DNA from: Octopus vulgaris
Lineage: Eukaryota
Direction of reading: 5' to 3'
Assembly: GCA_951406725.2 (NCBI GenBank)
Contig: OX597816.1
Span: 81,406,001 to 81,470,000, forward strand
DNA length: 64,000 nt
Part shown: piece by piece, positions 1 through 64,000 of the stretch
Numbering within the stretch: the stretch's first letter is position 1
Layout of the letters: every line of letters starts with the position of its first letter
The notes under the pieces: model-generated
Told to the model about the DNA's origin: nothing
Seen by the model: only the letters and a program-made list of their open reading frames with translations
Database searches by the model: none
Position numbers and translations under genes: made by a program

Positions 1-42
<42 letters not shown>
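1..42. repeat. (TG)n microsatellite
   Basis: Pure TG run at window start. Confidence 0.95.
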
Positions 43-45
<3 letters not shown>

Positions 46-939
46 TTGTGTTTGTACCTCTGTCTCCTTGCAATTAATCTTAATGAAAAGTATAGAAGTA
101 AATCAAGATAAATCAAAATAAGGTCGGTTGGAATTTATTTAATAGAACAAAAGCATTTACCGTAGAACGACAATCAGCCATTTAATGACTTTTATGGCGA
201 CAATTGTAGTAAGATAAGAGAATAGCAAAGAAAGTCTATATTATGATTTCATCCACTCCGTTCCTCATACAGTTTCATCGAAATCACGCTCTCATCGACA
301 TACATCCAATTTGTGTGTGAGAGTATGTGGACATTAATTCATGTAAATGTGTGCATTTATGTATGCGCACACTCACGTTTTGCTTCGAATTTTTAAAACT
401 CATTTTTTCGCTTATCTGTTAGTTGAATTGAAATATTATGAAACTCAAGATTGTATTTTATTATTCCTCTGAGAAAATACCTTGTGGTATTTAGTTACGT
501 TCTGAATTCAAATTTCAATGGATTCGATTCTTTCTTTCATTATTTTCTTTTTTCTTTTTTTTTTTTTTCTTTGCAGTTCATAAGTACCAGTCATATTCAA
601 GTTGATTCAATGGACTATACCCTACACCAAATTCTTCATCTTGTAAAAATAAAATACATTTTCATTCATATAGTCTCTCTGTTTCTGGGTTTAAGGGTAT
701 TTTTACATGGAATATAGAGTTGTTTTAGGCGATCTTGAGTTTTGGCTGGCATCGTAGCATAAAGCTATGTGAATAAGTGAGTTTTGTGTGTGCCTGTATA
801 TCTATGCGCACTGAACGTACTAGATGATCGTATTAATGTGGAAAAGTTTCTTATCGTTTCAATTATTTTGTTTTTTCTGTAGACTGAATGTTTGCTAAGT
901 ATATAAGAGCTTCAAATAAAAGCTACCTGCTGTAGTTCT

Positions 940-1340
940 TGGATTGAAGGGTACTCTCGTGTGATTGGCTGTTTGTAAATAATTTCCTTTATTTATCACT
1001 GCAAAAGCTTCTATAACAATAGTTGTCACAGTGCTATCCAATGCTGCAAATTCATGTCACTTTAATCTGTAAATCTTTGTTATTTCAAATGTTTTACTCT
1101 CTCTTTGATTGATACGTTCCTATCCACAAGAAATAAGTTTTCAGGAAATGGTATGCATTTTATTTTTGCATTCTTTCCGGATTATATACGATCGATTGGC
1201 TAAGATATCGGTCGATATATGCGGTTAAGTTTCCTATATGCTTACACCATTGGTTCTCGGGTAATTTTAGGGTTATTTTGAGCGGTTTTTCTCTATGATG
1301 TCTATTGTATTATATCGGAGAATTTATCGGTGAAAATTCA
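940..1340 (-). mobile_element. Possible highly degraded Penelope-like (GIY-YIG) C-terminal remnant
   Basis: Minus-strand translation near 1085-1170 gives KIKCIPFPENLFLVDRNVSIKERVKHLK, resembling the PLE GIY-YIG pattern KI.C..C...Y.G.T.RS.KER.KEH; many stops. Confidence 0.3.
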
Positions 1341-1349
1341 TAATATATA

Positions 1350-1514
1350 TAGGTGCAGGCTTGGTTGCATGGTTAGGAAAATCGCTTGGCAACCATGTGG
1401 TTTCGGGTTCAGTCCTACTGGGTGATGCATTGGGCAAAGTGTCTTCTACTATATCCCCGGGCCAAGCAATGCCTATGAGTGAATTAAGTCAACGGAAACT
1501 GCGTGGAAATCCAC
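1350..1514 (+). mobile_element. tRNA-derived SINE, 5' part
   Basis: Head motif caaccatgtggtttcgggttcagtcc...ttgggcaa(a)gtgtcttctactat, also at 38185-38250 and (reverse) 41965-42030. Confidence 0.75.
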
Positions 1515-1520
1515 TATATA

Positions 1521-1570
<50 letters not shown>
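1515..1570. repeat. (TA)n microsatellite
   Basis: TA run. Confidence 0.95.
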
Positions 1571-1572
<2 letters not shown>

Positions 1573-1632
1573 AAAAAAAGAGGTTGAAAATGGATTGAGA
1601 ATAGTTAAAATATTTTTTATTAATGTATTTAA

Positions 1633-1675
1633 AACTTTAACCGGTTTCACAGTATACACTGATTTTTAAAAGGTT
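1633..1675 (-). ncRNA. Degenerate minimal hammerhead-like motif (U3-A8 type)
   Basis: Minus strand: aacctt-TTAAAAA-tcagt gtat actgt-GAAA-ccgg-TT-aaagtt; same layout as 56530-56571 but G5 is mutated to A. Confidence 0.4.
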
Positions 1676-2319
1676 GAAATAGAAAGACATAGCTTATGTC
1701 GCAGCTGTCTTACTTTTGACTAGTGTCTGAAGCTTGCCCTATTTTTATAGGGAGTTCATAGCTCAAATTATTATTATACTTTGAATAAGATTTGATTGGT
1801 AGAGGATAGTCACATCACTGGTCTTAGAAATTTTTGTAAGTTTTCCGCTACATCCGTGTGTTAGTATTATTCATAGGACCTCAGCATGCTTCATCTTATG
1901 AAATTGAAGCTATAAAATAGTGCAGACACTATGATAGAATTATTTCCTCTATTTCGTTCCTTATATTTAGTTACCATCTGAACAATAACTTCAGTCACCA
2001 TATGTACATATTTTAATTCACTATTTTGATGTATCATGTAGGATTTGATCTACTCCAGCATTCCCATTTAATTGCATGTTTCCTTAATGTTTCGTCTATT
2101 CCTTTGCAATTTCATACTTCGTTTTGTCTATTTTGCTCTGTTTTATATTTTTCTAGCATATTTTTTTTTAATTCCTACCTGAATCTTTATATCTTCACTG
2201 AACATTTTAACTGTTTGGAATAGTAATACTATATGATTGTCTTATTTAACAAAACAACTTCAAATTAGCAACAGACAACTTGGCATTCCTTCTTAGATTA
2301 TATGACCAACTATATTCTA

Positions 2320-2450
2320 CAATTTTCGCCAAGGTTGACTTTGCATTCCATGCTTTCGGGGTCGATTAAATAAGTACCATTTGAGCACTGGGGTCGATGA
2401 AATCTACTTATTTCCTCCCCACAAAATTTCGAGCCTTACACCTATAGTAG
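2320..2450 (+). mobile_element. SINE fragment (ttcggggtcgat...taagtacca family)
   Basis: Matches copies at 28140-28230 and 28320-28410, and reverse copies at 36520-36695 and 37330-37530. Confidence 0.7.
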
Positions 2451-2885
2451 ATAGTGTTAAATGCTGTCGTTACAGTAAATAGTATAAGTTTTTGCAGTTT
2501 TTTAACCCCAGATATGTTGCTGATCTGGTGGAGCATACTAATCGTCAGGGTTGTCCAACATTAACCGTTATATTTCGTCGATCCCGCAGGAGTGAAATGC
2601 GAAAACACTCGCGGTTTGTTTTGGGCTCAGGTCCAAAATACCACATAATAAATCAATTAATGTCGAAACTGACAGAACACAAACATTTGTGATTATTTTG
2701 GCAAATGCAACTGAAAAAAAAACTACGATTCCTGTAAAAGATCATTATTCACCCAATGAATGTTATAGCGAAACAAAATAACAAAATCATAACACATTTT
2801 GCCACGGAGAATTTTGAGAAAATTACGGAATGAATAGGAAAAAGGTTATTCGATCTTGAGAGAAGTGTGAATAATCACCACCCTA

Positions 2886-3411
2886 TATTGTTTCTCCAAC
2901 CAAGATAGCTGGTTCCACATATGGATTTCCTCGTGCAGGCTGGAACATTACAACATTGTCCAGGCTAATGCTGAGTCCAAATGCCTTGGAAGAAGCGAAA
3001 ATACGATTCATAAGTATTTGCATGTCATCCATTGTATGTGTGACTGAGTCACAGTCATCTGCATAGAGGAGGTCACGAATAAGAGACTGGAAAACTTTTT
3101 AATTGGCAGCTAATCGGCGCAGATTAAAGAGGCGACCAGAAGACCGATACCTGACATATATTTCCAGAGAACTAACCTTAGCAAAAGCATGGGTAAAAGC
3201 AGCAGCAAGGTACAAAGAAAAGAGAATTGGGGCAAGGATGTCACCCTGCTTGATACCATTCTCTACAAGAATGGGTCCCGCCATGCCATCACCAACATTG
3301 ACCAAAGCCTCCATCCCATCATGAAATGATTTAATTATAAATGCAAAGTGATCCGGACAATCAAGTTTGCTAAGTATTTTCCATAGCAAGGTCCTATTCT
3401 CAGTATCAAAG
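2886..3411 (-). mobile_element. RTE-clade LINE RT fragment (inverted copy of 6791-7340)
   Basis: GIKQGDILAPILF and YRSSGRLFNLRRL motifs; near-identical reverse complement of 6791-7340. Confidence 0.9.
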
Positions 3412-3420
3412 TATGTGTGT

Positions 3421-3463
<43 letters not shown>

Positions 3464-3900
3464 TGTACACACTTACCTGTAAAAAATCTCGTGTGTTTTT
3501 TGCTTATTTCGTATAAAGAATTAAATGATTAAATAAATTCTACAAATTTTATTGTTTAGCAATGTGTTGATACCAACAAACGCTCACAGAACATGTCATG
3601 ACGCAAGGCATGTCTTGAAAATATCCATTGCTTGCTTTTGTGATTGATGACTTTCGTTATTTTAGCGTTTCTTCATCTACTTTTTAAAATCGTTAAATTC
3701 TCAAGGATGTCAGTATTAAATCATTTTGCGAAATTTTTGCAAAAAAATGCCTTTATCACTCATGTAATAGTTTTTTCGGGATTATGATGCACACAATGCT
3801 CATAGTTTCTTTATTGGGAAAAATATAATTAACGTTTGAGATTTTTAAAAAAATTACATATTCTTCGGTATTTTGTGAAATGTCTAACTATGTATTCTGG

Positions 3901-4077
3901 AATGTGACAAAATAGCATGAAGATAAAATGCAGCACTAGAAGGAACTCGTAGGGTAAGTTTGGTTTCATTTCATATATATTTTGTAATGTGACAAAATAG
4001 CATGAAGATAAAATGCAGCACTAGAAGGAACTCGTAGGGTAAGTTTGGTTTCATTTCATATATATTTTGTAATGTGA
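3901..4077. repeat. 85-bp tandem duplication (2.1 copies)
   Basis: aatgtgacaaaatagcatg...tattttgt at 3901-3985 and 3986-4070, identical. Confidence 0.9.
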
Positions 4078-4127
4078 TTTCTGACCTAAATACTGTGAAA
4101 ATGTGCATATTCCACAATATTTTCATT

Positions 4128-4236
<109 letters not shown>

Positions 4237-4241
4237 TGTGT

Positions 4242-4940
4242 GTCAGTATTCAGTTTTATTCCAAGATTTCTTGTCAATAGAGAAATAGCTGGTTTCTAAT
4301 CTAGATCCAAGGCTCCTTCATTGGAATTTCAACATCAAGGTATTTTTGTATGTATGGATGGTTGTAAATGTGCACATTTGTATATTTTATGTACGTATGT
4401 ATTATCATGCATATAGTTGCATATCTAGACATATTTTTATATCATTAAATGATAAACTTCTGAAAAGTTTTACAGACTTTTACAGTTCCAGTGATGGCTT
4501 GGATCAGTAGTCTTTGAAGTAACTTTCTCCTTTCTGGTTTTGAGAAGCCTAATTTCTCAAGATTGGTATTTAGGTAGTGTGTTACATGTCCCAGTGCCGA
4601 AATAATTGCAGGTGTAAACCTGAACTTGTAATCTGGATAGAGCAACTACATATTTCTCAATAGTTCAGCGTAAGTATTCTCATTGACCTTCAGCTTTATG
4701 TTAACATCCGCTGGGCAGCTGATTTCCACAACTGTACTGTTTCTCTTCTCTATCCCAAATCATTATATCAGGTCTATTGTGTTTATATTTTTATTTGGGG
4801 TTTTCAGTGGAACATTTCATCGGGTACTCCTTTTTATTATGAGTGACTATGGCTTCCACCATACTGTGGGTTCATATTTCTTTGTCCTCGGGGTTATCCT
4901 TTCGACGGATCTCGTAATACAATGTCATGTCTCATCGTGA
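4242..4940 (-). mobile_element. R4/Dong-like (restriction-like endonuclease) non-LTR retrotransposon, family A, 3' end
   Basis: C-terminal LYPDYKFRFTPAIISALG...GTVKVCKTFQKFII, homologous to 15790-15990; 3' UTR abuts a microsatellite. Confidence 0.8.
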
Positions 4941-5059
4941 TGTGTGTACCTATGTAAGTTTGTATGTATGTATGTATGTATGTATGTATGTATGTATGTA
5001 TGTATGTATGTATGTATGTATATATGCATGCATGTATGTATGTATGCATCTATGTATGT

Positions 5060-6425
5060 CTTTTATTTTTTAATTATCATGAATCTCCCACTGAGGAGGG
5101 AGTCAGTTTCCAATAAAGAGACAAGACTCTATCTTTACGATGTAGTTAACATAGACAAATTCACATTTGGAACTTGAGAAAAATTTTGTATATTTTTACT
5201 GTTCCATTCACAGATTGCACTTGTAATGTACGAATCAGCCGGTTGATTTCTCTGTCTGAAAATTCCAGTTTATCCAAAATTCTCCTTTAAGCATTTACTA
5301 ACAAAACCTAGTGCTCCAATTATTATTGGTATGAATATGAATTCATAGTCTGAATATAGAAGGTGGAGGTTTTGAAGCCGTTGTCCATAGATATCATCTT
5401 TTTCTTTGATTTTCAGAGAGATAATTATATCAGCTGGGCAGCTGGGCAGCTGGGCAGCTGAACTCTATGACGATACATACCTTTGCCCCTCCATCCCAAA
5501 TGACAATATCCGGCCTCTTATGTTTACATTTGACAGAAGTTTTGATGGGAATATTCCACCAGTATTACTTGAGTTAGTGTTTATGGATGTATTCCATAAT
5601 AAGTGGATTTTCTAAGTTTATTTCAGAACAGTCTTTCTTGGCACTGTAAATTGTTTTAGCGACAACATCGTGCCGCATAGGAAGGTAGTACCGTGATGAC
5701 ATTTTAGGACAGCTGCTAATCACATGCGTGATGTCTTCCACAGAAACATGCCATAGCCTACACATGCGGTTCCACCTTGTGATTACAAGAGCATCCCTGT
5801 CTCTCTTGTTCACTAGGTACTTTGTGGCAATCTCTTGTTCCAGGATTGCAAACGCATAGCCTTCAAAGTGTGATGTGATGTAGTGGTCTTATGTCCAAGA
5901 GAGGCAGCGCTTCGCGTCAATTTTACTGTCTTCCGGGCAACATAGTCTTCTTTTTTTTTTTGTAAACTGAGTGCTATCAGCTGAAAATGTTATTAGTTCT
6001 GGTTGTGTTTTGGCATTGCTAACACTTTTAGCATAAATCTTGAAGTCGTCTACGAAGAAATTATGAGTTACATTGATATTTCTAGCAGTTGAAGATCCTA
6101 GCATGTAACCATTTGTTTTCTGCTGTAAGAACGAAAATGGATTCAGTGCCAAAATGAAAAGAAGTACAGAAAGGCTGTCTTCTTGAAATATTCTCTTTGA
6201 GATGCCTATACTATCTGAAACAATTATTGTTCTCAGTTGGAACGGAGAGAATTGTTGTCCACTCCTTTGTGAGTCTCTCTATAACAGCAATTAGGGTGAT
6301 GGGTACTTTCGCCAGATGTAGGTACTTCAACAGCCATGAATGAGTGATAGAGTCGAATGCCTTCTTATAGTCAAGTCATACTGTCACAAGGTGTCTGTGC
6401 TGTTTTCTTACTTCAAAGAGTACAG
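5060..6425 (-). mobile_element. R4/Dong-like LINE family B, degraded and internally deleted
   Basis: LDYKKAFDS, THNFFVDDFKIY (RT) and CRL..EDITHVISSCP..RHDVVAK (zinc knuckle plus RHD) on the minus strand; preceded by (TATG)n at 4960-5058. Confidence 0.8.
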
Positions 6426-8170
6426 CGATTTGGTGATGATTACATCATACAGTCCCTTCATGATCTTATTAGTGTAATTTGGAGGGATGGTGCAATGCCT
6501 AATGACTGGAAGGATGAAATTATTTTTCCTCTCTTTAAAGGAAAAGGAACCAGAATAATGTGTGGTAACTACAGAGGTATTGCTCTACTATCAACTGCTG
6601 GCAAGATTCTGGCAAATATTCTTCTTACCCGCCTGAATGGGTGTCTCGTAAATGATATCCTATCTGAATCTCAATGTGGCTTCCGGTCTTGTAGAGGGAC
6701 AATGGATATGATGTTCACAGCGAGACAGATGCAGAAGTGCTATGAGCAGAATATGGATCTTGTCCAGGTAATCATTGATTTAACCAAGGCCTTTGATACT
6801 GAGAATAGGACCTTGCTATGGAAAATACTTAGCAAACTTGATTGTCCGGATCACTTTGCATTTATAATTAAATCATTTCATGATGGGATGGAGGCTTTGG
6901 TCAATGTTGGTGATGGCATGGCGGGACCCATTCTTGTAGAGAATGGTGTCAAGCAGGGTGACATCCTTGCCCCAATTCTCTTTTCTTTGTACCTTGCTGC
7001 TGCTTTTACCCATGCTTTTACCCATGCTTTTACCCATGCTTTTGCTAAGGTTAGTTCTCTGGAAATATATGTCAGGTATCGGTCTTCTGGTCGCCTCTTT
7101 AATCTGCGCCGATTAGCTGCCAATTAAAAAGTTTTCCAGTCTCTTATTCGTGACCTCCTCTATGCAGATGACTGTAACTCAGTCACACATACAATGGATG
7201 ACATGCAAATACTTATGAATCGTATTTCCGCTTCTTCCAAGGCATTTGGACTCAGCATTAGCCTGGACAATGTTGTAATGTTCCAGCCTGCACGAGGAAA
7301 TCCATATGTGGAACCAGCTATCTTGGTTGGAGAAACAATACTGAAAGTGGTAGACAAGTTTGTGTACTTGGGCAGCACTCAGCCGTTCTTGCTCCCTGGA
7401 TGATGAAATATCTTTCAGGCTGCAGTGAGCAGCTGATTCCTTCTGGTCTCTTGAGTCTCGTGTCTGGTCCCAGCATGGCAAACGAAAATTGTTGTATACC
7501 GTGCATGTGTACTGACATCGCTCCTTAACTCATGTGAAGCATGGACCCTTTACAAATATCATGTAAAGGTCCATGAACGCTTCCATTAGAGATATCTCAG
7601 GCGCATTCTGAATGCTGGCTGGATCGTAAAAACTCCAGATACACAGTTTCTGAGGAAAGCTGATATCTTGAGTATTGAGGCGATGGTGCACAAGAGCCGG
7701 TTACGCTGGACTGGACACCTTATTAGAATGAAGGATAGCAGGATCCCTAAACAGATGCTATATGGGGAACTTGTTAATGGAAAGAGACCCCAGCATAAAC
7801 CAAGTCTAAGATTTAAGGGCTGTGTCAAGTCCCCATCAAAGGCCTGTAATAAGCTGGAGACTGACTGAGGGAGTAATGCCTGTCATCGCCACAGATGGTG
7901 GAAGCAGGTTAAGGAGGGGGGTCAACACCTATAAAAAGAACACGTATTCTTCATGAAGAATTTAAGCTTGCTGCTCAAAAGCGCACTGCTAGCGTAGTGG
8001 ATGTGGAAAGCTTGGTCTGCAATGTTTGCAGTCGTATATGCTTGTCAAGAGCAGGGCTCTTTGGCCACCGACGGAACAGCAAAAGCAAAATATAAGTTAG
8101 TTCTAGAGCACACAATGTTTCTAAAGGTCAGCAATGGTCTTCCTCGTTCACTAGTGGACGGCCATCATAT
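6426..8170 (+). mobile_element. RTE-clade LINE, 5'-truncated and frameshifted
   Basis: NYRGIALLS, QCGFR, DLTKAFD, GVKQGDILAP, LYADD, RLRWTGHLIRM, C-terminal CNVCSRICLSRAGL zinc finger, RTE-type 3' end ...ggacggccatcat. Confidence 0.9.
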
Positions 8171-8479
8171 GGAGTAGCGCTAAATTTTCCTAAGTTTAAT
8201 TTATTTTGTTTTTAGTGTTTACATTGCGCAATAGACAGTAACTTTTTTGCATCCTCCCAATCAGCGACGATGTCTATTATCTCTTACTAACATGTCCTAA
8301 TCCTTTTCAGATTTTCTTTAAATGTTTTGAATCAGATATTTGGCCTTCTTTGTTTCCATTTCCTTACTCCTGCTATATATACATACATGCCTCATATCTG
8401 CTTGTAACCGATTTCACAAACTCACAGACTAAATCACAACATCCATCGACTCGGGTTTTGGGGGGTTGTTTTTTTTTTC

Positions 8480-10900
8480 AAGATTAGTATCCTTGGGGGA
8501 TGCTGAGGGCCTGGTACGGGACTGTGGTGATGAAGAACACAGGTGGACCTGGCCAGCTCTACGTATGATGACGTCTCTGGAATCACTAACCTAGGATGAC
8601 CCCCAGCCCTGTCAAGCAAGAGTATGAAGCAGTAGCAGCAAGCTAGCAACAACAATTGCACATATGTTCGACAATGACTGCATCTTCTATCATGTACTGG
8701 TTCTAACAGTAAAAGTTGGCATACAATTTCATTTCTTCACCAAAAATATTTCCACAATTTTAAGTTTGCATTGTTTGAAACGCTCATTTAATAATGGTAT
8801 ATTACCAAATAACATACTTCTGTTGATTTTGTAAGTATCCAGGTGTCAGATTCATATATCAATATGCTTTTTACAGCAGCTCCAGAAAAACGGCATTTTG
8901 AAATCATTACGAGAGAGTACCCAAAAGTAACTGGAAACGTTCTCTGTGGGATATACCCGTTGTCGATCAAGCTTCCGCCGCTAGAAGCCACTTAATGCAA
9001 CCCTCAGGCATCAGTCTATTGATCGGCGTCGTCGAGTAAAGTCGTACAACCAAGTGGTGCGTATTTGTTTTGCAGTGCTTCTCACCTGTTCATCAATTTT
9101 TGCGATGGCTGAAACGAAGAAACATCGGGATTCTGTGAAATTCTGTTTTCTGTCGAGGGAACCAACGGCCGAAACAGTTGTCATGCCTCAAACAGCTTAC
9201 AAGGACGCTGCCATGAGCAAAGTACAAGTTTACGAGTGGTGGTTTTTACATTTCAGGAATGGTTACTTTACGTTTGAAGAATGGTTACTTTACGTTTGAA
9301 GAATGGTTACTTTACGTTTCATGAATGGTTATTTTACGCAGGGTGACCGTCGATCTCCCGAGCGAATGAAAACCTCATGAAAATTCATGAAATGATCTTG
9401 GAAGACCGTCACCAAACAATTGACGAACTTGTTGATATGATTAGCGTGTCCTGGAGCTCCTGCCAACGAATTTTGAGCAAGGAATTGCGAATGAAAAGGG
9501 TTGCAGCAAAATTTGTGCCTCGCTTGCTCACAGAAGATCAAAAGCAGTCACGACTGAATGCGAGTCGTGAACTAAAAGAGCAGTTGGAAGTTGATCCAGA
9601 CCTTTTTTTCGAAGGTCATTATTGGTAACGAAAACTGGTGCTATGGCTACGACCCGGAAACGTAGCAGCGACCAAGTCAATGGAAGCATTCAATGTTACC
9701 ATATCCCAAAAAGGCGCGTCAAGGGAAGTCCAATGTCAAGACGATGCTGATTTGTTTCATCGATGCGCAAGGAGCTGTCCACACAGAATTTGTTCCTCCT
9801 GGTCAATCTGTAAACCAGACATTTTACTTTTGCCATTCTGAAGCACTTGCGATGTGTGGTGAGACGAAATGACCCCGACCAGTGGAAAAGTGGAGAGTGG
9901 TGGTTTCATCACGTCGACGTGCCTGCGCACACAGCCTTGAGTGTGAGACAGTTTTTGACCAAAAATGGCATGGCCCCGATTACCCACCCTGCAACTTTTT
10001 TTGTTTCTCTAAATAAAAAAAATCCTTAAGGGAAAACGTTTTGCAGATGTCGAAGAGATTAAGAAAAATCGACGGAGACGTTAAAAGGCATCACTTCGCA
10101 AGAGTTCATGGACTGCTTCGAACAGCGGAAAACGCGTCTGGACCTATGCATGGTTTCAAATGGAGAATACTTTGAAGGCGGTAAAAGTATAAACTTATAA
10201 AACTAAATGAATAAAATAATATTGCAAAATTCCGGTTTCTTTTGGGTACCCCCTCGTAGATTGATTTGGCTCCCTTATTGCGGACATCTTACTTACAACT
10301 GACAATTCCAATTCAATTGTTATTTCACTGTCTCTCTTTGAGCTTTCTACCCACGATCCCAAATATTTGGTATCGTTTACACGTTCCAAGTTTGCACAAA
10401 TTGATGATATAACGTGTTCTATTGCTTGACTGGGAACCATAAACTCAGTTTTATAGTTATTAACGCGTTATCCAATATGTTTTGCAGTCTTCTGAGAATG
10501 TTGAAGTAGTAGTTGAGCTTTTTTTGATCTTCTATTATCTGCTTAATCTGTATCAGAAATAATAGTTGCAGAATGACGTCTGCTTTATTGCGGAGTTATC
10601 TGTAGACCTGTTTCTTCAACATTTGGTGTTGAAATTCGTAATGAGATGTCTAAAAATGTAATGAAGAGGAAAAGTGCAAGAGATTTGACTCGCAAGACTT
10701 CTATCAGGATCTTAAAGAAATTTATATGACCATCAAAAGATAAAACCTAAACAACATTATCTTTGTACAGAATGTTCATCGCATCTCAAGTGATGCCTGC
10801 AATACCATACACCCTGAGAATTTACGTCAGTTTTACCCGATGGGTTAAGTATAAATATTTGCTAAATCATATGACAGCTTTTAGGCTTTGATTTTTGAAA
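8480..10900 (-). mobile_element. Old degraded RTE-like LINE, interrupted by mariner at 8910-10256
   Basis: KYLGSW (about 10350) and AAVKSILIYESDTWILTK (about 8830-8880) become contiguous when the mariner is removed. Confidence 0.6.
8910..10256 (+). mobile_element. Mariner-like DNA transposon with a defective transposase
   Basis: 27-bp imperfect TIRs (CGAGAGAGTACCCAAAAGTAACTGGAA / revcomp CGAGGGGGTACCCAAAAGAAACCGGAA), TA TSD (8908-8909, 10257-10258); AKFVPRLL, WCYGYDPET and HHVDVPAHTA motifs; frameshifts. Confidence 0.92.
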
Positions 10901-11964
10901 GAAATCTACTTTTGACTTTGCTATTACTTTTTGTGTAACAGTTGCTAAGCAATAACACGTAAGACATTTGTGCACGTAGTCATCTGGTTTCCAGATTGAA
11001 AACGGCGGTCTGAAGTGTAATAAATATTAGATTGCTCAAATTGTTGATTAACAGCTTCGGCCTCGTTCCCGTCACTAATCATAAGAGCTGAATGGAATTG
11101 TCTATGAATATCCGATGAAAATTTCGTTCAACACCTGCTTTGAAATTTTGATAATGAAACATTTTTTTCAAAAGTTCCACTATTATATCAGTTTTCATGA
11201 ATTAGTTTCACATCCTCCTTTAGAGAACAGCTGTGATGACTAATGACATGACATCTTTCAGCTTTTGCCAACAGAGTTTTGAGCAAGAAAAGACCAAATA
11301 AAATGATTAAATTGTACCATCACTTCGCCACGTTTAGCAGCATGCATTCTAATTAAATTGATAGAATGCAGCAATAATTGCATAATTAGAAATATGAGAC
11401 TGTCTGCTTTATAATGGCATTTCATCCTTAACAAGTTGATCCAAAATGACTGCATCGTCCTTTTCGGCATTCCTTTGTTTTAATTGGATAAATTCAAGAA
11501 AATACTCTTATAAAAATAATCGTCTCCTTAAAATTGATATCAGAATAACGAACTGATTCTGCCAATTGCTCGTGATCTGCCTGATTTTGAGTAGAGACAA
11601 ATAGAAAGACAAGATATTTGGCTTTATGATAGAGTGCTATATAGCAATGTATGGTGAAAAGTAGAAGTTATTGTGTGAGCGTATTCATTTAAATATTAAC
11701 AGTGAGAAATATATTATCCAAGGGGTTTTTTCCCTACATTTTTGAGGTGCGTTTCCATGAGAAAATAAAAGTTTTGTCAACACTTTTACTGATCTCATAA
11801 AATTTTCGAAACTGTTTTTCTATTCCTAAACTGCTTAAATTATGAACTTGAATGTTCCTAGCCACTATGCGAGGCAAAATGTTTTGTTGTTAAACTTTTA
11901 ACCAAGAGAGAATACTGCAAATGTTTCAGCATTTTTAATGTAATTTGAACTTGATGATCTATAT

Positions 11965-12065
11965 CATACATACAAACATACATGCATACATACATACATA
12001 CATACATACATACATACATACATACATACATACATACATACATACATACATACATACATACATGC
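11965..12065. repeat. (TACA)n microsatellite
   Basis: Direct observation. Confidence 0.95.
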
Positions 12066-13319
12066 ACACACACAACACACATACCTACAGACGTACATAT
12101 ATACATATAGAGCACCGTCAGCAACAGACGTGAAAGCGTAGAAGACCGTTTAAATATGCCCTTTTGATCATTTTCTTTTTCTATTATGCTGACTCCACCA
12201 GCCTAAATCAGTACCTTGTTAATTTCTTCAGTTACAAATAAGTGAAACACCTTTTACTTACAAACATATGGATATTCAGACCGGGTGACAAAATATATCT
12301 TACACCACGTGGAATTCTGCATCTACGACCATATCTGATATTGATAACAACACCAACACCAATATCAGCACATGCAGTACTACGCCACCTGTAAAAGATA
12401 TTCAGAACGTCGTGAGTGCTCTTCTCATTTCACTTGGAATTCATATTTAAATCAAAATCTACTTCGGAGCCATAAAGAAAAGCCCAAGATGACCCTTCCG
12501 TCAGCTAAATGAAGCATCTAAAAAATATTGAGAATATCATCCAAATTTAAACAATATTACCGCAAATAAGCTTCAGCGGCATTAAGCATCTTTCTCGGCA
12601 AAAAATGACTATCAAAGATAACAGCTGTTATTCCAGCTCTCGTGATACTAATTAATCTTCTCAAAACACTGAGAACCGACCAAAATTCGCTATCAGAGAG
12701 GTTGATAACACCGTGTAACAAAATTTTCATTTTTTTTTTTCTTTGGTTAGTAGATGTTATTTCCTATTTGCTTTTATCTAAATATCAAAAGGAATTGCTA
12801 CTATTCCCTTCAAAGTTTGCTTTTGTGACCTGAACGTCAACGTTTTGAAACCGACCTATTTTCCATTACATTTCAGACAGATTCAGCGCAGAGTTACTGA
12901 AGCAGAAATATCGTTATAGCAAATGTTCTACTGAGTACCACACATTTGCTTGTCAGTTGCTTGACCTTAGCCACTTGAGTATGTCCCTTAGTAGCGAACA
13001 ATATGTACATCTCTGATGATGAGCAAGAGTAGTGAGGGAATGTCATAGCCATGTGTTGAGAGGGATGGATTCTTTGGGACTTGAACAAATGTAACAAGAG
13101 CAAGGTTTTAAGGAAATATTAGCCATTTTTCATGCTTTCTAGGGGGAAAGCAAATAAGAAGTAACAATGCTACCCAAGGACAAAAATCGTGTTACACAGT
13201 GTAATAATGTAAACAAACCGATACAATCCCAAAGCAGAAGCTTACCAAAATATAACTAATGAACTTTAGATACCGCGACGCCCGAGGAAAGCCAAGAGAC
13301 TACCGAAAATGGAGATCAT

Positions 13320-13975
13320 ATCACATTTCTGTGGAAGACATCATACACGTAATAAGCAGCTGACCGAAGATGTCGTCAAGGTACCACCTCCCAATGCAAC
13401 ACAACGTTGTCGCTAAAACAATATACAACAGTGTCCGAAAAAGACTTCCTGACATATAGAGCATTTCATTGTTATTCAATGCATACATAAACATCCACAC
13501 AGGAAATATTGGTGGAATATTCCCAAGTGAAGGCATATGGCTCAGTGGTTACAGCGTTGGGCTCACAATCATGAGGTAGTGAGTTCGATTCCCGAACCGG
13601 ATTGTGTGTTGTGTTCTTGAGCAAGACGCAAGACACTTTATTTCACGTTGCTTTAGTTCACTCAGCAGTAGAAATGCGTTGCGACGTCACTGGTGCCAAG
13701 CTGTATCGACCTTTATCTTCCCCTTGGATAACATCGGTGGCGTGGAGAGAGGACTCTGGTATGCATGGGCAACTGCTAGTCTTCCATAAACAACTTTGCC
13801 CGGGCTTGTACCTGAGAGGGGAGCTTTCTAGGGTGCAATCTTATAGTTATTCATGACCGAAGGGGGTCTTTGCCCTTTTTTTACCCTTTATTCCCAAATG
13901 TAAACACAACATGCTGAATATAGCTGTTTGGGACAGACAAGAAAATGTTTGTAACGTCACAAAGTCAGCATGCCA
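13320..13975 (+). mobile_element. R4/Dong-like family B C-terminal fragment (interrupted by a SINE)
   Basis: SVEDIIHVISS..KMSSRYHLPMQHNVVAKTIY..YWWNIP, homologous to 5480-5760 (reverse). Confidence 0.7.
13530..13888 (+). mobile_element. Full-length tRNA-derived SINE with 12-bp TSD
   Basis: A box TGGCTCAGTGG, B box GAGTTCGATTCC; flanked by TATTCCCAA(G/A)TG at 13518-13529 and 13889-13900. Confidence 0.88.
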
Positions 13976-16090
13976 GAACGTAAAGTATAATATATATACA
14001 GCATGTTTAAACCTCTTCCTCCAGGACCATTGTGAAACTAATAACATTATTACAGCATAACAAGCAGCTGGGAAGAAGGAAGTTTGGGGATGTGCCGAGC
14101 AATTGTTAATCAACAAAACTCGCGAAAGCATAGGAGGAATCTAGTTTCAATGTGGCTAGACTACAAGAAAGCCTTTGACTCCCTTCCCCACTTATGGATG
14201 CTAGAAGCCCTTCAACTTGCTAAAGTTCCAGTAAAAATAGTCAAAGCTATATCTGACCTGACTTCATCGTGGGCTACCATGTTGAAATTAAACACAAAGA
14301 GTGACTGTATTATCACCGATACAATACAGTATTGCAAAGGCATATTCCAAGGAGACAGCCTCTCTGTGATGTTGTTTATACTTTCTCTAAACCCCTTGTC
14401 GTTCATGTTAAGGAAGTCTGAAGGATATCTCACTGGTTCACAAGGAAACAGAAATACCAAAATTACACACTGTTACTTTGTAGATGCCTTAAAACTTTAT
14501 GCAAAGAATATGCATGAGATGAAAAAGAGCCTTGATCTAGTTACAACATTCTCAAAGGATGTAGGGTTGGAGTTTGGTCAGGGTAAATGTTATATGGTTG
14601 TGAAAAAGGGGAATACTATAAACCAGACTATTAACATCTCCATCAATAATTTGACTGCTTCCCCTGCATCTGACAAGGAATGTTACAGGTGTCTAGGGGT
14701 GGATGAAAATATATCTTACAATGGCACCCGTAACGAAACACGTGTCACTAAGAATATTATAACCAAATAAAGAAAATTTGGACCACAGAACACTCTGAAT
14801 TCAATAAAACAGTAGCTCACAATGTGTTTGGGCTGCTTGATTGGACACTTGATGAGATCCGAGCCATTGATGTGAAAACCCGAAAAATACTAACAATCAC
14901 ACATAATTTCCACATAAACAGTGACGTAGACCACCCCTACCTAAAACGAAAGCAAGGCGGCAAAGGCTTAACATCGATCAAAAATGCCTTTGAATGTCGC
15001 AGCATATCCCTTCGGCAACATCTTTTAACCACCGAGTGTCGAAGTGCATCCCTTGACCAAGTTTGTATACATGAAGCTGGTGACATCATAAGAGTTGAAA
15101 GGCAGCTTCTTGAGCAACACTCTTTGTCTGATAACCTAGAATACATGCCCAAAGAATTCGCACGACTCTATCGAAACGTATCATCAGCTGAAAGGATGAG
15201 CCTATATGAGCAGAAAACTATACATGGGTATGCTAGCAGAAAGCTCTGTAATGATAGTAACATCGACCATCAAAGCAGTTTATCGTGGACCAATAGCGGG
15301 ATCACTACCTCCCACTTTGAAAGGTATACGTTTACAATCCAGAGACAGGGAATATCAACCAAGTACCTGATGCACAAAAGGGATAGAGATGCAGGAAAAG
15401 CAGTAAAATGTGACAACTGATGCAGTGGATTTCACACTGAAGATATCACCCACATCATAAGCAATTATCCGAAAATATCATCACGGTGACAACCGATGAG
15501 ACATGATAGGACTCTATAATGAAATATGTCGGAAGGATAATCCCGAAGACAAAGAAATAAGAACCCACGATATGGTAGAAACCATAGCCACTCATAATAA
15601 AAAGGAATACTGGTGGAATGTACCAGTGAAAACCTCAATAAAATGTAAGCACAACAGAGCTAATATAATGATTTGGGATAAAGAGAAACTGTGCACAGTT
15701 GTGGAAATTAACTGCCCAACGGATGTTAACATAAAGCTGAAGATCAGTGAAAAAGAGAACGCCTATGTTGGACTATTGAGATATCTGCAGTAACTCTATC
15801 CAGATTACTAGTTCAGGTTTATACCTGTAATAATTGGGGGCTCGCGATATGTAACGCACTGCCTAAATACCAGTCTTGAGAAATTAGGCTTCTCAAAATC
15901 AGAAAGGAGAAAGCTAATTCAAAGACTACAGATCCAGTCCATCACTGGAACTGTAAAATTCTGTAAACCTTTCCAGAATTTATCATTTGAATATATATGA
16001 GCATATCTAAATATGCAACTATATGCATGAGAATACATACATAAAAACATACAAATGTGCACATGCATATATGCATACATACAACAAAAG
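13976..16090 (+). mobile_element. R4/Dong-like LINE family A, RT through C-terminus, degraded
   Basis: WLDYKKAFDS, GIFQGDSLS, THCYFVD(A)LKLY, RKQGGKGL, YWWNVPV..HNR..I.IWDK..VVEI (RLE domain). Confidence 0.88.
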
Positions 16091-16689
16091 TGTTGAAATC
16101 TGTCCAATATCTCAACAATTCTCTTATTGAAAGAATGTTTCATCTTTGTTTTTTGTTTTTTTTGTTTTTTTGTTGTTGTTTTGTTTTTGTTTTGTTAACT
16201 GGAGTAGTCATCCTAGCAGGTAGGTCAGTCCCTTCCAGTGCGCAGCAGTCAGTTACACCTACCCAAAATTATCTATTTTATCGATTTACAACAATATGGA
16301 TAAATATTTTGATCATGAACACAACACACATCAATTCACCATGATGCTAACAGTCACGTATCTTATTATAAACAATATAGATAAAGTAATAATTAAAAAA
16401 GTATTTTCTGTATATATTTTTCCAAACAATTTTGTTTTGTAAATTATATGATCAGTAGATTTTTGGAATAATTTTATAATTGTATATATTCGTATAGACT
16501 GAATTATTCTAACAGTGATATGACCACTGTATCTCAACTACATAAAAAAATGTTTAAGTCATTACCAAATTTTAACACAGTCGAAGTTTTTCAACATAAA
16601 AATGCACTTTTTACATGTTTTCAGATTATTTAATATTTAGAAATGCTTTTTATAAGCTACATCTCGCATTTTTAATCTCATCATAACCA

Positions 16690-16712
16690 TTTCCATGTTT
16701 TACTTTCCATAG
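16690..16712 (+). promoter_or_regulatory. Putative splice acceptor before the GPCR coding exon
   Basis: ttttactttccatAG|ataatttttgaacctgcaaca; same junction conserved at 31051-31080 (tttccacAG|gtaatttttgaacctgcaaca). Confidence 0.6.
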
Positions 16713-16769
16713 ATAATTTTTGAACCTGCAACAAGTTCATTTGTTTCCTTGAACGAAAACAAGTCGACG

Positions 16770-17837
16770 ATGAAACAGTCACAGGAAGACATTATAAACC
16801 ATGTGAACGAAGAGACAACAAGAAAATTCTTACCACTGATTATTATCCTATGCTTCATTATGCTGATGGGTGTAATTGGTAACTGCTTAGTCGTCTACAT
16901 CTTTAAGTACAAACTACCTGGCACACCGTCAAGTTTGCTTGTGGTTTACTTGGGCCTTAATCAGATTGTGGACGGCCTGATATGTGTGCCAATGGATATT
17001 TTTCTTCTTTCTCATTCGTATAATTTCCCAGATGATATTCTTTGTCGTTTTATACAAACTTTCATTTTCTCATCGTCTACTATGTCAGGATTGATAATAG
17101 TTGCAATAGCTGTGGATTGCTTTAAAAAGATTTGTCGGCCATTGAAGCGACAGTTTACAAAACAAGATATCCATAGAATTATCGTCTTAATCTTTGTAAT
17201 ATTAATTCTGATTGTGCCCGCACACATGTTCGTAATGGGAGTCAGGGAAGTTCGCACATTCCGTGGAAATGTAACAGGTACTAATTGCTCAATTTCCGAT
17301 AAGAATTCTCCAGCCGTTCCACTCGCTTATTCTGTCTTTCTATTACTTGTGTTTTTGGTGTTAATCATAGTGTTCATTGTAATCTACACTATGGCCTTTA
17401 AGAAACTGAAGACATACAATATAAAAAGGAAATTTTTGTTCGGTAGACTATCAAGAGACAATTCGTCGAAAGAAGAATTTTCAGAATCGGATAAACAATA
17501 TTCCGCGTCAGAAACTAGTTCACAAGTTCGATATCGTAAAAACTATTATGATATAACCCGTATCACACTGAATATGTTTTGTATAACTCTTTCATGGTGT
17601 CTTAGTTTTCTCCCTCATTCTACACTAACTTTCTTAGTTGCAGAAATTATTTTCATAAGACAGTTTATGGCTCCATCAGGAAATTCTTTGGTAAACACTA
17701 GTTTGAATTCTTATTATGTAAACACTATAACCATTCCAATACTTTACATAATCTTCAACCCACTTTTCAGGGAGGAAACTGTGAAATTCTTTAAAAAATA
17801 TGTTTTGTGCAACAGATTTAATAAACCAGAAGAATAA
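16770..17837 (+). CDS. Class A (rhodopsin-like) orphan GPCR, paralogue 1, about 355 aa, single coding exon
   Basis: Seven hydrophobic segments; TM1 GN, C3.25 (LCRF), AIAVDCFKKICRP (DRY-like), ECL2 Cys, SFLP in TM6, IPILY..FNPLFR in TM7/H8; first ATG at 16770 in tcgacgATG context shared with paralogue 3. Confidence 0.9.
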   Translation: MKQSQEDIINHVNEETTRKFLPLIIILCFIMLMGVIGNCLVVYIFKYKLPGTPSSLLVVYLGLNQIVDGLICVPMDIFLLSHSYNFPDDILCRFIQTFIFSSSTMSGLIIVAIAVDCFKKICRPLKRQFTKQDIHRIIVLIFVILILIVPAHMFVMGVREVRTFRGNVTGTNCSISDKNSPAVPLAYSVFLLLVFLVLIIVFIVIYTMAFKKLKTYNIKRKFLFGRLSRDNSSKEEFSESDKQYSASETSSQVRYRKNYYDITRITLNMFCITLSWCLSFLPHSTLTFLVAEIIFIRQFMAPSGNSLVNTSLNSYYVNTITIPILYIIFNPLFREETVKFFKKYVLCNRFNKPEE

Positions 17838-18399
17838 AAATAATGTCTGATTTTTGTTATGTAGCTCTAGATCAGCCTTCATCGAGTCTACCTGGGGTTA
17901 ATGGTTGACAGATGGGTGCAATCCACAGATCCATTGTTTCAGATATACCAAACCTCTGTCTAGTTGAGGATCATATTGTGTATTCGTTCATAAAGGGTTT
18001 TATCTTATAGGGCGTTATCTAGTTACCCTATACTATCTATTTTTCCAGTATACCTTTAAGTTCTTATACTTTACAAAGTTAAAGCAAACAATGTAAACAG
18101 GTCGGAGCGAGGTAGTTTATGTTCCTTTGCACTTATTGTTAACAATGTATATACCAGTGTATCTGGACCAATGAAATATTTTTCAGTTATGTCTGTGTAT
18201 ATGTGTTAATGCGTTTATGTTTGGTTTAAATGAGTAGGAGGAAGTTAAATTTGGGTGGTATTGTATTAGTACCCTGAATTTTGTGGATTTATATTGGTAT
18301 TTGATGATTGCACATTCAGGGACAGGGATAGGATTCAACTGAGTAATATTTAAAATATTTTGAATATTGATTGGACTTTCTCGTCACTACGACGAATGG

Positions 18400-21300
18400 G
18401 AGTCCAGCAAGACCCAGCTACACAGTATTCTAAGTTCGAAGTTTTGTTGTATCCTACTATGTGAGAATTCAGACTTGTTTAGGATTTGCAGTCGTGATGC
18501 CCGTCATTTGGGGTTAGACTTGACCCGGCTCTACGCTAGGCTCTTTTCTTCTACCAGGTGTTACTTCTAGCTACCTCAAACTCAGAGATGACTAGGTAGC
18601 AAGAGTTTCTCTGCTGGGATCTATTCAGTGCTTCCGATTCTTATGTCTTCGTGTTTATCTTGCAGGTTTTTAGGTAGCTCCTCAGAGTATTCTTATAATG
18701 AAGTCGTGGGCGATCTTGATCTCTAGCACTAGAACTAAGCTGGCCAAAGAAAGGAACTTTGGGTAAGCGTCTTCCAAGCGTACCACATGGCCAACCCACT
18801 TCAGTTGCGTTTTGATAAGGAAACTTTCTATTCTCAAAATCCTCTGTGTTTAGGTCTTTGTCCAATTACTTTATGTTGCTAAGTGAATGAAGGTGGCGGA
18901 GATTTGATGAGTTCAGCCTTTTAACATGGCGCCCATAGAGGGTCTATGTTTCACAGCTATATAGGAGAGCAGTAAGCACTCCTGGCTTCATCACTTTGAT
19001 CTTTGTGACCAGGCAGAAGCCATGATCTAGCCTCAATCTGTTCTGGAGTCTACCGAAATATGAGTTTGCCTTAGACAATCGCTGGATGGTTTCTTCGTCC
19101 AGCTTGACATTGTTTTACAGAATGCTTGCCAGGTAGTGGAATTTCGGCACAGTAATTAAAGGGTATTGTCTCCCATAGCAATAGGATCTTGTTTTGGAAG
19201 TCCAGATGCTGGCTGATGCAAGACCTCAGTCTTCCTCAGGTTGACATTTTGCCCGAAGAATTTGGCAACATTAGCAAAACAGTCGAGCAATGTTTGATGT
19301 TCTATAGAGAGAGTGTTATCAGAGCACAAGCATCTCCAAATAGAAACTCCCTCGGAAGACGTTCTTTGACTTTGATGCTGGCTCTAAGACATTGTAAGTT
19401 GAGAATGTTGCCATTGTCCTAAACTGGATATGCACACCTTCGTCAGCATCTCTGAATGTGACTTGAAGCGTGGCTGAGAAGTAGATTACAATCAAAGCAG
19501 GAGCCATTACACAGTCGTGCTTGGTTGCATGCTTTACATGAAATGGACAAGAAATTGAACTACCCACCATCACAGAAGCTATTATATTATTGTAGAATGA
19601 CTTTATTACTGTGACAACCTTTTTTCTGCACACAAGCTTGTGCAGGACTTTCCGGAGTGCATCACGGTTTATCAAATCAAATATTTTTGTTTAATCAACA
19701 AGACTGTGTACGTGTCCTAGTTCTGCTCTCTGGCCTTCTCCTGAACCTGTCATAGTGTAAATTCTTCTTCTACCATGAAGAAAACCGTGATGCGGGTTAC
19801 ACAGTGTTCACAGCGTGAATAATGATCCTGTTAAGCAAGACTGGCGAGTACTTTCCCGGCAGTGGATAAGTATGACATGGCCCGATGGTTGCCGCAACAG
19901 TACACGTTGCTTTTTCGCTTGTGTAAATGTACTAAGGAATCATTGTCCCGGAAATGTTTGTAAACCTTGCCTGGTGTGCTGTCAGAGCCTGCTGACTTCG
20001 CGAACAGCTGTTTTATAGCTTTTTGCAATTCTGACGGGGATGGCTCCAAGTCAAGCTGATCCAAAACAGAGTGTTGTGGGAGGGAATCAATGTTGTCATT
20101 CATTACTGTTGACATCAGGTTTAGGACTGTGCTGCAGTGCTCTTCCCAATGAAAGAAATGTTATTATTGTTTGTAAGTAACTGGGTACCATCTGATATGA
20201 GAACTCGTACATTTCTACGGAACTTGGGTGACACAGATTACCTTGAGACCATCATAGTAGGTCTGCATGTCATGTTTGTCAGCAGCTATCAACAGTTCAC
20301 ATGACATTTTCACATAAGATGTTCTTAATGCCTCTAAGTTTGGTTTGTAGGGCGTGTTTCGCCTGTTGATGATACCTGGCCTTAATTCTTGCTGATGATT
20401 TGACTGAGATGTCAAATCCCTGGTATTTTCTCATCAAACTAGTTTTGATTTTTATGCTTGGTTAAACCAAAAACCTCAGTCACTGTCACATTTTAAGTTG
20501 CTTTAGACTCCCCCAGTATTTTTCATTACACAAAGTGCCATCTAATACGCTGTCCAAAGCTTTGCCCACAATCTACCCTAGTTCAGTGCACGTTGCTTGT
20601 TCCTTGAGTGCAGATATATTGAGCCTCTTCACAGATGTGGCTGTGTATCTAAGTTGCTTGTTCGTAAGCTTTATGTATATGACACTCCTAACAAGCCCGT
20701 GATTTGACCAGCAATTTGCACTTCTATGTGATCTAGTACTGTAAACATCCTTTTGATCACTCTGCCGTACAATCGCATAGTCTATTAGATGCCAATATTT
20801 TGATCTATGGTGCATCCAGGTTCATTTGTGGTTGTTGGAAGATTATTTTAGTAATTGTTAGTTTGAACTCTCATCATTTTATCTGATGGAGTGACAATTA
20901 GAGTTCTACTTTACAATTCCTTGCTTCCATAGTACTCTCTTCTATGTACTCACCCTTACCAACTCCTCTAAGTACTCTACTCAAGTCATCATAGAAGGCT
21001 TCTTTGAATGGTTAGGGCATAGGCACTTCTGATAGTAGCATGCTAGTTAATTGTTAATTCCGAGTGCAACATTATGAGACAGTCATTGACTTCTTTTGGC
21101 AGTGAGATGAGATTGTTAACCGGCTGAACTCGTATGGTAAAACCTTCACCTGCTTGTTCGGGATCCTCTTTGGAATTACCAATTCAAAGGAAGATATAAC
21201 CATCACCGACCTCCTCCAACTGCGCCTCCTCTGTAAATCTTTCTTCACTCCGTACAGCAATGACAATACTGTACCAACTCATTTCTGGCTATTGGACCAG

Positions 21301-21760
21301 TCATGCGCTCTGGTCTGTGTCCCAACGTTCTATGAGCCACAAATCAATCTCCTAGTTTTTGAGTTGTGTCAAAATTTACAAGTTTTCCTGGTTCTTCGAC
21401 TGCATTATTGAGTGACCACACAAGATTTATAGCCTGGCAAGTTCAGGTGCAGCAGGCTTTGTTTATGGTTCCTTTTCAGTTGACTGTCTCCGGATTGGGG
21501 AGAGCAGTGCAGCCATTTAAATAAGCCTGCTCTGTCACCTAAGGAGGATACGAAATCCTCATCAGCTCTAGGTGGAAAACAACTATACCATCACTTTGTG
21601 ACCTTCTGCGTGCAAGGTCAAAGCTCTAGACTTCCAGTTGCATCCTCTGCCTCTTCGTTGCCACTTTCCCTATCGCCACTGGGCTTAGGAAGAAAGTATG
21701 ACGGTATTAGTGCTGGTGTCTTGGTTTGCTGAACTTGCATGATGAGTATATTATAGCTGT
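18400..21760 (-). mobile_element. Near full-length degraded RTE LINE (5' UTR, APE endonuclease, RT)
   Basis: HHRSKYWHLIDYAIVR..DV.STRS..SANCWSNH (EN), KHDCVMAPAL (RT), RPRLHYKNTLRSYLK C-terminus; many stops. Confidence 0.82.
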
Positions 21761-22924
21761 CATAGTTTGTGCGGAGCTAGTCCCACTCTCTCGTCATTCA
21801 AGCTTATATTAGTCTGGTGAAACAAGTGCTACGAGTGTAGTAGTAATCAGGATGCGGGGTTTGTATGCTATTACCTTCTAAAGAACTGGCTTTAAACTGA
21901 ATTCAATAGTGTGACCCTGGTCCGGGAATTCCTGGATTTTGAGGAGTGTGGTACCACTCTCAGCCACTATTTTTCTCAGTACTTTTTTCTGGTATTGAAA
22001 TTGCCTCCTGGAGACGGTCATTCACAAATTTTGTATATAAGTATGAATTTATGCATGTGTCATAGGTTTGTATCTGTGTTTCGTGTGTATGTATCTGCAT
22101 TTGCATGTTTGTGTTCATCCGTGTATCTGTCTATGCATTTCTCACTTTGTAAATATAATGTGAGTGTGTGTGTGTGTGTATGTGTGTCTGTGTGTGTGCG
22201 TGTGTGCATGCGTGTGGTAGCTTTCAGTGCAACTGGTAATGTCTAATCAAGTACAACCTTGTCATAGGCGAGTAAGACAGCACCTCGTCAGACTAGCTTG
22301 GTGAAGAACGTAGCTAGAAACCCAGCAGAATAAAAACAAAACTTGGCAAAAGGAAAGATGACTAGCATACGGTCAACGGCTATCTTGCAATAGATATACT
22401 AGAGGCGGTGAACAAATATGGTGTAAGACTTGACAGAACGTCTGTCTAGAAAAGCAGTTAGATCTCCTTAGCCGTAGAAGGAGTGACCTATTTACCCTAC
22501 CCTGTTATACTATGGATAAGTCCAGGAAAACAAACACTATAAAAGTACATCTCGAAAAAACTTTAGCGGTCATATTTAGGTGGATTTTATCAGAATGGAT
22601 TTTTAGTAACCTCTTGCAGCTGGGAAAAGGTACCAGTCGTCTTGTCTTACCTGGCACTGAGAATTGAAAACAGTAAATAAGTAAATATAAATTTAGCCGT
22701 AATCTCCAGCAATATGGATAAAGAATTTTTGGTCTAATCCGTAGGCCTTGTCGTTGTGATGTTTTGGCTAGCAGGGTCATCCACTCCTCCGTTGTTTTCT
22801 CACTTGTGAATGCACGTTGCTGGCTGTTCTATTGACATTAGCAGCTGCGATTACCTGGTCGCCTGCGCGGGTACGTACTCTGTTATTGCGGCTTTTAAAG
22901 CCGTGCAGTCATAAAAGTATCTAC

Positions 22925-23350
22925 GGATCTTTTCGGTTTGAACAGCAGTTTTTTCTAGCGGTGTCATAGGAAATTGTCACCCATAATTATGACCGTAGTA
23001 TCGATCTATTGCATTTCAATCTGTTTTAGGATTAGGGTTAGTTAGGGTTAGGGGTGGGGAGAGGGTATCTCTTTTTCTTCAGAAATGTAAATAAACCCAA
23101 ACTGTTTCTTAAACGAGGGACATATTCATACGGCACAGAATGTTTTCACCTCATTAGACGTCACTGATTGGTTGAAATTGCAGAAATTGAAGAGAAAAAA
23201 AAACAAATATCTTACAAACTATAGAATTTTCTCAATAAAGCCAAGAGAAAAAGATGCTTTATAAACACATTCTACCAGTATACGAAGTTTAAAAGTGTTT
23301 AGTTACGTGGAAATTATTTCTAAAAACTGCCGTTCAAACCAAAAAGATCC
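22925..23350. mobile_element. MITE with 29-bp TIRs starting GG and an 8-bp TSD (Merlin- or hAT-type)
   Basis: GGATCTTTTCGGTTTGAACAGCAGTTTTT / revcomp GGATCTTTTTGGTTTGAACGGCAGTTTTT; GTATCTAC duplicated at 22917-22924 and 23351-23358. Confidence 0.9.
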
Positions 23351-23586
23351 GTATCTACACTTGAACAAGAGGACGGTTATCATTGAATTCGCTGGACAAA
23401 CTTAAGCAAATGTGTATGCGTCTTTGTATATGTATGTATGTGTGCGTAGGTGCCTGCGTGTGTGTGGTGGGATATGTGCATGTGCGTGTATGCGTGTGTG
23501 TGTGCGTGTGCACGTCCGTATGTGAGTGGGCATGTGCATGTGTGTGTATATGTATGTGAAAGCGGAAATGTACGACAGTGTATGCC

Positions 23587-23588
<2 letters not shown>

Positions 23589-23673
<85 letters not shown>
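23589..23673. repeat. (TG)n microsatellite
   Basis: Direct observation. Confidence 0.95.
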
Positions 23674-23676
<3 letters not shown>

Positions 23677-25018
23677 TATAAATTACTTCTCTGAGATATT
23701 TATAAACGTGATGTCAGTACAACTTGGGAACTAAGGGAGAATACTGGTAAAGGGAGATAACCAAGTGCTTACACAAGGGAAATAATTTCAGTAACTAACT
23801 TGCAAAATTATATATACAGTAAGTACATCGTAACGGATCGAAAATAAATTATATCCCACCACCTTTTTGATGAAGTCATACAACTATACAATTCTGAAGG
23901 GTACACAGATAAGCCTTTTCTTCTCAATGTCAAAAATATTTCATTGCAGAATTATAGTATTCAATAGCGTGTTTTGATACAGAAGCGCAATAAACAGTGG
24001 TATTGAAATTACTCAGACAAGTTTAACATAAACTATCTTAAACAACTCTTAATATAACGAAGAATGGGATGATAAACGAGAAAATAAGATATAGAATTGA
24101 TTCTGAAATAAACGATTTAAAAAAAAAACATTTAATATGAATGAAACGATAGATAATAAATAAGCAAATAAATAAAATATCGTTCTTCTATGTATCATTA
24201 GGGATTTAGTCTTAACTGCTTGTCTAGTATTTTAGAACTGGATGACATAGTTTAAAAGAAGGAAATACGACTGCATCTTGGGAACTGTGTCTGTATTGAA
24301 TTTTGTAGTTGTTACATCTATCATCATCCTTATCATCATCACCATCAACAGAGAACATGAATGTCCGGATGGATAGAGTAAGGGACAGCCAACAGATGAT
24401 ATTCTATACTCAACATTACACGCTATCTGCAGCCAGAATGTTGTACCGTCGACTCCCCCAGATCACTTATCTGTAAACAGCTACTGCAGAACGGAAACAA
24501 GTCGCAAGTTCGAGCAGTAACCTCTTTGTGCATTCGAAAAGTGATTTGTGAGATTGTTGTGCCGAGTTTATTTCCTCCCGTGGGCAAATGTATTATAGAC
24601 CAGTATTTTATGCAAAGGGATATTTATTTATTTCTCATCTACTGAACACTATAAAGGCTGGAAATAAGCAGCAAGAATTGTAAATCATTGTTTTCAAATC
24701 CCACCGAGATAAATTTTACCAGAGTCAATAAAGTATTAGTTAAATGCTGGGGTCCATTTAATCGACTAATCCTCCCTTCTGGAAGTTCAGGCCATTTTTC
24801 CTATGTTGTAAACGATTATATGTTAAATAACTCACAGGAATATGGAGTAATCACATGAAATCTCTCAGGCATGAACTGAATCTACTTTATATATCCAACT
24901 GGTCAGCAAAGTATTTTATGACACTCCCACTTGCTGCTTTAGATAAAGAAAAACGCAAATAAATCTAAGTAAACTTACAAGAGGGTTTATCACAAAAAAT
25001 GTCTTGGTTTAAAACTAT

Positions 25019-25410
25019 ACTAGCAGTATCGCCCGGCGTTGCTCGGGTTTGTTTCGACCCTTTAGAATTGGAATTTTTGAAAAGTAAAAATTTTGCATTA
25101 TGTAGCTTGTTATTTTCTTTAAGTGAACATTTTTCTGGTTGAAATACACCGAAAAATGGCGACACAGCAGTCAAAAAATCGTAAAAAATAGGGATTTTCA
25201 TAGAAAAAAAGCACCTTTTTGGTTTAAATAATTTTTGGTGTTAACATGGTCCGATTTGAATTTTTTTCTTCTACGGAAGGAAGAGCAAGCCTTCTATCAT
25301 ACTCTCAATTTTGGTCAACTTGCGCCGCAGGGTCTCGGAAGAGATAGTGTTAGTTGAAGGCTACAAAACCTACCATACACAGACAACTTCAGCTTTATAT
25401 AGAGAGAGAT
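25019..25410 (+). mobile_element. Non-autonomous Helitron/Helentron-like (HINE/Lep1-type) element
   Basis: Starts ACTAGCAGTATCGCCCGGCGTTGCTCGGGTTTGT (identical to 50341) with a CCCGG..CTCGGG hairpin; ends ...caacttcagctttatatagagagagat. Confidence 0.6.
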
Positions 25411-26399
25411 AAATCCTAGATGTGTTTATATTCACGCCTGTAAATTGTTGTAGGAAAGAGCAATAAAACATAAGCACTAAGAAACGGTACGCAAAAATAT
25501 TCAAACATGATGCAAATTAGCGATTAATATTTCCTCACCAAGACATCAGATAAATAAATAGGAAGGAAAAGGACTGCTCAGTACATAAAAACCAGGAAGA
25601 ATGGCAACCCTACTCCAAAGTAAGCTAAAAAAAAGTGGGGGTTCCAAAAGACATAACAGAAAAGGAAGCAATATGGAGACAGATGTGCCCATATGTATCG
25701 ATGAAAAGAAAAATAGCCATACAAGTATGCTACCCAGAAGAATATCTATTATAGCCGCTCAATATGAGGTGGTTGGCAACTGAGATGACAGTGAACCCGA
25801 GATAGACTAACAATGAGTGTTAGACGCTGAATGTATAGTGGTTTTGATTTAGTTGAAGGAGTATTTAGAAATTGTTAGTTGAGATCAAATCCGCAGAACT
25901 ACTTGAATTCCAAAATAAAAATGTAGAAGCTAAGCTACTCACCTCAAGAGAACATCCAACATATCCCAATCTCATTCAAGTGAGTGTATCCGATAAGAAT
26001 TGTGGAGGATCAGATGTCGTACATAAAGCAACACCAGCCACCAGAAAACTTTATGCTCTCAAGTAAATTAGCTTTTCATCCTCTTGCTATCAACCCCACA
26101 ATTGCATCAATAACATCAGCCACAGATGCAGAAGATGCAGCAAGTAGAGCAACAAGAAAAAAAAACAAACAACACTAACAGTGAGTGCCATCATCATTGA
26201 AATAAGAGATAACACACAGACGTGAACTCTCCCAAAATGCAATATCAACAAAACAAACTTACACACTCATGCAGCAACTAGCCCCTTTCCTTCTCCTCTT
26301 CCTCCTCCCACTACTACTACTTCCACTTTTCATTAACTGATGAGAAAAATGTGTTTAGAGGAATGTGTGGCGTCATTATGAAGGACAAGAAGCAAGCAA

Positions 26400-27163
26400 C
26401 AAACGATCATTGTTCCATCACAAAAAATATAATCAAAGGAATGGCGGTCTTGTCTTTGCGTTTCCCAGGAGTCAGATTGATCTCAAAGCTCTTCAGTGAG
26501 GCTTTGAGTGTTTCCTTGAAGTGCTTTTTTCTGTCCACTTTACGTGCGCTCGCTTTCCACCAGTTCACTCTAAAACAGTCTCTTGGAGAGTCGCGTGTTA
26601 AGTATTCGAACAAGGTGGCCTGATCCTTTGTCCCTCTAATATCCCGCCAGTCCCCTGTCCTGACAATGTTGCAGTCAATTAGATGCCAATGTTTGCTACG
26701 AGGATGCATCGAGGACGTCTTTTGTGGTTGGGCAGGCGAAACACTGTGCTGCACTGGTCTTCAGCAGCAGATGATCTGTGTTGTTGCTCTTGCTAACTCC
26801 GTTTCTCCCAATGACTCCCTCCTGTATCTTGTAGTCGATGAAGTCGCCGAGAACGACGAACTTGTCCTCCTTAGGCACAGCTACTATATGAGTGCTTCCA
26901 AGTCTTCTTAAAATTTACCTTTGACTTCTTCGGGTTAGTCATGTTGGGGGCGTAAGCACTGATGATTGCTGAATGGCGCTTTTCTCTAAGAGGAAGCCGT
27001 AGAGACGTGGGTCTGTCATTCAGTCCTTTGGAGAGTCTAGCTAGCTTGCTTTTCAGACTAGATCCGATGGCAAAACCCACTCCTACTTCACGACGTTCGT
27101 CGGTACTGCAGCCACTCAAGAAGAAGGTATAACTGGCTTTGACCTCTGTCAGCTGACCTGTAT

Positions 27164-27165
<2 letters not shown>
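26400..27165 (-). mobile_element. RTE LINE remnant: endonuclease N-terminus fused to the C-terminus by an internal deletion
   Basis: YTFFLSG..GVGFAI, IISAYAP, DKFVVLGDF, HPRSKHWHLID followed directly by RKKHFKETLKASLK. Confidence 0.8.
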
Positions 27166-27211
<46 letters not shown>

Positions 27212-27214
<3 letters not shown>

Positions 27215-27360
27215 ACTCATTTTTGCCAGCTGAGTGAACTGGAGCAACGTGAAATGAAGTGTTTTGCTCAAGAACACAACGCGTCGCCCGGTCCAGCAAT
27301 TGAACCACAATCTTACAATCATGATGCTGACACCCTAACCACTAAGCCACGCACCTCCAC
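27212..27360 (-). mobile_element. SINE 5' head
   Basis: Reverse strand gtggcttagtggttagggtgtcagc...ggttcaattgc...gtgttcttgagcaaaacac, same family as 13530. Confidence 0.7.
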
Positions 27361-27405
27361 ATGTGTGTGTGTGTGTGTGTGTGTTTGTATGTATGTATGT
27401 ATACA

Positions 27406-27458
<53 letters not shown>

Positions 27459-27529
27459 ATTTATTTGGAATTACATGTATAGATCAAAACAGTTTGATTC
27501 AAATTCTTTGGTACTCCGAGTTTCAATCG

Positions 27530-27820
27530 TGAGGATGCATGGCCTAATAATTAGGGTGTTGCACTCACTATCGCGATATTGTGATTTCAATTCCTATACT
27601 GAGTTGTGTTCCTGAGCAAAAACGCTTCATCTCATGTTGCTCTGTGATCACTACGAAACCTAATGCGTAGTATGCAGTGCACCCGTTCAGGCAACGTCAA
27701 TTTGATGGAGGGAGTAAGCTAATGTACAGTACACACATTTCATCACTATAAACAAATCAATCGTGCAGGTTGTTCGGCAAAAACTGAACACTCACACGTC
27801 GTCTTCGACAGGAGAGTCCA
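27530..27820 (+). mobile_element. tRNA-derived SINE
   Basis: Degenerate A/B boxes followed by gttgtgttcctgagcaaaa; ends before (TACA)n at 27842-27985. Confidence 0.6.
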
Positions 27821-28059
27821 TTATTCATTCATTTATTTGTTCATACATACATACATACATACATACATACATACATACATACATACATACATACATACAT
27901 ACATACATACATACATACATACATACATACATACATACATACATACATACATACATACATACATACATACATACATACATACATAGTAGTGGGGAAGGAG
28001 AGGGTGAGTGAGAGAGATCCATATTTCAATGTATGTAAGTATGCAATAACAGGTTGTAC

Positions 28060-28478
28060 ATGAAGGCGGCGAGCTGGCAGAAATGTTAGCACGCCGGGCG
28101 AAATGCTTAGCTGTATTTCGTCTGCGTTACGTTGTGAGTTCAAATTCCGCCGAGGTCGATTTGCCTTTCATCCTTTCGGGGTCGATAAATTAAGTACCAG
28201 TTACGCACTGGGGTTGATGTAATCGACTTAATACCTATGTCTGTCCTTGTTTGTCCCCTCTGTGTTTAGCCCCTTGTGGGTAATAAAGAAATAGGTATTT
28301 CGTCTGTCGTTATGTTCTGAGTTCAAATTCCGCCGAGATCGACTTTGCCTTTCACCCTTTCGGGGTCGATAAATAAAGTACCAGTAGTGCACTGGGGTCG
28401 ATGTAATCGATTCGATCCCTTTGTCTGTCCTTGTTTGTCCCTTCTAACGTTTAGACCCTTGCGTGTAGTAAAGAAAAA
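28060..28478 (+). mobile_element. SINE with an internal ~180-bp duplication
   Basis: gagttcaaattccgccgag(g/a)tcga..ttgcctttca.cctttcggggtcgataaat at about 28136 and about 28319. Confidence 0.78.
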
Positions 28479-28529
28479 TATGTTTTATACCTATCTTACC
28501 TGTACGCAATGTTAGTTACGCATACAAAC

Positions 28530-29038
28530 AATTCATTTTTTTTTTTTTCGTTGTTGGATTTGGTTTGCAAGATTCTTTATGTGAGTTCGTGTGTTGAAGC
28601 ATATTCTGTTGTGTCTGGGGAGAGTCATTTACTTTTTGTGCCTTATAATTTAACACACTCACCGGTAAAATTTTCACTTATCCCTTATTTTTATTTTCCT
28701 AAAATTTTCGTTGCGTCTTGCAACCTTTTCAATAGTCTTGACATATATATATTTATATATATGTAGTGGATCTTGCATGCATGAAGCGGATTCAGTCCAC
28801 CATAGCCAAATTTAAATTAACACTGCAACAGAACTTTTCCCACGGTGGAACAATAATTGTAACGATAAAGTTTTTAGTTGAAGTCGAGTGTCACTAGTTG
28901 TAGCGGAAGAAATTGATTTATAAACAAGACGCAACGAAATTTTTAGGAAAATAAAAATAAGGAATAAGAGGAAATTTTACCGGTGAGTGTGTTAAATTAT
29001 AAGGCACAAAAAGAAAATGATTCTCTCCAGACACAACA
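28530..29038. mobile_element. TA-associated inverted-repeat element (Penelope pLTR-like)
   Basis: 28607-28720 is the reverse complement of 28925-29038; (TA)n at 28742-28762; TTGAAAA-hairpin-GAAA on the minus strand. Confidence 0.6.
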
Positions 29039-29159
29039 AACAATTCATTGTTAACGTCTAAAAAACGAGTAGAAGTTGAAACGTCCAAGGGAAATAATTA
29101 ATGTTATCTCCCTTGTATAGCTACGTTATGTTGCGTGGGTTTCAATTGAACTACGTTTT

Positions 29160-29375
29160 ACCTTTTACTTGTATCAGTCATGAGACTGATGCCATGCTGG
29201 GGCAACGCCTTGAAGAATTTTTAGTCGAATGATTCGACCCCAGCACTTTTATTTTAAAGCCTGATACTTATTCTATCGCTGTCTTTTGCCGAACCACTAG
29301 ATTACAGGGAGGTAAACACATCAATCGTGAAGCGGTGGTGGGGGAGACAAACACACATACACACGCACACACATA
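29160..29375 (-). mobile_element. SINE 3' part, followed by (GATA)n at 29377-29453
   Basis: tcagtcat..gact..gccatgctggggca.cgcc 3' motif and tcttttgccgaacc body, as in 38690-38850. Confidence 0.72.
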
Positions 29376-29376
29376 C

Positions 29377-29453
<77 letters not shown>

Positions 29454-31029
29454 CAGTTGCGGCCAAAATGTTCAGAACGGCATTGTTTTCGTCAGAAAAG
29501 TAAGTATAAGTTTTTATCAAAGTAGTTTTATATTCTATAATTTTCACAGACAATAAATACAATGTTAATTGTTATTGTCTGAGATTTTGGTGTACTTTGA
29601 GAGGATAATACAAAACTTATGGATGATTTAGTGATTTACTGCAAAACCCATGGCGGCCAAAATGATCAGAACGGTTGAGAAAATAACAAAATAATCAAAA
29701 ATGACAGAGAATACTGGAATTATTTAATATTTAGTGTGAAGCCCTTTAGCTTCAATCACACTCTGACATCTTTGACTGCATGAGGAAATTAAATTTTCAA
29801 TTTCTTGCTAGGTGATCTTATTCCATTCTCCCTAAAGGGAATTCCATAATTGCTCAGTTGTTTTAGGATTTCTGGCTTTCGAACGTTCTCCTAGAATATT
29901 CCACACATTTTCAATAGGATTGAGATCTGGGCTTTGAGCAGGCCAGTCCATAACAATAACCTTTTCAGCCTTGAGGAAGTTCATGACCACCTTAGCCTTG
30001 TAACATGAGGCATTGTCCTGCATGAATATGGGTGGTCGCTTAGTTGAATTTCTCAGCACAGGCAAGACATGATCTTTTACAAGTTGTTTATAAACTCCTG
30101 CATTTAACTTTCCATGTAATCGCACCAAAGGGCCCACACCATCTCCAGATATCATTCCCCAAACCATGACACTTCCTCCACCGAATTTAACACTAGTCTT
30201 AAGGCATTTAGGCTACAATTTTTCACCTACTTTTCTACCATCTGAGCCAAATAGCATAAACTTAGATTCATCACTGAAATACACCGTTTGCCATTTTGCT
30301 TGAGACCACAACACATGTTCGGTGGCAAAGGTAAGACGACACTTTTTATTCTTGGAGCTGATCAGTGGCTTCACTGTAGGTGTTCTTGCTTGTAGGTCAT
30401 GTTCAACTAAACGACGAGACACAGTTTTTCGAGATAAAGTTTTCTTCAATACAATGCTCATTTTCTGAGAAACAGCAGCAGCAGTTTTAAATCTGTCCTT
30501 TTTAACCAACTTTACCATAGCACGATCTTCTCTCTTGGTCGTTTTTCTTGACCTACCTGTAAACTTTCTTACCACATTCATCGTAGACCATAAGAATACC
30601 ATGTACAACACTTTTTGACTTGTTAACAATCTTTGCAATAGATCCAATACTTAAATTATCCTTCCTTCGAAGCTTAATAATCTGCTGACGAATTGGTAAC
30701 GGAGTAAGTGGCATTATATTAACAAAGTACACTGCAAATATTCTTACTAATGTTTAGTAAACGAACCGTCACGTAAACAAATTCAAAACATTAGAGTTCG
30801 CCGGTTAAATATACTAAAACACGGAGTAAAAGCAACCGTTCTGATCATTTTGGTCGCCATGGGTTTTGCAGTAAATCACTAAATCATCCATAACTTTTGT
30901 ATTATCCTCTCAAATTGCACCAAAATCTCAGGCAATAACAAATAATATTGTATTTATTGTCTTTGATAAAAAATTATATCTACTTTTCTGACGAAAACAA
31001 TACCGTTCTGAACATTTTGGCCGCCACTG
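29454..31029 (-). mobile_element. Tc1-family IR/DR transposon with a defective DD34E transposase (about 30714->29724)
   Basis: Ends CAGT(T/G)GCGGCCAAAATGTTCAGAACGG, TA TSD (29452-29453, 31030-31031), about 220-bp TIRs with inner direct repeats at about 29652 and 30836; FSDESKF, MQDNA, SPDLNPIENVW, GLHTKY* motifs. Confidence 0.93.
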
Positions 31030-31116
31030 TATATTAAACATGGAGAAGGCTTTCCACAGGTAATTTTTGAACCTGCAACAATTTCAGTAACAGTAACATG
31101 AAGAAACTATAGAGTT

Positions 31117-32326
31117 ATGAACGATAAGAAAGCAAAAACACTCTTACCAGTGATTATTGTTTTATTCTTCATGATGCTATTTGGTTTTATTGGTAATTGT
31201 TTTGTCGTCTATATTCATCCGCTCAAATCAAAATACTCACCATCCGGTTTGCTTGTGATTTTCCTAGGGTGGAGTCAGATTTTGGGCTGCGTGCTTACCA
31301 ATGAATATTTCTATTCTTTTTCATTCGTATAATTTCCCAGATGATATTGTCTGTCGTTTTATGCAGGCTGTCATTTTCATATCGTCTTCTATGACAGGAA
31401 TGATAGTGTTCACAATCGCTGTGGACCTCTTTAAAAAGGTCTGTCGGCCGTTTAAGCCACAGTTTACAAGTCGATATATTAAGAAGATCATCTTCTGCAC
31501 TCTTATAGTATTAACTATACTTATGCTCGCCAACTTTTATGTTGGCGGGACCAGGCAGGTTCCGATACATTATAAAAATCTAAATGATACTACGTGCTCA
31601 CTTTCCGATAAGATTCCTCAATACTTTGCGTTGTTTTTTTGTTTTGTTTTTTTCTTTTCTTTTCTGTAACATGTTAATAGTATTCGCAATATTGGTGTTT
31701 GTGTTCGTGATGATCTATTCTTCCGTTATTAAACTGAGACACTATGATAAAAATAGGAAAATGCTATTCGACTTTCTAAAACCATCAGTTTTGACAATTG
31801 AAAAATCCTCGATGAATGCTGGCTCAGAAGAACCAGAAACCCAAAAGAAAGTGACAGAATCTAATTCGCAAGTGAATCAAAAACAGAGATATTATCTCAT
31901 AACACGAATCGCACTCAATTTGTTTTTTATTACTCTGTCATGTAAACAAATTCAAAACATTAGAGTTCGCCGGTTAAATATACTAAAACACGGAGTAAAA
32001 GCAACCGTTCTGATCATTTTGGTCGCCATGGGTTTTGCAGTAAATCACTAAATCATCCATAACTTTTGTATTATCCTCTCAAATTGCACCAAATCAGCTA
32101 CATCCTTCATTTCACCCTAACGTTCATAATATCAAAAATGTTTATTATAGAGAAAAATAAGAAATCGCATGAACCCACACTATTCAGCTCATCAATGACT
32201 TATTATTCAAACGATATAACCATCCCAATAATTTACATAGTCTTCAACCCTCCTTTCAGGAGAGATGTTGCTACTTTCTGGAAAAAATATATCTTATGCA
32301 AAAGATTTAATAAACTTGACCAATAA
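31117..32326 (+). pseudogene. Class A GPCR paralogue 2, pseudogene
   Basis: Homologous to paralogues 1 and 3 across four ORF pieces; frameshifts near 31295 and in the T-run at 31631-31665; 152-bp Tc1-derived insertion in TM6. Confidence 0.88.
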
Positions 32327-33138
32327 AATTAACTGCATTGTTGTCGTTATGGAGCCCGAAGTCGGTGCGATCTACAGTTCATTGTTTCAGACAAGCATCT
32401 GTCTAGTAGGAAATTATATTGTATATTCATTTATAAAGTGGTTCATCCTATTGGGTGTTATGTAGTTATCCTTACACGGTCTACTTTCTTTGGGAATGCA
32501 TTTAAAGTCTTGTTGTATATAAAGTTAAAGCAATATAAACTGATCGGAGCATTTATAAGTTGTGCATATTCTAGTGTGTTTGGACGAATAAGATTTTATT
32601 CTATGTGTTGATGTTTTATGATTGATTTGAATGATTGGCAGATGCTTTTGTAGGATAGTACTGTAGGAATCTTCTAGATGTAGTGGATATATACTCTGGT
32701 GATGATTATATAAATAGTGACACACACGATGAGTTCAAAGCAAATAATCTTCAAAATTGTTCGCATAACAAGCGTATGTTTATATCTTTCTCCGTGTGTG
32801 CGTGCGTATCGGGCGTGCGTATCGGGCGTGCGTATCGGGCGTGCGTATCGGGCGTGCGAGCGGGCGGGCGGGCGTGTGTGGTTAACTTGTGGTGCCAAGT
32901 TTAATTCTTTCAGAGGATAAAAATCTAATATAGATTAACGCTCATCTCTCATCCACTTGCTATAAAAACTGGAGGTAAGCAGCAAGAATTGTGGATTAAT
33001 TGGTTTCAGATAAATAAAAGCAGGCAATAGATGAACGTAATAAATTTACGAACATTTGGTCAGTAAAACTCCTTTGATTTCAAATTATATAAACTTGTGC
33101 TTTTGTAAACATCCTCTTTATACATTTTTATAGAAAAG

Positions 33139-33499
33139 ACTAGCTTAAGGTGACCCGCTCTACGCGCGGATAAGAATGTGGTTGTTACTTTCTGTTGCTT
33201 CCTTTCAGCACGTAAAAAGCACCATCCGAACGTGGCCGATGGCAGTGCCGCCTTACTGGCTTCTGTGCCGGTGGCACGTAAAATGCACCAACCGATCGTG
33301 GCCGCTGCCAGCCCCCCTGGCACCTATGCCGGCGGCACGAAAAAAGCACACACTACACTCACAAAGTGGTTGGCGTTAGGAAGGGCATCCAGCTGTAGAA
33401 ACACTGCCAGATCAGACTGGAGCCTGGTGTAGCCTCCTGGCTTCCCAGACCCCGGTCAAACTGTCCAACCCGTGCTAGCACGGAAAACGGACGTTAAAC

Positions 33500-33536
<37 letters not shown>

Positions 33537-34200
33537 CTCCCTCTTTGTTTCTCTCTCCTTTCTCTCTCACTTTCCCACTCTCTTACTTTTCTTTTCTCTC
33601 AGACTCTCCCTCGCTTTCTCTTACTCTCTATCTTTATATATCTATCTCCCATTTATAAACAACAAAAGATCTTGAGTAAGTTGAAAAATAAAATATTTTG
33701 AAAGATCAATCATAAATATCAGGCAGTGACAACGGAAAGGTCTGCTTCAAGGCAGACAGCAAAACACTAACATTTAAAAGGGACAGACGAACTTGCGAGC
33801 TGAATAAAAATAATAAAATATTGGAAACCAAAGTTTGAAGGGATAGAATCTGGAGATAGTAGATTCACCATAGCTGGCATTTCTTAACGACGGACAGCAA
33901 CGTATTGACAGTTTAACGGCTGGCGTAAAATTTTGAATTTGATGTAAAAGAGAATTCCTAAACACCCGCTCCTGTAAATTTTAATCACCTTCCAGCCCCA
34001 TTTAGACCCTTTTTCACATTTTGGTTAATATAACCCGATTTCATTCGGATCTACTGGGGCCACATTTTATAAGATGAGGAATTTTCGTCCTAGTGGTCAC
34101 GCCTTTCATTTGAGGAAAAAATAGTTGTCATGCAAACTCGCCAGCACTTTTAACATAGGTGTGCATATTTTCAGCTCAACCGACCACATAATGCACACAT

Positions 34201-34267
<67 letters not shown>

Positions 34268-34300
34268 ACGAATTATATATACAAATGTATACAAATTATA

Positions 34301-34365
<65 letters not shown>

Positions 34366-35048
34366 CACTAATAGGCAAATCAAACAGTGAAAAACATAAA
34401 CCAAAACATAAAAATAAAAATATAATATACAAAATATATAAAATATAAAATTGAAAAATTTAAATTATTTAAATTTAAAATTAAAATAATTAATTTATAT
34501 TTATAATTTTTTAAATATATATAACTATCAAAAAGTATTAAAAAGTTTAATATACATAAATACAGATATATACACTTTGTATATATACATTATATATACA
34601 TATTTATATATAGAACATACACACACACACATATAAATTAACGCAATAAATATCTGATTCATAATATTTGTTCTCATGATTGTGTGTTGGTTGTGGCGAT
34701 GATAATTCTCTCTATGAATGCAGACAGACGTAGAGAGAGAGAGAGTGTGAAAGCGCTGTCGAAGGCGGGGAGGGGGGAGATATAGAACGCTGTGAAACGA
34801 CGTTATAAAGAGAAAGTGAAGGGGAAGTAGACTGTGAAACGACGTTATAGATGGAAAGTGATGGGAAGGGAGGAAAGAGAGTGAGTGATGGAGGAAGACA
34901 GATACATAAAAGAATGAGAGTAGACTTGTCAAAGTACGTTTTTGGAGTCAATCCGACGGGATCTAGTGGCCTTTAACCTGTTCTCAATGCCAAAACCAGA
35001 CAAACAAACAAACAAACTTTTCGCATTTCAGAATTATAATATAGAGAT
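33139..35048 (+). mobile_element. Helitron/Helentron-like non-autonomous element with nested SINE and microsatellites
   Basis: Starts ACTAGCttaaggtgaCCCGCtctacGCGCGG; ends (ACAA)n ...cagaattataatatagagat like 25410 and 50741. Confidence 0.45.
33185..33534 (+). mobile_element. SINE-like element with (GAT)n tail
   Basis: GC-rich body ending ...cggacgttaaacGATGATGAT x11. Confidence 0.7.
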
Positions 35049-35420
35049 CAATAAAGTGTATATCAGTAATGCATAATGCGTAAAAGATCTATGCAACTTA
35101 ACATTGAGCAAAATAACTATATATTACAATAGTCATGAGTTCATACCAATCGTAAGTTTAATTTCTATTTCGTAGTTTAGCCGAAGTTCAGTCGTGGCCT
35201 TCCAGTCTTTTAATTTTTAGAGACAACGTACTTAGGAACACATTATCTAAGGAGTCCTTCCTTTTATAAGACGGTATGGTGTGGTTTGTGAAATGGTTAG
35301 ATTTGGTGGGAAGGGACAATTTTCATGGATCTGGATAGTATTTCGTTAATAGCAGTAGAGGTGGGCCTGTTATCTAGTGGACCTTTACATCCTGATTGGA
35401 ATTCTTGAGGCCAGGCATTT

Positions 35421-37034
35421 TCAAGTACTAGCACCTACAGTTGTGTGGTAGAAGAGACAGATGTGGTCGGAGCTGAAATCTTCGCAGAGCAGCTTGAACT
35501 GCCGAGTATACAGATCCGACGTTTTGACGAAATTCACGATTCTGATAACTCGGTCCAAGCATGATAAAGACTTCGGAGGGAGCACCGAGGACAAAAGTCG
35601 AATCTGTGTATGAAACAATGGACAGAGGTGGCGTTTGGTAATACAGCTTTCACATGGCCTTGAAAACCTGACTTTCGACCGACCATAGATGGAGCCCCGT
35701 CTATCCTGCATCCGACCAACTTTCCCCAATTCCAGTTCATTCTGCTTGAAGAAATTGTCCAAAATGTCAAAAATATATTTTCCTTTCGTTGTACTGGACA
35801 GCTCCTGGCTCAACAGTAGCTCAGACTTCACAGCATTATTCTGCGTGAAGCGGATGTAGGCAAGTAGTTGACAGCAGTTGGTGACGTCTGTCGATCCGTC
35901 GAGTTGAATAGCAAACCCAATACTTTGAGGCTCTCACTCCCTCAATCACTTGGTCGGTAATGTCGACCGACATCTCCTCAATACGGCGCTGTACAGTGTT
36001 GTTAGAAACAGAAATACTCTCCAACTTCGCCGTCGCCTTCTCTCCAATCACGTGCCTGACCAAGATCCTTGCCGCTTGTATAATGAGAAACTTTGCAATG
36101 GTATGCGCCTTCATTATTTTTGGCCACCAGGAGAGCAACTTCGTAGGATGCTTTCACAATTCCTACCTTCTTCTGGTAGATCTGGCTACTCTTGTCTATG
36201 CGCTGCCACTTTACGTTCTCGCTAAGTTGCTGGAAGTAATTCTTATCTCGGTCCTTCTTGTCCACGTGTTTCGTCTCAAGATGACGTTTGAGCAGGCTGG
36301 GTTTCATGGCCGCATCGGAAAGGGACTTCATACGGACTAAACATTGCGGGGGAGCTTCTCCTCCACGTTCGATTGCAATGAAGCAATATTTATGTACGCA
36401 AGGTTATAGTTTCGCTTCGGCATGTTATCAAATCCTGTGGAAAAGTAAAAAAAAAAAAGTTAATCACTCAAGAAATATAGAAATAAAAAAATATACAAAA
36501 TAATATTAATTATTTTTCTACTATAGGCACAAAGCCCGAAATTTTGGGGGACGGGGCCAGTCGATTAGATCGACCCCGGGACGCAACTGAAGGCAAAGTC
36601 GACCTCGGTGGAATTTGAACTCAGAACGTAAAGACAAACGAAATGCCGCTAAGCATTTCGCCCAGTGTTCTAAAGTTTCTGCCTGCTCGCCGCCTTTTGT
36701 GAAGAAAATATTAACTTGCAACTGTCATTTATTAATGAGCTCAAAGCGTATTTTATACGCGCGTTCCCCTCAAGGTCACACATAGCGTCACGCCATACTC
36801 AAGATCATGCGCATTGGCTGGACGGTGCTGATCGCTGTACAGAGAGCGAATAAAAAGTAACCAATAGTATGCCAGTAATCGAAAAGTACTGCTTACTGGT
36901 TGATTGATTTGGAAAGCATTAATCACATGCTGGCCGAATATTGGAAAAAGCACAAACTAAAAATCGCATATTACCCTGAAAGTGCTCGTGTACCACCTGG
37001 AAAGCCCTCGCGTACCACAGGTTGAGAACCACTG
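35421..37034 (-). mobile_element. hAT (Buster/Charlie-like) transposon, 3'-truncated, frameshifted transposase from about 36423
   Basis: Terminus CAGTGGTTCTCAACCTGTGG at 37034; BED-finger remnant PQC..MKPSLLKRHLETKH, SNNTVQRRIEEMS, DGAPSMVG, HCFIHR; acceptor ttttccacAG just upstream of the ATG. Confidence 0.88.
36520..36695 (-). mobile_element. SINE nested in the hAT 5' region
   Basis: Reverse copy of the 28060 family. Confidence 0.72.
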
Positions 37035-38129
37035 GTTTAAAGGGTTTCCCAAGAATAAAACAGTTGGGAGATGCTACACAAGATTTTCCCCCATTCCTCT
37101 GATTTATTTTATTTTATTCCTGATAAATACCTACTGTTATGAGTATACATAGAAAATGTAACTGAAACAATTCCCTTTTTATTATGATGTGCTCCATTCT
37201 TGGTTTCAATAATTGTATGTAGAGTAGTCAATATGCTAAGCACCGAACTAAATGACTTTCAAGATTCCACAGCTCGGCATTCTCACCTAAAAAGTAAATC
37301 TTTATTTTTTACTCAAAGGTACCAATAATCCTTTCTACTATAAGCACAATGCCAGCAATTTTGCGGGAAGGTATAAGTCGATAACATCGACCCCAGTGCT
37401 CAACTGACACTTATTTTGACCCTGAAATGAGGAAAGGCAAAGTTGATCTAAATGAAATTTTAACTCAGAACGTAAAAATGGACGAAATGCCGCTACACAT
37501 CTTGTCCAGCGATTCTACCAAGTCACCGCTATAGAGACATCAATTATAAAAAGAATCTTTTTTGTGCTAGTTAACAACCTATTGATGTCACCAAACGCTC
37601 GCTCGCATGCCTCGAATATTTTGCCAACGATTGCTGACTTGACGTTGTTTTGGCGTCCCTTCGTCTAAATTTTAAACTCTATCTAATTCTAGTCTTTATT
37701 GTTTACTCAGGTTCATACATAATTAAAAAGGAAAAGAGGAAATTCTTTGCGAACAAATTAAAATATATTTTCGTATTTATTAACACAAACGATGAAGCAC
37801 TAGGTAAAATTGTGTTGATATTCCAGACTGAATTTAGAAACGAAAATTTTTCTTTGCAGGAAAATTGTTTTCTGACCGAAAGAATCAAACATTTTATGAG
37901 GCCCAAAATTTCAGTAAAATATCACGCACGGATTAAACGACTCGTCAGTTACCTAACATATACTATCAAGTAAATCGAGGTGCAAAACTTTCAGATAAAC
38001 AGAAGTGTAAGGATATCAGACAATGAAAGCAACTCCAAGGACATAAAGAAATTTACTTGGTACGTTTTTGTTATTCTTATATAGATGCATACATACATAC
38101 ATACATACATACATACATACATACATACA

Positions 38130-38165
<36 letters not shown>

Positions 38166-38169
38166 TATA

Positions 38170-38528
38170 TATAAACTTCCTTCTCAACCACATGGTTCCG
38201 GGTTCAGTCCCACTGCGTGGCAACTTGGGCAAGTGTCTTCTACTATAGCCTTGGGCCAACCAAAGACGGAAAATGAAAGAAGACCACCTTATATATATGT
38301 ATGTGTGTGTGTGCATGTGCATGTGTTTTTGTGCATCTGCCTTTGTACCCCCACCATCGCTGGACAACCGATGTCGGTGTGTTTACGTCGTTATAACTTA
38401 GTAGTTCGGCAAAAAAACGATAAAATAAGTACTAGGCTTACAAAGAATAAGTTCTGGGGTCGATTTGTTCGACTAAAGGCGGTGCTCCAGCATCGCCGCA
38501 GTCAAATGACAGAAACAAGTAAAAGAGA
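38170..38528 (+). mobile_element. tRNA-derived SINE
   Basis: Head caaccacatggttccgggttcagtccc; 3' end ggcggtgctccagcat..ccgcagtcaaatgacagaaacaag. Confidence 0.82.
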
Positions 38529-38535
38529 TATATAT

Positions 38536-38625
<90 letters not shown>

Positions 38626-38680
38626 TGTGTATGTATGTATGTATGTATGTATGTATGTATGTATGTATGTATATACATAT

Positions 38681-38850
38681 ACTCTTTACTCTTACTCTTA
38701 CTTGTTTCAGTCATTTGACTGCGGCCATGCTGGAGCACCGCCTTTAGTTGGGCAAATCGACCCCGGGACTTATTCTTTGTAAGCCCAGTACTTATTCTAT
38801 CGGTCTCTTTTGCCGAACCGCTAAGTGACGGGGACGTAAACACACCAGCA
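38681..38850 (-). mobile_element. SINE 3' half, inverted relative to 38375-38525
   Basis: cttgtttcagtcatttgactgcggccatgctggagcaccgcc. Confidence 0.8.
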
Positions 38851-39004
38851 TATATATATATATATTTCTGCAATATATGGTTAGTTTATATATATGTGTG
38901 TGTGTGTGTGTGCATATATATATATATATATATATACCCCCACGTGTATATAAATATAAACAAACATTTGTTTTTTTACAAGCGCCGAAATGTGTATTGC
39001 TGGC

Positions 39005-39078
39005 GGGCTGTTTAGCTTAATGGTAAAGCACTTGGCCAGTGTTTTCAAGAGACGTGGGTTCCAATCCCATGGCTGTTT
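39005..39078 (+). pseudogene. tRNA-like sequence (pseudo-tRNA or SINE head)
   Basis: A box TAGCTTAATGGTAAAGC, T-arm GTGGGTTCCAATCCCAT; poor acceptor stem and enlarged anticodon loop. Confidence 0.5.
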
Positions 39079-39592
39079 GTTGACAAATTTTTCCGCTTTG
39101 TAAGTGTAATTTACTCAATGTTTCTGCTGCTCTAACAGCATCTCTGCTTTCGAAAATAACTTATCGTATATATATATATATTACATACATACATATAAGT
39201 ATTATTACAGTTTAACCTCACATTTGACATATTCGTTTGAGACCGAACAATTTCGTTTTTTTACACTAACATATTCTATTCTGTTCTTTCGCTATACGCC
39301 CTCCTACAATTAGTACATAGCCTCATTACCCTCTCGACCTATTAGATATAGCATCGAAATCAATTAACTTTTACTTTCTAACGCGGCTAACTTTGAAGGT
39401 GAACTTTGTTTCCCCTGTGGTTTTTAATGTATTTTGGACAAATCTGATCAGTTGGTCATCGCTCGTTCTTTAGGTAATTATCAGACGGTACAATAGTAAA
39501 AATATGCTGGAAAGTTACCCATATCAGACTAGCGTCAGAATCTGTATTATACATCGATATAAACGCTAAAGAAAACAGAATTAGACAGCATC

Positions 39593-40110
39593 TGTCTCAC
39601 TTAGAAGGTGAAATTTATACCTGTCTCTCTAAGAAGGGAAAATTTATGTCTCATTTTGAAGGGAAAATTTATACCTGTCTTACTTAGAAGAGAAAATTTA
39701 TACCCGTCTAACTTTGAAGGTGAAGTTTATACCCGTCTAACTTTGAAGGTGAAGTTTATACCCGTCTGACTTTGAAGGTGAAGTTTATACCCGTCTGACT
39801 TTGAAGGTGAAGTTTATACCCGTCTGACTTTGAAGGTGAAATTTATACCCGTATAACTTTGAAGGTGAAGTTTATACCCGTCTAACTTTGAAGGTGAAGT
39901 TTATACCCGTCTGATTTTGAAGGTGAAATTTATACTCGTCTCACTTTGAAGATGAAATTTATACACATCTCGCTTGAAGGTGTAATTTATACCTATCTCA
40001 CTTTAAAGGTAAAATTTATATTAGTCTCACTTTGGGGGGGAAATTTATACCCATCTCACTTTGAAGCTGAAATTTATTTATACCCGTCTTACTATGAAAG
40101 TTAAATTCAA
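39593..40110. repeat. 29-bp minisatellite, about 17 copies
   Basis: Unit TTTGAAGGTGAAGTTTATACCCGTCTGAC, near-perfect at 39713-39930, degenerate at both edges. Confidence 0.92.
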
Positions 40111-40537
40111 GATTTCCCTGTGGTTTTAAATGTGTTTTGAACCAATCTGACCACGAAAACCGTGGGGATTCATGGTTCCTTAGGTAAATCATACCTCCAA
40201 AATGAAGCGGATCTAATGGTAAGAATTTACCGCCAAATCTCCTTCAATAAAAGATGAGGATCAAGTCTGATTTTTCGTTTTTGTTTCCACAATTTAATTT
40301 CTAGCAAAAGAAAAATACTTTCGAAATACAATGTTGTAATTCTTTGTTGAACACCTGTAATAAACTTTTACATTTCTGTGGTACTACCTTTCAATGTGTT
40401 TCACATTACAACGTGACGTCTCAGGCATCAGACATCTGTATGATTTTAGTCACAAATCGTACACTAATCAATTAGTAATATATGGCCTTGAACATATAAG
40501 TGGTGTCAAGGTGTTTTGAACTAATAATAATAATAAT

Positions 40538-41195
40538 GATTTCTTTTATTTGTCACTGGAGTGAGGATGAGGGGACAATGCAAAGACAGACATAAAGTGT
40601 AGGAGTTTACATGTAATGAAATAACAAAAAAAAGCATGTTTATATAGTAAGTGTTGACAGTATACAATAAAACAAAGGGAAACAAACATAGTATAACACA
40701 ATAAAAGAAAAAATGACAGAAAAAAGTAGGGATGATAGTGATGTTGTCCTCCAGTTACAGGAGAACCTCAAGGGATAATCGAAGAATCACACCAAGATCT
40801 CCCTGAACACCAAGGGCAAGTGCCCTCTCCAATTCCACTTTTCAGACTCACAGGTCAATACTTTGAGCGGTGCCATCCACTCATGCTATTTTCGCAACTT
40901 TCATGCACATTTCAATAAATTCATCGAGGACAGCACCTCCCTCTATACCTCACTTTCGGTTTCAAGTGAAACTTGAAAACGTTTATAAGAGCCCTACCAA
41001 AGAGGAATGTCTCTGTCTTCCTGCCTTTCAATCTCATCCACCAGACAACCTCTTTCGCCACAGCCACCAGGCAAAGGAAAACTGCTTTGCCCGCCTGATT
41101 ACAGGAGGGCGGCGGGACAATCATCACCATGGACTCAGCGGACAGACGAATCCGTCCCACATGCGACAGTAGCTTTTCAACATAACACCACAAGT
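40538..41195 (-). mobile_element. Tx1-like LINE 3' fragment
   Basis: YVEKLLSHVGRIRLSAESMVMIVPP..AVAKEVVWWMRLKG, homologous to the C-terminus of ORF 54453-56267. Confidence 0.8.
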
Positions 41196-41649
41196 CAGTA
41201 ATTCCCGGACACTGAACGAGTGCGTGTTTCGTCGCTCTGTTGCGTACCTTTCACGAACCCGTCTGACAGCACATCCGTGTCTGTACTGTTTATCTTGAAC
41301 TGGTAGCGCCCGTCGGTAGTTCTGTTACACCAAAGACACCTAGAAATTATCCATAGTAGTCCCAAACCGGAAAGTCCTCCGGAACAGACTAGCAAGTTTG
41401 TTTTCGCCGACGCTCAGAGACTCAGGACTGTTATCAACGATACAGGACTGTTATCAACTCTCCCAAAGCTTATCGATAGATAGGCACAGTTAGACTAACT
41501 TGCTCTGTGTACAATTGCAGGAAGTTAGAATCTTTAGTGGTTTCTCTCTCTGTCATTTTGTGAGTTGTATGCAAAGAAAAAATGTAAAAAAAAGGGACGA
41601 GAACATTAAACATACATACGCATATGCATCCACTTATACTCAAACTTAG

Positions 41650-42052
41650 TAACTCTTTTACTCTTTTATTTGTTTCAGTCATTTGGCTGTGGCCATGCTG
41701 GAGCACCGCCTTTAGTCGAGCAAATCGACCTCAGGACTTACTCTTTGTAAGCCTAGTACTTATTCTATCGGTCTCTTTTGCCGAACCGCTAAGTTACGGG
41801 GACATAAACACACCAGCATAGGTTGTCAAGCGATGTTGGGGGGGGGGGCGACAAACACAGACGCACAAACATATACACACACATACAAATATATACATAT
41901 ATACGACGGGCTTCTTTCAGTTTCCGTCTACCAAATCCACTCACAAGGCTTTGGTCGGCCCGAGGCTATAGTAGAAGACACTTGCCCAAGGTGCCACGCA
42001 GTGGGACTGAACCCGGAACCATGTGGTTCGTAAGCAAGCTACTTACCACACA
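41650..42052 (-). mobile_element. Full-length tRNA-derived SINE
   Basis: Head (reverse) tgtgtggtaagtagcttgct..ggttccgggttcagtccc; 3' ggcggtgctccagcatggccacagcc. Confidence 0.85.
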
Positions 42053-42188
42053 GTTACTAAGCGAACAAAATCTATAATACTTGTAAGAAGAGTAAATTAC
42101 TTATAGTATTTTTATGGGAATTTCTTTGAAAAATCCCTCTTTAACGTAAAGAATAAAGTGATGGCTTGAAAATGTTAGCGACTCAAAG

Positions 42189-42239
<51 letters not shown>

Positions 42240-42304
42240 AACAGACACACAGAAGACAAACAGACAGACAGATAGACAGACATACACACACACACACATG
42301 ACAC

Positions 42305-42412
42305 AGGTGCAGACGTGGCTCGGTGGTAAGAAATTTACTTCACAATCACATGGTTCCAGGTTCAGTCCCATTGCATGGAACCTTGTGTGTATGTGTGTAT
42401 GTGTGTGTGTGT

Positions 42413-42460
<48 letters not shown>

Positions 42461-42645
42461 GTTCCCCACCACCGCTTGACAACCATGATGGCTTGTTTAC
42501 ATTCCTGCAAACCAGCGGTTCGACAAAATAGACCGATAAAATGTACCAGGCTTTAAAAACAACCAGTACGTGGATTGATTCGTTCGACTAAAAGTTCATT
42601 GAGGCATGTTCCAGCATGGCCGTAGTCTAATGACTGAAACATGTA
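42305..42645 (+). mobile_element. tRNA-derived SINE with an internal (TG)n
   Basis: Same family as 38170 and 41650. Confidence 0.75.
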
Positions 42646-43078
42646 AAGCTTTCTACAAATATATAGTTTTTTGTTTTCTTATATTGTTTTTTTTTTGTAT
42701 AATTTTAATGTTATCTTCACTATTTTGTGAATATCTCTTCACACATACACACATACACACACACATGTTATATCTATCCGTCCATCTGACCCCAACCAGA
42801 TTGTATTGTCCCTTAATTATGTTGTCCCCTTGTGGGAAATAAAAAAATCACACATATATATCACACACGCACATACACGCACATACACATACGCATATAC
42901 ACAGAGACGCACACACTCACACGCACACACGCGCACATACACACACGCACACACGCACACACACACGCATATATCACATACGCACACACATACACACACA
43001 CATATATATCACACACGCACACACACACAGACGCACACACTCACACGCACATACACACACACATAACGCGCGCACACA

Positions 43079-43130
<52 letters not shown>

Positions 43131-43451
43131 GATATATGAAAGCGCATGGCCTAATGGCTAGGGCATTGCACGCAAGATCGTTGTTTCAATTACCAAACCA
43201 GCTGTGAGTTGTGTTCATGAGTAACATCACCACCACCACCACTACCGCCGCCGCCGCCGCAGTCATGACCCCATACGAATAACAAGAACAACAACAAGGC
43301 TTCGATGAAGGGAAAATGAGCAGTATAGCTGCAATTTGGTTGATTTCCCCCCTTGTTTATCAAGTAGCTTGGCTACTTCTGTCACCGCCATGAACATCGC
43401 CAAAAGTAATGGCTTCACCTTTGGCTTCGACAAATACGAACAACGACAGAA

Positions 43452-43486
43452 ACAGCAGCAGCAGCAGCAGCAGCAGCAGTAGCAGC

Positions 43487-43543
<57 letters not shown>
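43452..43543. repeat. (CAG)n(CAA)n compound triplet repeat
   Basis: Direct observation. Confidence 0.93.
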
Positions 43544-43544
<1 letters not shown>

Positions 43545-43559
43545 TGCGCAAACATGTGC

Positions 43560-44690
43560 AGTCCCGAACAGGTCTATTCGCAACAACACCAACCTTATGC
43601 GATACATCATAGAGAGAAACGGTTTCGATAGGGCTCTGATCAATTTGGATCAAACCAAAGCAATCTTTAGGTTCAACCATCGCTACTTGGAAACCGTCCC
43701 GAAAGTGGTTGGTTTCGGCTCCGTTTTCCGCGGTTGGACCGCTGCAATGCACAGTGGCACCTACTCGGTGGTCAGAGTAAACAGCCATCTGTCAGAATCG
43801 TTTCGTATCGCATGCTCGGTCCTTCAGTGCAGCCTACTGTCGCCTCTTCTATACGTAGTGGTTCTCAAACCACTGCTGCGGAAATTAGAACAGTTGAAGG
43901 GTATCCCTTTCGAACTGGGACACGAGGGGGCAGTGTCAGACAATGCCACCGGCATGGCATCGGACGCCTCTAAAGGAATATGAGTCGGTTGCAAGAGCTA
44001 ATGCCAACACTGACAAGTCGGTGGGCTTGCGGCTGGGCACTTGGAGGGGCAGGTTGATGCCATCAGACGGCGTCGTCGGACACTGGACTGACGGCCCAGT
44101 GAAACTGCTCGGGGTCTGGTTTCGTTCCGACTTCCAGGTAGATAAGAACTGGGACGAGGTGACGAACAGACTAACCACTCTTACCCAGAAATAGGATAAA
44201 AGGAAGCTATTCCTGAAAGGTGGGACATAGGTAGCAAATACCTATATTGCATCCGTCATCAACTATCGCCTGACCGTCGTGCTCTGCCTTGGTTACTCTT
44301 TCATCAGGTTGGAGCATCTCTTATTTAATTTCTTGTGGAAGGATGTACTACAATGGTCAGACGGTCAGTCTGCTGCCAGCACCCTCTGAGTAGCGGCTTA
44401 AGCATGCCGTGACTTCTGATGCGCAGACACGCGCTCAGGTTGTGCTACCTGCAATAATTTCTGGACGGTGAGTATGTTTGGGCTATGTTTGAGAGAACGT
44501 CTTTCTGCAGCTCGTCTCCTTGATGGAGCTGCAGTCCTAGGAGAAGAAAAGACCGGTACTGGGTGCCTGGTACCTAGAATGTCGTCAGGTGTTCACAGCC
44601 CTCTTCCTGTCAGGCAATGGGATCGGTGAACATTCCGCTTTCATAATCTGTAGAGGATTAGTTGCGGGAAATTGTGTCGATGTTCTTGGG
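43560..44690 (+). mobile_element. Degraded Tx1-like LINE RT fragment
   Basis: LINLDQTKA, LSPLLYV..LKPLLRKL, GLRLGTWR, GHWTDGPVKLLGVWF; homologous to 54500-55700. Confidence 0.85.
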
Positions 44691-44729
44691 GTTCGCTATT
44701 TAGACATTTATATACCTATATATATGTGT

Positions 44730-44850
44730 ATGTCATTATTCAGTTTTATTTCAAGATTTCTTGCTAATAGAGAAAAAGACCTGTTTCTAACCTAGATCCA
44801 AGGCTCCTTCATTGGAATTTCAACATCAACAACAGGCTATTTTTGTATGT
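44730..44850 (-). mobile_element. About 115-bp 3' terminal fragment of Dong-like family A
   Basis: Matches 4242-4355. Confidence 0.75.
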
Positions 44851-44869
44851 ATGTAAGTATGTTATGTCA

Positions 44870-45415
44870 GGTCACTTTCGAGTGCTACTGGTAGCATGTA
44901 ACCTAGTACAACCTGTTACATGGTCGGGTCGTTGGCGACTAAACCGGCAACCCCACCAAGCTTGCTTGGTGAGGGGGGTTTTTATTGGACACCCTGCGGG
45001 ATGAAAAACAAAACCCGTCAAAGGGCGGAGGAACTCTTGAGAGTCATCGGCCATCCAATAAATGTCTTAAGGCTGTATCATGCGCGGGGACATAGAAATA
45101 ATCGGACTGAATATTCGATCGCACGGTTAAACCATTGGGAGTGAAGGACTCCTAGCCTTTGTTAGGGCATCCTTTTAGGAGAAGGTAACTCAGGTAACTG
45201 GGATAACTCCGACATAAAACCTGCGGCTCAGTGGTTACCGATGATGTTAACTTGTTCTTTTCGGATTATGACTGCTGTTGCTTAGTGAGTGGGATTGACT
45301 CAGTGCACAGCCTTTCCCCACTTTAAAAAAATCTTCTTGCACAGGCATTGCACGATAACAACATTGATTAAGCTTTGCGCAATGGCCATACTCGATAACG
45401 AGGGAGCAGCCACCA
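44870..45415 (+). mobile_element. Non-coding, probably RTE-derived bipartite element
   Basis: No credible ORF; 3' end caatggccatactcgataacgagggagcagccaccat resembles the RTE ends at 8131-8170 and 62995-63031. Confidence 0.45.
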
Positions 45416-45473
45416 TGTATGTATGTATGTATGTATGTATGTATGTATGTATGTATGTATGTATGTATGTATG

Positions 45474-45580
45474 TATGTCATTATTCAGTTTTATTTCAAG
45501 ATTTCTTGGCAATAGAGAAAGAGCCAGTTTCTAACCTAGATCCAAGGCTCCTTCACTAGAATTTTAACATCAATAACATA
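45474..45580 (-). mobile_element. About 105-bp 3' terminal fragment of Dong-like family A within (TATG)n
   Basis: Matches 4242-4340 and 44730-44835. Confidence 0.75.
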
Positions 45581-45645
45581 TGTATGTATGTATTATGTAT
45601 GTATGTGTGTGTGCATATATATACATATATATATATGTGTGTGTG

Positions 45646-45711
<66 letters not shown>

Positions 45712-46938
45712 TGAAGGGAGAGAGAGCTAACGAACTACTCTGATACAAAGTAATCCATTTCGACTTATAGCAATCATTTATTTATTAGCCAGCCAATTGA
45801 GAGTTAAATATTTTGATTATGAACACAAGACACCAAATCTTATGATACGTCCATCGCTCCTTCCGCTGCCAGCTGAGCATCTTCGATAACTAAAGCTCAC
45901 TTCTATTTTGCATATATTTTTACAAACATTTTCCTTGGTACTGAAGCGAGTCAGGAAAGATCTATTTTGTCGTCGTGGCATAGTTCAGTTGTGCGGTGGC
46001 AGACTCCGGCCAATCAGGGTTGGAGGCGTATGAATTCAAACGGCAGTGATCTGCATTAGCAGTGAAGCTGCAGTTCAAGTCAATTCAAGATGAATAGACA
46101 GCCTTCAAGTAACATCTCTTCCTTTGACATGCCAACTCATTTGAATGATAACAGCTACAACTTTGCCTCAAAATGAGTGGGTACTTCTTGTTTTTATTAG
46201 CTTACAACGGCTTCCACATAATCCATTTGTGTAAAAAGTAAGTTATGAGATTTTCCGTCTCGCATACACATGCAGATTAGTCGTTGTTACTACTTGCCAG
46301 CACTCGCTTTATTTAAATAAAGTCTACAATGTTTCGTTGTAAATGAACTGCCTTCTGATATTCTTTATACACGCTTATCAAAAGCACACTGAAATGAACT
46401 CTCTCGTGACTGCTTTTCATACATTAAATCACAGAACACTCACGCTAAATTAGTGACCACACAACATTGATTAAACTATTATATTTTCAGGCATATAAGT
46501 CGACGTAGCATATAGTGTAAACATGTTGTGTAAACGTTCAACATCGTTACCATCTATCCAATTCTTGCTGCATTTAACATGGAATTTTTAGTCTTCCCTC
46601 CCTTCTGTGGTAGTAAATTTTAGTTTGAAAGATTCAATTTGTACACCGGGAAATACGGTACATTTTTTAAAATTCTATTTTAGATTTTTGCATTCAATAA
46701 ATTAATCTGCACTGAATTATTCGCATAAACACTATATATATCACAAAAAAGATGGTCCCTATATCTCAACAGGAGTATGTAATCCTGAGAATTCTACTGG
46801 CATGTTTTCACATCACTAAATGTTCAGAAATTTTGTTTCGTAAACCTTGTTTTAAAATACATTTTTAATTCCATGAGAATCATTGTCATACTGTATTTTA
46901 CCTCTTACAGATATCCTTTGCACCAAAACAGATCGACG

Positions 46939-48018
46939 ATGAATAAATCAGATTCTGAACGTTTGACTGCTTTTAACCAACAGGAAGTCGAAAAGCGCCT
47001 AGCTATTATTACTCTTTTATCCATTTTTATGATAATGGGTATTATTGGTAATAGTTTAATAGTCTACATTCATATTTGCAAATTAAATCGAACAGCATCC
47101 ACTTTGCTTATTATTTTCTTTGGCTGGAGTCAAATTTTTACCAGCGCGATATGTATACCAATGGATATTGTTTTTCTTCTTTATTCATATATTTTCACAA
47201 ATAGCTTTCTTTGTCGTATTATGCAGTCTACCATTTTTATGTCAGCTTTTGTATCAGGATTGATAATATTCACAATTGCTATAGATCGGTTTAAAAGAGT
47301 ATGCCGGCCGTTTGCAACACAATTTAATCGTAAGGATGTCAAGAAGCTCATCTGGTTAAACATTGTAATAACGACTATACCGATGACTGTCAACTTTTAT
47401 GTTTGTGGAATTAAAAAAATTCCCTTGTATAATAACTTAATCGGTCACATGTGCTCAATGTCAGATAAAGCAAATCCACGTGTGGTATACAGTTTCTTCA
47501 TTTTTATGCTAGTACTATGCGTGGTGTTAGTGCTGACGTTCATCATAATTTATTCTACAATATTTATGAAGCTGAGGGAATACAGTAAACGTAAGAGATT
47601 GTTGGCCTCCCTTCAACCGTCAATTTCAAAAGTTAGTGAAATAACCTCGTCGAGAGAGGAACATTTAGAACCAACGATAAGTAAAGATTCATTATTCCAA
47701 CCCATGCAACGCAGAAGATATTATATTGCCACAACCCGAATCACATTCAATATGTTTTGTATAACTCTTTCATGGTGTCTTACCTACATTCCTTATTTCA
47801 CAGTAACTTTCTTAACTACAAAAATAAATGTCAGAAGAGTCGGTTGGAAACCTACTGAGGACATATTTTATGAAATAGCTGATCATTCTTACTATATAAA
47901 CGCTGTCATCATTCCAATAATTTACGTAATCTTCAACCCACCTTTCAGGAGAGAAGTTATTACCCTCTTCAAACGATATATTTTGTGCACCATAAGTAAT
48001 AAACCAGACGAAAATTAG
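46939..48018 (+). CDS. Class A (rhodopsin-like) orphan GPCR, paralogue 3, about 359 aa, single coding exon
   Basis: 7TM; GN in TM1, LCRI (C3.25), IAIDRFKRVCRP, ECL2 HMCS, TYIP in TM6, IPIIY..FNPPFR; acceptor ttttacctcttacAG at 46910; tcgacgATG start (ORF-track Met at 46873 is probably intronic). Confidence 0.9.
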   Translation: MNKSDSERLTAFNQQEVEKRLAIITLLSIFMIMGIIGNSLIVYIHICKLNRTASTLLIIFFGWSQIFTSAICIPMDIVFLLYSYIFTNSFLCRIMQSTIFMSAFVSGLIIFTIAIDRFKRVCRPFATQFNRKDVKKLIWLNIVITTIPMTVNFYVCGIKKIPLYNNLIGHMCSMSDKANPRVVYSFFIFMLVLCVVLVLTFIIIYSTIFMKLREYSKRKRLLASLQPSISKVSEITSSREEHLEPTISKDSLFQPMQRRRYYIATTRITFNMFCITLSWCLTYIPYFTVTFLTTKINVRRVGWKPTEDIFYEIADHSYYINAVIIPIIYVIFNPPFRREVITLFKRYILCTISNKPDEN

Positions 48019-48214
48019 TGTATGCATTGTTGTTGTTTTGTAACCCCAGGTCAGTATAGACCGAGTAAAACCTATAGAAATTAATCGAAGAACTCAATGG
48101 GATCCACGGGTCAGTTGTCTAGTAGAAGATATTGTCTGTTCATTCATAAAATGCTTTATCCTTTAGGGTGCTATCAAATTACCCGGGGTGTAGCGTTCAC
48201 CTTTTATCTGTTTT

Positions 48215-48370
48215 CTTTTACTTGTTTCAGTCATTTAGGCGAATGAATTGAGCCTAGTATTTTTTCCGTAAGCCTGGCACTTATTCCGAACCGCTAGATA
48301 TGGGGACACACCAACACCAGTTGTCAAACGGCAGTGGAGGATAAGCACAGACGCAAACACACACACATAC
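48215..48370 (-). mobile_element. Degraded SINE 3' half
   Basis: tacttgtttcagtcattt..ccgaaccgcta..ggggac. Confidence 0.6.
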
Positions 48371-48539
48371 ACACACATATTTGTATTTATATATATATAT
48401 ATATATTGGCCTGCTCGCTTAGCCAGCGGGGTAGCATCATTTGAAGCGCATTGTGACCAGCGATGTGTAGCAACATCTGATAGCCTGATCGATCACGGTG
48501 ATCACAGTGATATATATATATACATACATATACATAGAA

Positions 48540-48930
48540 ATATCATTATTTCCAAATTTCTAATTCTCTCTAAAGGAGACTACGGCAGCGGTACTGAATA
48601 TTAATAGTTACCGCTAAGTGGTAGTCCAGAAAAACAGGACGAATGATGAGGTTGATTAGCTCCAAGAGGCCATCACCTCTAGCTAGCTGTGTGACACACA
48701 AACTGAGTCCATTATAACCTTATAGCAGGGGAGGTCAGCAGGTTCCCCTTGCTGGTCTGGCAACCACAGACTAGTTTCGAGGTGGTTGCCTCTTATCAAT
48801 GTGGAGTAGCCGAACCCAACAGGCGTCGCTGCAGACCGACAAACTAGAGGCGATGGCCTCTTCGAGCTAATCAACGGCAGCATTCGTTTATTTTTCTGAA
48901 CTGCCATGTTAGCTTAGCGATAACTATTAA
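48540..48930. mobile_element. (TA)n-flanked non-coding inverted-repeat element carrying a hammerhead
   Basis: 48601-48682 is an imperfect reverse complement of 48844-48930; distant homology to the 53787 element (ttagctcca.gaggccatc.cct, acacaaactg..tcca...taacctt). Confidence 0.75.
48764..48804 (-). ncRNA. Minimal type I hammerhead ribozyme, U3-A8 core variant
   Basis: ccaca-TTGATAA-gagg caacca cctc-GAAA-ctag-TC-tgtgg: perfect stems I and II, palindromic stem III, GUC triplet. Confidence 0.75.
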
Positions 48931-49124
48931 CATATATATATATTATGCACGTACGCTGCGAAATATATAATAAACCTTTACGTAAATAAATAACGTGATA
49001 TACACGAAGGGACGAACAAAAAGACAAACGGGTTATTCAAAGCCTTCATTCTTCAGTCAGAAACTGATCCCTCATCGCAGATTTCGGCTGTTTAATTCTG
49101 AGATCCGCTCTGAATCAGCCAGCC

Positions 49125-50333
49125 ACTATCCAACATTGGTGTCTCTGGAAAGTTACTGAAATGGATCAAGTGTTTCCTGACAGACAGATCTCAACATGTT
49201 GTAGTTGAAGGGATAAAATCAAGCCCAGCCAAAGTCAGTAGTGGCGTTCCGCAAGGCACTGTGCTGGGCCCACTTCTTTTCATCATCTACATTAATGACA
49301 TTAATGACATCATCAAGCACAGCAACATAAAAATCTTTGCAGATGATTCCAAGCTCCAGAAGGTCATAAATGAGGCGAGTGACCGGACATGCCTTCAGTC
49401 AGATCTACTGGCTGTTATCCAATGGGCAGAAAAAAACAATATGCTGCTGAACGAGGATAAATTTGAGTTAATCCACTTTGGAAAAGAGGATGCCCTGAAA
49501 CTCCCATACTCCCTTCCTTCAGGTGAAACTCTCGTGGCATCCAACAACATCAGAGACTTGGGAGTAATTGTGGACAACAACATAAGCTGGGCCACTCATA
49601 TAAAAACCAAAGTTGACATGGCCCGCAGAATGTGTTCCTGGATTCTCAGAACTTTCCAGTCGAGAGATATCCACACCATTATCTTTCTCTTCTCCACTTT
49701 TGCCCGACACCACCTTGAATACTGTTGTCCACTGTGATCTCCCCACACAAAACAAAGTATCATAAAAGTTGAAGCACCTCAAAGGGCAATCACAAAAAAG
49801 ATAGATGGCATGACAGGCCTCGACTATTGGGGTCGACTAGAAAAGCTAAAACTTTATTCTCTCCAACGTCGCCGTGAGCGCTGCATCATCTGCATGATGT
49901 GGAAAATATTCCATCAGCATTGCCCAAATGATGTTGGCATCACCTTTAAGGTATATCCAAGGCTTGGGCCCCGTGCCATCCGCCCAAAACAAAAATCGCA
50001 CTCAACAATACGACACAATTATTTCACCTCAATTGGCCCCGCTCTCTTTAACATTACACCAAAACACATTAAAACAGAAACAGACCCAATAGTGTTCAAG
50101 AAGTCTTTGGACAGATTCCTTCAAGAAATCCCGGATAAATCCCCTACACCCGGATATGTCTCTGTAAACAATAACTCTCTACTTGAGTGGGCCATAGTGC
50201 CCAAATTCTGACTTGAAAGACTTCACCAGGTGGTGCTATTAAGTTAGACATGGCCTGGGCCAATAATGGCCAAAACCTTTCTAAGTTATTCTAAGTTATA
50301 CTGGCCAAAACCTTTCTAAGTTATTCTAAGTTA
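49125..50333 (+). mobile_element. CR1/L2-like LINE, 5'-truncated RT plus 3' end
   Basis: SGVPQGTVLGPLLFIIYIND, IFADDSK, IRDLGVIVD, LEYCCPL, LYSLQRRRER; 3' terminal about 35 bp duplicated. Confidence 0.9.
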
Positions 50334-50340
50334 TATATAT

Positions 50341-50741
50341 ACTAGCAGTATCGCCCGGCGTTGCTCGGGTTTGTAAGGGAAATAACTATATAAGCATTTT
50401 TAGAGAGTTATAGCCAAAAAATAGCAAAAAAATGCATTAAAAATGGAAAAAAAATTAAAGTAAATTTTTTTTTAAATCGTTGACACATCGTAGATATTTT
50501 TAGAGAGTTACTTCCCTTATATAATAGCGAAAAAAAATGCATTAAAATGGAAAAATATGATGGTAAATTTTTTTTAAATCGTAGACTAATCGTAGATGCA
50601 CGCTAATACCCAGAAGGGCTCGATATGAATCACGACTATAAGATACCCGGTTTTGGTTACACTGCACCGCAAAATGTGGGAGTAGTTAGGAATCTAAATC
50701 GTAGGAGACAGACACACAACTTCACTTTTATATATAAAGAT
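50341..50741 (+). mobile_element. Helitron/Helentron-like non-autonomous element
   Basis: Same 34-nt 5' terminus as 25019; internal about 100-bp tandem duplication; ends caacttcacttttatatataaagat. Confidence 0.6.
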
Positions 50742-50917
50742 ATAAGCCACGTAGTTATATACACATACTTTGTTATATACACATTCTTAAAAGAAAATGT
50801 TATTTTGAACACAACATTTATAAAGAATAAAATATTTTTTGGTTTTTCTTTTAAACGGATGCATACATTTATTAATAACTATATATAAGTGTCGTCTGTT
50901 TATACATAAACACTGTT

Positions 50918-51786
50918 TCATACTGCAAGCTCGGCTCGCCAATTAATACTACCAAAATTTAACGACAGAAAGTAAAATAAAAACCAATTTACCTTTTCTG
51001 TATTGTTATAGCAATTCGACCGTCCGTGTGTCTTTGCAAATGTGTTGGAATGAGAAGTGAGTTGTGTTTTGGCGCCTTTTTTACTAATAACAAACACACA
51101 CGTGTTTGTATGTAGTTGTTTGAAACGTTTGTGTTTGTCACTGTCATATATGTATGTGTATGCGTGTGTGTGAGGAATGACACACACACACTCACGCACG
51201 CACACATGTACATCAATGCTTTCGGAGTGAAATGTTAAAATATTGAGTTTTCTCGAATTTTGTCTTAATTGGGGGTAAAATTGAAAGAAATTTTGTATGG
51301 CATGACCCAATGGAAGTACTTTGAAAAATCATGGGTAAACTCTAATTGAAGAAATTGTGTGAGGAGTAAATCGTTATGTATTTATTTGTTTCTGTTTGCT
51401 GTGTTTTTTTTTTAGTAGTGGTTTAAGGTACACTTCTCTCGTTTTATCGAAATAGTTTCACTTTAATCGTTGCAAACTTGCAAAGAGAAAGTCGTAGAAA
51501 TTAGAGTGATAGCGTGAGTGAATCAGATCGCTCCCTTTTTGTGTGTGTGTGTGTGCGTGTGCTATAGCCCACACTAAGAAAAGCACTTGACTCACACACC
51601 ACAATGTGAGTTTTCTCTAAATTTTGCTTAATTGGGGTTGAAATTTTAAAAACTGGACCTGGCACGACCCGATGCATTCTACTCTTAAAAATGCTAGGTA
51701 AATTGTAATTGAAGAAATCCTATATTGTAGATTTCTATAAGAGACAAAGGGAGGCAGATAAAATCTGCCTTTTATAATAAGAGATT
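50918..51786 (+). mobile_element. Probable Helitron-like element
   Basis: Internal repeat (51243-51355 vs 51607-51718); subterminal hairpin aggcagat-aaa-atctgcct followed by ...taataaagagat. Confidence 0.4.
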
Positions 51787-51846
51787 TATATATATACATA
51801 TATATATATGTATATATTCATTTACATATATATATATATATATATA

Positions 51847-52204
51847 ATAAAATATTAGGGAATAAATCCAAACTTACAGGGAAAAATCAGATTTAGGACT
51901 GAATCCAATTTTATAGTAAAATATTATATTATATTAAATTAGTGATAAAACCACTATTAGGCAAATCATACAATGAAAAACTTAAGCCAATACATAAGAT
52001 TAATTAATTTATCACCTGAAGATTGACTGTAACTCGAATTTTTACGAATTGGACAGCTATGAAACGATCGTAGTGTTATACTCATTATCTTTTTTTAATA
52101 ATTATGATATATATTTAAAATAATATAAATTGATTAATCTTATGTATTGGCTTAAGTTTTTCATTGTATGATTTGCCTAATAGTGGTTTTATCTCTAATT
52201 TAAT

Positions 52205-52210
<6 letters not shown>
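51847..52210. mobile_element. (TA)n-flanked inverted-repeat element (Penelope pLTR-like) with a hammerhead
   Basis: About 85-bp arms 51927-52011 and 52126-52210; arm sequence also at 34361-34410 after (TA)n. Confidence 0.72.
52010..52078 (+). ncRNA. Type I hammerhead ribozyme, canonical core
   Basis: tatcac-CTGAAGA-ttgactgt..acagctat-GAAA-cgatcg-TA-gtgtta; palindromic stem III, GUA triplet; stem II imperfect. Confidence 0.62.
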
Positions 52211-52610
<400 letters not shown>

Positions 52611-52774
52611 TAATGAAGGGTGAAATTAATTAATTTGGAATAATTATCAATTACACCAAGTAGTCTTCGGCATGTAAAAGCCTCATTCGAGGAAAATTTA
52701 AGTAATACTAAGCAATGTTGCCAAACCCTTTATTGCTTAGTTTTACATATATATATATATATTTACATATATAC

Positions 52775-52847
<73 letters not shown>

Positions 52848-52994
52848 CATATATATATATTAACATATATATATATATATATATATTTACATATATATAT
52901 ATATATATATTTACATATATATATATATTTACATATATTTATATATATATATATTTATATATATATATATATATTTATTTATATATATATTTTT

Positions 52995-53440
52995 TCCTAG
53001 TTTCAGCTCAGAGCTGCGGCCATACTGATGCACCGCCGTCTTGTGCTACACTGTTATTACGACGAACCTCGTCTAATATGTGGCACTTGGTGAAGAATGG
53101 AGTTTGATATAGCTACTCTCATTTGCACCTCCTGCCGTGAGGTAGGTTCATCTGGGACTCTTGACAGGAAGATGTCCAGCTTTGATTTAAAAACCGCTAC
53201 ATCCACTTTGTGCAAGTTCCTCAGACTCTTTGAGAGAATATTAAAAAGCTGTGGGCCCTTGAAACCCAGGCTGTTGCAGAAGCTGGTCCTGAAGCGTGAT
53301 GTTATTGCTAGGATCTTTGGTACTATGCAGTGTCGTCCCGTTCTAGCATTGGTGTAGCTTACAATGCCAACATTTGGCACAATTCCTTCCAGGATCTTCC
53401 AGACATATTACTGCATACCTCTCCCGTCTTCTCTCCAGCC
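52995..53440 (-). mobile_element. CR1-like LINE 3' fragment
   Basis: NARTGRHC..SLGFKGPQLFN..FKSKLD..VPDEPT; homologous to 56880-57320. Confidence 0.85.
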
Positions 53441-53441
53441 T

Positions 53442-53534
<93 letters not shown>

Positions 53535-53554
53535 TATATATATATATATATTTA

Positions 53555-53593
<39 letters not shown>

Positions 53594-53649
53594 ATTATAT
53601 ATATATATATATTTATTTAATTAATTATATATAAATATATATATATTTA

Positions 53650-53723
<74 letters not shown>

Positions 53724-53728
53724 ATATA

Positions 53729-53791
<63 letters not shown>

Positions 53792-53954
53792 GTTATCGCC
53801 ATACTAATATGGCATTCTTATAAAAATAAGAATAAAGCTGTCCGCTTATTAGCTCCATGAGGCCATCGCCTTAAGTTAGCTATTTGATACACAAACTGTA
53901 TCCATATAACCTTTGAACAAGGGAGGTCAGTCGCTCCACACTACTTGGCCGGCA

Positions 53955-53996
53955 GCTACAGACGCGTTTCGGGGTATTGCCCCTTTTCAATGCAGC
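53955..53996 (-). ncRNA. Minimal type I hammerhead ribozyme, U3-A8 core variant
   Basis: gctgca-TTGAAAA-gggg caata cccc-GAAA-cgcg-TC-tgtagc on the minus strand. Confidence 0.75.
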
Positions 53997-54452
53997 GTAG
54001 CCATACCAGTAGGTGTCGCTTCTGACGATCTCTGTTCAAAGGTTTTATTTACCTAGCTTCGGTGGAATACATCCACTTGTTTTCAATAATAGAAATATTA
54101 AAATTACTAAAAAGGGGCAATACCCCGAAACGCGTCTGTAGCTGCCGGCCAAGTAGTGTGGAGCGACTGACCTCCCTTGTTCAAAGGTTATATGGATACA
54201 GTTTGTGTATCAAATAGCCAACTTAAGGCGATGGCCTCATGGAGCTAATAAGCGGACAGCTTTATTCTAATTTTTATAAGAATGCCATATTAGTATGGCG
54301 ATAACTATTATTTTCCGGGAACGCTGCCGTTGTTCTCTTTTAGAGAGACTTAGTAATTTTAATATTTCTATTATTGAAAACAAGTGGATGTATTCCACCG
54401 AAGCTAGGTAAATAAAACCTTTGAACAGAGATCGTCAGAAGCGACACCTACT

Positions 54453-56267
54453 GTGTTAGCAGAAAGGTTGAAGGTCGTCATGGAAAAACTTGTCGGAAAG
54501 GCACAGACATGTGCAATCCCAGGCAGGTCGATCGAAGATAATCTTCACCTTCTACGCTACACTATAGACAGGGTTGGGCAATTAGCCGGCAAAGGAGGGG
54601 CATTGGTCCATTTAGACCAAAGTAAAGCATTTGATAGGGTAGATCATCAGTACCTGGCGACGGTTCTCGAAGCGGCTGGGCTAGGTCCTGACTTTCGCGG
54701 GTGGATATCAGCTATGTACAGCGGTATCAAGTCCACAGTCCAGATAAACGGTTACTTAACGGAACCGTTTTCGATTAAGCGTTCAGTTCGTCAAGGATGT
54801 CCCTTGTCCCCTCTCCTGTACGTTTTGGCTCTTGAGCCATTGCTGCGGAAGTTGGAGACGGTGAGATGCAATCCTAATGAAATCGGATGCGGTAAGTCTG
54901 TTTCTGCGTATGCGGATGACGTCACCTTCATCGTGTCCAACGAAGCACAACTAACTCGTGTAGAAGGTGCTCTCCGAAGATACGAAGCGGTGGCTGGGGC
55001 AAAAGTTAACAAGGACAAGTCCACTGGTTTGCGCCTCGGCACCTGGAGGAACAAGCCGATATCGTCCAGTGTTGTTGGACACTGGACAGATGGTCCTGTT
55101 AAATTGCTTGGAGTTTGGTTTGGTTCAGACTCCCAGACGGAGAAAAATTGGAGCGAGGTAGTGACCAAGGTAGAAGCCATAGTTCGGGAGTGGTCCGGAA
55201 GGCATCTTTCCTTGAAAGGGAGGGCGGAGGTGGTACAGGTGTTTATAGCATCTGTAATCACCTATCGCCTGACTGTCGTGCCTTGCCCCGATTTGTGGCT
55301 AAGCAAGTTGGATCGACTCCTTTTCCGCTTTTTGTGGAAGGGAAGAAAGCCACTTGTAAGGCGCTCCGTGTGTTGCCAGGAACCACTAAAGGGTGGGCTG
55401 GGGATGCCTTGGTTAATGATGCGCAGGCATGCGCTGAGACTGAGACATCTCTGGTTTCACCTGGAAGGTGATAAGGTGTGGAGTCCGCTGGCAGATAATT
55501 TCTTCCCGCAACCGGACTCTATGGAGAGATTTAAACCCGGTTTCATTAAAAGACGGAACCTGACTTTATGGCAGAAAGAGTGCCGACAGGCACTCTGGCT
55601 GATCCACAAGATAGGCAAAGCCGGCTGCGGGAATACCACCTCGACATTTTATAGAAGGATGGTAGAGGCAAAAAATGACGACGTCCTAAGAGGGGCTCTG
55701 GGGTTCGATGAGGATCAACTATCCGACCTGTTTAAGAAGACTTTCAAGCCGGGGTATTTGGACAATTACCAAAAATCCCTGACTTGGCAGTGCTATAGGA
55801 ATGCTCTACCTGTTCGCGATAAGTTATATAGGCATGGAATGTCAGTGCCACCGACATGTCCAAGATGTGGGTTGGACGATGAAACCGTCCAGCACGCTTT
55901 TGTACATTGTCAGGAGCTGTCAGGCTTAATAAGTTACGTAGAACACGTGTTGTCGCATCTGGGACGAGTACAGCTATCGGCTGGTTCTATAATAAAGATG
56001 ATACCGCCAGCTGGACTCTCAAAGGAAGGTGAGGCTTGTTTTCACTGTACGGTGGCAGTACTGAAAGAGTGTGTGTGGAGAACTAGATTGGAAGGTTTGG
56101 TGTCAGGAACCTTTGTCTCTGGATATGGTATGTTAAAATACTTCAGATACCATCTAAAGAGCAAGATGGATTTAGAGAAGAGGAACCTGACACAGAAAAA
56201 GTATGTGAATCGATGGAAGGATGTGATAAAAAAGGTGGGTGTGAGTAACCCTGCTTGGTCATCATGA
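54453..56267 (+). CDS. Tx1/L1-type ORF2 (RT plus C-terminal zinc finger), N-terminally truncated
   Basis: LDQSKAFDRV, VRQGCPLSPLLY, AYADDVT, GGLGMP, CPRC..DETVQHAFVHC; 604 codons without a stop, but no endonuclease domain and no true start. Confidence 0.85.
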   Translation: MLAERLKVVMEKLVGKAQTCAIPGRSIEDNLHLLRYTIDRVGQLAGKGGALVHLDQSKAFDRVDHQYLATVLEAAGLGPDFRGWISAMYSGIKSTVQINGYLTEPFSIKRSVRQGCPLSPLLYVLALEPLLRKLETVRCNPNEIGCGKSVSAYADDVTFIVSNEAQLTRVEGALRRYEAVAGAKVNKDKSTGLRLGTWRNKPISSSVVGHWTDGPVKLLGVWFGSDSQTEKNWSEVVTKVEAIVREWSGRHLSLKGRAEVVQVFIASVITYRLTVVPCPDLWLSKLDRLLFRFLWKGRKPLVRRSVCCQEPLKGGLGMPWLMMRRHALRLRHLWFHLEGDKVWSPLADNFFPQPDSMERFKPGFIKRRNLTLWQKECRQALWLIHKIGKAGCGNTTSTFYRRMVEAKNDDVLRGALGFDEDQLSDLFKKTFKPGYLDNYQKSLTWQCYRNALPVRDKLYRHGMSVPPTCPRCGLDDETVQHAFVHCQELSGLISYVEHVLSHLGRVQLSAGSIIKMIPPAGLSKEGEACFHCTVAVLKECVWRTRLEGLVSGTFVSGYGMLKYFRYHLKSKMDLEKRNLTQKKYVNRWKDVIKKVGVSNPAWSS

Positions 56268-56502
56268 AGGGAGAAAATAGTCTCTGGGCTCTTAGGCTGT
56301 CGGGTAAGAATCCTGACTGTGATATACCTAGCTGGCCAAAATCATTTTTAATTTAAAAAAAAAGGAGAAAAGTAAAGTCTAGTATCATAATCAATAATCA
56401 ACATATGTAAATATCAAACGAACAACGTAAACTTTTTGTAATTATGTTTTGTATTGTAATGTACTATCTCTGTAAGATTTTTATAATCATAATAAAGATT
56501 TA
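54454..56502 (+). mobile_element. Young 5'-truncated Tx1-clade LINE with a 17-bp TSD
   Basis: AGAAGCGACACCTACTG at 54437-54453 and 56503-56519; AATAAA at the 3' end; uninterrupted ORF. Confidence 0.92.
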
Positions 56503-56529
56503 AGAAGCGACACCTACTGGTCTGGCTAC

Positions 56530-56571
56530 GCTGCATTGAAAAGGGGCAATACCCCGAAACGCGTCTGTAGC
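56530..56571 (+). ncRNA. Minimal type I hammerhead ribozyme, U3-A8 core variant (predicted cleavage after 56565)
   Basis: gctgca-TTGAAAA-gggg caata cccc-GAAA-cgcg-TC-tgtagc; 6-bp stem I with one GU pair. Confidence 0.78.
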
Positions 56572-56854
56572 TGCCGGCCAAGTAGTGTGGAGCGACTGAC
56601 CTCCCTTGTTCAAAGGTTATATGGATACAGTTTGTGTATCAAATAGCTAACTTAAGGCGATGGCCTCATGGAGCTAATAAGCGGACAGCTTTATTCTTAT
56701 TTTTATAAGAATGCCATATTAGTATGGCGATAACTATTATTTTCCGGGAACGCTGCCGTTGTTCTCTTTTAGAGAGACTTAGTAATTTTAATATTTCTAT
56801 TATATATATATATATTTATATATATATTTATTTATATATATATATACATATATA

Positions 56855-57958
56855 TGATTGATTGATTGATTGATTGATTCTAGTTTCAGCTCATGAGCTG
56901 TGGCCATGTTGGGGCACCGCCATTTGGTGTTGCTACATGGTTTTACTTCACGAAAGCTTTTTAGCAACTGCCATTTGGTGCATGAGAGAGTTCGATGCAG
57001 CTGCCCTCATCTGCACCTCCTGCCGTGAAGTTGGTTCATCTGGGATACCTGACAGGAAGAGATCCAGTTTCATTTTAAAGACATATGCATCCACCCCATG
57101 CAGGTCTCTTAGGTTCTTCGGGAGGATATTGAAGAGCTGTGGGCCTCGGAAGCCCAGGCTATCACAGTATCTTGTCCTACATCTTGATCGCAAATTTGGA
57201 GTCCTAGGCACCACGCAGTGGCGCCCAGTTCTGGCATTTGTGTAACTCTCGATGCCAAAGTTTGGGACAAGTCCCTCCAGGATCTTCCAGATGTATATTA
57301 TGGCATATCTTTCCCGCCTACGCTACAAGGAATATAGTTTTAATCTCTTGAGTCTTTCCCAGTAGCTTATATTCTGCATAGAGGCTATCTTCTTCGTGTA
57401 GCTACGTTGGATCGCCTCAAGTTCTGTGATCAACTTGACACTGGATGGTGACCATAACTGAGAGCAATAGTCAAAGTGGCTTAGGATAAGTGTCCTCCAG
57501 AGGACCATCATGGTTTTTTGTTCTCTTGTTCTAAAGGTTCTGAGAATCCATCCGGCCAGTCGTCTACATTTCATTGCCAATTTAGCAACATGTACACGAA
57601 AGGTACCTCTCAGGTAGAACCTACACACCCGTGTGCGCTGTTTGTTTCCATCCTTTTTGGTATATGGATAGTCAGTTTTACTTCTATTCTTGGCTGTTTC
57701 ATTTTTTGGTTTTGTTTGAGTTTCTCTTTTAGTTTTTCCTCCTTTTATTTCTTCTTTAGGTTCTTCATCTCCATGGCTTTTGGTGCTGGTAGGAGCACTT
57801 GCACTTGGGTTTACTTCCCGGGCAGGTTTCTCACTTGAAACCTCTTCCCGGGTGTCTACTAGGTGGGGGTGACTTCTTTCATCAGCACCCATGTCTCCAT
57901 CCTTGCCATCTTTACTTTGTTCATTCTCAAAGATGGCATCAAGCGTGCCAATGTGAGA

Positions 57959-57960
<2 letters not shown>
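56855..57960 (-). mobile_element. CR1-like LINE: 3' end with (AATC)n tail joined to an ORF1-like fragment
   Basis: ILRTFRTR..SHFDYCSQLWSP..LKLYSL; upstream K/E-rich segment ending RVCRFYLRGT (CCCH-finger start). Confidence 0.82.
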
Positions 57961-58021
<61 letters not shown>

Positions 58022-58186
58022 TATATATATATAAATAAATAAATAAATATAAATATATATGTATATATATAAATAAATAAATAAATATATATATATGTAT
58101 ATATATATATAAATAAATATATATATATATATATAAATAAATAAATATATATATATCAATAAATAAATATATATATATATCAATAA

Positions 58187-58235
<49 letters not shown>

Positions 58236-58241
<6 letters not shown>

Positions 58242-59400
58242 GATAGGGCCACTCCTTGAAAAGGATGGCACACTCACAGGAAAACCAATGAGGGTAAGTG
58301 AAATACTGAATGAGCAATTCAAGAGTGTTTTCACTCCACCCCTTGGGCATTTCCAAATCACCAATCCAACTGACTTCTTTACCACTGCAGATATAAAATC
58401 AGAGGCGGCGACGATAGATTACATCGATATAAAGGAAGACGATGTAATAAAGGCTATAGATGAAATGAAAACAGACTCAGCTACTGGCCCCGATGGATTC
58501 CCGGCAATCCTCCTAAAAGTATGTAAGAGAGTCCTAGCAAGACCACTGCAGTTCCTCTTTCAGAGCTTCCTTGCAGCTGGCAAACTTCCAAGAAAACTGA
58601 AGGAAGGTAAAATATGCCCTATTCATAAAGGAGGTAGCAGAGCGGAGGCCAAGAACTACAGACTTATATCTCTGACCTCACACATCAGCAAGGTCATGAA
58701 ACGAATAGTCAGAAGGAAACTGATCACCTTCCTTGAAGAAAATGACTTGCTGCCTGACACCCAACATGGTTTCCGACCAGGAAGAAGCTGCTTAACTCAG
58801 CTCCTACAACACTATGACTGGGTGCTGAAACGACTGCTCAACCACTCAAATGTGGAAGTGATATATCTCGACTTTGCAAAGGCCTTTGATTAAGTCGATC
58901 ATGGAATGATATGTCACAAACTGCGTGATCTCAGCATAGTTGGAAAACTGGGAGAATGGCTTCATGACTTTCTGAAAGATAGAAGTCAGGTGGTAGTAGC
59001 CAATTAACACGCAAATAGTGAGCGGTGTTCCGCAGGGCACTGTTTTGGGACCACTACTGTTCATAATGGCCCTCTCAGATATGCCCTCAGCCACGCAGAG
59101 AGCCACGATCACAAGTTATGCAGATGATACAAAAGTTTCACAGGCAATACAGAACCCTGAGGACACTAAACGCCTGCAATGTGAGCTGGACAAAATATAC
59201 AAGTGGGCTGAAAAGAATAGCATGCAGTTCAATGCTGAAAAGTTTCAGACGATTGCAGCTGCATCGAACTCTCTCATGCAGCAAATGGCAGTTGCTAAAA
59301 AGCATCCGTGAAGTAAAACCATGTAGCAACACCGAATGGCGGTGCCCCAGCATGGCCACAGCTCGTGAGCTGAAACTAGAATCAATCAATCAATCAATCA
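58236..59400 (+). mobile_element. CR1-like LINE RT fragment with an internal deletion, (AATC)n tail
   Basis: GPDGFPA, NYRLISLTS, QHGFRPGRSC, YLDFAKAFD, SGVPQGTVLGP, YADDTK; jumps from FNAEKFQ to the last about 150 nt. Confidence 0.88.
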
Positions 59401-59412
59401 ATATATATTTTT

Positions 59413-59487
<75 letters not shown>

Positions 59488-59536
59488 ATATGTATTTTTT
59501 TATTATTTATATATACATATATATTTTTTTTTTATT

Positions 59537-59618
<82 letters not shown>

Positions 59619-59724
59619 ATTATATATATATATATATAAATAAATATATATATATATATAAATAAAAAATATATATATATTATATATATAGATATATATA
59701 TCTTTATTTATATATATATATATC

Positions 59725-59816
<92 letters not shown>

Positions 59817-59817
59817 C

Positions 59818-60133
59818 TGACTTACCTAGAAAATATGAAGGTGGACCTAAGCCAGGAGATCCAACGAGCTATCATCAACCATTTATGCAAATCACAAGGA
59901 CCACACACCCACTACCAACAAGAAAATCATACACACACAGCTCTATACAAGAACTACCCACATTGTTACCACTGAACAACCTAAAACATAACTCAGAACA
60001 ATGCAAACATCAAACTTCCCTTACCTCGACATTCCTGTTAAATGTACGTGGCATCAACCTATCAATTATTGCCCAAAAATGGAAGATCCCATATATAGAG
60101 AGTTGGCTTGCCGAAACGGCACATTGCTTCCCT

Positions 60134-60135
<2 letters not shown>
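59818..60135 (+). mobile_element. Probable LINE ORF1/ORF2-start fragment between TA tracts
   Basis: [16 protein letters not shown] resembles an APE endonuclease N-terminus. Confidence 0.4.
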
Positions 60136-60172
<37 letters not shown>

Positions 60173-60176
<4 letters not shown>

Positions 60177-60235
60177 TGATTGATTGATTGATTCCAGTTC
60201 CAGCCTGTGAGCTGTGGCCATGCTGGGGCACCGCC
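60173..60235 (-). mobile_element. About 60-bp CR1-like 3' terminus with (AATC)n tail
   Basis: Matches 56855-56922 and (reverse) 59338-59400. Confidence 0.75.
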
Positions 60236-60319
60236 ATATATGTATATGGATTTCGTAGACAGGAACTGAAACAAATTGATCGTATATATATGTATGTATA
60301 TATGTAAGTGTATGTGTTT

Positions 60320-63031
60320 TGCTATTGGCAATATGAATGACAATGGCCAGAGACTACTTGAATTTTGCACATACCATAACCTGTGCATCACTAACACATT
60401 ATTTGCCAACAAGACATCCCACAAGGCATCTTGGAGACATCCAAGATCTCACCACTGTCAGCTGGATCTCATCATTATACGAAGACCCTTTCTGAATTCT
60501 TTTCAACTGACTCGTAGTTACCACAGCGCGGATTGTGACACAGATCATTCACTAATAAGAAGCAGGGTGAGGATTCTGCCTAAAAAGTTCATCACTCCAA
60601 GAAAATGGGCCAACCACGCATTAACACTGCCAGAACCTCCGACCCTACACTGCGACAATGTTTTGCTGTTTCTATCAAAGTTGCCCTCAGTAGCTGCCCA
60701 ACCACCTCTGCAGAAGGTAGGTGGAATTATATCGGGAAAGCTTTGTATACCACATCAATAGATACTTTCGGCATGAGAGAAAGGCAAAACCCAGATTTTG
60801 TTCAGTGCTGGGCTCTCAAAGCTGGAAACAGTTATCGAAGCAAAGCGTGCATCTCTGATGTAATACAAGAGTGATTCTTCTATAAAGTCACTCGAAGAAC
60901 TCAGAAAGGCAAGAAATAAAACCCAACTGACTGCCAGACGCTGTGCAAATAGGTATTGGCAGGAAATCTGTCAGAATATCCAATCAGCTGCTGACAGTGG
61001 CAACACCCGTGGGATGTATGCCGGTTTGAAGAAGGCTCTCGGTCCATCCGCAACTAAGTCAGCCCCTCTGAAATCAACTACTGGGGATCTCATCAAGGAC
61101 CAAAGCAAGCAAATGGATAGATGAGTGGAGTACTACCAGGATCTCTACTCACGAGAGACCACGGTAGCTGAGGCTGCAATCGAGGGTGTCAAGATCTTGC
61201 CAGTCATGTGTGAACTTGACAGTCTGCCATCTATAGCAGAGCTCACCAAGGCTATTGACTCCCTAGCAAGTAACAAAGCTCCGGGAAAAGACGGCATCCC
61301 TTTAGAGATCATCAAAACCGGCAAAAACACCATCCTGCTTCGGCACATTCATGAGCTTCTGTGTCAGTGCTGGGAAGAGGGTACAGTCCCTCGGGATATG
61401 CGGGATGCTAACATCATTACGCTTTACAAAAACAAAGGTGACCGTGGTGATTGTAACAATTACCGTGGAATATCTCTTCTAAGCACTGTTGGAAAGGCCT
61501 CTGCTCGCATTATCCTGTCCAGGTTGCAACTGCTTGCTTCTCGAATTTATCCAGAATCACAGTGTGGCTTTAGAAGAAGCAGATAAACTATTGACATGAT
61601 ATTCTCCATACGCCAACTTCAGGAGAAGTCCAGAGAGCAGAAAATACCATTGGCCTTCATTGATCTGACAAAGGCCTTTGACTTGGTAAGTAGAAAAGGC
61701 CTCTTCATCCTGCTCCAAAAATCGGATGTCCACCAAAGCTGCTGAGGATCATCACATCTTTCCATGATGATATGCAAGGCACCATACAGCACAATGGTTC
61801 AACATCAGCCGCCTTCCAAATAAAAAATGGGGTAAAGCAAGGTTGCGTCCTTGCTCCTACATTATCTGGCATCTTCTTCTCGCTGCTGCTGTCACATGCA
61901 TTTGTAACATCAGATGATGGAGTGTTTCTGCACAGTAGAAGTGATGGGAAACTGTTCAATCTCTCGCGTCTGCGTGCCAAGACCAAAATCAGAAGCGTCC
62001 TGATCAAGGAGATGCTATTTGCTGATGATGCCGCTCTGGTATCACACTCAGAAGAAGGCTCATCAACTGTTTTGAGCAAGTATGTGACAACTTTGGCTTA
62101 TTTATCAGCCTCAAGTAGACCAACATCATAGGTCAGGCTACATCGACCATCCCAAACATACATATTGGAGACCACAGACTACAGGAGGTGGAGAAGTTTA
62201 CCTATCTTGGCTCTACTGTCACCTACAACCTATCCCTTGATACTGAGCTCAATATACGCATTGGCAAGGCAGCTGCTGTGATGGCCCAACTCTCCAAACG
62301 GGCATGGGACAACAATAAGCTGACCAAGACCACGAAAATGAAGATTTACCAGGCATGTGTACTTAGCACTCTACTGTATGGAAGTGAGACTTGGACGCCA
62401 TACACACGCCATACGACGCCATACGTCGCCTAAATATTTTTCACCAGCGCTGCCTTCGGAAAATCCTTCGCATCAAATGGCAGAATCATGTCCCCAACAA
62501 AGATGTCCTCAAGCAAGCAGGAATACCAAGCATGTTTACACTCCTCACACAAAGACGTATGAGATGGCTTCGACATGTTAGCCGTATGGAAGATGGCAGA
62601 ATCCCCAAGGACATACTCAACGGAGAGCTTGTTAGGGTCACTAGGTCTGTGGGAAGACCGTTCTTACGATACAAGGATGTTTACAAAAGGGACATGAATG
62701 CCTGCAACATCAATATTACCAACTGGGAAGCAGTTGCCATCAACCGTGGAGATTGGCGACGTACCGTAAAAAAAGGGAACACAAAGGAGTGACATAGAGG
62801 GAGAGGAGAAATGGAAAGACAAGAAAAGACGTCAACAAGAAAGTATGACATTACAACCAGCCAGGCAAAGTCTTCGCTACATTTGCGGCACCTGCCAGAG
62901 GGAGTGCTTGTCCAGGTTAGGACTACACAGCCACAGCAGGAGATGTATTAGGACATGAAATGTAAAAGCCGGACTAGATTATTTTATGCGCAACTCCATT
63001 GTCTCCCGAGACAAAAAGGATGCCACCAACA
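60320..63031 (+). mobile_element. RTE LINE (end of EN, RT, C-terminal zinc finger) with a ~71-75-bp TSD
   Basis: WRHPRSHH..LD..SADCDTDH, NYRGISLLS, GVKQGCVLAP, LFADDAAL, FTYLGS, RMRWLRHVSRM; flanks 60243-60317 and 63035-63105 duplicated. Confidence 0.92.
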
Positions 63032-63294
63032 ATATATATGGATTTCGTAGACAGGAACTGAAACAAATCAATCGTATATATATGTATATATGTAAGTGTA
63101 TGTGTCTGTCTTTGTGTCTGTTTCCCCCTCATCACTGCTTCACAACTACTGTTCATTTATTTACATCCACAAAACTTACTGGTTTCACAAAAACAAACTA
63201 ATAGAATAAGTACTAGGCTTATCAACATAAAAAAGCACTAGGCTGTGTCTCATATTTTTGTTTGTTCACTCAGTTGTATCTATCAATTTATCTT

Positions 63295-63409
<115 letters not shown>

Positions 63410-64000
63410 CACCCTAATGGGAGCCTTAACTCCCAAATTTTAGTCATTTCTTTTATGATCCAAAACTAGGTCAAAAGTACTGAATGGATCTTTATGAAAT
63501 TTGGAAATTATATTCTAAGCATAAGGGCCATAACCTCCATGACAATTCATATATTTTTGCTGTTGATGATATTTTAACCATAGATATTAGACAAAAATGA
63601 AGTAATATTTATAAAATTTCATCTTCTTACAAAGTTAGAAAGACCCCTCTATGGGGACTTAAAACCCACAATTTTGTCATTTTATCTAAGCAAAAACGAA
63701 TACAGTTGTGCTCTTGGAAGCTGTAGGGTTACCCAAGCATAAAAGTTGGGCATTATTTCTAATTCAATGGGACAACAGTGTAACAGTTTGCTTTGACATA
63801 CACTTACATTGGGATTTTTGCAATGTGGTGCATAAATTGTTAAGTAAATGAGAGGCATCTTTGTCTCCACTGATTCAGTTGCAAAGTGTTGAGTAAAGTT
63901 ATTTGATTGCAGACCTCCTTTCAGTCTTTTTATTATCACTCGGTCACACACAGTCCCCAGATGGTAACATTGATTACAAGGCCTTCCCAGATGAGTGACT

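Follow-up and report, generated by a model that had tools for sequence, protein, structure and literature searches.

A probable non-autonomous Penelope-like hammerhead retrozyme in octopus, present as an aged insertion downstream of a receptor gene

The closest described relatives of the element reported here are the non-LTR retrozymes of animals, which self-cleave, form circular RNA and have monomers of 150–450 bp (350–390 bp in mussel; PMC7229834). On phylogenetic grounds they have been proposed to be non-autonomous Penelope-like elements (PLEs; bioRxiv 10.64898/2026.07.22.740005). PLEs themselves carry minimal hammerheads (min-HHRs), which cleave poorly in vitro; a U3-A8 core is found in about 1,300 PLE motifs of Schistosoma mansoni (Cercyon), and also in Saccoglossus (PMC4209133). 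The U3-A8 pair is a natural covariation of the hammerhead and is active in vitro (PMC3088659, section 8). Another relevant ribozyme is N79, which is derived from Sm1 and represents the Schistosoma type (PMC12550524, PMC7118274). The signature of PLE insertions consists of partial tandems, a 5′-truncated copy in inverted orientation and a one-sided tail, and the Naiads of octopus prefer (TA)n targets (PMC8557442). For a PLE of anole it was reported that reverse transcription starts at two sites, at AT-rich nicks, and that the tail corresponds to the sequence lying between them; the ribozyme of this PLE depended on protein, and insertion in vitro also took place without it (PMC11167929). Here and below, these systems are described as in the accessible parts of the cited sources.

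A window of 64,000 nucleotides of Octopus vulgaris DNA, the whole stretch that was analysed, contains a type I hammerhead motif with a U3-A8 core and a palindromic helix III at 48804–48764 on the minus strand, within a repeat that will be called element A. The motif is composed of stem I (CCACA/UGUGG), the core UUGAUAA with U3 and A8, stem II (GAGG/CCUC) with the 6-nt loop II CAACCA, and, after stem II, GAAA, CUAG and UC; helix III is the palindrome ACUAGU. Helix II has 4 bp, and cleavage is predicted after C17, which is position 48769. It was verified that all letters given in an earlier note on this DNA are correct, i.e., ccaca/tgtgg, gagg/cctc and ctag, with TTGA.AA, GAAA and GTC invariant between this motif and a family at 53787 and only N7 changing. 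The conserved core (positions 3–9, 12–14, A15.1-U16.1 and H17) is complete with its U3-A8 pair, and three helices are present, of which helix I is open-ended, as is typical of the type I layout. Including the distal part of stem I, the motif extends over 48759–48811 (minus strand), with GGC and the bulge UAC preceding stem I and U-GCC following it. These flanking letters are identical in all three copies of the window, and the sixth pair of stem I (48805/48763) is broken in element A.

The hammerhead descriptor matched the 64-kb window three times only, once in element A and twice in a second repeat, element B, against a mean of 0.09 loose and 0 strict matches in 100 block-shuffled windows. 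Judged by its letters, the motif is a real hammerhead of a known variant type, and self-cleavage is predicted. The Rfam hammerhead models gave no match to the window at E values up to 1, nor to the motif of either element at E values up to 10. Otherwise, the Rfam scan of the window yielded microsatellite-driven miRNA matches and one tRNA-like match only. The latter lies at 39006–39078 (plus strand), scores above the gathering score (40.2 bits), and may be a tRNA gene or the head of a SINE. A degenerate U3-A8 pattern was also run against other collections, with no match in viral contigs and two in metagenome contigs, which were judged to be chance matches because they are devoid of stem I, lie in sequence of 50–59% GC and have nothing else in common with the element.

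The canonical geometry, i.e., a helix I of 6 bp, a helix II of 4 bp and a short palindromic helix III, is fully present in element B, and element A has a helix I of 5 bp. The same type I geometry is that of the non-LTR retrozymes of coral, mussel and axolotl, which are likewise short, ORF-less tandems with a strongly self-paired monomer; they differ in having a C3-G8 core, whereas elements A and B have U3-A8, an octopus as host, and copies with PLE-type inversion, a tail and (TA)n flanks (PMC7229834). The U3-A8 min-HHRs of PLEs share the core pair, the type I layout, a palindromic 15.2/16.2, the PLE-type repeat and copies on opposite strands, but in them position 9 is followed by a bulge, helix II is longer and helix III is without a loop (PMC4209133). 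In the octopus motifs A9 is directly followed by G10.1, helix II comprises 4 bp and helix III is a 6-nt palindrome, and by this geometry the motif is classified as a canonical, retrozyme-type hammerhead and not as a minimal one. The N79 ribozyme of the Schistosoma Sm1/Sm-alpha type resembles the family in having a stem I of 6 bp that is immediately preceded by UAC, a 4-bp stem II, an unpaired U 3′ of stem I, and a loop II whose letters (CAAAUA) are found among the family variants. It differs in its C3-G8 core, and in element A loop II reads CAACCA and stem I has 5 bp (PMC12550524). By analogy, tertiary contacts between loop II and the stem I bulge may be expected in the family hammerhead. No report of this hammerhead or retrozyme family from octopus was found in a search of the openly accessible literature, and the words “ribozyme” and “retrozyme” do not occur in the main text of the O. 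vulgaris repeat annotation (PMC13282606). None of the components is new in kind, and such families may still stand in the supplements of PMC7229834 and PMC4209133.

The main copy of element A is 5′-truncated and extends over 48536–48843 on the minus strand; it is thus read from right to left, with its 3′ end toward a TA run on the left. The earlier note had regarded its hammerhead as belonging to a second family, distinct from that at 53787. This separation could not be upheld, as element A and positions 56503–56803 of element B are homologous from end to end, including the 3′ terminus and the tail (218 of 309 columns identical), and blastn gave 71–75% identity over about 300 nt. By this similarity element A represents a subfamily that has diverged from the 53787 element, and not a separate family. 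Element B itself consists of an inverted copy at 53787–54110 (minus strand), which has no tail, and a partial tandem at 54110–56803 (plus strand), which has one. The inverted copy is 99–100% complementary to the plus-strand copies, contains an intact hammerhead at 53996–53955 and has a predicted fold with z = -6.1; the hammerhead of the tandem is located at 56530–56571. Both have the stem I GCUGCA/UGUAGC, the stem II GGGG/CCCC, the helix III CGCG and the loop II CAAUA. Element B contains one whole monomer from tail to tail, which is 363 nt long and has no ORF. Element A is seen as one truncated monomer only, and a tandem, ORF-less state is ascribed to it from element B.

The partial tandem of element B is split by a nested, 5′-truncated LINE at 54454–56502 (plus strand) with RVT_1 and zf-RVT domains. 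The LINE has its own target-site duplication of 16–17 bp (54437–54453 = 56503–56519), and the reverse transcriptase ORF inside element B is that of the LINE. Its clade would be L1/Tx1-like. The LINE has an open frame of 619 codons, and its target duplication ends 10 nt 5′ of the stem I of the hammerhead. If other copies of the LINE use the same site, a ribozyme repeat would be the target of this LINE, for which a single case is no proof.

The earlier note had described the motif as lying in the loop of an imperfect inverted repeat of about 85 bp between TA runs, which was borne out by an alignment of the arms (48602–48683 and 48844–48929), with 70 matches, 10 mismatches and 8 gap columns. The left arm (minus strand) is the 3′ part of the main copy, and the right arm (plus strand) is a second, heavily 5′-truncated, inverted copy of the 3′ end without a tail. 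The 86 nt of the right arm can also be aligned to element B, at its 3′ end, with 71 matches and 13 mismatches. A tail of 66 nt at 48536–48601 (minus strand), which follows the shared 3′ terminus, is present at the left end only; it is homologous to the 64-nt tail of element B (56740–56803), and it is absent from the right arm of A and from the left end of B. The insertion is bordered by target remnants, a (TA)n/(TACA)n run at 48510–48535 and a (TA)n run at 48930–48945, and all four ends of elements A and B abut TA runs. Both elements are alike in plan, with the same 3′ terminus, an outward-facing inverted copy without a tail, and a tail on one side. Taken by its anatomy, the inverted repeat is the 3′ end of the element present twice and facing outward, which is the insertion signature of the PLE type. 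The insertions of EN+ PLEs (Penelope/Poseidon, Neptune and Naiad) share with it the 5′ truncation, partial tandems, an inverted truncated copy, a one-sided tail and (TA)n; they differ in encoding an RT-endonuclease ORF, and elements A and B are without one (PMC8557442, PMC11167929). The tail of 64–66 nt is longer than the 30–40 bp reported for PLE insertions (PMC8557442).

Two observations concern the surroundings of element A. Between two TA runs on its left lies an island of 103 nt (48407–48509), which is GC-richer, has no other copy in the window and is without coverage by the fitted contigs described below. On the right TA run of the insertion another very abundant repeat is located (48946–49113), which also has no other copy in the window and reaches a summed depth of more than 100,000 over 48955–49038 in the sequencing runs X1 and X4.

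Part of the stretch was found in 20 of the 24 listed sequencing runs, from 11 studies. In four runs 2414 (X1), 2348 (X4), 1627 (X7) and 183 (X8) contigs were fitted, which carry three species labels; no contig of these four runs covers 48430–48534. Element A belongs to an abundant, high-copy family. The summed depth at helix II was 17,000–24,000 in X1, compared to 24–80 for single listed contigs, a figure that is not a copy number, and the summed depth falls toward the 5′ end, a fall that is confounded by the likeness cut-off. At the two ends of the right arm, family contigs run on into the body and the tail. Among the 15 joints listed, 10 connect opposite strands; seven of these touch the right arm and could be artefacts of mapping to a repeat, and therefore only the three that lie wholly inside the body were counted as strand switches. 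This indicated that the inversion points vary across the copies of the family.

Taken together, the locus is most probably an old insertion, and the octopus retroelement that it stems from would be a non-LTR retrozyme, namely a non-autonomous PLE that is non-coding, bears a hammerhead and is present in many copies. The unit of element B fits a retrozyme, because it is 363 nt long, is ORF-less and falls within the size range reported for animals. In the proposed mechanism, tandem source loci would be transcribed on the strand of the ribozyme, and the type I hammerhead would cut after GUC, aided by dimer formation via the palindromic helix III and by contacts between loop II and the stem I bulge. 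The product, by analogy with the cleavage and circles of other animal retrozymes, would be a circularisable, unit-length RNA of about 360 nt. A PLE RT-endonuclease acting in trans would then nick (TA)n and, following the biochemistry of PLEs, start cDNA synthesis at two sites separated by about 65 nt, and finally two 5′-truncated cDNAs would be joined head to head, with their 3′ ends outward and the tail on one of them. The inverted repeat is explained as the product of this joining, and an anatomy with outward 3′ ends and one tail is present twice in the window. No GIY-YIG-like motif of an autonomous PLE partner was detected in six frames of the 64-kb window. As for Naiad_Obim and Naiad_Ovul as possible partners, the accessible part of the supplement of PMC8557442 contained no match to short motifs of the element, and the 3′ end of Naiad_Obim that is displayed there is, by eye, unlike that of elements A and B.

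A possible alternative would be that element A is a remnant of the 3′ pLTR of an autonomous PLE with RT and GIY-YIG domains, and that element B is a short tandem derived from such a pLTR. Most genomic PLE hammerheads are indeed single motifs in truncated copies, which also occur as opposite-strand pairs (PMC4209133), PLEs make up 6.83% of the O. vulgaris assembly (supplement of PMC13282606), and the upstream part of element A is lost at 48843. However, element B comprises a whole 363-nt monomer from tail to tail without an ORF, and the hammerheads have the canonical retrozyme geometry and lack two features that most metazoan PLE min-HHRs have, a long helix II and a bulge behind position 9. This alternative is thus considered to be rather unlikely. 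An insertion of a MITE-like DNA transposon at TA, with terminal inverted repeats of about 85 bp and a chance hammerhead, could account for the imperfect inverted repeat at both ends, the TA flanks and the strong predicted hairpin (z = -10.7), but it is very improbable, because the contigs of the family extend past the right arm to reach the body and the tail, and, in addition, 66 nt of the element lie outside of the left arm, the inverted part of element B exceeds 200 nt and has a different start, and at 3 of the 15 joints listed the strand is switched at a place within the body alone.

Next to the preferred reading, a non-autonomous PLE retrozyme, stands a more specific one, which is held tentatively and judged to be slightly less probable than not. 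It states that the family could be an undescribed, high-copy octopus lineage of retrozymes that combines the rare U3-A8 core with the full tertiary architecture of the Schistosoma type, gives rise to circular RNAs of about 360 nt, leaves the complete PLE footprint and is invisible to Rfam. The loop II variants of the family point toward CAAAUA, with L4 at 54–85% and L5 at 35–74% of depth, the variants being unphased.

The earlier note had claimed full covariation of the motif with the 53787 family. This turned out to be too strong, as the covariation is only partial: when the 15 pairs were compared between the copies of A and B, three showed double-sided changes (I4, 10.2/11.2 and the centre of helix III), one a one-sided change, ten were invariant and one was unpaired in element A. 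In the tally 44 of 45 cells were paired, compared to 29–62% in slid controls; it comprises three sequences, two of which are nearly identical, so that little weight can be given to its shuffle figure (16/500). More informative was a null simulation in which sites were substituted at random, at the rate seen between A and B (0.25 per site). It retained an intact core in 3% of the trials, and an intact core together with all 11 pairs and at least three double changes in 10 of 2,000,000 trials.

Within the family, the pair 10.2/11.2 switches from A-U to G-C at matched depth on both sides in all four runs (39/43, 34/37, 46/42 and 55/58%), and the variant frequencies at I4/I4′ match poorly (4–24% versus 45–87%). 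The variants listed touched none of the 14 core sites, compared to 8 of the 29 sites outside the core (one-sided Fisher test, p = 0.03). The compensatory variants and the invariance of the core sites indicated that the hammerhead fold is under selection in the mobile family, a conclusion that is drawn with cautions, as it refers to the listed variants only and the contig variants are unphased. The ribozyme of the family is probably active. The proposal of the earlier note that the pattern is that of a selected ribozyme fold thus holds at the level of the family, where it agrees with the null simulation and with the switching at 10.2/11.2; selection is not visible on the copy in element A, in which the sixth stem I pair is broken and a competing fold is predicted.

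In element A, 14 listed sites in 236 nt differ from the family majority. None of them is located inside the 41-nt motif, an absence that is not significant (P = 0.08). Just outside, the letter at 48763 is a pairing one in 91–100% of the family depth, which restores the sixth pair of stem I. In element A this pair is lost (5 bp are left), and the same change completes a competing hairpin of 9 bp, a perfect inverted repeat within the ribozyme (48759–48767/48782–48790). The minority letter at 48763 could have arisen by a templated (quasi-palindrome) mutation. The predicted probability of the hammerhead stems was 0.15–0.94 when a short context was folded and 0 when the whole element was, compared to 0.72–0.98 in element B. 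The isolated 41-nt motif of A did not fold better than shuffled sequences (z = -1.3), and the same was true for a 156-nt context (z = -0.1), compared to z = -6.2 for element B. For element B, the predicted co-fold was a double hammerhead (-40.7 kcal/mol versus -34.6 kcal/mol for two monomers). The copy in element A has thus decayed and is predicted to misfold, and it is unlikely that it is active in vivo. At 8 of the 10 arm mismatches most of the family depth departs from one of the arms, and both arms carry a minority A (48615/48916) at a site where 91–100% of the family depth is G. The shared minority A and the mismatches against the family majority suggest that both arms were made from one template and decayed later.

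The insertion lies in the vicinity of a single-ORF, rhodopsin-family GPCR gene at 46939–48018 (plus strand; 7tm_1, E = 3e-14), which was found to be 100% identical to an NCBI protein named from Octopus sinensis and to have four close relatives only in the homology search. It is the third member of a cluster of such single-ORF genes (16713–17837, about 31089–32366 and 46939–48018), which are about 70% alike in DNA. The position given in the earlier note, about 0.5 kb downstream of GPCR3 and antisense to it, was confirmed, since element A starts 518 nt after the stop codon of the 7tm_1 ORF and is on the opposite strand. A part of the GPCR or of the inverted repeat in the function of the motif found no support. 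A-to-I editing is heavy in cephalopods. A co-option of element A as a regulator of the GPCR, acting either through an antisense ribozyme or through a hairpin in the 3′ UTR that is open to editing, would be in line with the short distance to the stop codon and with the long hairpin that the sense strand could form, but it is hardly credible, as a ribozyme antisense to the GPCR mRNA would not cut it in cis, the two other paralogues of the window have no such element nearby, the copy departs from the majority at 14 of 236 sites with no significant sparing of the motif, the arms have drifted apart without covariation between them, and the stem probability ranges from 0.0 to 0.94 depending on context, compared to the values of element B given above. 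The copy in element A thus probably has no role for the GPCR, which is regarded as a bystander, and a single copy beside a GPCR is unremarkable in itself.

The interest of the locus lies in the family. Provided that the retrozyme reading is correct, cephalopods would be added to the hosts of hammerhead retrozymes, and, on the more specific reading given above, the anatomy of the insertions would be direct evidence for the integration of retrozymes by PLE proteins, for which the accessible literature has so far drawn on phylogeny and co-occurrence. The combination of tail and inversion would offer a clean test of which enzyme moves the retrozymes of animals. Natural U3-A8 ribozymes in several covarying subfamilies would allow testing how well the peripheral contacts tolerate a changed core pair, and the family would represent an abundant class of ribozymes that is missed by the Rfam models.

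A third, unrelated inverted insertion was observed elsewhere in the window, at 28607–28744 (minus strand) and 28925–29038 (plus strand), with arms that are 94% alike, and it also lies beside a TA run. Its minus-strand copy contains a U3-A8 core at 28735–28699 with a bulge after position 9, a long helix II and weak helices I and III, and this motif is nearer to the classic PLE minimal hammerhead than the motifs of elements A and B.

Follow-up and report, generated by a model that had tools for sequence, protein, structure and literature searches.

The 363-nt non-coding unit repeated at one locus of the window analysed here, a stretch of 64,000 nucleotides from Octopus vulgaris, is a member of a genome-wide family of non-LTR retrozymes. 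Genomic evidence supports the original prediction of a retrozyme-like element, in that the units are short and tandem, lack LTRs, have a GC content below 50% (41% for this unit), carry one hammerhead each and occur at many loci. In the explanation that we consider fairly probable, Penelope-like elements (PLEs) of the Neptune or Nematis type supply the enzymes that copy a promoter-bearing hammerhead retrozyme into TA microsatellites. A link between retrozymes and PLEs has already been proposed (PMC7229834, Cervera & de la Pena 2020; Li, Clavereau & Pollet, 2026 preprint 10.64898/2026.07.22.740005), and the additions over prior work are two insertion ends designated A and B, a +1 predicted by a PSE at unit base 301 and the target specificity of a LINE; tails, the A/B asymmetry and a promoter are not described for retrozymes in the parts of those two sources available to us. 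The mover, transcription and circular template of retrozymes have so far been argued mostly from co-occurrence, and the octopus family supplies a footprint. As in the animal non-LTR retrozymes of both sources, a tandem, non-coding, low-GC unit of ~360 nt with one type I hammerhead is accompanied by strongly self-paired RNA and proposed PLE mobilisation; unlike them, the present unit has a U3-A8 core in a motif of canonical architecture, and whereas their circles were shown experimentally, the octopus unit is known from DNA alone.

The features of the window are listed below, with base 1 of the unit placed at 56566, the start of the predicted cleavage product.

48554..48929, strand unassigned: older insertion with two arms, belonging to a related subfamily (73-77% identity); its hammerhead core TTGATAA begins at 48799 (minus), palindrome ACTAGT
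53786..54110, minus: inverted arm, unit 214-363 + 1-175, 325 nt; outer end short ('A', no tail), joined to (TA)n
53955..53996, minus: complete type I hammerhead motif with U3-A8 core; a cut is predicted between 53961 and 53960
54066..54083, minus: PSE-like element of the inverted arm, which puts the predicted +1 at 54023
54110-56803, plus: direct arm overall, unit 337-363, 1-317, LINE insert 54454-56502, 301-363, 1-238
54110..54453, plus: first part of the direct arm, unit 337-363 + unit 1-317
54377..54394, plus: PSE-like element covering unit 241-258; its core precedes unit base 301 by 56 nt
54437..54453, plus: 5' copy of a 17-bp target-site duplication, covering unit 301-317; the snRNA-type start is predicted at 54437
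54454..56502, plus: 5'-truncated L1/Tx1-group LINE, 2049 nt, positions 3310-5361 of 5362; RT + zf-RVT frame 54408-56267
56503..56519, plus: 3' copy of the target-site duplication
56530..56571, plus: complete type I hammerhead motif, core UUGAAAA; predicted cleavage after 56565
56566..56803, plus: unit 1-238, whose outer end, the long one ('B'), abuts (TA)n
56741..56803, plus: 63-nt 'tail' (unit 176-238), found at this end and missing from the inverted arm

The architecture first proposed for this locus is confirmed. The distance from 54114 to 56543 is 2429 nt; subtracting 2049 nt for the insert and 17 nt for the duplication leaves the proposed hammerhead spacing of 363 nt, and the same period recurs in uninterrupted arrays of the unit elsewhere in the genome. 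An inverted copy precedes the direct repeats (325 nt measured, ~320 nt originally given), copies at the locus differ by 0-3 substitutions, (TA)n flanks both sides and the hammerhead at 54110 is cut by the inversion junction, the copy beginning within the core at unit 337. The tandem unit is non-coding as stated, with no reading frame above 65 codons; a search of the unit for an RT + GIY-YIG ORF found none, the longest stop-free frame being 65 codons. The suggestion of several families in the window was overstated, since only the one further, diverged copy at 48554-48929 was found there. The window's own 363-nt locus is likely dead. Among the 84 insertions sampled across the genome, 27 contain a PSE with two cleavage sites behind it, and this locus is not among them. 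A repeat search over the whole window was dominated by microsatellites.

Both complete hammerhead motifs lie where they were predicted, with the core TTGAAAA, and present the type I elements: a UGANNA / GAAA / UH core, the 3-8 pair and three helices, which in the motif at 56530-56571 comprise a helix I of 6 bp, a helix II of 4 bp and a palindromic helix III, ACGCGU. A genome search for the U3-A8 pattern gave 2,474 matches against none in the reversed control, so that the motif is not due to chance; family-specific motif matches number 1,205. The 3-8 pair is partly built into the motif alignment and the mismatch classes were therefore tallied separately, giving 60 matches for C3-A8 and 15 for U3-G8; the paired C3-G8 class has 60. 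As anticipated, searches based on CUGANGA miss the family, and one restricted to that core would detect 60 of about 2,600 such motifs in the genome. A sister family holds C3-G8 and U3-A8 subfamilies that are 90% identical. Contigs of sequencing runs that may be of RNA cover the unit and weigh neither for nor against its expression; starts, strand and circles are not readable from such contigs.

Across 17 diverse motifs, compensatory two-sided changes occur in 14 of 19 helix pairs and 87% of cells are paired, with a covariation score of 0.588 compared with at most 0.124 for slid controls. The bases of helix III were unconstrained in the search pattern, yet 96 of the first 100 matches listed (counted by eye) have a palindrome there, of four different kinds. 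This covariation and the retention of the palindrome across families indicate that the fold is under selection, and in at least some subfamilies the ribozyme is probably active. The reading as a dimer-type hammerhead gains further support from co-folding, in which two motifs give a dimer form at -31.9 kcal/mol compared with 2 x -12.9 kcal/mol, while a single motif folds without helix III and weakly against shuffles (z -1.3 to -2.9); the fold of the whole unit has a z of -7.1. No hammerhead family was among 71 Rfam matches at E<=1. Adjacent hammerheads would pair through the palindromic helix III and cut at 363/1, and the monomer so freed would be closed into a circle by a host ligase. A U3-A8 core has already been published for the PLE hammerheads of Schistosoma mansoni, which according to PMC4209133 share the compensatory core change, the palindromic helix III and a proposed dimer activity; those motifs are described as minimal and mostly single, whereas the units here are in tandem and have a helix I of 6 bp and a helix II of 4 bp, which PMC4209133 terms canonical architecture.

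The unit is also likely to carry its own snRNA-type promoter. A PSE profile was trained only on 12 U1/U2 promoters from the same genome, where 39 of 50 U1/U2 5' ends show a common core between -55 and -59. Of 726 windows scored in the unit, the best is placed at -56 relative to base 301, which becomes the predicted +1, and its score was reached anywhere by one in 300 shuffles; at the level of sequence, this is the spacing of an snRNA-type unit, in which the PSE precedes +1 by about 55-60 nt. The score of 11.5 falls below those of all 12 training promoters (13.2-24.2, in-sample), and the sister-family PSE is weak (3.9). In older C3-G8 motifs the best PSE match lies 113-115 nt upstream of cleavage in seven of 17 (119 nt in the unit), a PSE at that spacing being missing in the other ten. 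A 3' box at unit 272-296 is plausible by eye, and its best alignment, equalled by 74 of 300 shuffles, is not above chance. The PSE is probably real, and from unit 241-258 it would start Pol II at base 301; since the unit is tandem, the promoter lies inside the copied RNA. Newt satellite 2 (Coats et al. 1994, cited in PMC2220036) is likewise described as a tandem hammerhead repeat with an internal snRNA-type Pol II promoter, although it belongs to a distant animal group and the octopus promoter is predicted from sequence and the LINE insertion point.

Insertions of the unit end at base ~175 (A) or ~238 (B), nearly always in (TA)n. The 84 that were mapped are a non-random sample, about half having been taken from the top of the matches, by score, to a query whose last base was 238, and they comprise 24 one-armed and 60 two-armed insertions, the latter divided into 46 A+B, three B+B, no A+A and 11 with one end elsewhere. 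Thus 46 of the 49 classifiable two-armed insertions pair one A with one B end (p 3e-11 against independent choice). The proposed TA targeting is borne out by a (TA)3 within 14 nt of 117 of the 132 A or B ends, and the terminal bases of either start site are TAT-like, matching the TA target. An inverted truncated copy, a tail and paired starts are the reported signature of PLEs (PMC8557442; PMC11167929), and the A/B ends, the tail at one end, the inverted truncated copy and the (TA)n target together make it very probable that the unit is PLE-mobilised, as originally suggested. The insertions resemble those described in these two sources in all of these respects, including two internal starts, but the retrozyme has no ORF and its tail is 63 nt rather than 30-40; moreover, the anole PLE is reported to start without homology (PMC11167929), in contrast to the match of the retrozyme start sites to their target. 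The footprint in the DNA consists of arms of variable length, up to 5.5 units, that cross the cleavage site without a scar and meet head to head, in most cases with a short overlap. As the mechanism behind it, a PLE RT-endonuclease would nick (TA)n and prime reverse transcription at two internal sites, ~175 for one strand and ~238 for the other, and the two cDNAs would then be joined.

Many distinct haplotypes exist, each filling whole arrays, with one haplotype per insertion; together with the one-A-one-B rule this constrains how PLEs prime both strands. Divergence is 0.74% within arms, 0.91% between arms and 2.3% between insertions. Genomic evidence supports the recent activity that had been claimed. 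Variant sites agree in 294 of 320 comparisons within an arm, 141 of 163 between arms and 7851 of 50260 between insertions, and rare variants occur in a single copy (214), in some copies (10) or in all copies (15) of an array. The cleavage site is crossed seamlessly in 128 of 131 passes and none of 101 arms stops there, five apparent stops having proved on extension to be alignment-boundary artefacts. Long homogeneous arrays would derive mostly from rounds of a circle, and some from uncleaved linear multimers.

A seamless junction fits a linear template as well as a circle, and the retrozyme could instead be a PLE-mobilised parasite whose template is linear RNA, read through tandem master loci and left uncleaved, its hammerhead a weak or dispensable passenger and its arrays renewed by template switching. 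We think this unlikely, although several observations favour it. Unprocessed RNA is reported as the main substrate of the anole PLE in vitro, cleavage not being needed (PMC11167929), and eight of nine Xenopus retrozyme dimers are reported not to cleave in vitro (preprint 10.64898/2026.07.22.740005). A C3-A8 mismatched subfamily, present at no fewer than 18 of 20 fetched loci, has been amplified, its insertions showing both of the usual ends and as many as ~3 units in tandem, so that an intact core pair is not required for spreading. At locus L377, one arm contains a LINE fragment that has no duplication and no unit upstream of it, which suggests a copy of a linear, uncleaved LINE-retrozyme chimera, and a later deletion also fits. 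Against a dispensable hammerhead stand the selected fold and the counts of paired classes (U3-A8, C3-G8), which outnumber or equal those of the mismatched ones (C3-A8, U3-G8); the earlier claim that the 3-8 pair is required is qualified, as regards spreading, by the C3-A8 subfamily. Each new haplotype fills whole arrays, and this calls for repeated re-amplification from one unit. Given the C3-A8 subfamily and L377, we place rolling-circle copying, with the circle as the main template, only slightly above even; the natural C3-G8, C3-A8 and U3-A8 subfamilies are material for weighing how much cleavage matters.

Two young autonomous PLE families in the genome show the retrozyme's insertion pattern, and their CX2-5CxxC linker ahead of a C-terminal GIY-YIG places these candidate partners in the Neptune or Nematis clade. 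The family encoding 781 aa has a 40-nt tail, a U3-A8 hammerhead and A+B ends in three of three inverted insertions (20 loci), and that encoding 775 aa has a 32-nt tail and A+B ends in two of three; Penelope tails and paired start sites thus coexist with young PLEs having open RT-endonuclease frames. Neither family has detected DNA similarity to the unit, and their tails differ from its 63 nt. The published retrozyme-PLE case rests on co-occurrence and pseudo-LTR (pLTR) homology (PMC7229834 and the preprint, the latter reporting such homology for the partners of 21 of 57 Xenopus retrozyme families), in contrast to the unit here, for which a check of 98 PLE loci found none. Neither GIY-YIG (6,136 candidates, 150 scored) nor a second PLE protein used as query led to the anticipated autonomous PLE sharing the unit's terminus. 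That the copies are pLTR stumps of an autonomous PLE outside this sample is very improbable. The tail, inversion and TA targeting are all PLE features and the check was a partial sampling of few families, but the perfect head-to-tail units up to 5.5 long have no ORF, none of the 24 one-armed insertions has a common 5' flank and the only PLE locus of the 98 that matches the unit does so as an independent opposite-strand copy; among the PLEs sampled, the unit is therefore not merely a pLTR. The least credible alternative is a minisatellite that dispersed and grew as DNA, through unequal exchange or conversion, for although derived variants are common to adjacent copies in a few arrays (10 partial cases, 3 of them in L130), this reading is opposed by the two fixed ends, the inverted arms, the dispersal across many chromosomes and a divergence similar within and between arms (0.74% and 0.91%, as against 2.3% between insertions).

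The LINE at the locus, treated originally as an incidental insert to be removed, is instead site-specific for the 363-nt unit and its most informative part. Its Tx1 name, already given in the original prediction, is a plausible one. The element is L1-like, with an ORF1 zinc knuckle and an ORF2 encoding an AP endonuclease, RT and zf-RVT. All 19 copies with the best-matching 3' ends (15 places) sit at unit base 301/302, the predicted first transcribed base, and sister lineages occupy +1 in the genes for U1 and U2, although the targets have little sequence in common; endonucleases 13/240 residues apart act on targets that share 6/17 bases but the same promoter position. The LINE would borrow the retrozyme promoter in the way that the sister lineages use the promoters of U1 and U2. 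Tx1L, Keno (U2), Tx1-Mar and Kibi/Koshi, Tx1-clade LINEs described in PMC4494074, also have two ORFs, an AP endonuclease, RT and a strict target in other mobile elements or snRNA genes; the octopus LINE differs in its retrozyme target and in having three close lineages all at +1 of an snRNA-type unit (U1, U2 and, as predicted, the retrozyme).

Two off-target LINE copies with a locatable duplication have no PSE upstream. More tentatively, these observations may form a three-tier chain in which PLEs copy a circular retrozyme with a host-type snRNA promoter and a LINE lineage finds its targets by the transcription start rather than by endonuclease sequence preference, guided by tethering to SNAPc or the open promoter or by pairing through a co-transcribed flank; the LINE would have moved among U1, U2 and the retrozyme, always on +1, with its endonuclease little changed. 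The LINE provides a natural target-switch series and, if targeting follows the start site, would represent an unusual way of aiming a retrotransposon. Hitch-hiking of a single LINE insertion was rejected as a full account, since the hosts span several haplotypes, down to 94.5% identity, and the window's truncated copy has its own target-site duplication; on the other side, eight of the 13 full-length copies lie in one minority host haplotype and the copy at L377 may be a hitch-hiker.

The 363-nt repeat proves to be real, and the genomic evidence upholds its original prediction as a retrozyme mobilised by Penelope-like elements (PLEs). The spacing of 363 nt between hammerhead motifs is recovered once a LINE fragment and its target duplication are subtracted from a locus embedded in (TA)n and organized as follows.

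53786-54110, inverted arm (self-comparison)
54110-56803, direct arm, split by the LINE fragment (self-comparison)
54454-56502, LINE fragment of 2049 nt in the direct arm, flanked by a 17-bp duplication (54437-54453 and 56503-56519)

The locus carries two complete hammerhead motifs, which a Rfam search did not recognise, and a third interrupted inside its core. The tandem unit (base 1 at 56566, the first base after the predicted cut) has a GC content of 41% and no stop-free frame longer than 65 codons. The expectation of several families in the window was not borne out, a single older related copy (48554-48929) being detected and no further family.

Across the assembly (2.8 Gb, 227 contigs), a DNA search in which the best 40 of 979 candidates were scored returned at least 136 matches to the unit; the full-length matches among those listed are 96-100% identical and many are spaced 363 nt apart. 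A family-specific pattern gave 1,205 genome matches and a general U3-A8 hammerhead pattern gave 2,474, with none for either reversed control; C3-G8, C3-A8 and U3-G8 patterns on the same scaffold gave 60, 60 and 15. Near-identical sequence is present in 19 of the 24 runs listed, under five coded organism labels.

The mode of spread was read from 84 mapped insertions, after overlapping duplicates, five sister-family loci and the window's older copy had been dropped and stray fragments trimmed at two loci. The outer ends fall at unit position ~175 (A, without a tail) or ~238 (B, with a 63-nt tail, 176-238), and (TA)n adjoins 117 of 132 such ends. In this non-random sample, about half best-scoring matches and about half from the first chromosome's list, the 60 two-armed insertions comprise 46 A+B, three B+B, no A+A and 11 with one end elsewhere, an excess of A+B over chance among the 49 classifiable (p = 3e-11); the 24 one-armed insertions comprise 15 B, eight A and one other. 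The sister family obeys the same rule, with ends at 183 and 221-228. An inverted copy with a one-sided tail is the pattern described for PLEs (PMC8557442), for which two internal reverse transcriptase start sites account (PMC11167929). The correspondence marks these ends as the footprint of PLE-type insertion, and the unit appears to have been correctly read as moved by PLE enzymes.

Copies in the 58 young insertions diverge by 0.74% within an arm and 0.91% from arm to arm, against 2.3% from one insertion to another; at shared variant sites they agree in 294/320, 141/163 and 7851/50260 comparisons respectively, so that both arms and all units of an insertion were made together from one haplotype. 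Rare variants are confined to one copy in 214 cases, reach some copies in ten and are shared by all copies in 15. For each of about a dozen haplotypes there are arrays filled entirely by it, implying that new haplotypes have repeatedly been re-amplified from one unit. Of 131 crossings of the cut site 128 are seamless, and none of 101 arms ends there; 21 of the 101 stop at unit 37-53, on entering a long and nearly palindromic predicted helix. Arms reach 5.5 units. A ligated circle, as proposed in PMC7229834 and also PMC4209133, would be read round and round into seamless multi-unit arms, and we lean, with some reserve, towards such a template. The seamless junctions are also compatible with an uncleaved linear multimer, and at one locus (L377) a LINE fragment lies inside one arm without a duplication, favouring a linear template there.

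Two young, autonomous PLE families share the genome with the retrozyme, each encoding a reverse transcriptase, a CX2-5CxxC linker and, C-terminally, a GIY-YIG domain. The 781-aa family has a 40-nt tail, a U3-A8 hammerhead and A+B ends in 3/3 inverted insertions among 20 loci. The 775-aa family (L179-L208) has a 32-nt tail, two ends and TA targets, with A+B in 2/3 and no hammerhead by pattern search; within the 571 residues searched, its 76 scored copies all share 99-100% identity. As partners of the unit the two families are candidates: neither resembles it in DNA, the unit matches one of the 98 PLE loci compared, on the opposite strand, and 24 one-armed insertions share no common 5' flank. 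In the 781-aa family (L091-L098, L159-L178; for example G000:C5:1040500-1046500) the hammerhead sits in the terminal repeat, a second ORF, lying upstream and at most 479 codons long, overlaps the RT-endonuclease frame, and TGACGTC-type motifs recur in the 3' region.

Alignment of 17 diverse hammerhead motifs leaves 87% of cells paired, with changes on both sides at 14 of 19 pairs, in a test whose shuffle control is inflated by relatedness among the motifs; the pairing score is 0.588 versus at most 0.124 for slid controls. By eye, helix III is palindromic in 96 of the 100 first-listed U3-A8 matches, with four distinct palindromes, which the search pattern did not impose at the two central bases, left unconstrained. 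Helix III does not form when a single motif is folded, and two motifs are predicted to co-fold as a swapped dimer (-31.9 versus 2 x -12.9 kcal/mol). The U3-A8 core has been reported for Schistosoma PLE motifs (PMC4209133). A strict need for pair 3-8 is opposed by amplification of a mismatched form. The sister family, whose likeness to the unit is confined to the hammerhead, comprises a U3-A8 subfamily of 358 nt and a C3-G8 subfamily of 359 nt that are 90% identical. About half of the C3-A8 matches belong to one young 360-nt subfamily, spread with the same two ends and up to ~3 units; 18 of 20 fetched loci have C3-A8 cores only, one being mixed and one unrelated. This subfamily (L357-L375; for example G000:C4:80855900-80859400), 92-93% identical to its C3-G8 and U3-A8 sisters, may be a naturally occurring step in the compensatory core change.

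A shared core lies at -55 to -59 in 39 of 50 fetched U1 and U2 5' ends. With a profile of the snRNA-type promoter element (PSE) built from 12 distinct U1/U2 promoters and no retrozyme input, unit 241-258 (+), located 56 nt ahead of base 301, ranks first among 726 windows; one of 300 dinucleotide shuffles reaches its score anywhere, and the score is below all 12 training sites. We predict a PSE here, with base 301 as +1. The sister family scores weakly (3.9), and seven of 17 older C3-G8 motifs have a PSE-like site at similar spacing; a snRNA-type promoter is known from newt satellite 2, as cited by PMC2220036. Independent support comes from the coincidence of the predicted +1 with the LINE insertion site. 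A PSE followed by two cut sites occurs in 27 of the 84 insertions. The window locus has no such series, and its LINE parts the PSE from the downstream ribozyme, so that it is likely dead.

The LINE, putatively a Tx1 clade member, encodes a zinc-knuckle ORF1 and an AP-endonuclease/reverse transcriptase ORF2 that is nearest to L1 among solved structures. Thirty loci were surveyed for its 3' end, of which 10 rows (nine places) are not at the unit; 19 ends at least 97.7% identical (15 places, one a five-copy array) all run into unit 301/302, as does one further end (L241). Where the 5' end is intact (18 cases), the LINE begins after unit base 317 in 16 and after the first 17 U1 bases in two. An older copy adjoins U1 +1, and a PSE-like site immediately precedes its truncated 5' end. 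A lineage with 83% identity occupies +1 in three of 20 U2 copies; one of these insertions is full length and, with a 14-bp duplication, lies directly behind an intact PSE. The 17-base U1 and U2 targets share six and two positions with the retrozyme target, and the endonucleases differ from that of the retrozyme LINE at 13/240 and 32/240 residues. Of the 14 non-retrozyme 3' junctions, nine open with an ATAC-like word, in most cases at a distance from snRNA genes, and the two tested lack an upstream PSE. This speaks against guidance purely by the transcription start site and points instead to a preference for sequence or pairing. A bias towards +1 could also arise if selection favours insertions that are transcribed.

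Five LINE copies are stacked in one retrozyme array (G000:C2:73046563-73068722), most only the 17-bp duplication apart, with the same stacking in U1 (L356) and U2 (L381) clusters. A full-length LINE between two U2 genes (L302, G000:C15:21149248-21154589) has the first 17 U1 bases at its 5' end and no U1 gene near, which suggests that transcription of its RNA was initiated at a U1 start. An older, 65%-identical relative of the LINE's RT region lies at 43978-44438 in the window.

Retrozymes, their PLE link, U3-A8 cores, Keno in U2 and Tx1 elements in DNA transposons are already in print. The listings and passages covered, on Penelope and its tails, hammerheads, Tx1 targets and the newt promoter, contained no report of a retrozyme-targeting LINE or of a retrozyme tail analysis, Repbase and most subscription journals lying outside this coverage. 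The family is of value for its end rule and haplotypes, for the promoter predicted in it and for the LINE by which it is marked. Elsewhere in the window are the following.

30213-30650 (-), Tc1-type transposase fragment
39006-39078 (+), tRNA-like match, 40 bits
39590-40119, 29-nt tandem repeat

Three single-frame rhodopsin-family GPCR genes lie ~15 kb apart at 16713-17837, 31268-32051 and 46789-48018 (+), the middle one spread over two frames, and long near-perfect inverted repeats, 3.4-3.8 kb apart, occur in RT-like sequence at 2886-3411 and 6791-7340.
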